From contig OX597815.1 of assembly GCA_951406725.2 (NCBI GenBank), forward strand, positions 103,726,001 to 103,790,000: DNA of 64,000 bases, read 5' to 3'. The position numbers and the translations under genes were made by a program. Source of the stretch: Octopus vulgaris. Lineage: Eukaryota. Each line of letters begins with the position of its first letter. The stretch's first letter is position 1. The notes beneath the pieces are model-generated. The model had not been told where the DNA came from and made no database searches. It saw nothing but the letters and a program-made list of their open reading frames with translations. Positions 1 through 64,000 of the stretch are shown here, one piece after another.

Positions 1-930
1 GTCTGTACTTCACTATGGAGAGTAAGACTGGAATGTACGTACTGGGATTTTTTTGGACTTCCCGAGCTGTCTTAAGTTGGAATTTGAAATACCTCACAAT
101 ATCAAGAACTGCTAGCTGATAAACGGTTGCACAATTTCGTGCTGGTTCTGTAAGTTGGACTCAAATCCGATGCTTGTAAATCGTAAATGTAGATGATTTT
201 CGTATCCGAAAATCCACAGCTCTATAAAGGCCTTAACAACTTCGTCCAGTCACGATGTCGGCCAGTGAAAAAGATCGATATACGTTAGAAGGTAGCTTAT
301 ACATGTGAAGGAGAAAATGGTGACAAAATTATCTTCTATCTTTAAAATACTTGTATCATAATTCCCCTAATAAAAATGCATATTAATTTTATAAGTTTTA
401 TGCAAATAACGAGTGAAGACAGCCAATAACTTCGTCAACTATAAAAAAAAACACTCCAAGTGGCGTCTGCCGAGGAATGTGTCCGAAATATTAGACACTT
501 TCAATCTTTACTGTAACCAAACAAAGGGACTTATAAACTCATCTGAATTTAACGCATCTCATAAGAGTAAAATTGCACAGATTCTAACTGTCCACAACGA
601 TTTGTAAGTTTTAGAGCAAGATAGAGAAGAAAACGAAATAAAACGATCGAGAGCTACATACAGAATGTAATAAATATCAATCGCTATATATCTAATAATG
701 AATGATTGAGAAATGTTGCAAAAATGAAAAAATAAATAAATAAATAAATATGCTTCAGAATGACAAGCTTAACTGTCGAGAAAATGCTTAGATTTTCAGA
801 ACTGCACACAGACACACAAATATAGGCATGTGTATAAATATATACATACTTCACGGTATGAGTATAAGCGTATAAGCGTATAAATGTATACATATTTCAA
901 ATTATACATATATCTATGGACATGTGCGTG

Positions 931-943
931 TGCTGTGTATGTG

Positions 944-996
<53 letters not shown>

Positions 997-1032
997 TTGT
1001 GTGTGTGCTGTGTGTGTGCAGTGTGTGTGTGT
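931..1032. repeat. (TG)n microsatellite
   Basis: Visible TG run; source of the spurious Cys/Val and His/Thr ORFs at 796-1113. Confidence 0.95.
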
Positions 1033-1599
1033 GTTATAAAATGCTATGTACTGCAATTTCGTGTACTCTCAAGAATAGGCTTTATGAGTCAATCAAAAGA
1101 CAAACATGAATGAATATCAGAAACAATGACAATGAATCTTGGAAATATTCGATCCCAAATTTGTCTCAATCAATGTTTGGTATCTTTAAAATATCAATTA
1201 TTATAATAGAATTTTAATAGCACGCAATAATCACATCACTTTGGATTTTTATCCTTGTAGATGTCTTTCTTGCGTGGTATATAATCACGTATATATATAG
1301 GTGGAGCTATTAAATTAGCCATGGCCTGGGCCAATGTCGCCGAAACCTATCTGAGTATATAACTGTAATTGTAAATATAGTAATGTTACATGTGAGTCAT
1401 TCAGGCACAGCTGTTGTTAAGATATTTTGAAATATTTAGTCTTCTTTGAAATGTCCGATTATATACATAATTACACACACACATACCGACTCATATATAT
1501 ATTTATATATTCGTGTTTGTAATTATACACATGCGCGCATGTGTGTGTGTGAGAGAGAGAAAGAGAGAGAGAGAGTGTGTGTGTGTGTATGCGTATCGT

Positions 1600-1943
1600 A
1601 GTTCCATGTTCAGACTCACTGCGTAGAATCTTGGGCATGAGTTTTCTACTATAGCCTCTGGCCGGCCAAAGCCTTGTGATTGAATTTGGTAGACTGAAAT
1701 TAAAAGAAGCTCGTTGTATATATGTATGTTTATATTCATATGTGTCCGTATTTATCTCTGTGTTTGTTCTCCCCATAACCACTTAAAAATCTTAGGTAAT
1801 GTGATTACATCCCCGTAAATTAACGGTTCACCAAACGATATCCATAGAATAAGTGCAGGCTTTAAAGAGTAGTACTAAAAACTCTTCAAGGTGATTAACC
1901 AGCATTGCTGAAGTTTAAATATTGAAACAAAAGATAAAAGATA
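1600..1943 (+). mobile_element. SINE family A copy (tRNA-derived, internal TA/TG tract), diverged
   Basis: Colinear with the reverse complement of 58530-58855 (ttctactatagcc, ccaaagccttgtga, tttggtagac, gaagc.cgt, tgtttgt.cccc, tagaataagt); ends in (aaagat)n. Confidence 0.75.
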
Positions 1944-2044
1944 TAATTTTCACATTAGCATTTTGCTGAATTAACAATAAATTCATATGGTAAATACATA
2001 CACTGACGGTCAGGATTTAGCGAAGCCATCCAGCAATGTAGCAG

Positions 2045-2096
2045 TCATTACTGATAAGCTTGTAATTTTTCAAGCGAAACTAGATTAGGATAGTGA
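2045..2096 (+). ncRNA. Degenerate type I hammerhead ribozyme motif
   Basis: tcatta-CTGATAA-gcttg(taattttt)caagc-GAAA-cta(gat)tag-GA-tagtga. Stems I, II and III pair; G8 and the U of NUH are mutated. Confidence 0.6.
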
Positions 2097-2346
2097 TCGC
2101 GCTCGCTGTTACCTCCCTTGTCAATATATAAAAATGTGCTTTCTTGCGACTCTCAGGGGTCTTATCTCTTATTTCTAGCAATATAGGTGCTACCCGGATT
2201 TTTCCTTTTCGGTTTTACATTGCGTATGGCTGCCTTCGTTATTATATATATATATATGTGTGTTTGTGTGTGTGCATGTTTATACACACACAGAAATATA
2301 TATGTGTATAGATGTATCTATATCTATGTCTATATATGTGTGTGTA

Positions 2347-2398
<52 letters not shown>

Positions 2399-2949
2399 AT
2401 AGTGCACACACTCTCGATAAGCCAGTTGCTGCAGTATTTGTCTCAGGATGACTTCTGTTATACACTTGCTGTATTCAAAACACAGAACAATATATATTAA
2501 AGAGAGACGAAAATTCCTCCCAACAATTCCATCGAGAGTGCCTGACGCAATCCAGCCCTTGTGGGCCTTGTCAATGCTGTGTATTCACAGCCAGCCATAT
2601 ACTCGTACGAGAAATCGTTGTTTCTGATACAGGAAAAAGTAAATAAATTATCTGGTTATGTTGCACATAGTTGTCTGGTTGATTACATATTTGCTATACG
2701 TAACAGAGAGAGTGTTTAATTAAAATAGCCATATCTTTTCAGAGATGTCTCCTCTTATGGATACGTTGTGTACAAACAAAACACAATAACCATCAGAGAG
2801 AGACGAAATTAATCCTTGCATAGGCCACCGAGAACGCCGGATGCTTTTCGGCCTTTTACCGCAAAAATTCTGCTTTACGCAAGATATATATATATCCACT
2901 ACACACATTTTTTTCTCTCCTTGTTTCTCTCCTTGTCTTTTCTGTGTCC

Positions 2950-2985
2950 CTTTCTGTAGAAGAGCGTAGGCTCGAAACGTAAAAG
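2950..2985 (+). ncRNA. Minimal hammerhead-like motif in a Penelope-type terminal repeat
   Basis: cttt-CTGTAGA-a-gagc(gtag)gctc-GAAA-c-GTA-aaag. Palindromic ACGT stem III; A6 deviates. The repeat runs to (TA)n at ~3076 and its end recurs inverted at ~26961-27007. Confidence 0.55.
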
Positions 2986-3072
2986 ACTTTTTCTATTCTT
3001 GAGCGTTATACTAATACATCTATTTGCTTTGTACACCACCTGTCTTCGTCTTTTGTTTTTTTCGTAAACTCT

Positions 3073-3113
<41 letters not shown>

Positions 3114-3872
3114 GCAGTTAAATTCCTACCATGAAACCTTGGTGGCAATCAGTAGTTGCCACAAACATCTTCATAGTTTGATTGCTGTGAGCGTCATTTC
3201 TTCGCCTTTTGAAAAAAATAGTCGTTTCCTTAATTTGTTTTCTGAGGTAGATGTAATTAATAAATCTTCCAGGTAAATCGAAGTCTTTCGCTTCAGATCT
3301 TGTTAACGCTAATAAATCTACATTTAGAACACGTAAAGTTTTCTTAACGTATCATATCTGTCACGCTCTTCGATTTCTTCATAAACTATACAGGATAAAA
3401 TAAAGTGGTACAGAACAGAGCAGATTATTTATCCAGTAAGCTGCATGCGTGCAACAAAATTTACATGTCTTTTCGTCAATGAAGAAGTGACAGTATTTCA
3501 CGCTGGCAATATTTTATGTGGATAGGATGAAACTGATACTTCATGTGAAGTTCAATTTTTCTACAAGTTATTAAGTCACATCTCGAAACACTACATTCAT
3601 TTAATCAAAACTGTGGCTTCTTGCCACTACTTTGAAATGTTGCAACGCTAAACAACAGAGCAGCGAGGAAAAGCAATCTCACATTCGAAAAATAAATGAG
3701 CACTACTACATACCTAGAATATTTTCCCCCTAGTTTGTAAATTCAAAATCCTATCTATCTATCTATTTGTACATATACATGCTTACATATCTATAAAACT
3801 TGGTGCATGTGTAACATATATATATATATATATGCATTTATGTAGGTAAGCTTACACAAATACACACGCATA

Positions 3873-3926
<54 letters not shown>

Positions 3927-4739
3927 TACATATATATGTGTATACACACACACATATATATATACGGATATATGTATATATATATATTTATATAAATGCA
4001 AAAGATGCATACACCTATGAACATATACATATTTGTACTAAATATATATAACATATAGCTCTATATGATATATCCGTGTGTGCACGCGCATATGTATGTA
4101 TTAACCTCCTGTTTTCATAAATATTTTTGACAGTTACATTTTATCTCTAGTTTTACTATCTCTAGCCCTATGTTTTTTCACTGCCATAATGCTTTAAGGA
4201 ACAAATTTCTCTTTAAACTTGAAATCAATTTTACGATCTTAATTCAACATTTTAATATTGTATATTTTTTTAAACATTTTATATGATTCAATTTCTTTGA
4301 TTCTGAGGTGAACAATTTTTGGAGACGTTGCTCAATGTTAGAGAACAAAATATTACTTTCAAAACTTAAACTTATTCTTATTAAAGTAATATTACGGCAA
4401 AACTTCTCGCTGGCAATGAATTGATGAATACTTTCTATTAATGAAACGGAAACAAACAGATTTTGACCGTTCTGGCCTTGAAATTTATAAATTCTGTTCT
4501 ATTCATATGATGTATTAATATATATATATATAGATATATATATATATATACAAAGTAGTAAATATATGGCACAACTAAGTACCGATATTTACTGGAAATA
4601 GCGAACGTAATAATACGACGCTAATGTATAGCTTCACCGCGTATGTATCAGCAAAAATGCGTGTGTGCAACAAACTAGAAAAATTGTCTTACCTCCAGGG
4701 AGAACATCTGAAAGATGAAATACCTGGAAAAGGATAATG

Positions 4740-4810
4740 TGGGACCTGCAGGTTTCAGATTTTACAAGATATGTCTACCACCCATAATCTTGTTCTATCT
4801 TCATCAGCCA
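4740..4810 (-). ncRNA. Type I hammerhead ribozyme, canonical core
   Basis: Minus strand: tgg-CTGATGA-agat..acaagattatg/catatcttgt..atct-GAAA-cctgcag-GTC-cca; palindromic stem III ACCTGCAGGT; in a ~320-bp island between (TA)n tracts. Confidence 0.8.
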
Positions 4811-4872
4811 AGCATATACCATGACAAAATCTATTCTTTACTGGAAGGCGATACTCTAGTATTGCATTACTA

Positions 4873-4930
<58 letters not shown>

Positions 4931-4934
<4 letters not shown>

Positions 4935-5231
4935 GTAAAATAATATGTGACAATTATTCAGTAGCCAAGATAAAACTCTGAGTTTCGGATGCCGAGGTGG
5001 AAAGGCACAACACCATCTCTTCGGTAATCTGGCCATCTGAAAAACGCTATGAAAAAATACCGTAGCGCAATTATAACACAGTAATTTTCCTTTGTATAAC
5101 GGTCTTTTTTCATAGCGTTTTTCAGATGGCCAGATAACCGAAGAGATGGTGTTGTGGATTTCCACCTCGGCATCCGAAACTCGGAGTTTTATCTTGGCTA
5201 TTGAATAATTGTCACATATTATTTTATAGAT
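4931..5231. repeat. Fold-back inverted repeat (~133-bp arms) of a Penelope-type terminal sequence
   Basis: 4931-5063 is the near-perfect reverse complement of 5099-5231; starts in (TA)n; a third copy lies at 47138-47312. Confidence 0.9.
5130..5197 (+). ncRNA. Hammerhead-like motif with CCGAAGA (U4C) core
   Basis: ccagataa-CCGAAGA-gatg...catc-c-GAAA-ctcgga-GTT-ttatcttgg. One extra C before GAAA; a mirror copy lies on the minus strand of the left arm. Confidence 0.55.
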
Positions 5232-5311
5232 AAATTTCCTATATTTATATATTGAGGTATCTTTCTTTCTTTTGTTATCTTAACGTTTTTTCCAATATAT
5301 ATATGAAGAGT

Positions 5312-5347
<36 letters not shown>

Positions 5348-5935
5348 TACATACCTAGATAGATCGATAGATAGATACATATATACATACATACATAGAT
5401 GACAAAAATTAATGTAAGCAATTTACCCCAATACAAAGGCATATAAGAAAACTTTAGTCGTCATTAATTGTGTCTGTGGGTGTTTTAAAGCACAGTTATT
5501 GCTAGAAATAAGAGACAAACCTCTTATAGCTGCCTAAAAAGCATATCTATATATACTAACAGAGTAGAGAGATAACTGCCCCATGAACAAAGCTAGGACA
5601 TTCGACCGTGGTTTCGTTGAATGACAAACTTGGTTGTACATTCCTATCTTCAAAAGCATTTCAGTCATCGCCTTTCGTTTTTTCCTTATCTAGAACCACT
5701 TTGGCCAACATATCCTTCTAATTTTTAGAAGGCGGGTTGACTTTTAGTTGAGGTATAGCAGTTATTTCTTGCAAATGGAACTAGAACATTATACCACATG
5801 ATTATCGTTGTTATATATTGTGAGCGACAGATTGGCAGAGAGGTTAGGGCTGCGACATATAATAAGAGTTATATTACATTTTTAGTTATAGTACTGTTAG
5901 GCAGAATTTTTCGACTTATTCGTCTGAAATATTAT

Positions 5936-6808
5936 ACGTGGTCTTAGCAATAAGTATCCGGATTGTTGCCAGAGTAACGAAGCTAAAGCATGCTAAGTGA
6001 AGCCACTATGACAGATTGACCTTGAACTCCGTTGTGCATGTACATAGTGTTTTAGCGTATTCTAGCACACTTCCACTGTTTACAGCAGTGCTTGAAAGGA
6101 AGGTGTGTAACATGTGATCGTAGCATTGGACATGACAGAGAAAGTTGAGTAGAGAAGCTTGGTGATATCGGCTCAGAGGCCTACGCAAAGTTTCCAAAAA
6201 TTTTCGTCATTCTCGACACAATTTAGGAGACCTTGTGCCACTGAAACCCGAGTCTCATTTTGGTTATCTGAAAGCAGTTATGGCACAAACTTGGAGACAC
6301 GCGTCTCATACCCAAATCTTCAGTGATAATGGATTGTACTGAATCGTAACTAATCTGCACATCCTCTGATAGCTCACGCATAGTGATTCGACGATTTCCC
6401 CCTCAGAGCTGCACGCACAACTGTGATGATTTTCTCAGTTCTGCTGGTTGCGGGTTTCCCAGAAAGTTCGTCAACATCGACATTTTTTCGGCCATCTTGA
6501 AACGTCTGAAACACTCGTACACTCGTGTTCAGCTCATACACTCCTCTCTATAAATTTCTGCAACTTTTTGTAGGCCTCTGATCAGGTACCACTATGACAA
6601 CTTTCTCCGTCATGGTTAATGCGACGATCATATGCTACATACCTTCCTTCCAAGCACTATTGTAAACAGTGGAAGTGAGCTAGAACATTAAAACTTAGTG
6701 TGCATCCACAGCAGCGTTCAATGTCAGTGTTTGCTGAGCGACTTCACTCTGTGTGCTTTACCTTCGTTTCTATGGCAACAGTCCGAGTACGTATTGTTCA
6801 GACCTTCT
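5936..6808 (-). mobile_element. Internally deleted mariner derivative with ~260-bp inverted ends
   Basis: 5936-~6200 is a diverged reverse complement of ~6550-6808. The minus strand encodes a broken mariner N-terminus (RVYECFRRF.DGRKNVDVDELSGKPATS..RRITMRELSEDVQISYDSVQSIITEDLGMRRVS.KFVP). Confidence 0.8.
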
Positions 6809-6859
6809 ACAACCAAATCCTAGTAATATGTTGGAGTTATAAAATACAGTAAATATTTT

Positions 6860-7209
6860 TGAAAGGTGTTCTTCCATCAGGATAATGCTCCGCCGCGTAC
6901 AGTGAGGATGACATTCCAAAGTCTGAAGCAATATGAATGGGAAACGGACATTGTCCCATCTGATTATCATTTATTCCGCAGTTTTCAAAATCATTTCGAC
7001 GGGAAAAATATGAGTTCTATAAACGAGGCCAGAAAAATACTGGGGGAGTATTTTTCGTCACGGACAAGTGAATTTTGGAAGTCTACAAGAAGATCATTGT
7101 AGAAAAGGAAGAGAGTATATTTTAGATTAAAAAAAGAACTTTGTTCATCTTAATTTTGATAAATAAAGGAAGTATTTAAAAAATGCATTATTTATGGGAT
7201 GACCCAATA
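6860..7209 (+). mobile_element. Mariner 3' fragment (catalytic C-terminus and right TIR)
   Basis: FHQDNAPP...PSDYHLFRSFQNHFDGK; ends ttatgggatgacccaa-TA, similar to the TIR at 10406-10436. Confidence 0.85.
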
Positions 7210-7314
7210 TATCAATTTAAATTAGAGCTCCAAATATCATAAACTTTTCTCTCATTATTATTTCGAGCAGTACCCCTGCCCTTTTCGCAGACACTATATT
7301 CTTCGTGCGTTTTT

Positions 7315-7650
7315 CCGCCAAGGTCGAATTTGCTTTTCATGTTTTCGGGGTTGATTAAATAAGTACCAGTTGACCACTAGGATTGATGTAATCGACTTAG
7401 CTCCTCCCCAGAATTTGCTGATATTGTACCCAAAGGGGAAACCAATATTCTTTCAGTTAAGGTGGCAAGCAGGTAATGCTGTGGCACGCATTACGTTCTA
7501 AGTTGAAATTCCGCAAAGATCGACTTTGCCTTTTATCCTTTCGGGGTCTACAAAAGAAGTACAAGTTGAACACTGGGTTGATGTAAACCACTTACAATCC
7601 CCTTCCCCGAACATTCTGAACTTGCGCCAAATTTTAAAATCTATATTCTT
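7315..7650 (+). mobile_element. Two SINE family B copies
   Basis: Shared core gtcgactttgcctttcatcctttcggggtcgataaa..aagtaccagttga..actggg.t.gatgtaatcgactt, repeated many times in the window. Confidence 0.75.
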
Positions 7651-7759
7651 CGCACATACACATATGAAGTAGATTGTTTCACAATGAATGTGGTTTCGAG
7701 TTCCACACCACCGCGCAGCAACTTTTAGGCAATTGTTTTCAGTCATAACTTTGGCTCAA

Positions 7760-8950
7760 TCCAGGATACATAAGAGAAACTGGATCAAATGTCCTGTAAT
7801 TGTTCTTGGGTATTCAGACCCATATATCAATATGCTTTAATCAATAGCTCTAATAACTATAGTTTGGGGTCATTAGCCAGATTGATTTGCATATTTTGAA
7901 CACCGTGCTTATTGCTGGCCATGCTAATTCAAGCACTATTTCGCTTTCGCTATTCGGGCTTTTTGTCCGCAATTCTTGAAATATAAATGCATTTACTCAT
8001 TTCAAGTTTGTAACCTTTCATGATTTGGTGGGATGTTTTAGTTGATTGTTGATAGCATTTAAGATTTATAATTTCTTATTGTCATTAAGTTTTGACAGCT
8101 CTTCTATATATAAATGTTGGGTATGAACTTTCAAGGTAATTATCCTTTTTCAAAGAAACCTCATTAAGATATTAGAAAGGCTAAAGAGTCAAGCACATTA
8201 TCTCTGGAAACTATAAATTTTGTTCGAGTTTTGCATTAAAATAATAAATATATAATTACTATTGCTAGAAGAGTCGCATTCAGAAATATTCCACTTTCTA
8301 TAATGAATCATATTTTCTTAATTTTTGTAAAGAATATGTTTTTTTTTATCCTGCTAGCAATTCTATGAAACTGATCCAATATAACAGCTTATAAATGTTC
8401 GTAAAAGACAAAATATTCTACTAATTATTCATAAGCAAGTTCCTTCTATTCAATATGACAAGTACCACAAAATCATTCCATTATTCTGAAATAAAGAAAA
8501 TTTTCTTCTGGAGGATAGATTGCCTCTACTTGTCATCTATGAATATAGAGCGACCAATGATCTCAAGTAATTGTAATAACATTAGCATGGCTAACAATTG
8601 AATGCTTTTTAGTAGAGACAAAACATTATTTGTTTCTAAATTATTATTGCTTCCTAACCTACGTTGAAAACTTTCTATGAACAAATATTCAGACATTCCA
8701 TTCTGAATTTAGAAGATCATTTCCTTTACTATTACAACTTTTACGTTTGCAAATTTGTCTCAACAATAATTTTAAAAGTGTTCTTCAGCCAGCATTGTGT
8801 ATCGTAAGATCATTGATGCAGAGGATAGTATGCATAATGCAAATGCAGTTGTATTGATGAATAAGATGTTGCATTGCTCCTTTTCAGTTTCTTAGTTTTG
8901 AAAGTAATTAAGTATTATGTTCTTCAATGTTCATTTCACGACACTCGGCA
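7760..8950 (-). pseudogene. Possible ancient L1/Tx1-type RT/C-terminal remnant
   Basis: Scattered minus-strand motifs (NLSSRRK..LWY; IVLELAW; CKSIW) resemble Tx1/L1 ORF2; heavily decayed. Confidence 0.3.
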
Positions 8951-9032
8951 ATGAATGGCTTCTAGTATAAAATATACACACTCGAGCTTTGTAGGTAAAG
9001 GAAATGCTACCATAATCAACGAATCAATAGTT

Positions 9033-9034
<2 letters not shown>

Positions 9035-9121
<87 letters not shown>

Positions 9122-9155
9122 AATTTACCCATCTATCTATTTATCCATCTATCTA
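9035..9155. repeat. (ATCT)n microsatellite
   Basis: Visible tetranucleotide run. Confidence 0.95.
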
Positions 9156-10436
9156 TCAGGCCATCCCGTAAGTTCTGTCCCAATTTACCTTTTTTAAAAT
9201 TGAATGACATTTAATAGTATTTTAGAGTGTCTAATGGAGTTAAAATTTAGTTTTATGCATTTGTGTACATTTAAACGAATTAAATATTATTTTACAGAAT
9301 AATAGATTTAAAATTTCTTTGATTAAAACCCTTTCTAACATGGAAGTGTCGAAATGGTATTTGAGGCACATAATACATTATGAGTACAAAAAAAGGAAAC
9401 TCTGCAGCTGAAGCGACTAGAAACATACACTCAGTTTATGGGAATGAATGCTTGAATGAAATAACTTGCAGAAGATGGTTTGCAAAATTCAGAAGTGGAG
9501 ATTTCAGCCTTGAAGATGAAGATCGAACATGACGACCAGTTGAGTTTGATGATTAGCTCCTTGAGGCATTACTTGAAGAAAATCATGCATTATCAGTTGA
9601 AGAATTGGCAATAAAGCTTAGTTCAATCCATACAACTGTTCATCGATATGATCAACTTGGAAAGTGTCCTAAACTTGGAAAATAAATGGGTACCTCATGA
9701 ATTGTCCGAGAGTAACCGCAAATCCCGAGTTGACATCTGCTCTTGTCTCCATTCTCACGAACTCATTTCACCCTTTTTGAATAGACGTGACTGGTGACGA
9801 AAAATGGATCTTCTATCGAAATGTTAAACGTCGTAAACAGTGGCTTCGTAAAAGAGAAAAAGCTAAACCACAACCGAGAAGGGAACTTCATGGGAAAAAG
9901 TTTCTGGTAGGATTGTAAAGGAGTATGTAATTTACTTTGCGTTATTACAACCCAATCTAACAATCAATGCTCAAGTTTACTCTCAGCAATTAGAGCGTTT
10001 GAACCAAGCTTTGAAGAAAGAAAGACCCGCTTTAGTGGATCATAAAGGAGTGATGTTTCATCAGGACAAAGCGCGACACCACACTGCAAAGATCACATCA
10101 CAAAAGATCGAGGAGGTTGGTTGGGAAGAAATTCCTCATCCACCTTATTCTTCCGACCTTGCTCCTTCAGACTACCATTTGTTTTTTAGTTTACAGAATC
10201 ATTTGGGGGACATAAGTTTCGCAAGCCAGGAAGAGGTCGAAACTGACATTTCAGAGTTCTTCGCTTTCAAACCAAAAGAGTTTTCCATTGATGAGATTAA
10301 AAAGCTTCTAAATAGATGGAAGGAAGTCATAGATAATCAAGGAGAGTACATTGATGATTAAATTTCAATTAAATATAACATTTAATCACTTGTTTTCTTT
10401 ATTCAAAATTCGGACAGAACTTATGGGATGATCTGA
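9156..10436 (+). mobile_element. Full-length mariner (DD34D) element, ~1.28 kb, TA target-site duplication
   Basis: TIRs tcaggccatcccgtaagttctgtcccaattt and aaattcggacagaacttatgggatgatctga, each flanked by TA. Confidence 0.95.
9340..10361 (+). pseudogene. Mariner transposase, frameshifted and with stops
   Basis: ATG at 9340; motifs WVPHEL, VTGDEKW, HQDKARHH, HPPYSSDLAPSDYHLF; several frameshifts and stops. Confidence 0.92.
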
Positions 10437-11389
10437 TATTTATCTATTAGCTCTCTGTTTACCTATCCCTCTTTCTCTCTCCCTATATATGTGTGTGTAA
10501 TTGTGTTTACGCGCACGCGTGTAAGTTAAAAATTAAGAGCATTTCTATAATGTAAATATTACTAATGTCGCATAACTACTGTACGTGTGTTATTAAACGC
10601 TTTTAGGTGGTGGTACGTCACACATGCATTAAATATATGACATTGATAAAGCAATATTAATACCTCAAAATGCATAAGTGACAAGGCATAAAAATTGATT
10701 AACAAATTGCACTTTGCAGAGCGAACTGAATAATTCGTATCGAAAACTCATAAATTGAACCCCAAACCCACAAAACTAATTTTACCATTAACCCATTCAT
10801 CGGAATTATGAGCCTTACCACATTTGATTATCGGCGGGATTAGCAAGAAAATTATAAAGAGAAATATTCCTAATGTTAAAAAATATCTTAAGCTAACCAT
10901 GTGGAACAATACATATGAAGTAATCCGTTGGTACATTATTTGGAGTAATACGACAAATACTGCCTTTTTTTCATTTTCATATTGTAGAATGCTATTCTAT
11001 TTCCCCTATCCCAATGAACAAGGCATTAACATTTAGTAAAAAATGACAAATATAACCAACAATGAGTTAATATTATAGCCTAGCTAGTCGCAACTCTGAA
11101 ATTTTGATTGGAGATAATTGTTGGACCAGAAATTCTTGCAGTAATAACTTCGATATCAACATGGTCTCTTCGTAGTTGTTGCAGGTCAGAGAACTTGTTA
11201 TTCACCCTTAATGAAAGGCATAATTTTCAGAATTAGGTACATTTCTATATAAAGTTGACTCTCTGCTAGTAGCAATAAACGTGTCAGCGTAAATTGTTTT
11301 AAAACTTTAATTATTTTATCGAATTTTCAAAAGACAAAAAGAGATTGAAATTCTAAGATTATACATGTCTTAAAGACCAGCCTTCGCTC

Positions 11390-12140
11390 CCATATCATGT
11401 ATGTACGAAAAATTAAACTACATAAATAAACTTTCCATCCAAGACCAATGGTCAATGTAATAATCGAAGACATGTCAATCAGATTATCCAGTTTGTCAGC
11501 TAATCAGTAAAACTTCACTAAGTACGCATGGAATTACGATGAAGCCTTACGTGGAAGCGGATGTAACGAACAGATCAAATACATAGAAAATCCTTATCAA
11601 CAAAGATATAAACGATAAAAGAAATAATGCATAAACACAAGATAAGAAGAATCACAGAAGGGACACAAACAAAATAAATAATCAATAAAGAAAAAAGTAA
11701 TTCTCATAACTGTCTTAGGAAGTATTAACAATAATAGAAAAAATGACAAAACCAATGACAATACCACCTGCATAGAAAAGTTATTTCCAACTCAAAAATT
11801 TAATATTTGACGATATAAAAGGCATCAATGTAAACATAGATCCCAGGAATACTAAGAATAACAATACAAGCATTGACAATACTACAGTTAACCATCCAGG
11901 GGATATAACAAACAGAAACAAAACAAAAAATGTAAGGTCGAGGAGTAGGAAAGTAATATAATGTGGTTTAATCCCCCATGCACGTTATTAGTTAAAGCTA
12001 ACCTCCCAAAAACATTATTTTACAACTTAGCGAAAAGCTTTCATATGTAGCACGGTTACCACAAGGTATTCAACATATCTTCAGCTAAACTACTTTTTTC
12101 GGTTGCACGAAGTATAGTTAACAATATGGAAGCTGCAAGA
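11390..12140 (+). mobile_element. Penelope-like element fragment (RT C-terminus/linker), decayed
   Basis: NYINK..HP..IRLSSLSAN..YDEALRGSG and RKVI..WFNPP..VKANL..HKVFN match the PLE signature WFNPPYS..VKTN..LHKIFN. Confidence 0.7.
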
Positions 12141-12177
12141 CATCATGAACCAAAATGTACGAACTCAACAAGCTATT

Positions 12178-12199
12178 ACTGCTGCTGCTGCTACTACTA

Positions 12200-12277
<78 letters not shown>

Positions 12278-12299
12278 ATAATAATAATAATAATAATAA

Positions 12300-12362
<63 letters not shown>

Positions 12363-12372
12363 TATAATAATA
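12178..12372. repeat. Compound (ACT)n(AAT)n microsatellite
   Basis: Visible; followed by a short R4-like scrap (GRDLIQIESYYKITTIGL). Confidence 0.95.
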
Positions 12373-12875
12373 ACGTATCGAAAACGGTAGAGACCTTATA
12401 CAGATAGAAAGCTATTACAAAATAACCACCATAGGACTACTGCGAATTACTTGCATTCTTTCTATTTCATTCTCAAAACACTTATAAAATGCCTCGCCAT
12501 CTACGCAACTCTTAATACAATAGAGTGTTCCCTAATAGTCTGTTCTGGTTGCCCAAGCAACCATAACTGTATCTTTTACTCTATTACTCTTTTACTCCTT
12601 TCAGCCACGTCGCTGCAGTCACTGTGGTCTTTCTAATTTTCTCAGTCTGGGGTAATTCACATCCCCACTTCTGTATATGCATTTGTTCTAGCTGTTGGCC
12701 CATTTGGTGTATAATGGAGTTTGCACGTCTACACCTAATATCAAGCGGTTGATTCATCCGGTATTGCGGAAAAGAAAGATGTTTAGTTCCTTATTAATAA
12801 CATCTACTTCCACCTTATATGCAGGTTTTTAAATTTTTGTGGCAGGTCATTGAAAACCTGTGGACCTTATATATG

Positions 12876-12923
<48 letters not shown>

Positions 12924-13137
12924 GAATCTTTTTCTAAAAAAGTGAAACCGGTCAAGTGAATAAACATATTTAAAATTACATTTTCAAATCTTTTTTCATA
13001 TATATATATATGTATGTATGTATATATATATATATATATATATATAAATATATATATATATACATACATACATATATATATATATATGAAAAAATAAGTC
13101 AAAATAAAAAATGCTAAAATAATTTTATAAAGAATAT

Positions 13138-13179
13138 TTCAGTACTGGTTTCAGTCATTTTGAGACCTTTTCAACTGTA
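13138..13179 (-). ncRNA. Minimal hammerhead, U3-A8 core variant, at a Penelope 3' end
   Basis: Minus strand: cag-TTGAAAA-ggtc(tcaaaat)gact-GAAA-cca-GTA-ctg. Confidence 0.65.
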
Positions 13180-13521
13180 ACGATTAAATAATTAAATTTA
13201 GAAAAATTAAAAGAAATATTTTTTTTAAAGGAATATTTGTATAGTGTTCAAATATAAGTGGCATTTTCCTTGTTTCTGCCTTGCTCTGTCTCTCTTGTTC
13301 ACACTTGTGGGTTCGAGGTCGTTGTGAATTCTTGGTAGGGAAGAAGAAGGATGATGAGGAGAAGGGGGGAAAATTTTTGGAGTGCCTTGATTGTTGTATT
13401 TTGAATGGTCAGTGGCGTCTAGCAGTTCATGACAGTATTTCTATTGAAAGGTTTGTCTATAGAATTTGCGTAGGTGTTATACTAAAAAGCATTAGCGATA
13501 AAGTTAGGATGTAGAAGGGGG

Positions 13522-13750
13522 AGAAGAAGAAGAAGAAGAAGAAGAAGAAGAAGAAGAAGAAGAAGACGAAGAAGAAGAAGAAGAAGAAGAAGAAGAAGAA
13601 GAAGAAGAAGAAGAAGAAGAAGAAGAAGAGGAGGAGATAGAAGATGATGATGATGATGATGATAATGATGATGATGATGAAGAAGAGAAAGAAGAAGAAG
13701 AAGAAGAAGAAGAAGAAGAAGAAGAAGAAGAAGAAGAAGAAGAAGAAGAA
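13522..13750. repeat. (AAG)n/(ATG)n microsatellite
   Basis: Visible. Confidence 0.95.
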
Positions 13751-14183
13751 AAAGGAGGGAAAATATGAATGAGTGGAAGTAGTGAGGTGTTGTATGACTT
13801 AAAGTTGGCACACTATGGGTTATAGCTGTGATTGGGGCTGATTTGTCGTGGATTCTTAGGAATGTAATATTTGCGTGTGTATTTGTGTTATTCTAAGGCA
13901 GAGGGGTATATATCGTTTGTCGTAAACCCGTTCAGAAGGGGCTTATATTTTGTAATAAAGAGTTTCTTTACTTATTCGTTGGCTCGAGGTTGTATCGTCC
14001 CTGAATTGGTAGAGGGGAAAATCCTGAAGTTTGGTGTTTTGTTGTTGGCGCAAGTAACTATGTGTTGGCTGAATGTTATTTTTCTGTTTTGGGGAATTTT
14101 TATCTGGGATCTGTTCAGGGCCATTCTTTTACGTAAACTATTTTTCGTTTGGCCTATGTACTGCTCTTGACACCCAGAGCAGG

Positions 14184-14248
<65 letters not shown>

Positions 14249-14280
14249 TATGTATACATATAAATGTATATATATATATT

Positions 14281-14456
14281 AAATGGCAATTAATTTTTAC
14301 AGCAAAATCATACGGACCTGGAACCAATCGATGTGACCTATGCTTAGAAGAATTTTACAGGGTTTCACATCCAAAGGTAATGTAATAAATTCTAGACAGG
14401 AGCAAGCATTGAGATGCTTTCACATGGTGAAATTCACATTTGCCAATTATAAATGA
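14281..14456 (+). mobile_element. Penelope-like element endonuclease C-terminus
   Basis: KWQLIFTAKSYGPGTNRCDLCLEE..NSRQE..RCFH..KF matches the PLE C-terminal CxLCxxEK..LNxRxE..CRH motif. Confidence 0.7.
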
Positions 14457-14766
14457 ATAATTATCATTTAAACTATACAAAGTTTTGAAATGATGGACTG
14501 AAAATAATTCGCGTCTGACTTAACGTACAGCTCTACATTATACAACACAGAGTTTATAAAAGAAAATCATTAAACGGTCATATATATATATACAGTTCTA
14601 TATTTAAGAAATGAGGAATTATTTACATTATTTACGTTTGATGTATATTTGTTCTCATCTTGATTGTTGCTAACACAACGCTTCGGCTAATATACTCTTC
14701 TGCCTTCATCAGGTGCCTTAGGGAAATTTCGAACCTGGGTTCTCATTCCGAAGGTATTTTTCGATG

Positions 14767-14836
<70 letters not shown>

Positions 14837-14850
14837 CAGTAGTAGTAGTG

Positions 14851-14897
<47 letters not shown>

Positions 14898-14905
14898 CAG
14901 GTCAC

Positions 14906-14978
14906 GGGCACATGGCGTATTGGTAAAGAGCGCGGGCTACTAACACCAAGATTCTGAGTTCGATTCCATGCAGTGACC
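14906..14978 (+). promoter_or_regulatory. tRNA-derived head with Pol III A and B boxes (resembles tRNA-Arg)
   Basis: A box TGGCGTATTGG, B box GAGTTCGATTCC, with tRNA-like spacing; acceptor and anticodon stems are imperfect, so it is not a tRNA gene. Confidence 0.75.
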
Positions 14979-15064
14979 ATAATTATAATAATAGTAATAA
15001 TACTGATAATAATAAACACAACAGCATCAACAATAACAACAACAATAATAATAACAACAACAAC

Positions 15065-15121
<57 letters not shown>

Positions 15122-15169
15122 GTCAAAAATACCTTAGGAATGAGAGTCGAGGTTCGAAATTTTCCCAAG

Positions 15170-15213
15170 ACACCTGATGAAGGCTAGGGAGTATGTCAGC
15201 CGAAACGTTGTGT
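15170..15213 (+). ncRNA. Minimal type I hammerhead ribozyme
   Basis: acac-CTGATGA-a-ggct...agcc-GAAA-c-GTT-gtgt. The mirror copy at 14673-14716 (minus) has GAAA mutated to GAAG. Confidence 0.8.
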
Positions 15214-15256
15214 TAACAACAAACAAGATGAGGACAAATATCCGTCAAATATAAAT

Positions 15257-15291
<35 letters not shown>

Positions 15292-15310
15292 ATATCGAAC
15301 ATATATATAA

Positions 15311-16182
15311 CAAATTAAAAAGGGTGGCTTATTAGCAATTATAACCTAAAGGCAAAATTAATAAAGTTCACAAAAGTTACACGTGGTGCTGACTACCACC
15401 GCTTTTCCTAAAAATATAACTTAAATAATTCAAAGCCACAAAAGCACTGAACTTATTGACTGTTAAAGAGAGGTGGGTCCCCAGCGCACAAAGCCGGATC
15501 GGGATTTCGTATTTTGATGTAGACCTTCTCAATCCTCATCATCAGGTCTTAACGCCTAGGGTCAAACTCAACTACCTCCATCAGTCTTTTAAGAAAACTG
15601 TTGAAAGCATGTGCTGATTTTCAAAATGGTAAAAGTTTAAACAACAAATTAAAAATGGTGGCTTATTAGCCATTAGGATTAAGATGATCTACATAAAAAT
15701 CCAAAATCGCGATACCGCTGGGGACATGCCTCCATTTGTCAGTCATTAGTTTGGTGCTTTCGTAGCTTTGAGTTACTTTAACTCTTATTATTAGTAAAAT
15801 ATGTTCTAATCAGCACCATCTGTCACTTTTGTGGCCTCTGTCAATTTTGCCTTTAGATTCTAATTGCTAATAAGCCACCCTTTTAAATTTGTTTTTTAAA
15901 CTTTTACCGTTTTGAAAATCAGCACGTTTTCAACGGTTTTTCTTATCAGACTGAGAGAGGTAGTTGAGTCTAATTCTAGGTGTTAAGAGCCGCTGATGAG
16001 GATTAAGGTGGTTTCCATCAAAATCCGAAATCGCGATCCGGCTATGTACGCTCGGAACTTACCTCCCTTTATCAGTCATTAAGTTCAATGCTTCTGTGAC
16101 TTTGAGATATTTAAACTCTTATTCTTAATACAAAAGTGGTACTGGGTAGTGGCATCTGTCACTTTTGTGGCCTTTATTAATT
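15311..16182. mobile_element. Tandem and inverted ~325-335-bp HHR-bearing repeat (non-LTR retrozyme-like)
   Basis: Minus-orientation units at 15311-15673 (period ~334) then plus-orientation units at 15674-16182 (period ~324); one HHR position per unit. Confidence 0.85.
15988..16043 (+). ncRNA. Type I hammerhead ribozyme, fully canonical
   Basis: agccg-CTGATGA-ggatt...aatcc-GAAA-tcgcg-ATC-cggct; stem III palindrome ATCGCGAT; decayed sisters at 15492-15547 (minus) and ~15676-15716 (plus). Confidence 0.9.
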
Positions 16183-16695
16183 ATACATGCATATATATGT
16201 ATAGTTGTGTGTGTGTGTGTGTGCGTGTGTGTGTGTATGAATATATACATGTATGTATGTATGTGTATGCATATAAGTATATTGTGTGTGCTCAAAATAT
16301 ACACTCAAACGAGTACATATAAAATACACATACGCACACACATATTCCTTATTCATGTATGAATACATCTCTATGTGCATTTTGTAACTGAATAATATTT
16401 GAATAAAGAAATGTTAAACTTTGCAAGTTGTATGACACGAGAGGCAACGCGGGCAAAAGCTTCTTGATTTCATCTTCATATATTAAGATATTGGTGCTGT
16501 TATTACAATTTACAAAATATATTCCATAATTGTATTTTAAAGCATAGCAGTCGGGATCTGACGCAGACTACCGGCGCGAAAATTTTCCTGTATGCGCATT
16601 AATTGTGATGTCACCTCCCACACTAAAGATTTTGCTCTTGTGGCTCTGGTTTTGGTAAAAACAAATAAAAATGCATACTCACCTCGTACATAGAT

Positions 16696-16770
<75 letters not shown>

Positions 16771-16791
16771 GTGTGTGTGTGTGTGTGTGTG

Positions 16792-16831
<40 letters not shown>

Positions 16832-17197
16832 AAAACATTAATATTTCTGATATCTCATTACATACGATCCAATAATGAATAACCAATAACACATTAAATA
16901 AATCAAAGATGATTTCATCAGAAGAAACATATCGCGAATATATATATATATATATCATTTTTGTCTGGTTTCAGCCAGAGTCTGTGGTCACGCTGCTGCA
17001 CCATCATTCAGAGTATTGGAATTCTCTGAAAACCCTCCCATTTCCATATCAGAAGTCTCTGTGGCTCTTTGGTAGAATGTTGAATAGTTATAGACTATAT
17101 TCAAAACGGTTACAGTACAAGGTCCTTCTTGATGGTAAAGACGAGATATGTGGTACTATGCAGTGCGGTCCAATTCGGTGGTTTGCTAGTCAAATGT

Positions 17198-17235
<38 letters not shown>

Positions 17236-17239
<4 letters not shown>

Positions 17240-19255
17240 AAAGTTATTTTGTTCAACACGGGGAGAAATATAGGAAAAGTAGAAGTTGAAAATGCACTGA
17301 GAATAGTTAAAATATTTTTTATTATTATATTTAAAGCTTTAACCGGTTTCCTTATTTACACTGATTTTCAAAAAGTTCAAATAGAAAGACGTGGCTTATG
17401 TCGCAGGTATCTTGCTACTGACTAGTGTATCAAGTTTGCCTTATTTTTATTGGTAGTTCGTGGCTCAAATTAGTATATGTTTTGAATAGGATTTGATTGA
17501 TAGAGGACAGTCACATGACTAGTCTTAGAAATAATTGTAGGTTCCCCACTAAGTCTGTGTGTTAGTGTCAAGTGACAATGTTTGGCGCCGTAAGTTAAGG
17601 GTGACATGGTTGACTGAACATGTCCAAACAATCACTGCTCTGAATGTTTTGTCAAATGATTGTAGAAAAAGAAGACATGATTAAGTTTATAACCTTTTGT
17701 ACGTTTCCCACTACGTGTGTTAATGTCACGTGGCGGTATGTTTTGCGTCTAAAAAGAAGGCCGACACGATTGGGTAAACATGTTTAGTTATAATCAAGGC
17801 ACTCCAAATTTAATCTCTCTGGTGGGAGAGTGGAAGGAGCTGTTTAATGTAGTCAAGTGGCTAAAATTTAGATTGTCAGCTGTGAAGCTTCATCATGATA
17901 TGTGGCAGAATGAACTTTGAGTGAGAATAGTTATTTGTGTGTGTACTCTGTTAAACTTTGATAAGCCTTGGTTTGTACTTTTTTATAAAAGTATTTTCTT
18001 TGTTTATCTTTGCTTCATCTGTGGTATTCGCTGAACATAGGTAGACTGGGAAGACCTGGAGTTTGGGGAACTTAGTTTTTTACACAGAAGTCTACGTGTC
18101 CACTCAGTGGAATCTCTCTAGTACTGGGGTCTCGTAGATGTTATCGGTGAACGGTCCGTCGATTTCTTAGAGTAAGCTTTATTACATCCTTGATATTTCA
18201 TAGTGTATACTAAATTCCTTGAAGAACATGTAAAGTGATTTTCTACGGCAAAGATCTGTCCTAATTTGAATTTTTATGTTGCATCTTCAATAAGGTTGAT
18301 GCAGGTCTGCAATTCGGGTGGTCACACTTTTTGTCTGTTGGTGTATGAATTGTGAAAGGTAACATAGCACATGTGAGGAATTTTTGAAGGATTTTGAATG
18401 CCTTTTACCTTTGATTATTTTGTGTTTCGAATGCTTGTTTCATTCTTGGGTCTTGTTTTAGTAATGCGATGTTCTGGTGGATAATATAGTAAACCTCTGT
18501 GCTTCTTGGGTTGTGTGTTGTAATAAAGAGTATTGGATGTATCTGGAGTGCTTTTCGTTTTCTGTAGTTCGTTGGTATTTATTGCTCTGGCACGTTCTAT
18601 TCCATTGTCTATTAGCATTAATGGATATTGTCTTTTAAGTAGTATTTGTTTTAGCTCTTGGTGTCTTTTATTGCGAGTTTCAGGGTCTCAGACAATTGTG
18701 CAAAGTTTTCTTGCTAGATTCAAGGGGATATTTTTCTTTCGTGTGTTTGGGATGGCAGAGGAGAACTGTAAGTACTGATTAGTATTTGCTGTTTTTTTGT
18801 AGTGAATATCTGTTTCAATGTTTTTATCTCTTTTGATGATTAGTATATCCAGGAACGGTAGTTGAGTTTTACTGTACTCCATGGCAAAGTTAATGGTATT
18901 ATTTATGTTGTTGATTAGATTTTTGAAATCTATAAGTTGTTCATAATGTGCGTGCATAGGATTAGGCAATCATCTAAGTAACGTTTCCAGTTTTCTAGTA
19001 GATATTTCTGGATGTTCAAGCCATATATTAATTTAGATTGCTCATATATCTGGACCTTTATGTATGCCATGACTAGATTAGCGTAAGTCGGAGCAACTTT
19101 TGCTACCATCGTAGTCCCAGATATTTGTTGGTAAATATTGCCATCGAAGTAAAAAAAAAAGTTGTTTTCGAGAATACACTTTAACCCTTCAGTGAAGAAA
19201 GTCTTTTCAATTCTGTCTGGAATTTCATGAGAGAATATCTCAAGCCCGAAATTTA

Positions 19256-19260
<5 letters not shown>
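17236..19260 (-). mobile_element. 5'-truncated Penelope-like retroelement (RT + GIY-YIG), decayed
   Basis: Minus strand: YQQISGTTMVAKVAPTYANLVMAY, WKRYLDDC, QLPFLDILI..ETDIHYK..QYLQFSS..KKNIPLNLARKLCTIV, LRNRRTVHR..IPLSGH; decayed U3-A8 HHR at 17336-17376. Confidence 0.9.
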
Positions 19261-19346
<86 letters not shown>

Positions 19347-20194
19347 CACATGTATATGTATATATAGTGAAAATTGAAACAAACAGTGTATGGGCAGTTT
19401 TGGATATTAAAATCTTTTATTTACTTAGCTATAACAGACTTGAGTCTTCTAAATTGAATTTGTGCAAACGAATAAACTGATGTTGTGCGTGTATGTGAGT
19501 GAGTATGCACGTGAATGAGTGTGAGCGGAGTGTATATGCGTGTGTGTGTACGTGCGTGTGTGTTTTTCGTGTGAATGTGTGTGTGTGCGATTTGATTTCA
19601 CTCCAGTTAAGTTGCTCTGAATTATGAATTTTCATGAATGATTTAATCTAACAAAATTTAGTTTCAAATCCCAGACTCACTAATAATTAACGATTTTCAA
19701 TCTTCTAAGAACCAATCAACACACTTTAAAAACGTTCCATTTAATTTTTCAATCAGTCATGAAGCAACTATATAACGGTAACTATATTTATTTTGAAATT
19801 TATTCACTCAAAAATTGTTTTTGTCCTCCTCACTCTAAAAATATTATGTAACTGCATAATATTTAACTATATGCTCCGCGTAACGTCCCCTGCCAAATAA
19901 TCTTAACATTTATGCTATAACTGTTCCTTAATGTCAGTCTTCCTCTTATACTGTACTCTATTTATAAAAACATGCTTCATCTTCATAACAATAAGCTTAT
20001 AATTTCCATCACATATGAAACAGTTCAAAACCCGTCTCTGCCTACTGAAACATATATCTATGTATCTATATATGCGTATGTGTTTTATACACACACACAC
20101 ACACAAGCACACACACGCATACACATGCGGATATGTATATGTGTCAGTGCATGTGTACATGAGTCATACAAAATATCGTTTTCTGGTTTGGCTA

Positions 20195-20345
20195 AATAAA
20201 TTCATATGGTAAATGTATACTCTGACAGGCCGCTTTAACCAAACCAGAGAGCAAGTGAGTAGTCTACGATTTGTAGGTGAAACTAGTCTAGTCCAGTGAT
20301 CCCAGAGTTGCTTATGAGGCGGTTATCTCCCCTGTCAGTGTATAT
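20195..20345 (+). mobile_element. Second copy of the 1975-2130 HHR repeat; retains the 3' half of the hammerhead
   Basis: Shares aataaattcatatggtaaat..ctgac with 1976-2006; contains GAAA-ctagtcta-GTC-cagtgatc. Confidence 0.65.
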
Positions 20346-20739
20346 ATACTGTGCGCGTCATATATCAAGTGTTTCTAACCATTAATTCTTGCAATTCGGC
20401 AACCTTAGTCAGAATTAGTGGCGATATATATATAGATGTGTGTGTGTGTGTGTGTGTGTATGTTCTATATACATATAGAACACAAGTGGGATTCAAAGTT
20501 CACACCAGCTGTTTCGTCAGAAATTTATTAGTACATTCTTAGATTATATCATAGCAAAAACCCGCCTTCATCAGAAAATTTTAGAGAAACAGGTAAGTTA
20601 AATGTTCAAGATGATTAGCTCAACTGTATGCTACTTATCTTGAATGTTGAACTCCGCTTCTGTGTTCTTGTTTACCCCTACGCTACACCTGGAAACATCC
20701 CTAAGCTGACTCTACCGTTCATATTGGATTGGGTACCTA

Positions 20740-21290
20740 TGTATATATGCATCTCTCTATGTGTATATATATTCTGTTGATAGATGATTGAGTGTACCTA
20801 TGCGTACTTGCAGCATACAACCAACAAGTTGCTCGGCATATTTTAAGTTCAGTACCCGGCATATCCTGGCTGTCTTCATATTGAAATACCCATATTGTAT
20901 AGAATCTGGGAACTAACATTCCCATCCCCACCTCCCACAGATGTACACGTTCTAAGTTTAATCTTTTAATCTTAAAAAAAACCTTTTCCTCTCTACGTAG
21001 TAAAAGCATTCCGTATAATGAATTCCCCAACTTCCTCCTTATCAAGCGTTCAAGACTATCTGAGCTTCTCATTTACTCAGCAATATGCCAAACCCTAAAT
21101 TTAATGCTGACATAGCCTGAGAACATTGGTAAGCATTAATTTCAGCACTTCCCTGTTTCAAAACTATTGCGTAAGCTTCCCACATAAGGGGTTGGAGTTT
21201 ATAAATGCTATACTGAATAGTACAATATTTTCCTAATAGATATTGCGTTGGTGGGCAAACGATTCTCTTAAGACATAACGACATAAGAAA
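20740..21290 (-). pseudogene. Possible decayed L1/Tx1-like ORF2 fragment
   Basis: Weak resemblance (KIKRLNL..EVGMGM.P..WVFQ) to the post-RT region. Confidence 0.25.
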
Positions 21291-21700
21291 GTATATTTAA
21301 AGCCAGATAAAAATGTCTTTAAAGAGGTAGCAAAGGATAAAATATATCTGAAGTAAGGCATTCATTATAAATATAGTCACCTTAGATAAAATATATTACG
21401 GAATGAAATAAATAAATCAAAAAACAAGGAAGAATATGGAACTGATTAATAATTATTCTATATTTATTTCCACTAACGAAAAATTGTTTGTTCTAGATAT
21501 ATAGGCTTCGTTAGGCCTGTGTCATGCATCATTATATGTATGAAAGATTTTAATGCATATTCGCAGTTAATCATTTCAATCGCAATTTATATATGTTTCA
21601 CACAAATTAATGATTCTGACACCTTTATTCAAGTGTTAATTTAAGAATATTTTCAGATCTGCGGAACAGGCGAAATATTGGCTTCTATATAAAGACTGTA

Positions 21701-21761
<61 letters not shown>

Positions 21762-21953
21762 GCGCATGCACGCACACACACACACATACACATACACATA
21801 TACACACACATAAATGCAAGTATATATATATATATATGTAATATATATATTATATAATATATATGTATATATATTTATATATATAATACATGTATATACA
21901 TATATATGAATCTATATATCTATATATATGTACGTATATATATAGATTGCCAT

Positions 21954-22016
21954 TAATAGCCGACGAGAATGCATCGTAGCTATTAGCTCCGGCATTTGAA
22001 ACTCCGAGTACTATTA
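21954..22016 (+). ncRNA. Type I hammerhead ribozyme, U4C core
   Basis: taatag-CCGACGA-gaatgc...gcattt-GAAA-ctccga-GTA-ctatta; 6-bp stems I and II; in a ~90-bp island within (TA)n. Confidence 0.85.
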
Positions 22017-22031
22017 TGACAACTTGCAACT

Positions 22032-22102
<71 letters not shown>

Positions 22103-22129
22103 CATACATACATACATATATGTATGCAA

Positions 22130-23090
22130 GGAGTTTTGTGAGAGTGTTCCAAGGAGTCTCACGCTCACCTGCACCCCACACGTAATATTCAAGGCGGTTG
22201 CAGACTGGAGAGTTAGGTGACGAGACGTTAGGGGTGATGTGGTCGCAGAAATTGTTTGAGTGCCATGACTGGCTTCTCTTGCATGTGTAGTGTGGTGCAG
22301 AGTTCTGTTGCCAGACATACGGTCTTCCAGCAGCCACCTCTAGGCACTTGATGTAGGAGCACTACCTCTTCCAGTTACTTGATGAAGCCTCCGTTTTGTA
22401 TCTGAGGCCGTGTGAGAAGATGAATGGAAGCATAACTTTGCCATCATTAGTGGTCACACTAAACACCATGATGTTGACTGGATGTTTGATTTTGGGGACA
22501 CGACAAGCCAACGGTTGTTCTGTGTGTTCACCATCTGATCCTGGCAGAAATGTTTCTCGTCTGAGAAAAAACAAAGTATGTTTCGTTGGAGAGGATGCTT
22601 GAGTTTGTTCAAAAGGTTCGGAGTGCGGTCTGTCCTTTGGTGGCTTGGGATAAAATTGGCCCTTTCTCATTTTGCATGAGGAATACCGAATGTCTTCATT
22701 CACTACCTGCCAGATAAAATGCTCAAACACTTTCATGTCTCTGGCGATGGAGCTGATTGGCTTGGAGGGATCGCTGCCAATCATGCCCTGGATCTAACCA
22801 ACAAAGTCTTGAGTTCTCTGATCAGAAGGATCAGAGTGAATTTTCCGAGCTGCCGTACCTTCGTAATCACAATCAGACTCATCTAACTGTTTCCGAATCT
22901 TCCGCACTGTCCTCAGGTTGACACCCAAACACTTTGAATGTTCGTATTGGCGAATGCGAAACAGTACAGCATGTCGTTTCAAAATTTCTGACAGAGGGAA
23001 TTGCATCATGGTACAGATTTTCTTACAGATAGTGCGTCACTGACCCTTTTATACTGTGTAGTCGACAAAATCAAAAACAAACAATGTGCA
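22130..23090 (-). mobile_element. Tc1/mariner superfamily DD37D (maT-like) transposon, frameshifted
   Basis: FFSDEK..QNNRWL, KHPVNIMVF..DGKVMLPFIF, YVWQQNSAPH..SPNSP.CN.LEYYVWG across ORFs 22794-23009, 22362-22784 and 22014-22337. Confidence 0.85.
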
Positions 23091-23238
23091 TACATGAAAT
23101 ACAAAAAATGGAACAAGAACGCAACAGGCGGCAACAAAACATCCTTTTATACTGTGTAGTCGACAAAATCAAAAACAAACAATGTGCATACATGAAATAC
23201 AATGGAACAAGAACGCAACAGGCGGCAACAAAACATCC
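23045..23238. repeat. Tandem duplication of a ~98-bp unit
   Basis: ccttttatactgtgtagtcgac...caaaacat occurs at 23045 and 23143, differing by a 4-nt indel. Confidence 0.92.
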
Positions 23239-23869
23239 AGACACTTGGATGAAACAAAAAGGGACATGAAAAGACAAGGACGGGTCTTTCAGCGTTTTCT
23301 TTCGTCAGTCGAGTTCCAGATTATCTTTGCAGTTCCGGCTGGTTATAATCGAAACTACTCCAATCTGGCCAGCCCCAAGGAATTCTAAGCTAAGAGCACT
23401 ATATTTCTTGGAAGAAAGCAGTGAATATATACGAAAACAGGGGCGAAAAAGAACGGAAAAATGGTACACAAATACAAATATAAACAACAGGACATTAATC
23501 GACAGGTGTCTTTCGACTAAGGACGAATTAAATTAAGCAGGCGTGTGTGGAAGTGAAGACTTACGGTAGGGACATAAGAGATGACAGGCATGGGAAGGAA
23601 TATAGATGTTGCACAGATGGTAGTCGAACCAAGAAAGGTCTGACCTTTCTTTCTTTGTTCGACTATATATATATACACCCAAATATAGAGAATAGAGTAG
23701 ATAAAGTCCAGGCAACATATATTTCCTAACTAGCAGGACCTTGGAAGTAGTAATTACCCAAATTTGGGATACCCCGCTAGTTACTCATTAGGTCATAGAC
23801 ATTTTGTCAAATGAAGGTTAGACATTTTCGATCAAATCTCCTGTGAGTTAACATGGGAAACCTTGGCCT

Positions 23870-24690
23870 TTATTTGACTATATAAGAGAAAACATACAAA
23901 CCTGACCATGGCATGCGTTGACTATCTCAAAGAATACGATATGATATCACACACCTGGATAATAAGAACGATGGAAATGTATGGAGTAGCAGAGAATATG
24001 AGAAGCCTTAGCAAGAAATGCAAGAGCATTTGACAGCAGGGAAGCAAGTACTAGGAAAGTTGAAAATCAAATGAGGAATTTTCCAAGGGTACAGTGTGTC
24101 TCCACTGATGTGTGTCTTGAGAATGGTCCCCTTGAGTGAAATACTACTGAAAACAAAGTTGTGGTGTAATCTGGGAAGAGGTAAGAGAAACCTAAACAAC
24201 TTACTATTCATGGACGTCCTGAAGCTATTTATAAAAACGGATGCAGAACTGGAGAGCCGAGAATGAAAACTTCATTGTGATCACCTGACCAGACATCGGA
24301 AACCGGACATTGCTGTAATGAATAAAAACGAACTTGCATGATAATTGCCATAGCATGTCCCAGTGCCAACAGGAGAAAAAAAAGAAAAACTAAACAACTA
24401 CGACCGTTTGAAGGGAACGCGATGGTTGTGGTCAATGAGAAGAGGAGACGTGATGTCAATAATAATTGGCGCACTTGGAAGTATCAGTATTGAACTACCT
24501 GCATGGCTCAAAAAGATTGGTACAAATCTAAAGATAGAAAACCTACAAAAATCAGCATTGCTTGTAACTGCAGCAATTCTTCGCAGGGTTCTTAAAGTAT
24601 TGTCACCTTAGTCTGCTGGTTGTAGAAAGCTGATACTTTCCATCACGCCCAGCAAAAATAAGCTGGGAATTCTCATCAAATAGTAATAAT
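23870..24690 (+). mobile_element. R4/Dong-type RLE LINE, internally deleted and decayed
   Basis: NLTMACVDYLKEYDMISHTWI, GIFQGYSVSPL and LLFMDVLKLF (RT) joined to HRKPDI..IACP..GALG..LQKSALL.TA.ILRRVL (RLE). Confidence 0.85.
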
Positions 24691-24699
24691 AACTGATAT

Positions 24700-25128
24700 A
24701 GATTTTGGGAGACGGCTTGCAATTTTAAGGGGATGGGATTAGTGGGCTTCATTGACACAATATTTGACTGGTACTTTATTTTATCGACAACAGAAAGCTA
24801 AGAGCCAAGTTGATACTGGCGCCATTTTATCTGAGAACTTAAAAGAGCCAGAAGAAATGACGCTAAGCATCGTGCTCGACGTGTCCATGATTCGATGCCT
24901 AAATAAAGAGCAACAGTCATAATCATTCAGCGTAATTGACTGACGATTGTGGAGAGGAGGCTAGTCAATTGTATCAGTTCCGTGGTTCAAATGGTGCAAA
25001 TTTCATTAACCCCGTATTTATGAATGGCAAAGTCGTCTTTGGCCGAATTGGAACTCAGAATATAAAGACAGGCAAAATACTGCTAAGCATTTTATCTGGT
25101 GAGCTAACGATTCTACTAGCTCACTGCC

Positions 25129-25187
<59 letters not shown>

Positions 25188-25568
25188 CCTTTCTACAATG
25201 GGCACAAGGCTTGAAATTTGTGGGAAGAGGGTAATTCGATTACATCGACCTCAATATTCGACTGGTACTCAATTTATCTATCCTGAAAAGATAAAAGGCA
25301 AAGTCGACATCGGCTGAATTTAACCATCCTGCCAGCTCACCGCCTTAACAAAATGATAATAATGATTCATTCAGATTTTAGCACAAGGCCTGCACTTGCA
25401 GGGGAATGGTTAAGTCGATTTCATCGACCCCAGTACTCAACTAGTACATATTTTATCGACCCTGAAAGGATGAAAGGCAAAGTCGGAATCTGGACTCAGA
25501 AAGGAAAGACGCTAAAATTCCGGTAAGCATTTTTCTCGGCGTGCTAAAGATTTTGCCAGCTCCGCTTT
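24700..25568 (-). mobile_element. Cluster of about four SINE family B copies separated by (AAT)n
   Basis: Repeated atcgacccc..gaaaggatgaaaggcaaagtcgac..ctaagcat..ctgccagctc.ccgcctta. Confidence 0.8.
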
Positions 25569-25569
25569 A

Positions 25570-25570
25570 T

Positions 25571-25651
<81 letters not shown>

Positions 25652-25870
25652 GAGGAGGAGGAGGAGGAGGAGGAGGAGAAGGAAGAAGAAGAAGAAGAAG
25701 AAGAAGAAGAAGAAGAAGAAGAAGAAGAAGAAGAAGAAGAAGAAGAAGAAGAAGAAGAAGAAGAAGAAGAAGAAGAAGAAGAAGAAGAAGAAGAAGAAGA
25801 AGAAGAAGAAGAAGAAGAAGAAGAAGAAGAAGAAGAAGAAGAAGAAGAAGAAGAAGAAGGGGAGGAGGAG
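25570..25870. repeat. Compound (AGT)n(AGG)n(AAG)n microsatellite
   Basis: Visible; source of the poly-Leu/Pro/Thr ORF. Confidence 0.95.
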
Positions 25871-26719
25871 CTATCACTAGAAAAAGTTTAAGTAGTTACA
25901 TTTCCCGTTAGAATTATAGCGTATTAATAGCAACTATTTCTAAGGAGTTAACTATCATCTAGAAAACTATTCAAAATTTATTCCTCACCGTCACACTTTC
26001 AATTCTCCCATTCAGAATAAGATTAGAATCCATCTTTAAAGAAAAATAATTAAATTATTCCAGTTCTATTATGTGAAACACGTGATTATGTTCAGAGACC
26101 ATTTATATTTTCTATAATTAGAGAGTGTGTTATATTAAAAATTTTAGTTAACACTAGTAATTTCACCCACAGCTGACTTTTCCGTGAATTGTTAACTGGT
26201 CGTTAAATAGCTAAAATGAGCAGCATTGGTGTCCTCATGTATTTATGTATGATTGCGATGTTACTAGACGTGATTAAAATAATAAAATGTGGTTAGGAGG
26301 ATGATTACATATGTGTATCGTATAGCTTTTCGTAAGTTGCTAATCTAGTTAACAATACGAAAATACTATAATTCATAATTTCACCTTCCGTCGTTTCTCT
26401 ACTTAGGGAAAAAAAAACTATAATGTCATTGTTTCATTAGGTCACTATCCCTACCATACTCTTCTTCCTTTTGCATTCCTTCTTCATTTTTCGGAAATAC
26501 CACTAGGCAGGTAGCAACTGGGTCGTTTGTTCAACATCTCCCTACTCGTTCTGGGGGTTACAGTTCTAGAATAGCTTCCTCGTCATGAATATCTATTGGG
26601 ATTCATCAAGATTTGAATGTTTGTGCACACCTCTCTGACCGCATACCTTTAACTAGTAAAAGATAAAATATATAAAGATTTTATATATTTTAAACCTTGG
26701 CTCAAAATACGTAATATCT

Positions 26720-27169
26720 ATCTTTTATCTTTTACTTGTTTGACTCATTAGACCTCAGCCATGTTGGGGAAATGCCTTCAAGAATTTTGGTCGAACGATT
26801 CGACTCCAGTACTTACTTTTTAAGTTTTCTATCCGTTCCTTTCGCCCAACTGCTACTGTTATGAATATGTAAAGATACCAGCGCCTGTTGTCAAGTGGTG
26901 AGGGGGACAAACAAGCATAAACACATACAAACTCACCCCCTATATATATATATATATATAGGGGGAGAATTCACAAAAGTAACAAAAGATAATGACAGGT
27001 AGTGTAGATATATATATATATATACGTGACGGTTTTTTTTTTCAATTACAGTAAACCAAATCCACTCCAACGCTTTGGTCGGTCTGAGTCACTTACTCAA
27101 GGAAACATGCAGTGGTACTCAGCCCGGAACCATGTCGCTGGGAAGCAAACTTTCTTACTACACAGTCAC
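26720..27169 (-). mobile_element. SINE family A copy with a nested Penelope-type scrap in its TA tract
   Basis: Colinear with 58530-58855; ~26961-27007 matches the reverse complement of ~3031-3075. Confidence 0.75.
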
Positions 27170-27649
27170 ATAAGAACCTAGTATGATACTTTTAATTCTA
27201 AAGCACACCCTAGATATATTTGTGGTGTTCCGATTCTACTTGGCACTGCTAATTCTTGAATTTCAGATTATGCAAACAATGCAATATGCCCGAGCAAGTT
27301 AGTGGAGTGGTAGGAATTTTGTTTCCTCTTCCTTTGATGTGTACAGAAATACTTGATATGGACTTCACCACACAAGTGACACCTTGGTTTTCTGCCCTCA
27401 ACGGCTGGGAGACATAATTAGATTCGCGATGGATTCCATAATTTCTTAATCCGTTGTGGATCAATACGTTCTCCACGGCCAATTTTGTTTCTGCAGTCTC
27501 TTTCCTGCACTAACCATGATATTTACTTACGTGAAAGCATCGACAATATTTATCCTACTTACTCATCACGCAAGGTTAATTGGTATGAGTACCACCTTCT
27601 CATTCATAAATGCTTCCGTGCCTCATCGTCTCAGAAGAAAGTGATAAGT

Positions 27650-28293
27650 GCAGAATCTGGGAGCAAAACGGTGAAACAGCATGCCATATTTCCTATCAAT
27701 GTACGCCACTAACCCAGAAGGAATATAAGAGACGCCACAATAATATATAGCCAGGCTTGTCCATTGGGCACTCTGCAACAAGTATGGATTTGACAGAGCA
27801 AAAAATTGGTACGACCATAAACATGAAGGCATCGTTAAAAATAGTAATGCAAATGGGATTTTTTTATTCAGTGCGACCATGAGATAGAGAATAGGAAGCC
27901 AGACATAGTCTTAAATGAGAAACAAAACAAACTATGCTAGATCATAGATATAGCATGCCCAGCTGACAACAAGGTATGCGATAAGAAAGAAAGACAAGGT
28001 GAGAGATATGACAGGTTAGTTTGGAAAGTTAAGCAATTGTGGTATATGAAAAAGGAGCAGTAGTACCAATAATTCGAAGCCCTGGGAACATTTGAACAAA
28101 AATCTCGAGAAGTACGCGGAACAAATAGGGGCTGCAATAAGGGTGGAGCACTTGCAGAAAACAGCACTGCTTGGAACCGCTCGAATACTCCGGAAGGTGC
28201 TCGAAAAATAAGGGGTGTTATCTTAGTTCACTGGTAGTGAACAGCTGACACTGTAGTACATCTCCAGCGTTAGAACCTGTGCAAAGGCAATGC

Positions 28294-28295
<2 letters not shown>
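27650..28295 (+). mobile_element. R4/Dong RLE LINE 3' fragment
   Basis: EYKRRHNN..LVHW.LC.KY..WYDH..WDF.IQCDHEIENRKPDIV..IIDIACP..LQKTALLGTARILRKVL; ends in (AAT)n. Confidence 0.88.
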
Positions 28296-28342
<47 letters not shown>

Positions 28343-28343
<1 letters not shown>

Positions 28344-28844
28344 TCAAGGCCAATAAACCAGATATTGTTGTCAAAGACCAAAACAATAAAGTTTGCTTAT
28401 TGATCCACATGAGCATCCCCTGTGATCATAATATCTCAGCGAAAGAGTTTGACAAGCTCAGAAAATATAAAGACCTACTCATTGAAATTGAGAAAATGTG
28501 GCATCTCAAGGCGGTTACAATACCAGTGATCGTAGGAGCACTAGGAATGATCAAGAAGGGAACCGAAAATTATATGAGAATGATCCCTGGCTTACCATCC
28601 CTGCAAGAAGTGCAAAAGATTGTCTTAACTGGTACATCACACGTATTGAGAAGAGCATTGTCGATGTGAGAACTGTTGCTGCTCATGTATTTTAATTTAA
28701 CTTTAAAAAAAAAAAAAAAAAAATTAACGAACTACTGAGTTTGGTTTAATGGCCTACCAATATACACTATGAGTTTCTTTGCCCTAGGAGTCGGGAAGAC
28801 ACTCGGCAAGAAATGGAAGAAAATTTGAAAGAAGAAAAAAAAAA

Positions 28845-28845
<1 letters not shown>
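28343..28845 (+). mobile_element. Young R4/Dong 3' fragment, near-identical to 40664-41156
   Basis: IKANKPDIVV...VLRRALSM plus 3' UTR; (AAT)n on both sides. Confidence 0.92.
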
Positions 28846-28901
<56 letters not shown>

Positions 28902-28964
28902 GTAATAATAATAATGATAATGATGATGATGATGATGATGATGATGAGGAGGAGGAGGAGGAGG

Positions 28965-29145
28965 AGGATACTTTTTTATGAAGGTAGAAGACCTCCAAAA
29001 ATCAGCATTGTTTGGAACTGCAAGAACTCTTCTCAAGGTTCTTGAAGCGTGACCAGTAAACAAGTGTCACCTTCATCTGCTGCCTGTGGACAGATAATAC
29101 TTTCCACCCTACCCACCAAAATAAGCTGTGAGTTTTCATATAATA
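28965..29145 (+). mobile_element. R4/Dong extreme 3' end (same subfamily as 24540-24690)
   Basis: LQKSALFGTARTLLKVLEA* and a shared UTR tgtcacctt..tctgctg..aaaataagctg. Confidence 0.8.
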
Positions 29146-29286
29146 ATAAAAATAATAATAATAATAATCCTTTCTACAATAGGCACGAGGCCTGAAATTT
29201 TGCGGGAGGGGTTAAGTAGATTACATCGACCCAGTGCTCCACTGCTACTCGATTTATTGATCCCGAACGGATGGAAGGCAAACTCT

Positions 29287-29790
29287 GATGCAGTACCAGG
29301 CAGTGGCTCTCATAGCATTCGATCTTAAATGATTGGAAGCATTAGCATGTACATGTTTTATCTCGGTGTGAAAGATGGGCTACAGCAAATATTCTACTCA
29401 ATACCACATTTAACCCTAACAGGTTAAGCATGTCCCTTAACGGCTAACGAAATGCGTATCTCTGATCAGGAGCAGGAGTAGCAAGGGAGCATCATTGCCA
29501 TGAGTTGAGAGGGATTTTTAAGGCTTGAATAATTTACCCGTGGGAAATGAGTGTTTCATTCGTCATTCTTAAACACCCTTTGTTCAAGGACCTTTTGAGC
29601 GGGATGAGCCACTCGATCTGAAGGAAATTGTAACTAGGCCCCCACCTGAAAACTCATGCACCATTTATCATGATATGAGATTACTATGTCGCACGCATAT
29701 GGTTACGAATGATGTACTTGTTGTGCTCTAATCAGACGTGTTTATTGGGCCTCAGATATTTGTACCCCAAATGTGCTGCTCTCTCAATCA
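29287..29790 (+). mobile_element. Probable non-coding interspersed repeat ending in an (AAC/AAT)n tract
   Basis: GC-richer block truncating a SINE B copy; resembles a repeat I recall from octopus DNA, but it is single-copy here and unverified. Confidence 0.4.
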
Positions 29791-30657
29791 ACAACGGCAA
29801 TAACAACAACGACGACGACGACGATGATGATAATGATGGTAATAATAATATTAATAATTATGATAATCATTATTATTATTTCCTTTTCTTTTAAACATAT
29901 GATTCATTCATTGCAGCAACGTGGTACAAAGAGGGTTTAAAATATGTTTGCGAATCTATACACATAGTTATAAAATTAACGAGTGATAGGACCACGAATC
30001 TACTGAATTATATTCATACGTATTAATTTGTTGACATAAATATAAGAGAGACACATAAATAAATGTATAAACACGATATAAATAGAACCAACTATAACAG
30101 TCTTCCACAAGGATGAAAATCCACCATACATGTAGCATTAGAGCTCTAACGATACCAAACGCCTCCGTTCCTAATGCTGAAAACAGGTACAACCAAGTAA
30201 GGCTTCGACCATTCTCAGTGTCGGAGGAGGTAAGAATTATTTAATTATATCTCAGAGAAGATATCATAGCCTCAGCACATGTCCTCGCACAAGCCCAATA
30301 TATATCACTTTCTATTATATTACATACTGTAATATACAATACTTCTCCTTACACAATACTTCTTTTAGCTTTAAATTTCTAAACATTAGACATTTGCTAT
30401 TTACTCTTCAATTCACTTGTATTCTTCGAAACCAACAATTAGATTGCATTGTTTTCTGCATCACCGCTTCTTCGTTTTCCATTAAAAACTTTTTAGCATT
30501 GAATGAATTCCATTTTGACTGACAGCTGGCACAATTGGCATGAAAATGTTTTCCAAGAAATTCTTTCACATTTAATTAAATCCTTAAAAATATAATGTCA
30601 ATCATATAAATGATGATGACGATGATGAGGAGGATCCCCCTCCTCCTCCTCATTATC

Positions 30658-30689
<32 letters not shown>

Positions 30690-30734
30690 AATGATAAAGA
30701 TAATAATAATAACAATAATAATAATAATAATAAT

Positions 30735-31480
30735 TCCAAAGAAGGTGAAATCAGTACCAAAGCATAATGCGTTTGAACAATTGGCTAATAGGTGGGAACA
30801 AAAACCTCTGCATGACAAATATGTAGCCTGTAGCAAACAAGCAGTAGACCAGGAAGCGCAATCCATCAGTGGCTACGGATCTTAGGACTAAAGGCAGAGA
30901 GTGAAGGCTTTATTTGACTGCTCAAGATCAGAGTTTTTTGACATGGAACTATCACGCCAATGGTGTAGACCCAAAGTGCCGATACCGCAACGATGGGATT
31001 GAAAGAGTGGGCCACTTAATCTCTGTGTGTAAGGATTTAGCACCTGTAGAATACAAATCGAAACTTGACAGTCTTGGCCAGTATCTACATTGGATAATGT
31101 GTCAGCATTATGAAATCAAAACTGCTGACAAATGGTACAAGCACCACCCTGAGGCTGTAATTGAGGAAGAAAATGTAACAATTCCTTGGGACTTTCTAGT
31201 ATGTACAGATCGGACCATTAAGGCAAATAAACCAGATATTGTCGTGAAAGATCAAAACAATAAATATTGATAAACTCAGGAAATATAAAGATTTGGTAAT
31301 TGAAAAGATGTGGCATCTCAAGACGGTTATTATACCAGTTACTGTAGGAGCACTTGAAATGATCAAAGAAGGAACTGAAAATTATTTAAGAATAATCCCT
31401 GGCTTACCATTCATGCAGGAAGTGCAACAGATTATCCTAACTGGTGGGTCACACGTACTGAGAAGAGCATTGTGGCTGTG
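30735..31480 (+). mobile_element. Older R4/Dong copy (zinc knuckle + RLE), same family as 40664-42014
   Basis: RWEQKPLHDKY, AQDQS, DPKCRY..HLISVC, ANKPDIVVKDQ, MWHLKTV..VGAL..VLRRAL; starts in (AAT)n. Confidence 0.9.
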
Positions 31481-31799
31481 AATTTTCTTTCTTTCTTCCC
31501 CTTTATTTTCTTTGCTTTTCCTTTTTCTCTTTGTCATATGTGGTGGTGGTGGCGTCGGCGGCGGCGATAATAATCCTTTCCACTAAAGGCGCAAGACTTG
31601 AAATTTTAGGAGCGGTTACCTCTCATTGCTCAACTGATACTTGTTTTATAGACTCATATAAACAAAGATAGTAAGGTAATAGTAATTTAAACATGCTTAT
31701 ATCCACAAAACAGGTAGAAGTTCCAGGCAGGCATATAGTTCCATCCTGCTTAACTCTGATTCTATTAGCCTCAAAACATGTAGTTAGCGCTATTAAAAT

Positions 31800-32410
31800 A
31801 GATGTTAGGTCACTGAAGATGGAGACATTAGATGAAGATGATGAAATAAAACTTTTATATCTGAACCACAAATATTTATAAGGAATACTTTAAAGTTTTT
31901 CAATATAACAAGCAGATAGGAAGGACAAAGTTCTAAAAAATACTTTAGAAATAGTCAAACCTATATTAAGCACTAAGCTGTATGCTAAAAATAATATAAT
32001 AGTCATTTATATACATAAATATACCAGTTACAAAATTTTCTACCTTCGAAACAATTAAAAATAAGTGAAATTAAATATCAGTTAACTATAGATAACATTC
32101 TGAATTACTTCAAGAACTGATATAGATAGAATATAACTATTCCAAACTCAAGAAGAATGGTTCTGATAAAAATAGATATCTAGAAATCTACTACAAAAGA
32201 ACAACTGTTGGACTAAAAAAATTGTTAGAAGCGAGGAAATATAAACTGATTAAAGTAATAAAGAAGAATGACGGCATAAAAGATATAACTCAACTTTAAA
32301 TAAAGATTATACTACAATTTAGAATATACACTGTAGAAAAATGTATAAACACAAGCATATGAACAATGCCTAGCAACAAGCCACTATAAATATAAAACAA
32401 TTAAAAAGAA
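31800..32410 (+). pseudogene. Highly decayed R4-type RT C-terminal fragment
   Basis: VKPILSTKLYAKN; DIDRI; LEIYYKRTTVGL resembles FELAYKTTTIGL in the 40830 ORF. Confidence 0.55.
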
Positions 32411-32479
32411 GCTAACATTAATCGCACTCTCTGCATCCAGCACGATAAGTTGCATCCAGCTCGCAACCGTTGTAATAAG

Positions 32480-32900
32480 AATCCTTTCTATAGTAATCAT
32501 AAGTCCTAAAATTCTGGTTAAGTTTGTAAGTCAAATACATCGACCCCCAGTCCTCAAGCGGTACTTATTTTATCTTCCCTCGAAGTGATGAAAGGTCGAC
32601 GGAATTTGAACAGAGGACGGAAAGATTGATGATATACTGCTGACCATTTTACCCAGCATGTTAACGATTCTGCCAGCTCACCGCTTTGCAACAATAATAA
32701 TGGTTTCCAATTTTGACACAAAGCACGCCATTTCGGTGGAGGAGGTGAGTCAATTACATCAACCCCAAAGCTTAATCGATACTTATTTTATCGACCCCCA
32801 AGAGGATGAAAGGTAAAATCAATATGTAATTTGAAGTTAGAAAGTAAAAGCGGACGAAAGCGTTTTGCTCGGTGTGCTAACTGTTCAGCCAACTGGTTGT
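32480..32900 (-). mobile_element. Two SINE family B copies
   Basis: Same motifs as 24700-25568. Confidence 0.75.
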
Positions 32901-33254
32901 CTTTAGTGTGGTCTTTCTATTTCAAGCCTTTGAACTAAATCTCCAGTTAGAGTTAATCGAAGGATTTCTTGAATAAGTGATTAAAGAAACTGATATAGTT
33001 TAACTAGAATACTCAACATTTTACAGAGAAAGTTCGGAAATCTGCTAAAATTTTATCCTCGTTTTTATTGTACTTTATGATTGTAGAAATCATTGCTGGA
33101 ATGTATAGAGGTAGTTGTGATATTTAAGATTCCATTTTTATTATTGAAAAACATGGTCCAATATTTCTTTTTCATCAACATCACCATCATCAATATCAGC
33201 AACTCCTCCTCATTATTATTATGTTCCTTCTCCTTCTTCTTCTCCTCCTCCCCC

Positions 33255-33289
<35 letters not shown>

Positions 33290-34852
33290 TTTTCTTCTAT
33301 TACTACACCTACCACTATTACTACTACTACTAGTGCTGCTGCTGCTACTACTACTGCTACTACAACTATATAATTATTTTATCTCTCCTCCTCCACATTC
33401 TGATTGTTAAATTTCTGCAATAATTGCTACTTACGACAGTTAAATACTGATGAAGACGCAAGCGATGACCATAGATTATATATTTTTACTATCCCGATTC
33501 TGAATAATAATCTGTCAGAGTTTATGTCACATTTAGATCCTCCTTGCTTTTTGTATCGGGCGAAATGCATAAAATGAGCTCCAGCGAAGCGCAGTGGCCA
33601 TTTATATTAGTTATCCGCTTCTTCAAGGCGTTAATGATTAGTCAATGGAAGGGCAGCTCCCATGAACTTTCTGATGGGGGGAATAATCCACAATTCATAG
33701 ATAAGCTCTCAAGATCTGGTTCAAGGATCTGCAACAATGTGAACACACTAAAAGCAGCACAACAACAAAAAATTTAAAGAAAAGTGACACTTGGATTATA
33801 GTATCCATTCTGTGCCTCTACAAAATATTACAAGACTATTATATCTACTTACTAGTTGTCTCTCTGTTTCTATGTTAGACGACTTCGATATTACCATTGT
33901 CAGTTACCACCAGGTCAGCTCAAACAAGATATGAGTTTCCTGTCAGTTTACCTTTATTTTTTATTTTTATTTTTTTGAGACTTCTCTACTTTATATCACC
34001 TACTATGTCAGCCATCAGGACCATAGAATGTAGTTTGAGCAAAATTTGATTGTTATATGTAACGGTTCGAGTAATCACGTAGAATCTCTCTGATTGGTTT
34101 ATTGTTGTTGCTTTATTTATTGTTGATATTACAACAAATTTTATTGAATCAGGTTTGATGTTGCTCTGTTACTCTTAGTGATTCTGCCTACTTCCCTTGT
34201 TTGTGTTTGTAAAGATTTTATTGATTTTGTAAACGATAACGAATTAGGTTTTCGTTATAAACGATTTAATTAATGTGCTGCAGCCTACGTTTGTTCATCC
34301 AGCAATATCTCATAAATAGAGAAATTACATACGAAATTTAAATTCTATGAAGACTTTAGGGAATTCCATCTTTTAGTTAATCAATATGAAATATTTGAAC
34401 GAAGCAAAATACTGTCATCATATGTATAATTTTCTGATCTTCTAGCCAACAGTATGATATCTCTCGTGGTCTGTTAAGCAGCTAAATGAGATTCATAAAT
34501 GATTAAAGTCGTAAATTATATGGTTACAAATACATTATCATAATAGTAGTTGTGTATGTTATCCCTAATAATCTTTCAACTACCGGACTGAATAAGAAAT
34601 TAATTTTGTTTATATTCAAAAGTTAAAAAGCAGAATTGATGTGCAATCTTATGAATATTTCTTCATCATATGTATAGGCCTCATGACTTTAGTCTATAGG
34701 ACGAAATACTATTTATACTACTACTTGTAGTAAATTATATTAAAGTTAACAGGTATATATCAAGTATTATGGTGAGCACACAAATATGACTACGTTCGCC
34801 TTGTCTGATATGATGTCTTATATCTAACAAATATATATACATACACACACAC

Positions 34853-34891
<39 letters not shown>

Positions 34892-34894
34892 CAT

Positions 34895-35377
34895 GTATGG
34901 GTACAGGACGTGACAAAAGGGTGCAAATAATATGAAATACGTAAATAACAAAAAATAATGGAAAACCGGAAAAGGTAACATAGAAAAAGGACACTTCAGC
35001 AGTTGTCGGTTGTCTATCTACTCCTCATTTAGAACATTCAACGACAATATGAATTTTCAAAGACAGTTCCTTCCATAAATTCTAAAATGAAATTTAGGAT
35101 CGGTGGAGGTTCAGACTTGGGAACAAAAAATAACAGTGGAGACATTCAAGGAAACTGAACGAAAACAAACAAGGAGGATCGTTACATAAGAACGAGAGTA
35201 AAATAGTGAACGCTGGCAGAAACATTTTTTTGTTTTTGAAAAGAGAAAAGATGAAGGGTCCTTTTCTGTGCTAACTTATCCTGTTTTCTATTTTTCCTCG
35301 TTGTTTACGTATTTAACTCATTTTCCCTCGTTTGTTTAAGTATTTCATGCTATTTGCACTGTTGGTAACGGCCTGTA

Positions 35378-35385
<8 letters not shown>
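34895..35385. repeat. Insertion with diverged ~105-bp inverted ends between (TA)n tracts (Penelope-type)
   Basis: The reverse complement of 34897-34998 aligns with 35252-35382. Confidence 0.7.
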
Positions 35386-35420
<35 letters not shown>

Positions 35421-35471
35421 TAGCAGAGATATCCGGCATTGCTTGCTATTAAAATGGCAGTTTTTTTTTTG

Positions 35472-35660
35472 TTTTACTAGTTTGGGTCATGTGACCGCCT
35501 TCATTTGAGAAATCGACCCCAGAAGTTATTCTTTGTAAGCCTAGTACATATTCTATCGGTTTGTTTTGCCAAACAGCTACGTTACGGTGACGTAAACACA
35601 ACAACATCGGTTGTCAAGTGATGGTGGGGGTACAAACACAGACACACACACACACAAACA
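35472..35660 (-). mobile_element. SINE family A 3' half
   Basis: aatcgacccc..ctttgtaagcctagtac..ttctatcggt..cgtaaacaca..ttgtcaag, as at 58550-58690. Confidence 0.75.
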
Positions 35661-35759
35661 CACCTATGCATACATGCACAATATACATGTAAATAAATAT
35701 TTACATATACACATATATATGTATATATACATATATACATATATGTATAGACTCTCTAT

Positions 35760-36545
35760 CACATGTTGACTGGTCTTTCACACATGCACACACCTCCTCC
35801 AGCATCAAAATATCTTGGCAGATCTTTGTAGGCACTGTCAAAAACATATGTGCTAAACACAGACCACCAAGACCTGTGAAGAAAACTAAGTGCAGAATTC
35901 CCCAAAACAGAAAAATCGATTATCAGAAAAATAAAAAAGAACAAACAAAAAAAATAACAAACTACAATACTGCCATCAGCTACACATAAATTCGGCGGCT
36001 ATCAGCCTGCTTGAATAAAAAAATATAACCTCCAACAGTGCATAAAGAACATCATCATTAACCAAAGAACAGCTGAGAAGAACTGGGTCGTTGAGAAAAT
36101 CAAACTCAACCGCACAGTGTTCTCTTTTCTGAAAAAGCAAAAGATCACTCTCTTAACTGTTTTCCCTCTGATTCATGAAAATCTCGATCTCCAAGATAAC
36201 AGCCAAAACCATGAGGGAGATACTGCAGAAATAGTTCTGCTCTGTTTTTAGCAATCCTGATATAGCCGATTTCGACTGAATCAGTGATGCTAATCGTCAA
36301 CACGCTACATCGGACATAATGTTTTGCACCCCTGATGTGTTAGCGGCAATAAACGAAATTAAACACAATTCAGCAGTAGGCCCTGATAGGTTCCCTGCTT
36401 GTGTCTTGAAGGTGTGTCGACACCAACTTGCATCTCCTGTTGCTAATCTGTGGAGGAATTCACTGGATGCTGGTTATATTCTTGAAAACTTTTTGTCCCA
36501 GTCTGTTGTCCCAATTTTCGAAAAGGGAAACAAGTCCCTTACAAT
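35760..36545 (+). pseudogene. CR1/L2-like LINE fragment (pre-RT and RT domain 0-1)
   Basis: VLAAINEIKHNSAVGPDRFPACVLKVC..LASPVANLWRNSLDAG..SVVPIFEKGNKS. Confidence 0.75.
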
Positions 36546-38476
36546 GATCCTGAAATTGTGTCTATTATGATTAAAAGGATCTTTTGCATAGGTAAAAGGC
36601 CTATGTTTTAAAGAAAATTCCAAGTTATTGGCATTCTATTGGAACATTCTTGAAGCCTGCTACTACTGCGTAAATGACACAGAATCGCTATAAAAGGCGA
36701 TTTAAAAATATACAAAGTATAATTTATTGAACAAGCAAAATAAATTACATAACCCATCTTAAGAACCAGTGTCAAATCGATACCTTAGACTAGAGTTATC
36801 TCTGTAAATATATAATTATAGGAACTGCAATTTGAGAAAACAAAGAACAATAAAAGGATCCAAGAAATATAGAAGAATGATAAGAAATTAATAAATAAAA
36901 AAATCTTAAATAAAATTTTCTCTAGTGCTTTTATATTTCATTATTTACACATACCATAGTTCGTCCATCACACATTTTCCAGTAATGATAGTTTGTTTTA
37001 GAAATAAACAATAAATCTGTCCTGTTTCAAAACATGACTCAATGGTAGATTTCAAAGTAGATTAAGTTCTATCTTTATGTAAATAAAGTATTTGTGTGCG
37101 TTTGTGTGTTTCTATGTTTTTGCCCATGTGCGTGTTCGTGTATTTATTTATTCGCACATGAATATAGTCTCTTTCCAGATTAATATTTTGCTTCAAAATG
37201 GCGACATATGGTACATTCTCTTGTCTGCATCACATTAAAATACCTTGTAATATCTACTTACAATTTTCTATACTCTGCATTCAATTTCTGCCAAGAAACT
37301 GATTAAATAAGTTCCAGTCACGTAGTGGAATTGGCTATATCCATCCTCCCCCCAACTTTTGTCACTTTCAAATGGGATTCAGGCCCCAAAAAGGTTGATC
37401 TGAATGCGTATTTGTATGTCTTAGTTAATATGTACTGATGTACAGTGGGAGATAACCATTAACATAAGTCTCTAAATTAAAGAACGAATCAGCTCAAAAA
37501 ATTCGAGCTTGTGGTTGTTGCTTCCAATGCCGGCCAGAACGATGTAATTAACGCGGCTAATTCACATGAAAAATCATGGACATAAAGCAAGTTATCCTTT
37601 AACAACACAAATTAATAGCTATCCCTGATAACACGCGGCTGGTGTCCAGCTATGAACAGTTTATGATAAAATGTCAAATAAAATAGTGACGTTTAATCGC
37701 ATACCACATATCACACATTCTTGTAGTAAATACGTATAATGTTGCTTAGATCCCTTCAAACAGAAATTGATTCTAGCTTCTTGAAATGTTTCAAAACGTG
37801 TGTGACGATAAAGAAGTGAAAAATTAAAATTTTAGGAAGTAACAATTTACTAAAATTCGATTATAACAAATGGTATAGCAGAAATATATTCTATGCTTAA
37901 ATGATTCCATGGTATGTCAAAAAAGTAATTTGAAACGTGAGAATTATTCGAAAACATCTCAGGCTTTAGATTTTTGCAAAGTTTGTTTCTTATTTTAGAC
38001 TTATATTTGCATATCTGCATACAGTTCTATCTATCTACCCATATATATGCATACTCACGCGCACACTCACGCACTCACATACACACACTCACACGTACGC
38101 ACGCGCGCGCACACATACACACATACACACACATATATATATATATAACAAGTAAGAGAAAAAGGTAAAGGTGTTTATGTAACTGTGTTGGAGTGTTTTC
38201 GAGTGATTCTTAGTGCACAAAGGTTGAATAAGTATGAATTACGTTGGTATCACTATAAGCTCGTGACAAAATATAATCAAAAATTTATTGAAGTCATCTC
38301 TAAAATATATATTCTTTTATAATTCTTAATGCAAAGTCAACTAGAATAATTAAAATAGTTCAACGGGTGAAATTATATCCATGCATTTTCTGCATTTCTA
38401 CAAACACGCACAAAATTATGTATAATACAAATGTATGTACATGTATATAGACAGATAGATATGTATGTATACATAC

Positions 38477-38521
<45 letters not shown>

Positions 38522-38628
38522 TGTACTTGTTTCAGTCATTTGACTGTGGCCATGCTGGAGCACCGCCTTTATTTAGACATATATATCTATATATATATAG
38601 ATATATATATAATATATATATATATATA

Positions 38629-38682
<54 letters not shown>

Positions 38683-39146
38683 GTGTGTGTATGGTATGTA
38701 CCTCAGAAAATTAAATGATACTAAAAATTGGATACTTGCTATGAGTGAATCCGGGTATTTAAAATCTCAAAGGTAATAGATTCATTACATCGAAACATTT
38801 TGTTGGTATAAGCTAGTATTTGGGATTAACGAGATCATTAAAAACCCATCCCTCAAATTATTACAACGTAATATCGGAACATCCAAATATATCAATGCAA
38901 CGGATCAAATTCCCCAAAACTTGAATTGTGAGTATGGAATGTCTAAATGCTCGGTTCGCTAAGTATAGTTGACTTGTTCTTATTGTATTTTCTGGCACAC
39001 AAGTCGAATATTTCTGATCAGAATTTACTGTCAATAAAAGTAGGTCGACTTACACGCTAAAATGACTTTGAAAGGCTGGAAAGTCGATGTGTAATGCAGC
39101 AAAAGTTGGGAAGCGTGTGACATTGATTACGTACACAATATGTTTA

Positions 39147-39362
39147 CAGTAACCCTTCGACTATCGCGGCTGTTACGTTCCACACACCACCAACCGCAAT
39201 AAGTGAAAATACTGTATTTTTTATCATTTTTTAAATAATTTGTATATATTTATTTTATTATAAATGCAAAACTACAGCACAGAGGAATCGATGCAATGTT
39301 AAATAATTAACCGCGATAAGTGAACAGTGATAAGTGGACCGCGATATTTTGAGGGATTACTG
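39147..39362. mobile_element. Tigger/pogo-type MITE, ~216 bp
   Basis: TA-cagtaacccttcgactatcgcgg ... ccgcgatattttgagggattactg-TA (CAGT-starting TIRs, TA target-site duplication). Confidence 0.85.
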
Positions 39363-40149
39363 TACACTACATACTACGTCAAAGCCTATACCAGAAAATA
39401 TGGTATGATATTCTCAAACGTTCAGGTGTTACATTTTGATCTTCTAATATAACCAATAGCAAATATCTAATTTTTGCATAACATTCTAATCCACAGTATG
39501 TATGTAATGCGTCTCACAGCGCGTACACAGCGTGGTTATACGGCCCATTGCTTTACTATAATTTTGTCTTTTGTTTTTTGCTCTTTTGTGTTTTGTTTGT
39601 TTTTTAAGTGCTAGATTTTGGAGTGTGATGTATCTCTGTCTCAGTTTCACGCAAAATTGTTCCACGATGTTGTACAATATTGCAGAAATATTAATAATTA
39701 TTCGAGTTTCACAGTAATTGGGGAATGCAACAGGAGATATTTTGTCTCTTCTCCAAAGTATTTCAAAAATTCATTGAAGTTCATTTTTAGTGAACTCCTA
39801 CACAAAGGGTGTGAAATCATGGTGCGGAAACAGTGTCATGTACTAAAGAACGCCTCACCACTACCACCACATGCACGCCCACCCACACCCACGTCTAAGT
39901 ATGTATGTATATGTATACACATACACACAAACACCTACACACAATATTCGCATCTATCTTTCTGTCAGTTCGAACGGTGAAGTTCCAGAGGAGTGATATG
40001 TGATAATTTTCAAGCACTGGAGGTGGTTTGTGTTCCCAACAGTTTTTATCATGGGGCAGGTCTAAGTTTTTGCAAATTACTCAGTAAATATATTGTGCTG
40101 CCCTATCATGCCTATTGAGATACTCTGTAGGTGCACGAAGACTCCACAT

Positions 40150-40590
40150 GGAGACAACATTATCAATGGTTTCATTTGGTTGTTTACATACACGACATGT
40201 TGTGCTACTGCCGTTCTTTAATAGGTTGGCTTGTATATGTTGGCCTGGTAGCCTCTGTTAGGTAGGCAATGATCTTGGGCTTCTATGATAAACACCTTCT
40301 GTTTCTGATTTTAACCCAGAAGATACTAATCATTGATGGGCAAGGGCTTTGTTAGCATCGACATTATTAGCTCTCTTTAGGTATTTGCCATTGAGAGGTT
40401 TTTCTTGCCCTTTATCAGTATGAATATCTAAGGCAACAGTTTTAGCACGGGTTTTCATACGCTTAGCTTTTCCTGTGCTTGTTTCTAGTACGTCTAATTC
40501 TGGGATTTGTTGTATTTGGAATTCACTTAGATATTCCTTTTCCTGTTTTGTTACTGAGTATGATGCTTTCTTGCTTTCATGCGTTAAGAG
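40150..40590 (-). mobile_element. Older R4/Dong fragment adjacent to the young copy
   Basis: Minus strand: HESKKASYSV..QEKPLNGKY..HQ*L.SSGLKSETEG. Confidence 0.75.
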
Positions 40591-40609
40591 TTGTTGTTGT
40601 TGCTGTTAC

Positions 40610-40663
<54 letters not shown>

Positions 40664-40664
<1 letters not shown>

Positions 40665-42014
40665 TTTTTTTTCTTCTTTCAAATTTGCTTCCATTTCTTG
40701 CCGAGTGTCTTCCCGACTCCTAGGGCAAAGAAACTCATAGTATACATTGGTAGGCCATTAAACCAAACTCAATAGTTCGTTCATTTTTTTTTTTAAAGTT
40801 AAATTAAAATACATGAGCAGCAACAGTTCTCACATCGACAATGCTCTTTTCAATACGTGTGATGTACCAGTTAAGACAATCTTTTGCACTTCTTGCAGGG
40901 ATGGTAAGCCAGGGATCATTCTCATATAATTTTCGGTTCCCTTCTTGATCATTCCTAGTGCTCCTACGATCATTGGTATTGTAACCGCCTTGAGATGCCA
41001 CATTTTCTCAATTTCAATGAGTAGGTCTTTATATTTTCTGAGCTTGTCAAACTCTTTCGCTGAGATATTATGATCACAGGGGATGCTCATGTGGATCAAT
41101 AAGCAAACTTTATTGTTTTGGTCTTTCACAACAATATCTGGTTTATTGGCCTTGATGGTTCGGTCTGTATGTACTGGAAAGTCCCACAGAATGGTTACAT
41201 TTTCTCCTTCAGTTACAGCCTCAGGGTGGTGATTATACCACTTGTCGGCAGTTTTGATATTGTAATGCCGACTTATTAGCCAGTGGAGATATTGGCCAAC
41301 TCTGTCATGTCTTAATTTATACTCCACTGGTGCTAAGACTTTACATCCAGAGATTAGGTGGTCCACTGTTTCAATCATGTCGTTGCAGAATCGGCATTTT
41401 GGGTCTGCTCCATTTTTCATCACATTGGCCTGGTAGTTCCGGGTTAATAGGCTTTGATCTTGAGCAACCAGGATGAAACCTTCGCTCTCTGCTTTTAGCC
41501 CTGAGCTCCGTAGCCACTGATGGGTTTGCTTCTGGTCAACATCAGCTTGTTGGCTGCGGGCCACATATTTGCCGTGCAGAGGTTTCTCCTCCCACCTATC
41601 AGCCAATTGCTCGTGCGCTTTTTTCATTGCCATCATTTTCACCTTCTTTGCAACAATAGTTGCCGTACTTCCCTCGGGTTGTTCAATTTGGGTATCCTGC
41701 ACGAGACCAATAGCAAATCTTTTGCTTTCCTTTATGATAGAATGAAGCTTCTTTCGTCTCTCGTGATTTTCCACGAGCTTTAGCATCCAGTCATTCGATA
41801 TTTCGAGATATTTGGCCAGTCCAATTGTGGTTGTTTTGTAAGCTAGTTCAAATTGGATCAGGCCTCGACCTCCTTGGGCTCTGGGAAGGTAAAGGCGATC
41901 TACGTCTGCCTTTGGGTGGTGCATCCTATTACAACTCAGCAGCTTGCGTATTTTCTTATCTATATTCTTTACTTCACTAATATTCCAGTTCAACACATTG
42001 TAGCTATAAGTAAG
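40664..42014 (-). mobile_element. Young 5'-truncated R4/Dong RLE LINE inserted in (AAT)n
   Basis: Uninterrupted frame, 3' UTR and (AAT)n on both sides. Confidence 0.95.
40830..42014 (-). pseudogene. R4/Dong ORF C-terminal ~394 aa (RT thumb, CCHC zinc knuckle, restriction-like endonuclease); no native start
   Basis: RLYLPRAQGGRGL, CRFC..ETVDHLISGC, RHD, KPDIVV, KLRKY, VGALG. The poly-Ile/Met N-terminus of the listed ORF is microsatellite. Confidence 0.93.
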
Positions 42015-42224
42015 TATTATTATTATTATTATTATTATCATTATTATTATCATTATTATTATTATTATCATTATTATCATTATTATTATCATCATTATTA
42101 TTATTATTATCATCATCATCATCATCATCATCATTATTGTCATCATCATCAGCATCAGCATCATTATTATCACTATTATTATTATTATTATTACTATTAT
42201 TATTATCATTATTATTATCATTAA

Positions 42225-42435
42225 TGATATTAAGTGTTGCGAGATGGCAGAAAGACAACGTACTCACAGAATCGTTCGTGTGTCAAAAAATGTTTTACGT
42301 TATTTGTTCAGGCTCTTTACTTTCTCAGTTTGGGGTCCAAGAAAATAAATACCAGTCCAATAGTAGAGTCGATGTATTAGCAATCCGTTGGTCCTAAAAT
42401 TGCCCGTTTTCAGCAAAAATTTGAAACAATGATTG
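42225..42435 (+). mobile_element. Diverged SINE family B copy
   Basis: cagaatcgtt..ctttactttct..ggggtc..aaataaataccagt..gtcgatgta..aaaattg. Confidence 0.5.
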
Positions 42436-44099
42436 CTACCATTATCATTTTTACTATTTTCATGGAAATTAAATGGAAAGTAGGCAATATATTTTAATTA
42501 CAGATATAGAATAAAATAAATAACCACGTCTGTCGACTATGAATTTAAATTTCTAGTAAGATATATTTATCTATTGAAACGTTTGACAGCGCACTTCGTA
42601 AATCTAGTAAAAGATGCATAGCAACGTCTCTCCAGTGCTCAATCACATCTGTAAGATAACCATTTGAAATCCTAACAACAATAAAATATTGCTTGACAAC
42701 TTTGAACCACTTAACAGATCGAAGCACAATAATGAACGCTGTTAATATGCGAGCAAACTTATCCGTTCTAGTAGTTTAATGTCTAGTTAAAAACAAATAT
42801 CTGTTATTTGCTCGACAGAGCCAAAAGAGCTATAGAATAAAGAGAATACTTTATCTTGCGACAGGGTTTAAATTATTCACCAGGAATCAATAATGATAAT
42901 GAAACCGATTAAGTCTTGGTAGGATATTTCACTGTCTGACAGAAACTAAATTTAAGACTTTATATTTATGTGCAGTATGTAAATATATGCGAAAATTTAC
43001 AAACGAACGACACATTAACAACGTAAAGTTTTCAATTTATAATTATATTCCAAGATATTTTATCCATTTAAAACGGTTTATGTTTAGGTGGAAATATCCC
43101 GTCAACCATTTAAAGTAGATAATAAGGTAAAATATTCAACTGGTCCCAGAAATAACTCTAATATCCGCACAGTTACTCAATATCGTGTAATGAGTATTCT
43201 ATAAATTTTTAGGGAAAACTTTGCCAATTAATACAATCTGTATGCCTAATACGTTTTTCTAAATCGTTCATCTGGTACTTGCATGTATGGATCTATTTAT
43301 GAACTATGTATGCATGCATGCATGCATTTGGTACACAGGATCACAACTGTGCACACATGATCACAACCATATATACATATAGTCATTTTCTGATTTAATT
43401 CCCTCGTCAATACAAAGAGGATCAGTTTACACTACTGGAAAAAACAAAGTTCTTTTACTAGGAAATTAATCATCATGAATTAGACAATCATATATGAATA
43501 TGTATATGTATGTTGCATGCTCGCATTTCGTTGCATATGTGACTCTGTATGTTTTTACTTAAGTATGTACAAATATACACATCTCTGTATAGCTCTATGT
43601 ATGAATAGTATTCGAGAGACTAAACTTATTCAATGTCTTCAATATATCACAGTTGTAATTGTAATTTCTTAACCCATTGCCTCAGTATTAACAGTATTCA
43701 TGCAAGTATAATCGGAGCTTAGTCGCCATGGATTTATCTTTAGTTCGACATAGTTGATACCTTTTTCCATTATCTCTACAATCACATTAACGTCTGCTAA
43801 AAACTGTTTAATACAAATGTGGCGATTTTCTTTTATCTGTCTTTGATAATTACGTCTGGTCTGTTACGCCTACTTTGTACGCAGATTTTTGTTCGAAACA
43901 TTGTCCTTGTATTCTTTTCTCTTATGGAGGTATATGCTATACACATCACTATAATATTTTACATTGCTTCTTCAGAACTATTTTTTCTGCGGGTTTCAGT
44001 GTAAAATGTTTATCCACTATATCGTGCCAATGAGTAGATAATGTGATGACATGTTTGATAGGTACTCAAGAAATTTAAGAATTAAATTTCTGGTTTTAA

Positions 44100-45000
44100 T
44101 TCTATAATGTTTGCATCATTTATCGCATTAGAATGATCTCCCTCTCATTTCTGTGTCAAATATCTTAACTATTTTCTGGGTAGCAAAAATATAATCCTTA
44201 ATGAGAGATCTAAAGGCAGACAATCTAATTATCTAGGTTACATCAACGATGCGTAAATTCATTGTATGTGTATCCCTAGTCAACTGCCACAGAATACTTT
44301 AAAAAGTAGATATTGGAAATAACTTCTCGGATATTATATTTGCTCTTTGGATCATGATCCAGAACGAAGCCAGACCGTCATGGGCTAATAATGGTCTCTA
44401 AAACTTTACATAGTCAAGGGGTTTGTAACATTTATGAAAAAGGAATAAAATCTGATTCCTCCTTTTAATCCAACCATAATCATGAGAATATCTTTATTCC
44501 GTCGCTACTGCGACAAATTTTGTTGTTCAAAAGTTCCTCCAGTCTTTTATTTCCGGACTCCTTTCTTCTCAGTTGATTCTTTGTCTATCACGACATCTTC
44601 ATTTAACTGATACCTAAATACTAACATATAGTTAACCAGATTCTCTTTCACTTTTGAATATTTGCTGTTATTCTATGAATTTCTATCAGCTTGCAAGTAA
44701 ACGCCCATAACATAAAACAGAAAATCATTTTTAGTTATACAGACGTCGATGATAAAGTCTTCCTGGCATGTTCCTTATTTTAAGGTTTTTTACTATCACA
44801 GTCTAAAAGATATTGCTTTTGATATACTACTTGGAATATATTTCTAGGTTCGTAATAGACATACTATCCACTGATTTATTTAATTTTTATTACTTTAGAT
44901 TTTCTTCGAGAATGAATCCATATTTTCCTGTGGGGGAGGCTATGTGATATTTATTGAATGTTCCTTCATCTGTATCTTAACTTCTGATTAATTTCAAATA
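44100..45000 (-). pseudogene. Possible ancient L1/Tx1 RT N-terminal remnant
   Basis: Minus strand SPTGKYGFILEE (cf. KSPGxDGFxxEFY) followed by KG..KDWR (cf. KGD..KNWRPI). Confidence 0.35.
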
Positions 45001-45629
45001 GATTTATTGATTTTCTTCCAGTAAATCTCTTCTAATATTGGTATTTTTCATTAAACTAATGTTTGAGGGAAATCAATTTATATTAAAATGTATTTAAAAA
45101 AATGTTTTGTTGTTGAGAAATGTAGCGATTTATTTATTTATATTTAATAATTATCGCCACATCACTGATAGTTTTCCATAGATAAATAATCTTATTCTTT
45201 TCCTTATTCAAGAACGCGTTTTTGAATTGTTTAATCTTACTTTATTTCTTTAGTGCCTTCCAGATAGTGTTTAAGAGTTGTATAGTTCCGGCATTGGTTA
45301 CGTAGAGTCTGTCTTCTTGTGGGTATCTGCAAATAAATAAGCTTTTCTCGAAGCATTTCATTCGGAATACATTTTCAATTGTTCATATTCTATACTATTC
45401 CAGTTCATAATACATTTATTACTATGATTGCTATTGCGAGCAATGTGGGCGGACAGTCTTAAAGCAAGCTAACTTAACAGCAGTCGAGAAATTGACCGTT
45501 GTCATTAGATGTTCTATGTGATATGAAGCGACTTTTCTACTAGTGAAATTTTGACTTGAGATAAATATCATTTCATTCGGAATAAAATGTTCTTCAATGA
45601 ATTACGACGGAAGGATTAACAAACATTTG

Positions 45630-45785
45630 GTTTCGAAGTTTAGCACAAAGCCAGCAATTTCGAAGGAAGGTGTAAGTCAATTATATATATACCAGCGCTC
45701 AACTTATTTTATCGACCATGAAAGGATGAAAACAAAGTTGACCTTGGCGGAATTTAAAGGCAGACGAAAATTGTAACGTTCGAAC
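45630..45785 (-). mobile_element. SINE family B copy
   Basis: gcacaaagccagcaattt..tatcgacc..gaaaggatgaaaacaaagttgaccttggcggaattt. Confidence 0.75.
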
Positions 45786-45881
45786 TGACATGCATTTTGA
45801 ATTAAATGAAAACCCTCCTCCACCATATAATTTTCGCTCTAAACCGCATATGTTACTTTCATATATCTGTATATACATACG

Positions 45882-45929
<48 letters not shown>

Positions 45930-46135
45930 TGTATGTATGTATGTATGTATGTATGTATGTATGTATCTATGTATGTATGTATCTATGTACGTGTGTATGT
46001 ATGTATGTGTAGGTATGCATGTGACATGCACGCATGTATCAATTTATGCGCATCTATGCGTGCGTGTTTGTGAGTCTGAATAATACTCGCTAATTCTTGT
46101 AGTCACTCCACCTTCTTGTCACTCTGCTTTCTTTC

Positions 46136-46177
46136 ATTTCTTCTGATGAAGGGCTAATGTGCGTAATGTTAGGAAAT
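46136..46177 (+). ncRNA. Hammerhead remnant with the GAAA segment deleted
   Basis: atttctt-CTGATGA-aggg...GTT-aggaaat; the 7-bp stem I is intact. Confidence 0.4.
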
Positions 46178-46322
46178 TCTTTCTATTGAAATGCTAAACT
46201 AATAGCATTTATGTACATTTTAGCACTTCTCGTGTTACCGTTCGTAATGCTAATTGCCTTTACACTATATATACATACATATATAGATATACACACATAC
46301 ATATATACACAAACACACACAC

Positions 46323-46407
<85 letters not shown>

Positions 46408-47106
46408 TGCATGTATGTATATATTTATATGCATACTCATATACAGATATACATATATATATGTTTGTATATATATATATATACAGAAAAACGTGCGTAT
46501 TTGCATATCTGGGAATTTGCCAATGATACACGAATAAGTTGGAAATTACCTTTCCATGAATTATTCCATCATTTCCAGTTTAATGCAGCAACGTAGTGTG
46601 TTAATATGTCGAAAAATTACTCTGCTATTAAAACAAATATAATAACACAAGATAATAATTATGTCAATTAGCGAATAAATATGTATACTTACATGCACAT
46701 ATATGTGTGCGCGTGCACTTGTCTGAATGTGTGAATGAAAGTATTTCAATTAGCTATTATAACGAAATTAGAAACTGAAAATTGAAAATATCTTCAAAAC
46801 AAAAACAATATTAAATAATACATACAGATTTTTGCTTATATTGCAAAATTATTATAAAGTCATTAATTTGTTTTTGAAATGTCGATTCATAGTGGTTAAC
46901 TTGTCTGCATTTGCCGATTGTGAAGAGAAAGATGTTTCTAAACAAGGTTAAGGCTTTGATGAACAGACATACAGACCAAAAATATCGAGTTATGTGTGTT
47001 TACATGGACAAAATTTCTTCCCAAGCTGCAACAGAAAGGATTAAGGAAAAATAAACAGAGAGAATGAAAGAAACTTGTAGATTTCAGCGATCCATGCATA
47101 ATAGGA

Positions 47107-47137
<31 letters not shown>

Positions 47138-47312
47138 AAATTTATCTGTAAAATAATATGTGACAATTATTCGGTAGCCAAGATAGAACACTGAGTTTCG
47201 GATGCCGAGGTGGAAATCCACACCACCATCTCTTTGATTATCTGGCCATCTGAAGAACGCTATGAAAAAAGACCGTTATACAAAGGGAAATTACTATGTT
47301 ATAGTCTGCTAC
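47138..47312 (-). mobile_element. Dispersed copy of the 4931-5237 repeat
   Basis: Close match to the reverse complement of ~5063-5237; abuts (TA)n. Confidence 0.88.
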
Positions 47313-47939
47313 TTATACAAAAGCGCTAATTCGAATGACGGCTAATTAAGATAAGGTTAAAAGTTCATAGTAAACACGTAAGCATGCCTGTTCATACGTA
47401 CACGTGCGTACGTATACATCACTAGGAAAACGTACACATCTTCACTCGCATTTTTCGCCAAATGTATATGCATATATATATACAAACTCATACACACACA
47501 CGCGCACCGTAAAAGTTCATACATACGTCTACCTACGCACTAGCACGAAAAAAGATAGGGTTAAGGATAACAATACAGAAAAAAGGCATAAGGAAGTATA
47601 CAAATAGTAAATTACGTTCATATACGTGGTTTACTATTTGTATATATGTGCGTGGGTCCGCGCACATATATACACATCTAAATATGCATACATTTATTAG
47701 ATATATACTATGAGCAAGACTATCAAGTAAAGGCCTTAAAATGTGTTCAGTAATACCACACACGTAATCCGATTTTTATAATTAGTGAAATTTTTATAAT
47801 TAGTAAAATCATAAGACTGTGAATGAGATCTCTAGTAAACCAGTCTATGAAATGAAACAATAAAAAAGTTGAGCAATTCTGTCATCTTCAACTTGAACAT
47901 GTTATCTTATTATCGATCTGTGATTCAATGAATATGATG

Positions 47940-47950
47940 ATAATAGTAGC

Positions 47951-48027
<77 letters not shown>

Positions 48028-48110
48028 CAGTAGTAGTAGTAGTAGTAGTAGTAATAGTAGTAGTAGTAGCAGCAGAAGAAGAAGAACAAGAACAAGAACA
48101 AGAAGAAGTG
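47940..48110. repeat. (GTA)n then (GAA/CAAGAA)n microsatellite
   Basis: Visible. Confidence 0.95.
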
Positions 48111-48454
48111 TTTGTGGTGGTGTTTTCATGGTGGCCATGCTGATGGTGGTGCTGATGATGATGGTAATGATGTTGGTGGTGGGTAGTTGGAGGTGTACAT
48201 AGCAGATGAAGAAAAGGACGATATCATCTCTTGTTTCGTCATTCCAAGTTTTCGTTTACTTCATTGACTAAATGAAAATATATTGTTTATATAGAAACTT
48301 AGTTTTTCACTAAAACCTAAATCGAAACTGGTTTATAGACGTTTGATGCTTGTTATTGATAAGTTGGCCAGTTCAACCAATCCTTTTTTCTAATCATATT
48401 ATAACCTTTGCTTTTTTTTTGTCAAGAAAATTATCCAGGTGGAATAGTCTTGCA

Positions 48455-48496
<42 letters not shown>

Positions 48497-51436
48497 CGTG
48501 TGTGGACATTAAGTGCATAAATGTGTGTTGTTGAGTGAAGCTGCAAATAAAATGTAATGAAGGATAAATGAAAAAGTACAATTGTTCGAAGATGGCATCA
48601 TTTAAGCAAATCAGACTAATATAGAAGAGATTGAGTTAAATAAATGAAATGCAATCATGCAATAATCGCCAATTTCGTATTAAGAAAATCACAGATGATA
48701 TTTCATCGTACAATCATCGAATAAAACACTTGAATCTAGAGATCTGAAAACCAATTTATCGTTTAAAAAAATCAATTAGAAATATAAGAAGACCAAGAGA
48801 AATTATATTCAAAGGCATTAAATGCAGCTGCGTTCTTTATCGAAAATTACGTGTAGTGTTACTGATATTTGTCCAATTCATTTTATTAAAATAGATGTTT
48901 ATCTACATTGCCGATCGACGAAGTGAGCTGATTTTTATCTCAATAAGTTTGCCTGAGTGTTTTATCAAAACGCAGTATATTCTTAGGAACGTCATACAAA
49001 ATAGCATACAGCATTGATGTCTACAAGAGCGTACCAATGTGGTTGCTTGACCTGCTAGAAATATTAAACTGCAATGTAATTAGTATCACAACCAACTGTC
49101 ATAAATAAAAAGAAAATGAAATTGAACAATGATGCTAAATGCACAGTCCACAAAATTACAACGGCTAGAATTTTTTTTAATACAGATGATCTCAATCAGC
49201 TTCATTCTTAGCTTAAAGAGCAACCACAGTGAACACAAGTATTGCAACGTACATGTTTTCTTCATTCTGAAATTATATCTTTCTGGTAGCGATATATTCA
49301 TTCCAATCCATGCTGCGATGAAATAATATAATCAAACAAATTTTGAATCTCTACCAAAATGTCCACTATAGAATGGTAACAACCTGGTCAGAATTATATT
49401 GATGTACTTCAGACTGATACATTTTAACCTCGATTAATAAAAGAAAAAGAAGAGAGAAAAAACGTAACATTTTACTTGGAATGGCAATTTACTCTTGAAG
49501 TTCTGTTGAGTAAGTATCAGCTGCTGGATACTAAAGGGTTAAAATATAATTGAAAATTTCCCTGTAGTTCATCATTATCATTCAATCACTTTTATGTATT
49601 CGTTATTTTTTTTTTTTTACTTTCCTATTTTAGTGTACTCACATTTGTAAGCAATGAAGATCTGTTTAATAGCTAATCGTCTTCTGAATACATTTGAAGA
49701 GCAACTAAAAATATGATCAGAAACGAGAATCAGTCGGAAGGGAAAATTATATTTGTGGCTGTTTGTCAGCTTTGATTTAACCTAATGAAGTAAACAAATG
49801 ATGTTAGTGTTTCATCTGGTAATTATCTGTGGTCCAATATTTTCGATAAGAATTTATCTAAATATACGTTCCAACAGTCTTAAGATACTTAGCAAGATTT
49901 ATTACTGTTCTTACCTGTTTTTGTCTCCGTTAACATACATGCATACATACATACATACATACATACATACATACATACATACAATACATATATACGTATG
50001 TATGTATGCATGTATAAGCATCTCTCTTTATGCACACACTCAGACACACACACTCACATACACACTCTCATATATATATATTGAAACATATCAGTGAGAG
50101 ATAAATAGTATTCAAAATATGTAGTATAACTGAATTAGGTTATTGGAAACTGTGATCACAATTCCTGTAACTCAGTTTTAGGACGGAGTGTTTAACTTCA
50201 TGCATACACACACACACATACATACGTATGTACATACTTACGTACGTACTTATATACATACATACATACCTTCATACATACATACATACATAAATACATA
50301 TACACATGCATATGTATACAATATACATACATGTAAATATATATGCTCTTATGTGTGCGTGTAAATACTATACACATGCTTATGTGCGTACATGTCTAGC
50401 TTTTCTTCATGTTTTTAGATACGGTATTTCGGTTTAGAAGCGAATATTCTGTTCCTAAATTACGTATAAATTCTAAGAGATCCACTAATTATGCCTATGT
50501 TGAGCATAATGCACGTTCTTCCGGTTATACTTCAGACACTGTTTGTAGTATATCCAGTCATATGGAAATACAAATACCCACAATATCATAAATGTCTCAA
50601 TAATTTTATTTATTTGTATGTAATTTGTTCGGCGAAATGACGCCGGCTCACTCATCCCTAAGCCTGATTTCCGCTGCTCAAAATCATAACCCTCCTAAGG
50701 TGTATTTTAAGTATAGAGGGAAAAAAGCTTATAGAGGTTTACATGCTATCCATTATACAATATATGAGTCATGAGGCTGAAGCCATTTTTCAATTAACAA
50801 TTTATGAATTCATATAGCAACTTCCATAATGTTAGCTTTGCCAAAACATATTAGGAAACATTAAATATTGTTGCAAAGCAAGTGTTATTGATAATTCATA
50901 TGATGTGAACATATTGGTAATATGTTCATGTTCATAAGCCTTTTTAGAAAACCTATGTTAATGATGACATGATCCAATTATATCACATTCTTAAGTATTT
51001 TTGTGAGCAAAATCGTTGGCAAATAAAATGAAATATGAATGATTTATCAAAGGAAACTTTGCGTATGACATGAAAATATATTGATTGGATTGATAACTGA
51101 GAGGTGTATGGAAAAATGGACGTAACATCGTGTCGCTTAAGGAATGGTTTACATTGTTGGCAACAGCAATTCCTTTGATCGAAGCGAGTGCTTAAGAAAA
51201 AGGAAATGAAATCAACGGATAGGAAATAGAATTCATGTCTTCATGTTATCATACTCAGGAACACACAGAGATACACATGCTTGTATAAGTCCCTGGTCAG
51301 ATAGATACACGTACATCCGTCATTAGATTGCCATACTTGTCTGCATAGTTACGAGTACACGAAGCAAGTAGTGATCACGAGCATGTATACACGCACATAA
51401 CTCTAGTAAATATATATATATATATGTGTGCGTGTG

Positions 51437-51469
<33 letters not shown>

Positions 51470-54060
51470 GTGTGTATGTGTGTGTGTGTCTGTGTGTATG
51501 TGTGTATGTAAGAAATATAAAATCGCATATGAAGCACACATATATTCACACCTTTAGTATTCTTATAACGGAATGCAACTCTTGATCAAAACGACGAAGA
51601 TAGCAATCGATAACGATTTACTATAAAGGATCTCGACAAAATCAAAGCCTTTGATACTTTATTAAATTACAATTTAAAGGACTGCATTAATCGTGAGACC
51701 AGAAGTAATATCAACGATATTAAGTGATTATAGTTTTGCTTAGATATAACCACTAATATAGCTAATATCTCTCTCTCATAGAACTAATACATCAATGTAT
51801 CAGTGTACAATTTATATAAGGAAAATATAACCATTTTACTGAATATGAAATAAGAATCTGTTCTCATTTCCTTTATGAAATATTTACTAATTGTCTGACT
51901 TCATAGCAAGTTATTCAAAGCTTTACGCATATATTCGTAGCGATATATAAGTACTAAAATAATATGCTATAGTTTACTTTTTTGAACGAACAGCGACAAA
52001 TCTCAACTGAAAAGAATAATGGAGAACATATGTGAATAGCATTCGGTATATATAAGTCAACTAGAGTAAATATCCATGATTTTATAGTGGAAGGACTGCT
52101 TCAGCGCAAAACAAATATATTGACAATAATAAACTTTTTATTTTCATTGTTATCGGTACAGACCTACACCAGTTTACTGAGATACTGAAGTATACTCTAA
52201 TTTATAATTAATTGTGGAGAGTAACGTGACATAATAAACCATGCACACAGAATACTCTTGAAGCCTTACACTTTCAATTATTAGCAGTTTTCTTGAAATA
52301 TTTCACAGTTCTCTCACACATAGCGCCGTGTGCAGTGCGTTAGATGTGTGCGATCAATATGTCCAGTGTTAAAGAGTTAAAAACTGTATCAAACAATAAG
52401 ATAGTCGAAACTATCAGTTAATGTTTAGAAACTTACATACGTGGTTGAAGCTAAATATATTAGGACGTGATGTACGGTGACAGAAATGACCTAAAGCCTC
52501 GCACCAGTAACTATTGCCTATGTAAAATAATTCGTTTAATATCTGCTATTGTTTCGATCAAAGAAAGTTTCAAATGTCCCTCTGGGATTGGCAGTAATAT
52601 CATCATCCTTATTATAGATATTTCCTTAACTACTGGTGATTGCAGATGACTATTTTACGTTTTTCAATGTATATTTCAGCAATACATTGTAATGGTTATT
52701 TTAAGATATGTATAATTTAGGTAACAGACGCAAGAACTAAGCAGCAATTTTAGTGACACTACAATATTTACGAGAATGAAAATGGATGTTTGTATTTAGG
52801 ATTAACCTGCAGCGATAGAAAATGGAGTCACTGTCTTTTCAGCGGAAGGAAATAAATTGTTTTGACGACGAAGCGAAAACCTTTATTAGAAAATTCTTGA
52901 AATAATGTGTCCTTTCTTTGAAGTGTTCCTTTAATAGCTTTTCTAGTGAAATAGATTTATTCACTAATTATTACTTATTACCATTGGTTCAATGTGCGTC
53001 TACCAGTAAAGATTATCTTCTATTAAATTAATACATGTATAAGATTCAGGCAGAACAAAAGTATATTTAAAACGCACATAGAATGTGCCAACTAAACACA
53101 TATTCTTCATTTAGCTAATCTATAACATACCATAGACAATCAAATCAGCTATCAACTACTTTTTAAACAAATATGTAGTCTACACTATCTTAGCTATCTT
53201 TATCTTATAAACTGCAAATAAACTTCAAGTATTGTTTTTAGAATATACACAATATATGTGGTATATCTTTTAGTGATTAATATAAACCAACTACATTATG
53301 TTTCCCAAGAAATAAAACTGTAAAAACTTAGGTGTTAATATGTAGACAAAATGATGAATATTTTAAGGAATATAGTATGGCAAATTGCTAACCATTATTA
53401 GTGTCTTTCACATCTTATTTTATGATATATGAATTGGAGTATTCTTTACAGACCCCAGATATAAAAGAATACTAAGTGAGATGTAACGGTTTTCATCTCA
53501 CTGTTAATTCTGAAAGTAATAAGACTACATTTATGTCAACTAACGAATCTCTGCATAGTCGCTCGATCTGCAAGGAATTGCAATTGGATCTACTTCAAAT
53601 CGCATCATATCCTCTTAAAACAGAGAGTTAATGTTAAGATGGATACGCACAGGATATCTCAAACAAAATCCGGATACTTATAGCTGAACAAATTTGACCA
53701 TCTTCTCAATAAGAATGACCTAGAATTAAATATCATCACGACTGTCAGTTCTACCAATAAGTGATGTGATTGTCCAATGCAAATGTTAAGACATTGGCAT
53801 GCATATAGGGTTTTCAGATAGGAAAGTACATACTTGTTCCTTGGACACACTTGTAAGGTTTTACCAGAAAGCAGCTAGATAAGAAAAATGTGATTAATTA
53901 ATATTTCTTTCTTAACTCTTCATATGAACTGAATGCGATTTGCCAATGATTCATTTCAGAATATTCTCTCCCCATCAAAATTACATAGGAAGAATTACAA
54001 AATTACAATTCAATATTCTTGGTCACAATGAGCTTCATTTACTGGAGAAGCTATGTTTCT

Positions 54061-54317
54061 AACAATTGCGGCGTGGAAGGTGTTTATAAGCCATTTAAGA
54101 AACTCACAGAAACAGTTAGATTCACTTCAACATTTAAATTCAATTTGCCAAAATATTTTCGTCGTTCTGAGATGCAGCACGGAATTTTGTCAGTGAACAG
54201 GTCGCGGTCTCAAAGCGAGAAAAATTTTTGGCAACTTAACTTTAAATGTTGAAGTGAATCTAACGGTTTTGTGAGTTTCTTAAATGGGTTATAAACACCT
54301 TCCACGCTGCAATTGTT
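54061..54317. repeat. Fold-back inverted repeat (~110-bp arms)
   Basis: aacaattgcggcgtggaaggtgtttataa... pairs with ...ttataaacaccttccacgctgcaattgtt. Confidence 0.9.
54187..54234 (+). ncRNA. Hammerhead motif, G3-C8 swapped core
   Basis: ttgtca-GTGAACA-gg-tcgc(ggtctcaaa)gcga-GAAA-aattt-T-tggcaa. The opposite arm retains cgacGAAAataTTTtggca. Confidence 0.65.
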
Positions 54318-55374
54318 TTGTTCCAGTACATGATCCCAGATCAGGTCACTTGCTATGCAAGTACTTATCCGTAATTATGTTTCTAAGTTATAAAACACAC
54401 TTTCCATAGACACTTGATAAAGTGATTAATTCTTACAATACGAGTTATCTTTTTTGTTCAGCTTAGTTTCTTATACAAAGTGCTCAGAGGAGAATCTATG
54501 ACTAATATAACCCAGTGAACACTTGTTACTTGATATTAGGAAGGAATTGTATAAAGAAAGGCTTAAACTACAGCTGCACTGATTACAGTTATTATTATTG
54601 TTGTTTTTACTGGTGTTTTTTTTTTACTGATGATCATCTTGAAGATTTGATGTCATACACAGTTTAACCGATCGCTTGTAAATGAATTGCTCCAATTAGA
54701 CACGGTATGTATCTTAGCCTAGACACGGTCTGTATGATAATTTTGCATTATTAGAAAACAACTGAGTAAAGAAATCAAATTTCCATCAAATATCAACCTA
54801 TAGCCGTTCGAAAATAACACAAACACTGGATGGTTTCAACAGAAAAATGTGTCATACGTCTGCTCGATCGGACTTAGACCATCTCGTGCTCGATCAGTCA
54901 ATTTCTTTTCACGTAGGGAGCATGGAGTGAACTCTTAATCATCACTACTGTAGTGCCTGTCAGAGTTCCACTATGGGTAAAACAAATTTTTGTAAGGGTA
55001 AATTGAATTTCTTGGCTGCGGTGGAAGCAATCAATCAGGGAGAAGGAAAACTCCTAAATTAATACCTTAATGAAAATTAATATTTAGTATGTTCAATAAT
55101 ATAGATTCGTATTATGGAGTCAAATATCTCATTCTGCCGCAAACCGAGATGATGATAATGATAATGATGATGGTGATGATGTTGATGATGATGAGGAGGA
55201 GGAGAAGGAGAGGTGGACCACGACGACGACGATGATGATACAACAGCAACGACATATAATATCTTGTGTAAGAACTAGATATCCCCTGTATCTGTTTATC
55301 TGTTTTAGGTAGTCTCCAAACGTTGGGCTGTATTTACATGTATATGGCCCGTATTTAAAATAGCAGATACCTGT

Positions 55375-56030
55375 TTAACTCCAGGTAAGCCTTGATTCAC
55401 AAGACGTATTTAAAGAATTATTCCTTCCATGACCATCCCTCCTTACTATAGCACTAGATTCTCCTGTGTGTCTTCTTCTAAGATGGTAATTTGTTAATTG
55501 AAGGAGAATTGGTTGCTATTTCTAATAGGTTGTATGACCAAGTGGAAGCTCTATTTTTTGCTTGTAATAGCAGTCTTTCGATGCTAATGTACGGAGTTCT
55601 TTCTCGTAGACACAGAAACAAAAACATTCTAAAGAGTCGTCTATAAGTACAGTGGGTCCTTTTACATCAAGTTAAATAACATAATATAGAAACAGGTTTT
55701 GTGTACTCAAGGTTGGGTTGGATAGGATGAAAATGTCAAGAACTACGTTTATAAATTTGTATTTGTTGCTCCTTTAGTCTTCCATAAATTATCCATATTG
55801 AATGCTTTTCAGTCCAAATCAATTTTTTACTGCGTACCAATACACAGATACAACAGTGGTATTGATTGTGTTGTTATTGCTTAACCTTAGGTCAGCCCTT
55901 ATTATGTATAGGACTATGAATGGCCCTATTCCATTTATGACTAGCTCGTCTGTGCTTTAGAGTGAATGTATAGTAAGCCGTAATTTTGAAGAGGATTTCA
56001 GGGGGTTTATTGTTAGTAACCTCGGAAACA
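55375..56030 (+). mobile_element. Two copies of an old SINE-like repeat (family C)
   Basis: ttaac..caggt.agcc...gaaggagaattggttgctatttcta motif; similar decayed copies at ~5640-5790, 33900-34100 and 53545-53630 (minus). Confidence 0.45.
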
Positions 56031-56039
56031 GCTTGAAGA

Positions 56040-56690
56040 CTTCACTTTAACACAATTTTAAATAGTTTATTGCCAATAAACGTAGAGAATTTGCCTGAAA
56101 ATAAGATCAATATTAAAATTAAAGCCCTACATAAATGTGTATTGAAATGCAACGTTGCATTTGTGAAAAAGTTAAAGTTCAGTTCCCCTGTATTAAGTAG
56201 TGTTTTCTCTTTTTCTAGCAACTTTATCTTTGCTTTCATGTAAATCACTGATGCTATTTTCTCAAGAATTTCCAGCAAAGTATTTCTGGTAATCGATAAA
56301 TTGAGTATGAATGGATCCATTTTAGAAACGCATCGTTAATCTTCTGCTTGATCCAAGCCTGACATTATTGATATTACGGAAAGTGTACGGCATAATATAA
56401 ACTGATAAATAATTAGAAATTCTCAACCAAACTTGACAAATTGGATGTGAAATCTTCTTACAGGAAACCGCGAAATAATGGAGAATTGGCGATAGAAAGC
56501 TGTAATAACTGAGAAAGGGATTTAATAGAATTCTTTCGCTAGTTTATGCACTTTAGTCATTCGCTGAACACTTTCCAGGATTTCGAATGATTTAAAGTCA
56601 CCTTTAGCCTTTAGATTTATTTATTCTCCAGTGATCCTTGTATCCAGGTTAGCGACTCCAGTAATGTTAATTGCAAACGGAGCCGACAAA
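56040..56690 (-). pseudogene. Possible ancient L1/Tx1 RT remnant
   Basis: Minus strand RGFL..(cf. GFxxGR) then LDQAED*RCVS (cf. LDQEKAFDRV). Confidence 0.3.
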
Positions 56691-56820
56691 TCACTTGTAT
56701 TTATATAAGAATGTTTGAGAATAGTAATGTTTAGACAAGTATCCATTAATCTTTTTCTATTATTCTCTCTCCTCTTTCACCCACTTTATCTATCTATATC
56801 TATGCATATATATATATATA

Positions 56821-56860
<40 letters not shown>

Positions 56861-57053
56861 ACCGCTAATGAGCTCACTAGTTTGTGAATCCACCTATATA
56901 TATATATATCCGTGTCTCCTGTCGTGGTGGTTCATATATCCATTTAGTTTAAAACCCACATATATATATAAAGAGCTGTGGTCCTCTGAAACCCAAGCTG
57001 TTGCATATATGTATATATGCATATATATGTATATATATATATGCATATATATG

Positions 57054-57109
<56 letters not shown>

Positions 57110-58529
57110 TATATATATATGCATATATATATATATATGCATATATATATACATCTATATATATGCATATATATGCATATATATATATGTATATATATAT
57201 ATATACATACATGCATTCATGCGTACATACGTGTATACATAAATACATACGTACATACATACATACATACATACATACATACATACATACATACATACAT
57301 ACAGCAGTGGTGCCCCAGCATGGCCGCGGCCTTCGGGCTATAACATTTTTAAGGATTTAAGGATACATACATACATACATAGGCTAGCATGCATTTTTGC
57401 ATGTATATCAGTAATGCATATCAGTTCAAATTCTTATCGTCAAATTTGCTGAGATTCTCTTTTGAATTGAAGGGAATCAAAAAATGAGATTTTCATTTTC
57501 ACTTTGAATATTACAATTATATTAAACGCGCACACAACTGCATACAATGAAAATAATCATAGCTGTTACAGATAATTCTCTTCGAATGAAATATCTAGTG
57601 AATCGAAATTTTGATCTGAATTTAATTGATCATACCAATATTCTGTAAATCACATTGACTAGGGTTATTTGCTGCTGCCGCGAAAAATAGATTAGGAATC
57701 TTCCTTTAGGTTTTTTTATACTAAAGTGTTATTAAGAATAGTTCAATACAGTATTCCAAGTATTGTGTTGAAAATCAGTTTCTGCTAACGGTATAGTTTT
57801 TATATGCTTGCGCATGAAAATTCTGTGATATGATCTGGCGATAACGGATATATATGTATGGGAATTGTATTAAGTAAATCTAATTCATTGGTAGATAATG
57901 CAATGCTAGTAAATTAAAATGTGATTTATAGAGAAGAAAAACTCTTCACAATAGAATCGACAAAAGAAACAAATCTGTAAACAGACTGTAATATACTGTA
58001 AGCAAAAATCGCATAGGAGTTATATTATGCGAATTATATTGTTTATATTGAAGGTTTTACTTATATATGCCTGTTAACCAAATTTGAGTATATGTTACAG
58101 AAGCCTTAAATTACTCTATATTTATTCAACTCGAAGAATACCTCAGTTTCAAGATCTTATATATATATATTTCGACAAAAACATTTGAATATGTGTATTG
58201 GCAGGTAGACTACACATTTAGTTATATTAATATATATACTATGTGTCTTTATATGTATAACTGACTTTATACAAACTATCAGTTTAAGGCACGAGTAAAC
58301 CTTAATGAACATATAGGCACTTCTTGAAAATATCCTCATTAATATTCAATTCATTAGCTTACTGTTCCAATTAATGAATCCAAATTAATGAAAAAGCTTG
58401 ACCATTGTTTTTTTTTTGTTTTTTTTTATCTCCCATGAAATTGCACTGAGCTGTCATCTTCTATATTTCATTTGTTTTTCTGTCAGATATTATGATGATA
58501 GTGATAATGTGGAACTGATAAAAAAGATT

Positions 58530-58695
58530 AGCACCGCCTTTAGTCGAGCAAATCGACCCCAGGACTTATTCTTCGTAAGCCTAGTACTTATTCTATCGGT
58601 CTCTTTTGCCGAACCACTGAGTTACGAGGACGTAAACACACCAGCATCAGTTGTCAAGCTATGTTGGGGGGACAAACACAGACACACAAACATAT

Positions 58696-58734
<39 letters not shown>

Positions 58735-58855
58735 TACGACGGGCTTCTTTCAGTTTCCGTCTACCAAATCCACTCACAAATCTTTGGTTGGCCCGAGGCT
58801 ACAGGGGAAGCCACTTGCACAAGGTGCCACGCAGTGGGACTTAACCCTGAACCAT
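58530..58855 (-). mobile_element. SINE family A, best-preserved copy
   Basis: B-box-like ggttaagtccc on the minus strand, internal TA tract, multiple homologs in the window. Confidence 0.85.
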
Positions 58856-59104
58856 AATCAAGGTACTTACTACACGTGTGTGTGTATAAATATATATATA
58901 TATATATGTATACATAGTAATTTGTGGTAAATCATTTTACCTTTGCCCATATAATACAGTAAATGAATTGATTGCATCGCAATCATTAACATTTATGTAT
59001 TAACTTTGTTGGGCACTTCACTAGCAGTATATTGGATATATGTTATCCCATGGAGGGTTGCATTTACAACCCCTATCTCAATTTGTATATATATGTATAT
59101 ATAT

Positions 59105-59421
59105 ATAAATTAGAAAAAAAAACACCTTTTAACAATTCAATAATGAAAAATTAAAATAAACCATTTAGAAACGTTACATGTTATAGAAAAATTAAATATA
59201 AGATTAAACATATAATAATGATTGAGTACAAAATGTACAAAATAATAAATAAAGCGTATATATTTATTTTGCACATTACTTAATCATTGTTATATGTTTT
59301 AACTTATATTTAATCTTTCTAAAAGATGTAATTTTTCTAAATGGTATATTTTAATTTTTCATTATTGAATTGATAAAATCTGGGTTTTTTTCTAATTTAT
59401 ATATATATATATATATCGATT

Positions 59422-59476
<55 letters not shown>

Positions 59477-59554
59477 TATATCAAATCGATATATATATAT
59501 ATATATAAATTAGAAAAAAAACCCAGATTTTATCAATTCAATAATGAAAAATTA
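59105..59554. repeat. Overlapping palindromes: diverged 59105-59400 and near-perfect 59352-59554 centred on (TA)n
   Basis: Arms read directly from the sequence. Confidence 0.9.
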
Positions 59555-59568
59555 TTTGTACACACACG

Positions 59569-59642
<74 letters not shown>

Positions 59643-59656
59643 CATACTTGTATATT

Positions 59657-60470
59657 GTATCTCCGTTCGTGAAGCTGTTATTTCCACAGTTCACATCGTT
59701 TACCGAACTGAACCCATGGATCAAGTGTGACATGCAGGCGCTCGTGCTTCTCTCCCAGTTGGGCAACGCCGGTGGCGGGGGTACTACCTCGTTCTTCTAT
59801 AGAGGGTTACTAGCTCTTTAGACATGGGTGTGTGCCTTCGCCGTTTTGTGCAAGATGTGAGCAGGACATTGCACGCGATTGTGCAATGCCCCAGGGTGAC
59901 TGAGCTCTGGGCTTATGTCGAACACCTGCTGTCGCATTCGAGAAGAGTACAGCTGCCGAGCGAATCTGTAATTGAGATCATTTGACCGACCTCCCTGAAT
60001 AGGGAGAAGCGAGCCTGCTCTCTCTCGGTAGTTGCTGTTGCGAAATAGGTAGTATGGAAGACGAGAGTGGAAGGAATTGCAACAGGCATGTTCATCTCCA
60101 GTCTCGAGCTAATCGACTTTTTCGTTTTCCACATGAAACGGAAAATAAGGCTGGAGAAGAAATGCTTGTCGCAAAGTGTGTTTCTTAAAAGATGGAAGTC
60201 TATAGCAAGTATGCTGCGAGTGAAAGAACCTGTCTAAACGAGAATATAAAAAGGAGAAAGCAAAGTATTCAGTGTGAGTATGTGGTTTGTGTGGTCGACC
60301 GCGTCCCCCGCTTCATTTTTTGTAATTCACTCATTCTCATTCAATTCTATGTATTTTAATTGTTTGTTTATTCATACGTTTCGTCTCATTCGATACCCTG
60401 ACCCCAATGTTTATTTTATCTGTCCTCGTATCGTCCCCTCTTTTTCTCAACCTTATTGTCAATAAAACAA
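59657..60470 (+). mobile_element. Tx1/L1-clade LINE 3' end (zf-RVT region and 3' UTR)
   Basis: FYRGL..TLHAIVQCPRVTELWAYVEHLL..VAVAK*VVWKTR..FHMKRKIRLE..FLKRW; stop at ~60237; AATAAA near 60461. Confidence 0.8.
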
Positions 60471-60659
60471 AATTGACTATTAGACAGCATGCCATTATCT
60501 AACCAATTTATCTAATCTATTCCGTATAAGTAAATCTGCTATCCTTCCAAAACATTTACTGAAATTTTCGTGTGTGAACACACAAAAACAATGCGTTTAG
60601 CTTTAAGAAAATTAAAATTCAATCTTGACAGCAATGTATAAAAAACGACTTAAAATGTG

Positions 60660-60733
<74 letters not shown>

Positions 60734-60959
60734 GTTAATCCAAACAAGAAAACACAAAAAAAACACAGCAACGCGAGGACATGGAACAAATATAGTATTA
60801 TTGGATTATTGGACGCTGAGGAAAGAAGGGAAGAAGGAGGGTTTGAGGTCACATTTTGAAAGACCGGAAGTAGAAAGGGTGAAGAAAGTTGTTTTCAAAG
60901 ACAGAAGAGTTTTCAAAGAGTATGGTAGTATGTCAAAGACAAGGAATGTAGGAGGGGGA

Positions 60960-61870
60960 ATGTGTGTGGATGTGTGCGTGCGCGGAGGTCTGCGTGTGCG
61001 CGTGTGTGTGTATGTGTGCAATGATGACACGTGTGTGTGTGTGTGTGCGTGTGTGTTTGTATGTGTGCATGGTTGTGGCTGCAAACAACAGGCTAGCTGG
61101 CTAGTTTGTAAGAATAAGGAGTGGTGTTTTTTTGTGTCCCAGCCACAGGTCAGAACATTGAAGTATGGGTGTGTGTGCGTGTATGTATATGTATCGTGTG
61201 TGTGTTTTGTTTGTAGCGTGTGTGTGTGTATGTGTGTGTTCGTGTGTGTCTGCGTAGAGTTTGGGTGTGTGGCGAATAACTGTGCTTAACTTAGTGTATG
61301 TGTGCGTGTGTGCTTGTACGTGCGTATGTGTGTATATATATGTATGTATAATTGTGTGCGTGTATGTATAATTATGTGCCGTGTGTATGGGATGTATGTG
61401 TGGGTTCATTTGTGTGTGTGTGTATGTATGTGCGTGTAGTTGTGTGTGCGTGTATGTGTGCGTCTGTATGTGTGTGTGTGTGTAAGCGTATATGCGTGTA
61501 TCAGTGGGGTTTTGAGTTTTGGGTGTTGCATTGCTGTGAGTGTGTGCGTGCGTGTTTGTGCGCATGTTTTTGTGTGCGTATGTGTGTATGTGTGTGGCTG
61601 TGCCTCTATGTATGTACGTATGTGTATGTGTGCGTGCGCGTGTAGGTATACATTGTGTGTATGTATATGAATCGGTGTGTATGTGAATTTGTGTGTTTGT
61701 ACGTGTGTATGTGTGTGTGCGTGTATTGTATATATATGTAAATGTGTGTGTGCGTGTGTGTGTACGTTCGTGCGAGTGATTGTATGTATACATGTGCGTG
61801 TGTGTACAAATGTAGAGGTTTATATGTGTGTTTATATGTTTATATGTGTGTATATATATGTATGCAAGCA
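60960..61870. repeat. ~900-bp degenerate (TG)-rich low-complexity tract
   Basis: Visible; generates the 256-aa His/Thr ORF. Confidence 0.9.
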
Positions 61871-62031
61871 CACACTTTATAATTGAAAGATTGATGGAAA
61901 AAAATTGGTGTGGGTGTATATATATATATATATATATTTATTTATTTATTTATATATTTATATAAAGTATAGGTGACATACGAGTGAGTATATATCGCCA
62001 CTATATAAGATAAGTTTTAATTTTTTGAGAG

Positions 62032-62079
62032 ATTTTACATGTTTCGGTTCTTCTTGAAAAAATGAACCTTATCAAAAAT
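62032..62079 (-). ncRNA. Minimal type I hammerhead, U3-A8 core variant
   Basis: Minus strand: attt-TTGATAA-ggttc...gaacc-GAAA-cat-GTA-aaat; stem III palindrome ACATGT. Confidence 0.8.
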
Positions 62080-62131
62080 ATATATATTTTAAAAGTTAAG
62101 TGTAATAAAAAGTTCATAATTGTTTCTTACT

Positions 62132-62222
62132 CATATGGCGTAGTGGTTATGAGCGCGGGCTACTAACCCCAAGACTCCGAGTTTGATTCCAGACAGTGAC
62201 CTGAATAATAATAATAATAATG

Positions 62223-62272
<50 letters not shown>

Positions 62273-62320
62273 TTAGGAATGAGAACCCAGGTTCGAAATT
62301 TCCCAAAGACACGTGATGAA
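62132..62320 (+). mobile_element. Second tRNA-head/(AAT)n/hammerhead element, truncated inside the HHR core
   Basis: TGGCGTAGTGG..GAGTTTGATTCC, (AAT)n, cttaggaatgagaacccaggttcgaaatttccc..gacacGTGATGAa. Confidence 0.85.
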
Positions 62321-62321
62321 A

Positions 62322-63050
62322 ACTCTCTATTGTGGACAAACAATCGGATCGCTAACGTTCATTTTGAAGAGTAAGCGTTTGCAATCCAGGAACAGGAAAT
62401 AGTAACCAAATTGCTGATGCACAAAATGGACAAAGACGCAGGAAAAAACACTAAAATGTAATAACTGATGCGGAATTTGTGGAGTGAGAGCAGAAGATAT
62501 CTACAACATAATAAGCAGTTGTTCATTATTATCAATTTATGAGAGATTTGATGTAGCCAATCCTTCGGGAGGATAATTGTGACATCTAAGATATAAGAAT
62601 TGACAGTGTAGTAGAGGCCGTTGTCAATCATAATATGAAAGCGTACTGGTGGAAATTTTTCTGCAAGAAACCTTAATAAAATGCAGACATAAAAGAGCAG
62701 ACATGGGGATAAGGACAAACAATAGAGAATTTAGACAGTAGCGGAAATCAGTTGCCCAGTAGATCTCAACATAAATCTAAATATCATAAAAAAAGAAGAC
62801 ATCTGTATTGAAATATTGAGCAATTACCAGCAAATCCACTAGGATTGTGAGTTCAGATTTATACCCTTCATCATTGTTGCACTATAGTATGTAACTAACT
62901 GCCTCAGATTTAATATTGAGAAATTGAGCTTTTTATAACCAGAAAGAAGAAAACTAGTGTGAAGATTACAGATACAACTCATCAACGCAACTGTCAAAAT
63001 ATGTCAAACTTGCAGTTTAACATTTAAGAATGTGCATGACTACAAAGCAA
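62322..63050 (+). mobile_element. Divergent R4-like RLE LINE fragment
   Basis: AFAIQEQEI.TK, CGICG..EDI.NIISSC, YWW, CRHKRAD, AEISCP, FIPFIIVAL. Confidence 0.7.
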
Positions 63051-63114
63051 ATGTATGAATGAGAATACATACATAAATCAAAACACAAATCTGCACATAC
63101 ACAGACTCCAAAGA

Positions 63115-63300
63115 TTGCTTTCAAATTTTGGTATAAGGCCAGCAATTTCGGGAAGAAGGTAAGTCTATTAAATCAACCCAAGTGCTCAACTGATAATTCT
63201 TTTATCGACCTCGGAAGGATGATAGGTAAAGTCAACCTCAGTGGAATTTGAATTGAGAACGAACGAAATGCCGCTAAGCATTTTACCCAGAGTGCTAATC
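63115..63300 (-). mobile_element. SINE family B copy
   Basis: aaggccagcaatttcggg..tatcgacc.cggaaggatga.aggtaaagtcaacctcagtggaatttgaa. Confidence 0.75.
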
Positions 63301-64000
63301 CTTACTCCAAATATTGCACACATAAACTCAAACATGCACAAATACCTTGTTCATGCTTTTCTAAAATTGCAATGCAACAGACTTGGATCTAGGTCTGAAA
63401 TCGGTTCTTTCTTCATTAGCAAAGAAATATAGAAATAAAACTGAATAATTACATAAATATACATCTATAATTTGTAACATATTTAGAGTTTTTCGAAAAT
63501 GCGTGTTTTAAGATCTTTGAGTGATATTAAATATTTTATAGGATTTCAATAATATATAATTGAGGAAGAATAATTAAAATGTATATAGATGAAGCTAAAG
63601 TAAAACTAAATGCAAGGATTGAATATCTTTCCATCATATCAAATAGCAATGTTTTTCCAAGTGATCGTTTCTCTTTCGTAATCTATATTTGATTACTGTA
63701 CAATTGTATCAGCCTATATATTGTTGATTACTAACTCACTAGTGCAAACAGAGCTGTTGGAAAGACAAAAGTAAAATATGGATCTCTGCAGTGATGACAA
63801 TGATATATTTTACAAAACATTAATAATTACACCAGTAGACAATACAAGTGATTAACAAAATATTCAGCAGCTCAAATTAAAAAATACAGCAAAAATGGAA
63901 GACGAATGATATCGAAAGCAGCAACAAGAACCAAAGGAATAGACGCAGCACGAATTACTATTAGTGTTATTATGCTTTTGACAATTACAAGCATATTCAT

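What the first reader, a model, noticed from the sequence alone, without database searches (positions are those of the whole stretch)
15311..16182. ~330-bp tandem hammerhead repeat (non-LTR retrozyme-like) in head-to-head arrangement
Seen: about 1.1 units on the minus strand joined to about 1.5 units on the plus strand, with no ORF and one HHR position per unit. The copy at 15988-16043 is fully canonical with 5-bp stems I and II and an AUC site. Known: metazoan non-LTR retrozymes are short tandem HHR repeats that yield monomeric circular RNAs. Inference: this locus is a reverse-transcribed, greater-than-unit-length copy of a ~330-nt circular RNA.
Basis: partly seen in the sequence, partly recalled or inferred. 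Interest (0 to 1): 0.75.

Follow-up and report, generated by a model that had tools for sequence, protein, structure and literature searches.

The report
Old Penelope-mobilised hammerhead retrozyme copy
This is an old, mostly decayed copy of a protein-free jumping repeat whose 337-base unit carries a predicted self-cutting RNA, a known kind of element; its back-to-back shape recurs in many sister copies and was likely made by a Penelope-type enzyme copying one small, probably circular, RNA from both strands of a DNA cut.

Summary
Observation confirmed: 1.10 units on the minus strand (15676-15309) and 1.55 units on the plus strand (15672-16182) of a 334-337-bp unit, with no ORF. Only the hammerhead at 15988-16043 is intact. 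The unit belongs to a dispersed, old family (60 distinct loci, median 90% to the majority sequence; no young copies, no long arrays). Stem I covaries, and the majority unit folds strongly as a circle (z -6.3). The head-to-head shape is not special to this locus: 27 of 60 loci have it. In 19 of those, one arm ends near unit base 45 and the other near 304-337, mostly against TA repeats. That is the known Penelope-like (PLE) signature of an inverted copy plus a tail. No copy is joined to a PLE ORF. Arms and repeats within a locus share variants, and copying runs through the cleavage site, so the template was one circle or an uncleaved multimer; these two are not separated here. This locus cannot release a monomer today. 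It is a new but apparently extinct member of the non-LTR retrozymes. The scan already noted younger families with this anatomy elsewhere in this genome.

The parts
15249..15308 (.). Left flank: (TA)n-rich target tract
   Evidence: 32 of 36 tail ends in the family abut TA/CA repeats
15309..15676 (-). Inverted arm: unit 12-337 + 1-45, 1.10 units, 89% to family majority
15309..15353 (-). 45-nt PLE-type tail (unit 1-45), ending at the family's commonest 3' end
   Evidence: 25 of 88 arms end exactly at unit base 45, 46 of 88 at 36-58
15492..15547 (-). Decayed hammerhead (C3 changed, stem I broken, palindrome broken)
15672..15676 (.). Head-to-head junction of the two 5'-truncated arms, 5-nt overlap
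15672..15848 (+). Partial unit (150-337) with a truncated, mutated hammerhead at its start
15849..16182 (+). Full unit (1-335), 88% to family majority, ending at the tail-less 3' end
15950..16080 (+). Predicted long stem that carries the ribozyme at its tip (approximate limits)
   Evidence: circular fold of majority unit and of this unit; not recovered by RNAalifold on decayed copies
15988..16043 (+). Intact type I hammerhead; predicted cleavage after C16038
16183..16290 (.). Right flank: TA/TG microsatellite tract

Best explanation
The locus is an old, decayed insertion of a dispersed, ORF-less 337-bp hammerhead repeat family (a non-LTR retrozyme) that was likely pasted into a TA tract by a Penelope-like RT-endonuclease acting in trans on one RNA template, probably a circle. 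Shown: the anatomy, the family, the two preferred 3' ends about 45 nt apart, divergent-only inverted arms, TA targets, read-through across the cleavage site, and shared variants within loci. Inferred from PLE biochemistry (PMC11167929): the enzyme nicked both strands, and each nick primed reverse transcription at one of two internal sites (unit ~337 and ~45). The two 5'-truncated cDNAs were then joined head to head, which leaves the tail on one arm. Inferred from retrozyme biology (PMC7229834): multimeric transcripts self-cleaved after AUC, probably as dimers through the palindromic stem III, and host ligase closed them into 337-nt circles that the RT ran round more than once (about 0.6 for a circle against an uncleaved multimer). 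Today the copy is probably inert.
For: Family: 551/996/628 first-look candidates, 40 scored per search (not copy numbers); 60 distinct loci analysed. 27 of 60 have divergent inverted arms and 0 convergent; in 19 of 27 the ends pair as tail/no-tail. 17 of 21 distinct loci, whose query did not carry the tail in that order, still end at unit 36-53. TA/CA flank at 32 of 36 tail ends. Stem I pair C-G 36 / U-A 13 of 60 rows, Fisher p 9e-7; covariation score above all 500 shuffles. Majority unit as circle -93.7 vs -68.6 +/- 4.0 kcal/mol, 60 shuffles. Within-locus passes share 21% of their non-CpG variants against 8.6% between loci, 0 of 10,000 random draws as high; tandem and inverted pairs alike. 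10 of 21 tail arms from the 3'-end query read past the cleavage site; 5 of 88 5' ends lie within 7 nt of it, 3.9 expected. Young intact RT+GIY-YIG ORFs exist in the genome. Same architecture described for PLEs in PMC8557442 and PMC3846280.
Against: No cleavage or circular RNA was shown. No autonomous partner with homologous ends was found in 30 GIY-YIG loci or 20 longer PLE loci. Rfam has no match. Covariation cells count copies, not events, and may be one or two subfamily changes; pair-level measures do not beat the shuffles (287 and 288 of 500). RNAalifold on 29 decayed copies does not recover the long stem or stems I and III. 8 of 27 inverted loci do not fit the two-end rule, and the tail-less end is spread over 304-337. 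No array above 2.3 units was seen. Sampling favours long, well-kept copies. Shared variants could also come from copying a homogeneous source array or from later gene conversion.
Confidence: 0.8

Rival explanations
1. Same element and same PLE enzyme, but the template was a linear, uncleaved read-through transcript of a tandem master array; no circle was involved and the ribozyme was dispensable for mobilisation.
For: [quoted passage not shown] Every genomic feature measured here is compatible with it.
Against: It needs a master of three or more units. None was seen: longest arms 709 and 786 nt, and all 9 exact-core and 31 looser-core matches in the genome are at separate places. The HHR covaries and the unit is strongly self-paired as a circle. 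A master could have decayed or be unassembled.
Confidence: 0.3
2. The unit is just the pseudo-LTR of a coding PLE, and these loci are 5'-truncated insertions of that PLE.
For: The ends, tail, inversion and TA target are those of PLEs. Retrozymes are reported to be homologous to pLTRs in Xenopus (10.64898/2026.07.22.740005). A 13-nt and a 9-nt word are shared with the 3' UTR of a PLE family of similar age.
Against: Upstream of a unit there is more unit, through every position, with no fixed break. 27 PLE proteins against 61 loci hit 4 distinct places, none continuous with a unit's 5' side; 0 hits in 39 more loci. No overall homology to the neighbouring PLE's 3' UTR (score 50, shuffles 61.6 +/- 9.1). 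Derivation from a pLTR remains likely; only 'nothing but a pLTR' is disfavoured.
Confidence: 0.07
3. A DNA-level satellite or fold-back (MITE-like) repeat whose hammerhead look is incidental; the inversion arose by local rearrangement.
For: No Rfam hit; only 9 of 65 HHR positions pass the strict descriptor.
Against: Fixed 3' ends with variable 5' ends, divergent-only inversions with different junctions at each locus, compensatory stem changes, and descriptor hits far above shuffles.
Confidence: 0.03

Closest known systems
Metazoan non-LTR retrozymes (Cervera and de la Pena 2020, PMC7229834; mussel 350-390 bp, axolotl 330/350 bp)
   Same: ORF-less tandem unit of 150-450 bp, GC under 50%, one type I HHR per unit, strongly self-paired predicted circle, co-existing PLEs. 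Stem III of 2 bp plus a tetraloop as described for HHR_Amex2 and invertebrate HHRs.
   Different: Old and probably inactive; at most 2.3 units per arm; no locus with two intact HHRs; no TSD discernible; RNA not shown. Inverted arms are not mentioned in that paper's main text (0 occurrences of 'inverted').
EN+ Penelope-like elements: partial tandem, inverted 5'-truncated copy and tail (PMC8557442, PMC3846280); PAc biochemistry (PMC11167929)
   Same: Head-to-head inverted arm, tail at one end only, two preferred RT start sites, AT-rich/TA targets, variable 5' truncation.
   Different: No ORF; tail about 45 nt against the 30-40 nt quoted; HHR has full stems rather than the minimal PLE form (PMC4209133).
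Vertebrate retrozymes as non-autonomous PLE derivatives (Li, Clavereau and Pollet 2026, 10.64898/2026.07.22.740005)
   Same: Same proposed origin and mobilisation route.
   Different: By that paper's criterion (two consecutive complete HHRs) this locus is not an active retrozyme; no homologous pLTR was found here; the host is an invertebrate.

Membership tests
Non-LTR retrozyme | Short (150-450 bp), low-GC, ORF-less unit in tandem copies | tested here: met
   337 bp, 39% GC, longest frame 62 aa; 37 of 60 loci have an arm above one unit (sample biased to long copies), longest 786 nt
Non-LTR retrozyme | Type I hammerhead at one position per unit | tested here: met
   Descriptor, covariation and model; no Rfam match
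Non-LTR retrozyme | Dispersed copies with retrotransposition signature | tested here: met
   60 distinct loci, fixed 3' and variable 5' ends
Non-LTR retrozyme | Two consecutive complete HHRs (criterion for an active copy in the 2026 preprint) | tested here: not met
   One intact HHR at this locus; 9 of 65 positions intact, each in a different locus; no clustered cores genome-wide. This bears on activity, not on family type.
Non-LTR retrozyme | Strongly self-paired predicted circle | tested here: met
   z -6.3 for the majority unit, -3.2 for the window's plus unit
Non-LTR retrozyme | Self-cleavage of the RNA | not testable with these tools
   needs a cleavage assay
Non-LTR retrozyme | Monomeric linear and circular RNA in vivo | tested here: inconclusive
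   Only assembled contigs of runs guessed to be RNA were available; they cannot show circles
Non-LTR retrozyme | Target-site duplication longer than 4 bp, when present | tested here: inconclusive
   flanks are microsatellites; no TSD readable
Autonomous EN+ PLE | ORF with RT and GIY-YIG endonuclease | tested here: not met
PLE-mobilised element | Inverted 5'-truncated copy in head-to-head orientation | tested here: met
   27 of 60 divergent, 0 convergent
PLE-mobilised element | Tail at one end only; two RT start sites | tested here: met
   19 of 27 inverted loci pair a tail end with a tail-less end; none has two tails
PLE-mobilised element | Microsatellite / AT-rich target | tested here: met
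   32 of 36 tail ends; the genome is microsatellite-rich and no background rate was computed
PLE-mobilised element | Autonomous partner with homologous pLTR | tested here: inconclusive
   none in 50 PLE loci; two short shared words with one family

The most novel reading that the evidence does not exclude
Each insertion of this family is a fossil of a Penelope-type enzyme priming from both strands of one cut and running round a single 337-nt ribozyme circle from two fixed start points 45 nt apart. That would be genomic evidence for the so-far proposed circle-plus-PLE route, in a lineage (probably a cephalopod) with no retrozyme described in the papers found. A bolder extension (probability about 0.1): the driver was the equally old Neptune-like PLE family seen at window 17300-19259, which shares two short words and the last five tail bases with the unit and shows no canonical hammerhead in its 3' UTR.
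Probability: 0.5. Interest if true: 0.5.

Novelty: new member of a known kind. Interest (0 to 1): 0.3.

Why it matters
Animal retrozymes are proposed to be moved by PLE enzymes through circular RNA, but this is argued mostly from co-occurrence and shared ribozymes. This family's end pattern (two start sites, one tail, head-to-head arms copied from one source) matches the in vitro behaviour of a PLE protein and so supports the PLE half of the model. It is a weak system for the circle half because it is old and its ribozymes are mostly dead; the younger families in the same genome would serve better.

Tried and rejected
Rfam: nothing at gathering score; only microsatellite-driven matches at E<=10. 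First pattern search used a gap range that excluded the usual 17-nt spacer, so its single hit says nothing; repeated properly. Sequencing runs: no RNA holder listed. Eight runs guessed to be RNA were laid as contigs at 80% likeness: scattered, mostly 80-95% alike pieces, nearly all running on into unlike flanks; the 330-338-nt 'goes back' joints match genomic tandem junctions; no evidence either way. Junction microhomology across loci: 4 of 27 with 2 nt or more against 16% in controls; the method is blunted by decay, so no claim is made. The extra shared flanks of L004/7/12/13/15/18/19/30 looked like a longer element but are a secondary amplification of one insertion with no PLE homology; they were counted once. 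The partner search (unit against 30 GIY-YIG loci and 20 longer PLE stretches, covariance model over the same 50) found no homologous pLTR. RNAalifold did not confirm the long stem. ARAGORN found no tRNA nearby. Earlier notes by sequence and by nearby place: nothing.

Full report
Observation. The region is two divergent arms of one 334-337-bp unit: minus 15676->15309 (unit 12-337 then 1-45) and plus 15672->16182 (unit 150-337 then 1-335), overlapping by 5 nt and flanked by TA-rich microsatellites. The two full units are 79.8% identical. There is no ORF (longest frame 62 aa). A type I hammerhead descriptor finds 15988-16043 with 5-bp stems I and II, both core boxes and AUC; its strict form hits once here and never in 100 shuffled windows. 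Stem III is 2 bp with a palindromic loop, the usual metazoan form that is thought to need a dimer (PMC4209133, passages). The other two positions are broken. Rfam has no hammerhead match.

Family. The genome has 2.8 Gb in 227 contigs; an octopus is my inference from size, contig count and microsatellite load (recalled, not from a call). Three DNA searches gave 551, 996 and 628 first-look candidates, of which 40 each were scored. Of 91 loci fetched, 67 were distinct. Six members of one secondarily amplified composite and one segmental duplicate were dropped, leaving 60. Arms are 85-94% identical to the majority sequence (median 90%, 73 arms). The best non-self full-unit matches are 87% and 86%, so no young copies turned up. 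9 of 65 HHR positions pass the strict descriptor, each in a different locus. Genome-wide, 9 places hold the exact core and 31 a looser core, none clustered. Sister subfamilies at 77-88% show the same anatomy.

The ribozyme was under selection in the active phase. One stem I pair is C-G in 36 and U-A in 13 of 60 rows (Fisher p 9e-7); the covariation score exceeds all 500 shuffles and all slid controls. These counts reflect copies, not independent events, and the pair-level measures do not beat the shuffles. In a second alignment a stem II pair is G-C in 18 and A-U in 6 of 29. The majority unit folds as a circle at z -6.3 with the HHR on a long stem; RNAalifold on decayed copies does not recover that stem.

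Insertion anatomy. 27 of 60 loci have divergent inverted arms and none convergent. 46 of 88 arms end at unit 36-58 (25 exactly at 45) and 29 at 304-337 or 1-11. In 19 of the 27 inverted loci one arm has each kind of end, none has two tails, and 8 do not fit. Two of the three queries contained the tail; among the 21 distinct loci from the one that did not carry it in that order, 17 still end at 36-53. 32 of 36 tail ends abut TA/CA repeats (no background rate computed). The 5' ends are spread, with no excess at the cleavage site (5 of 88, 3.9 expected), and 10 of 21 tail arms picked by their 3' end read past it. Passes within a locus share 21% of non-CpG variants against 8.6% between loci, equally for tandem and inverted pairs. 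So both arms came from one source sequence that was continuous across the cleavage site.

Is it only a PLE terminal repeat? The genome holds many PLEs: 150 scored GIY-YIG matches, some in 781-aa frames with RVT_1 just under its cut-off. 27 of their proteins hit 4 distinct places among 61 unit loci, none continuous with a unit's 5' side, and the full ORF hits none of 39 further loci. The unit has no homology to 30 GIY-YIG loci or 20 longer PLE stretches. A decayed PLE at window 17300-19259 belongs to a family of similar age (92% to its majority). It shares a 13-nt word (4 of 1000 shuffles reach 13) and a nearby 9-nt word with the unit, but has no overall homology, and the words lie at a different distance from its ends. 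This was noticed after the fact and is a lead only.

Mechanism. PLE insertions are described as partial tandems with an inverted 5'-truncated copy and a 30-40-bp tail at one end, with microsatellite bias (PMC8557442, passages), most often head to head (PMC3846280, passages). The anole PLE protein cuts and extends both strands at AT-rich DNA and starts RT at two internal sites that bound the tail; uncleaved RNA is its main substrate (PMC11167929, parts 1-2 of 4). That accounts for this locus without anything new. Retrozymes are shown to yield monomeric circles and are proposed to be moved by PLEs (PMC7229834: passages, part 2 of 6, Discussion; bioRxiv 10.64898/2026.07.22.740005, parts 1-3 of 5). 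A circle explains arms of 1.1-2.3 units without a long master, and none was found, so I put it at about 0.6 against an uncleaved multimer. My data cannot separate the two.

Novelty. A new member of a known kind, and an apparently extinct one. Two searches (hammerhead + octopus + Penelope; hammerhead ribozyme + cephalopod) listed no paper describing a cephalopod retrozyme. I saw listings only for papers not named above, and no supplements; those of the preprint are closed and those of PMC7229834 may list such repeats. Earlier notes of this scan describe younger 360- and 485-bp families in this genome with the same two-ended pattern. I had seen the fixed tail end before and took the idea of testing paired ends and shared variants from those notes; I tested it on this family only. 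Interest 0.3.

Noticed in passing
window 14580-15266: A second PLE-type element next door: two divergent ~140-nt arms with a minimal hammerhead (15169-15215, plus; stem III of one pair) around microsatellites and a tRNA-looking 80-nt piece that ARAGORN does not call. Abundant family (3182 first-look candidates, best hits 92-94%); 7 of 11 other loci have an inverted arm and 6 of 11 the middle piece; no PLE ORF attached.
   Followed up: partly
window 17300-19259, minus strand: Decayed 5'-truncated PLE (RT, Cys-rich linker, GIY-YIG, about 700-nt 3' UTR); family of 1107 candidates, 92% to its majority; no canonical hammerhead seen in the 3' UTR; shares two short words with the retrozyme unit.
   Followed up: partly
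window 13930-14184, minus strand: GIY-YIG fragment of another 5'-truncated PLE.
   Followed up: no
L004, L007, L012, L013, L015, L018, L019, L030: One ~400-nt retrozyme copy amplified again with more than 1 kb of its flanks as part of a larger unidentified repeat (93-97% identical over the unit).
   Followed up: partly
L164:153-206, L185:1500, L198:1500: A different repeat family with a shorter hammerhead that has the same stem III palindrome.
   Followed up: no
L174:930-6172, L175: Young PLE with a 360-380-aa upstream frame before the 781-aa RT+GIY-YIG frame and 456-bp inverted repeats at 99%; the covariance model found no hammerhead of this family in it.
   Followed up: no
L006 and L011: The same insertion with shared flanks 0.6 Mb apart on one contig in opposite orientation, probably a segmental duplication.
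   Followed up: no
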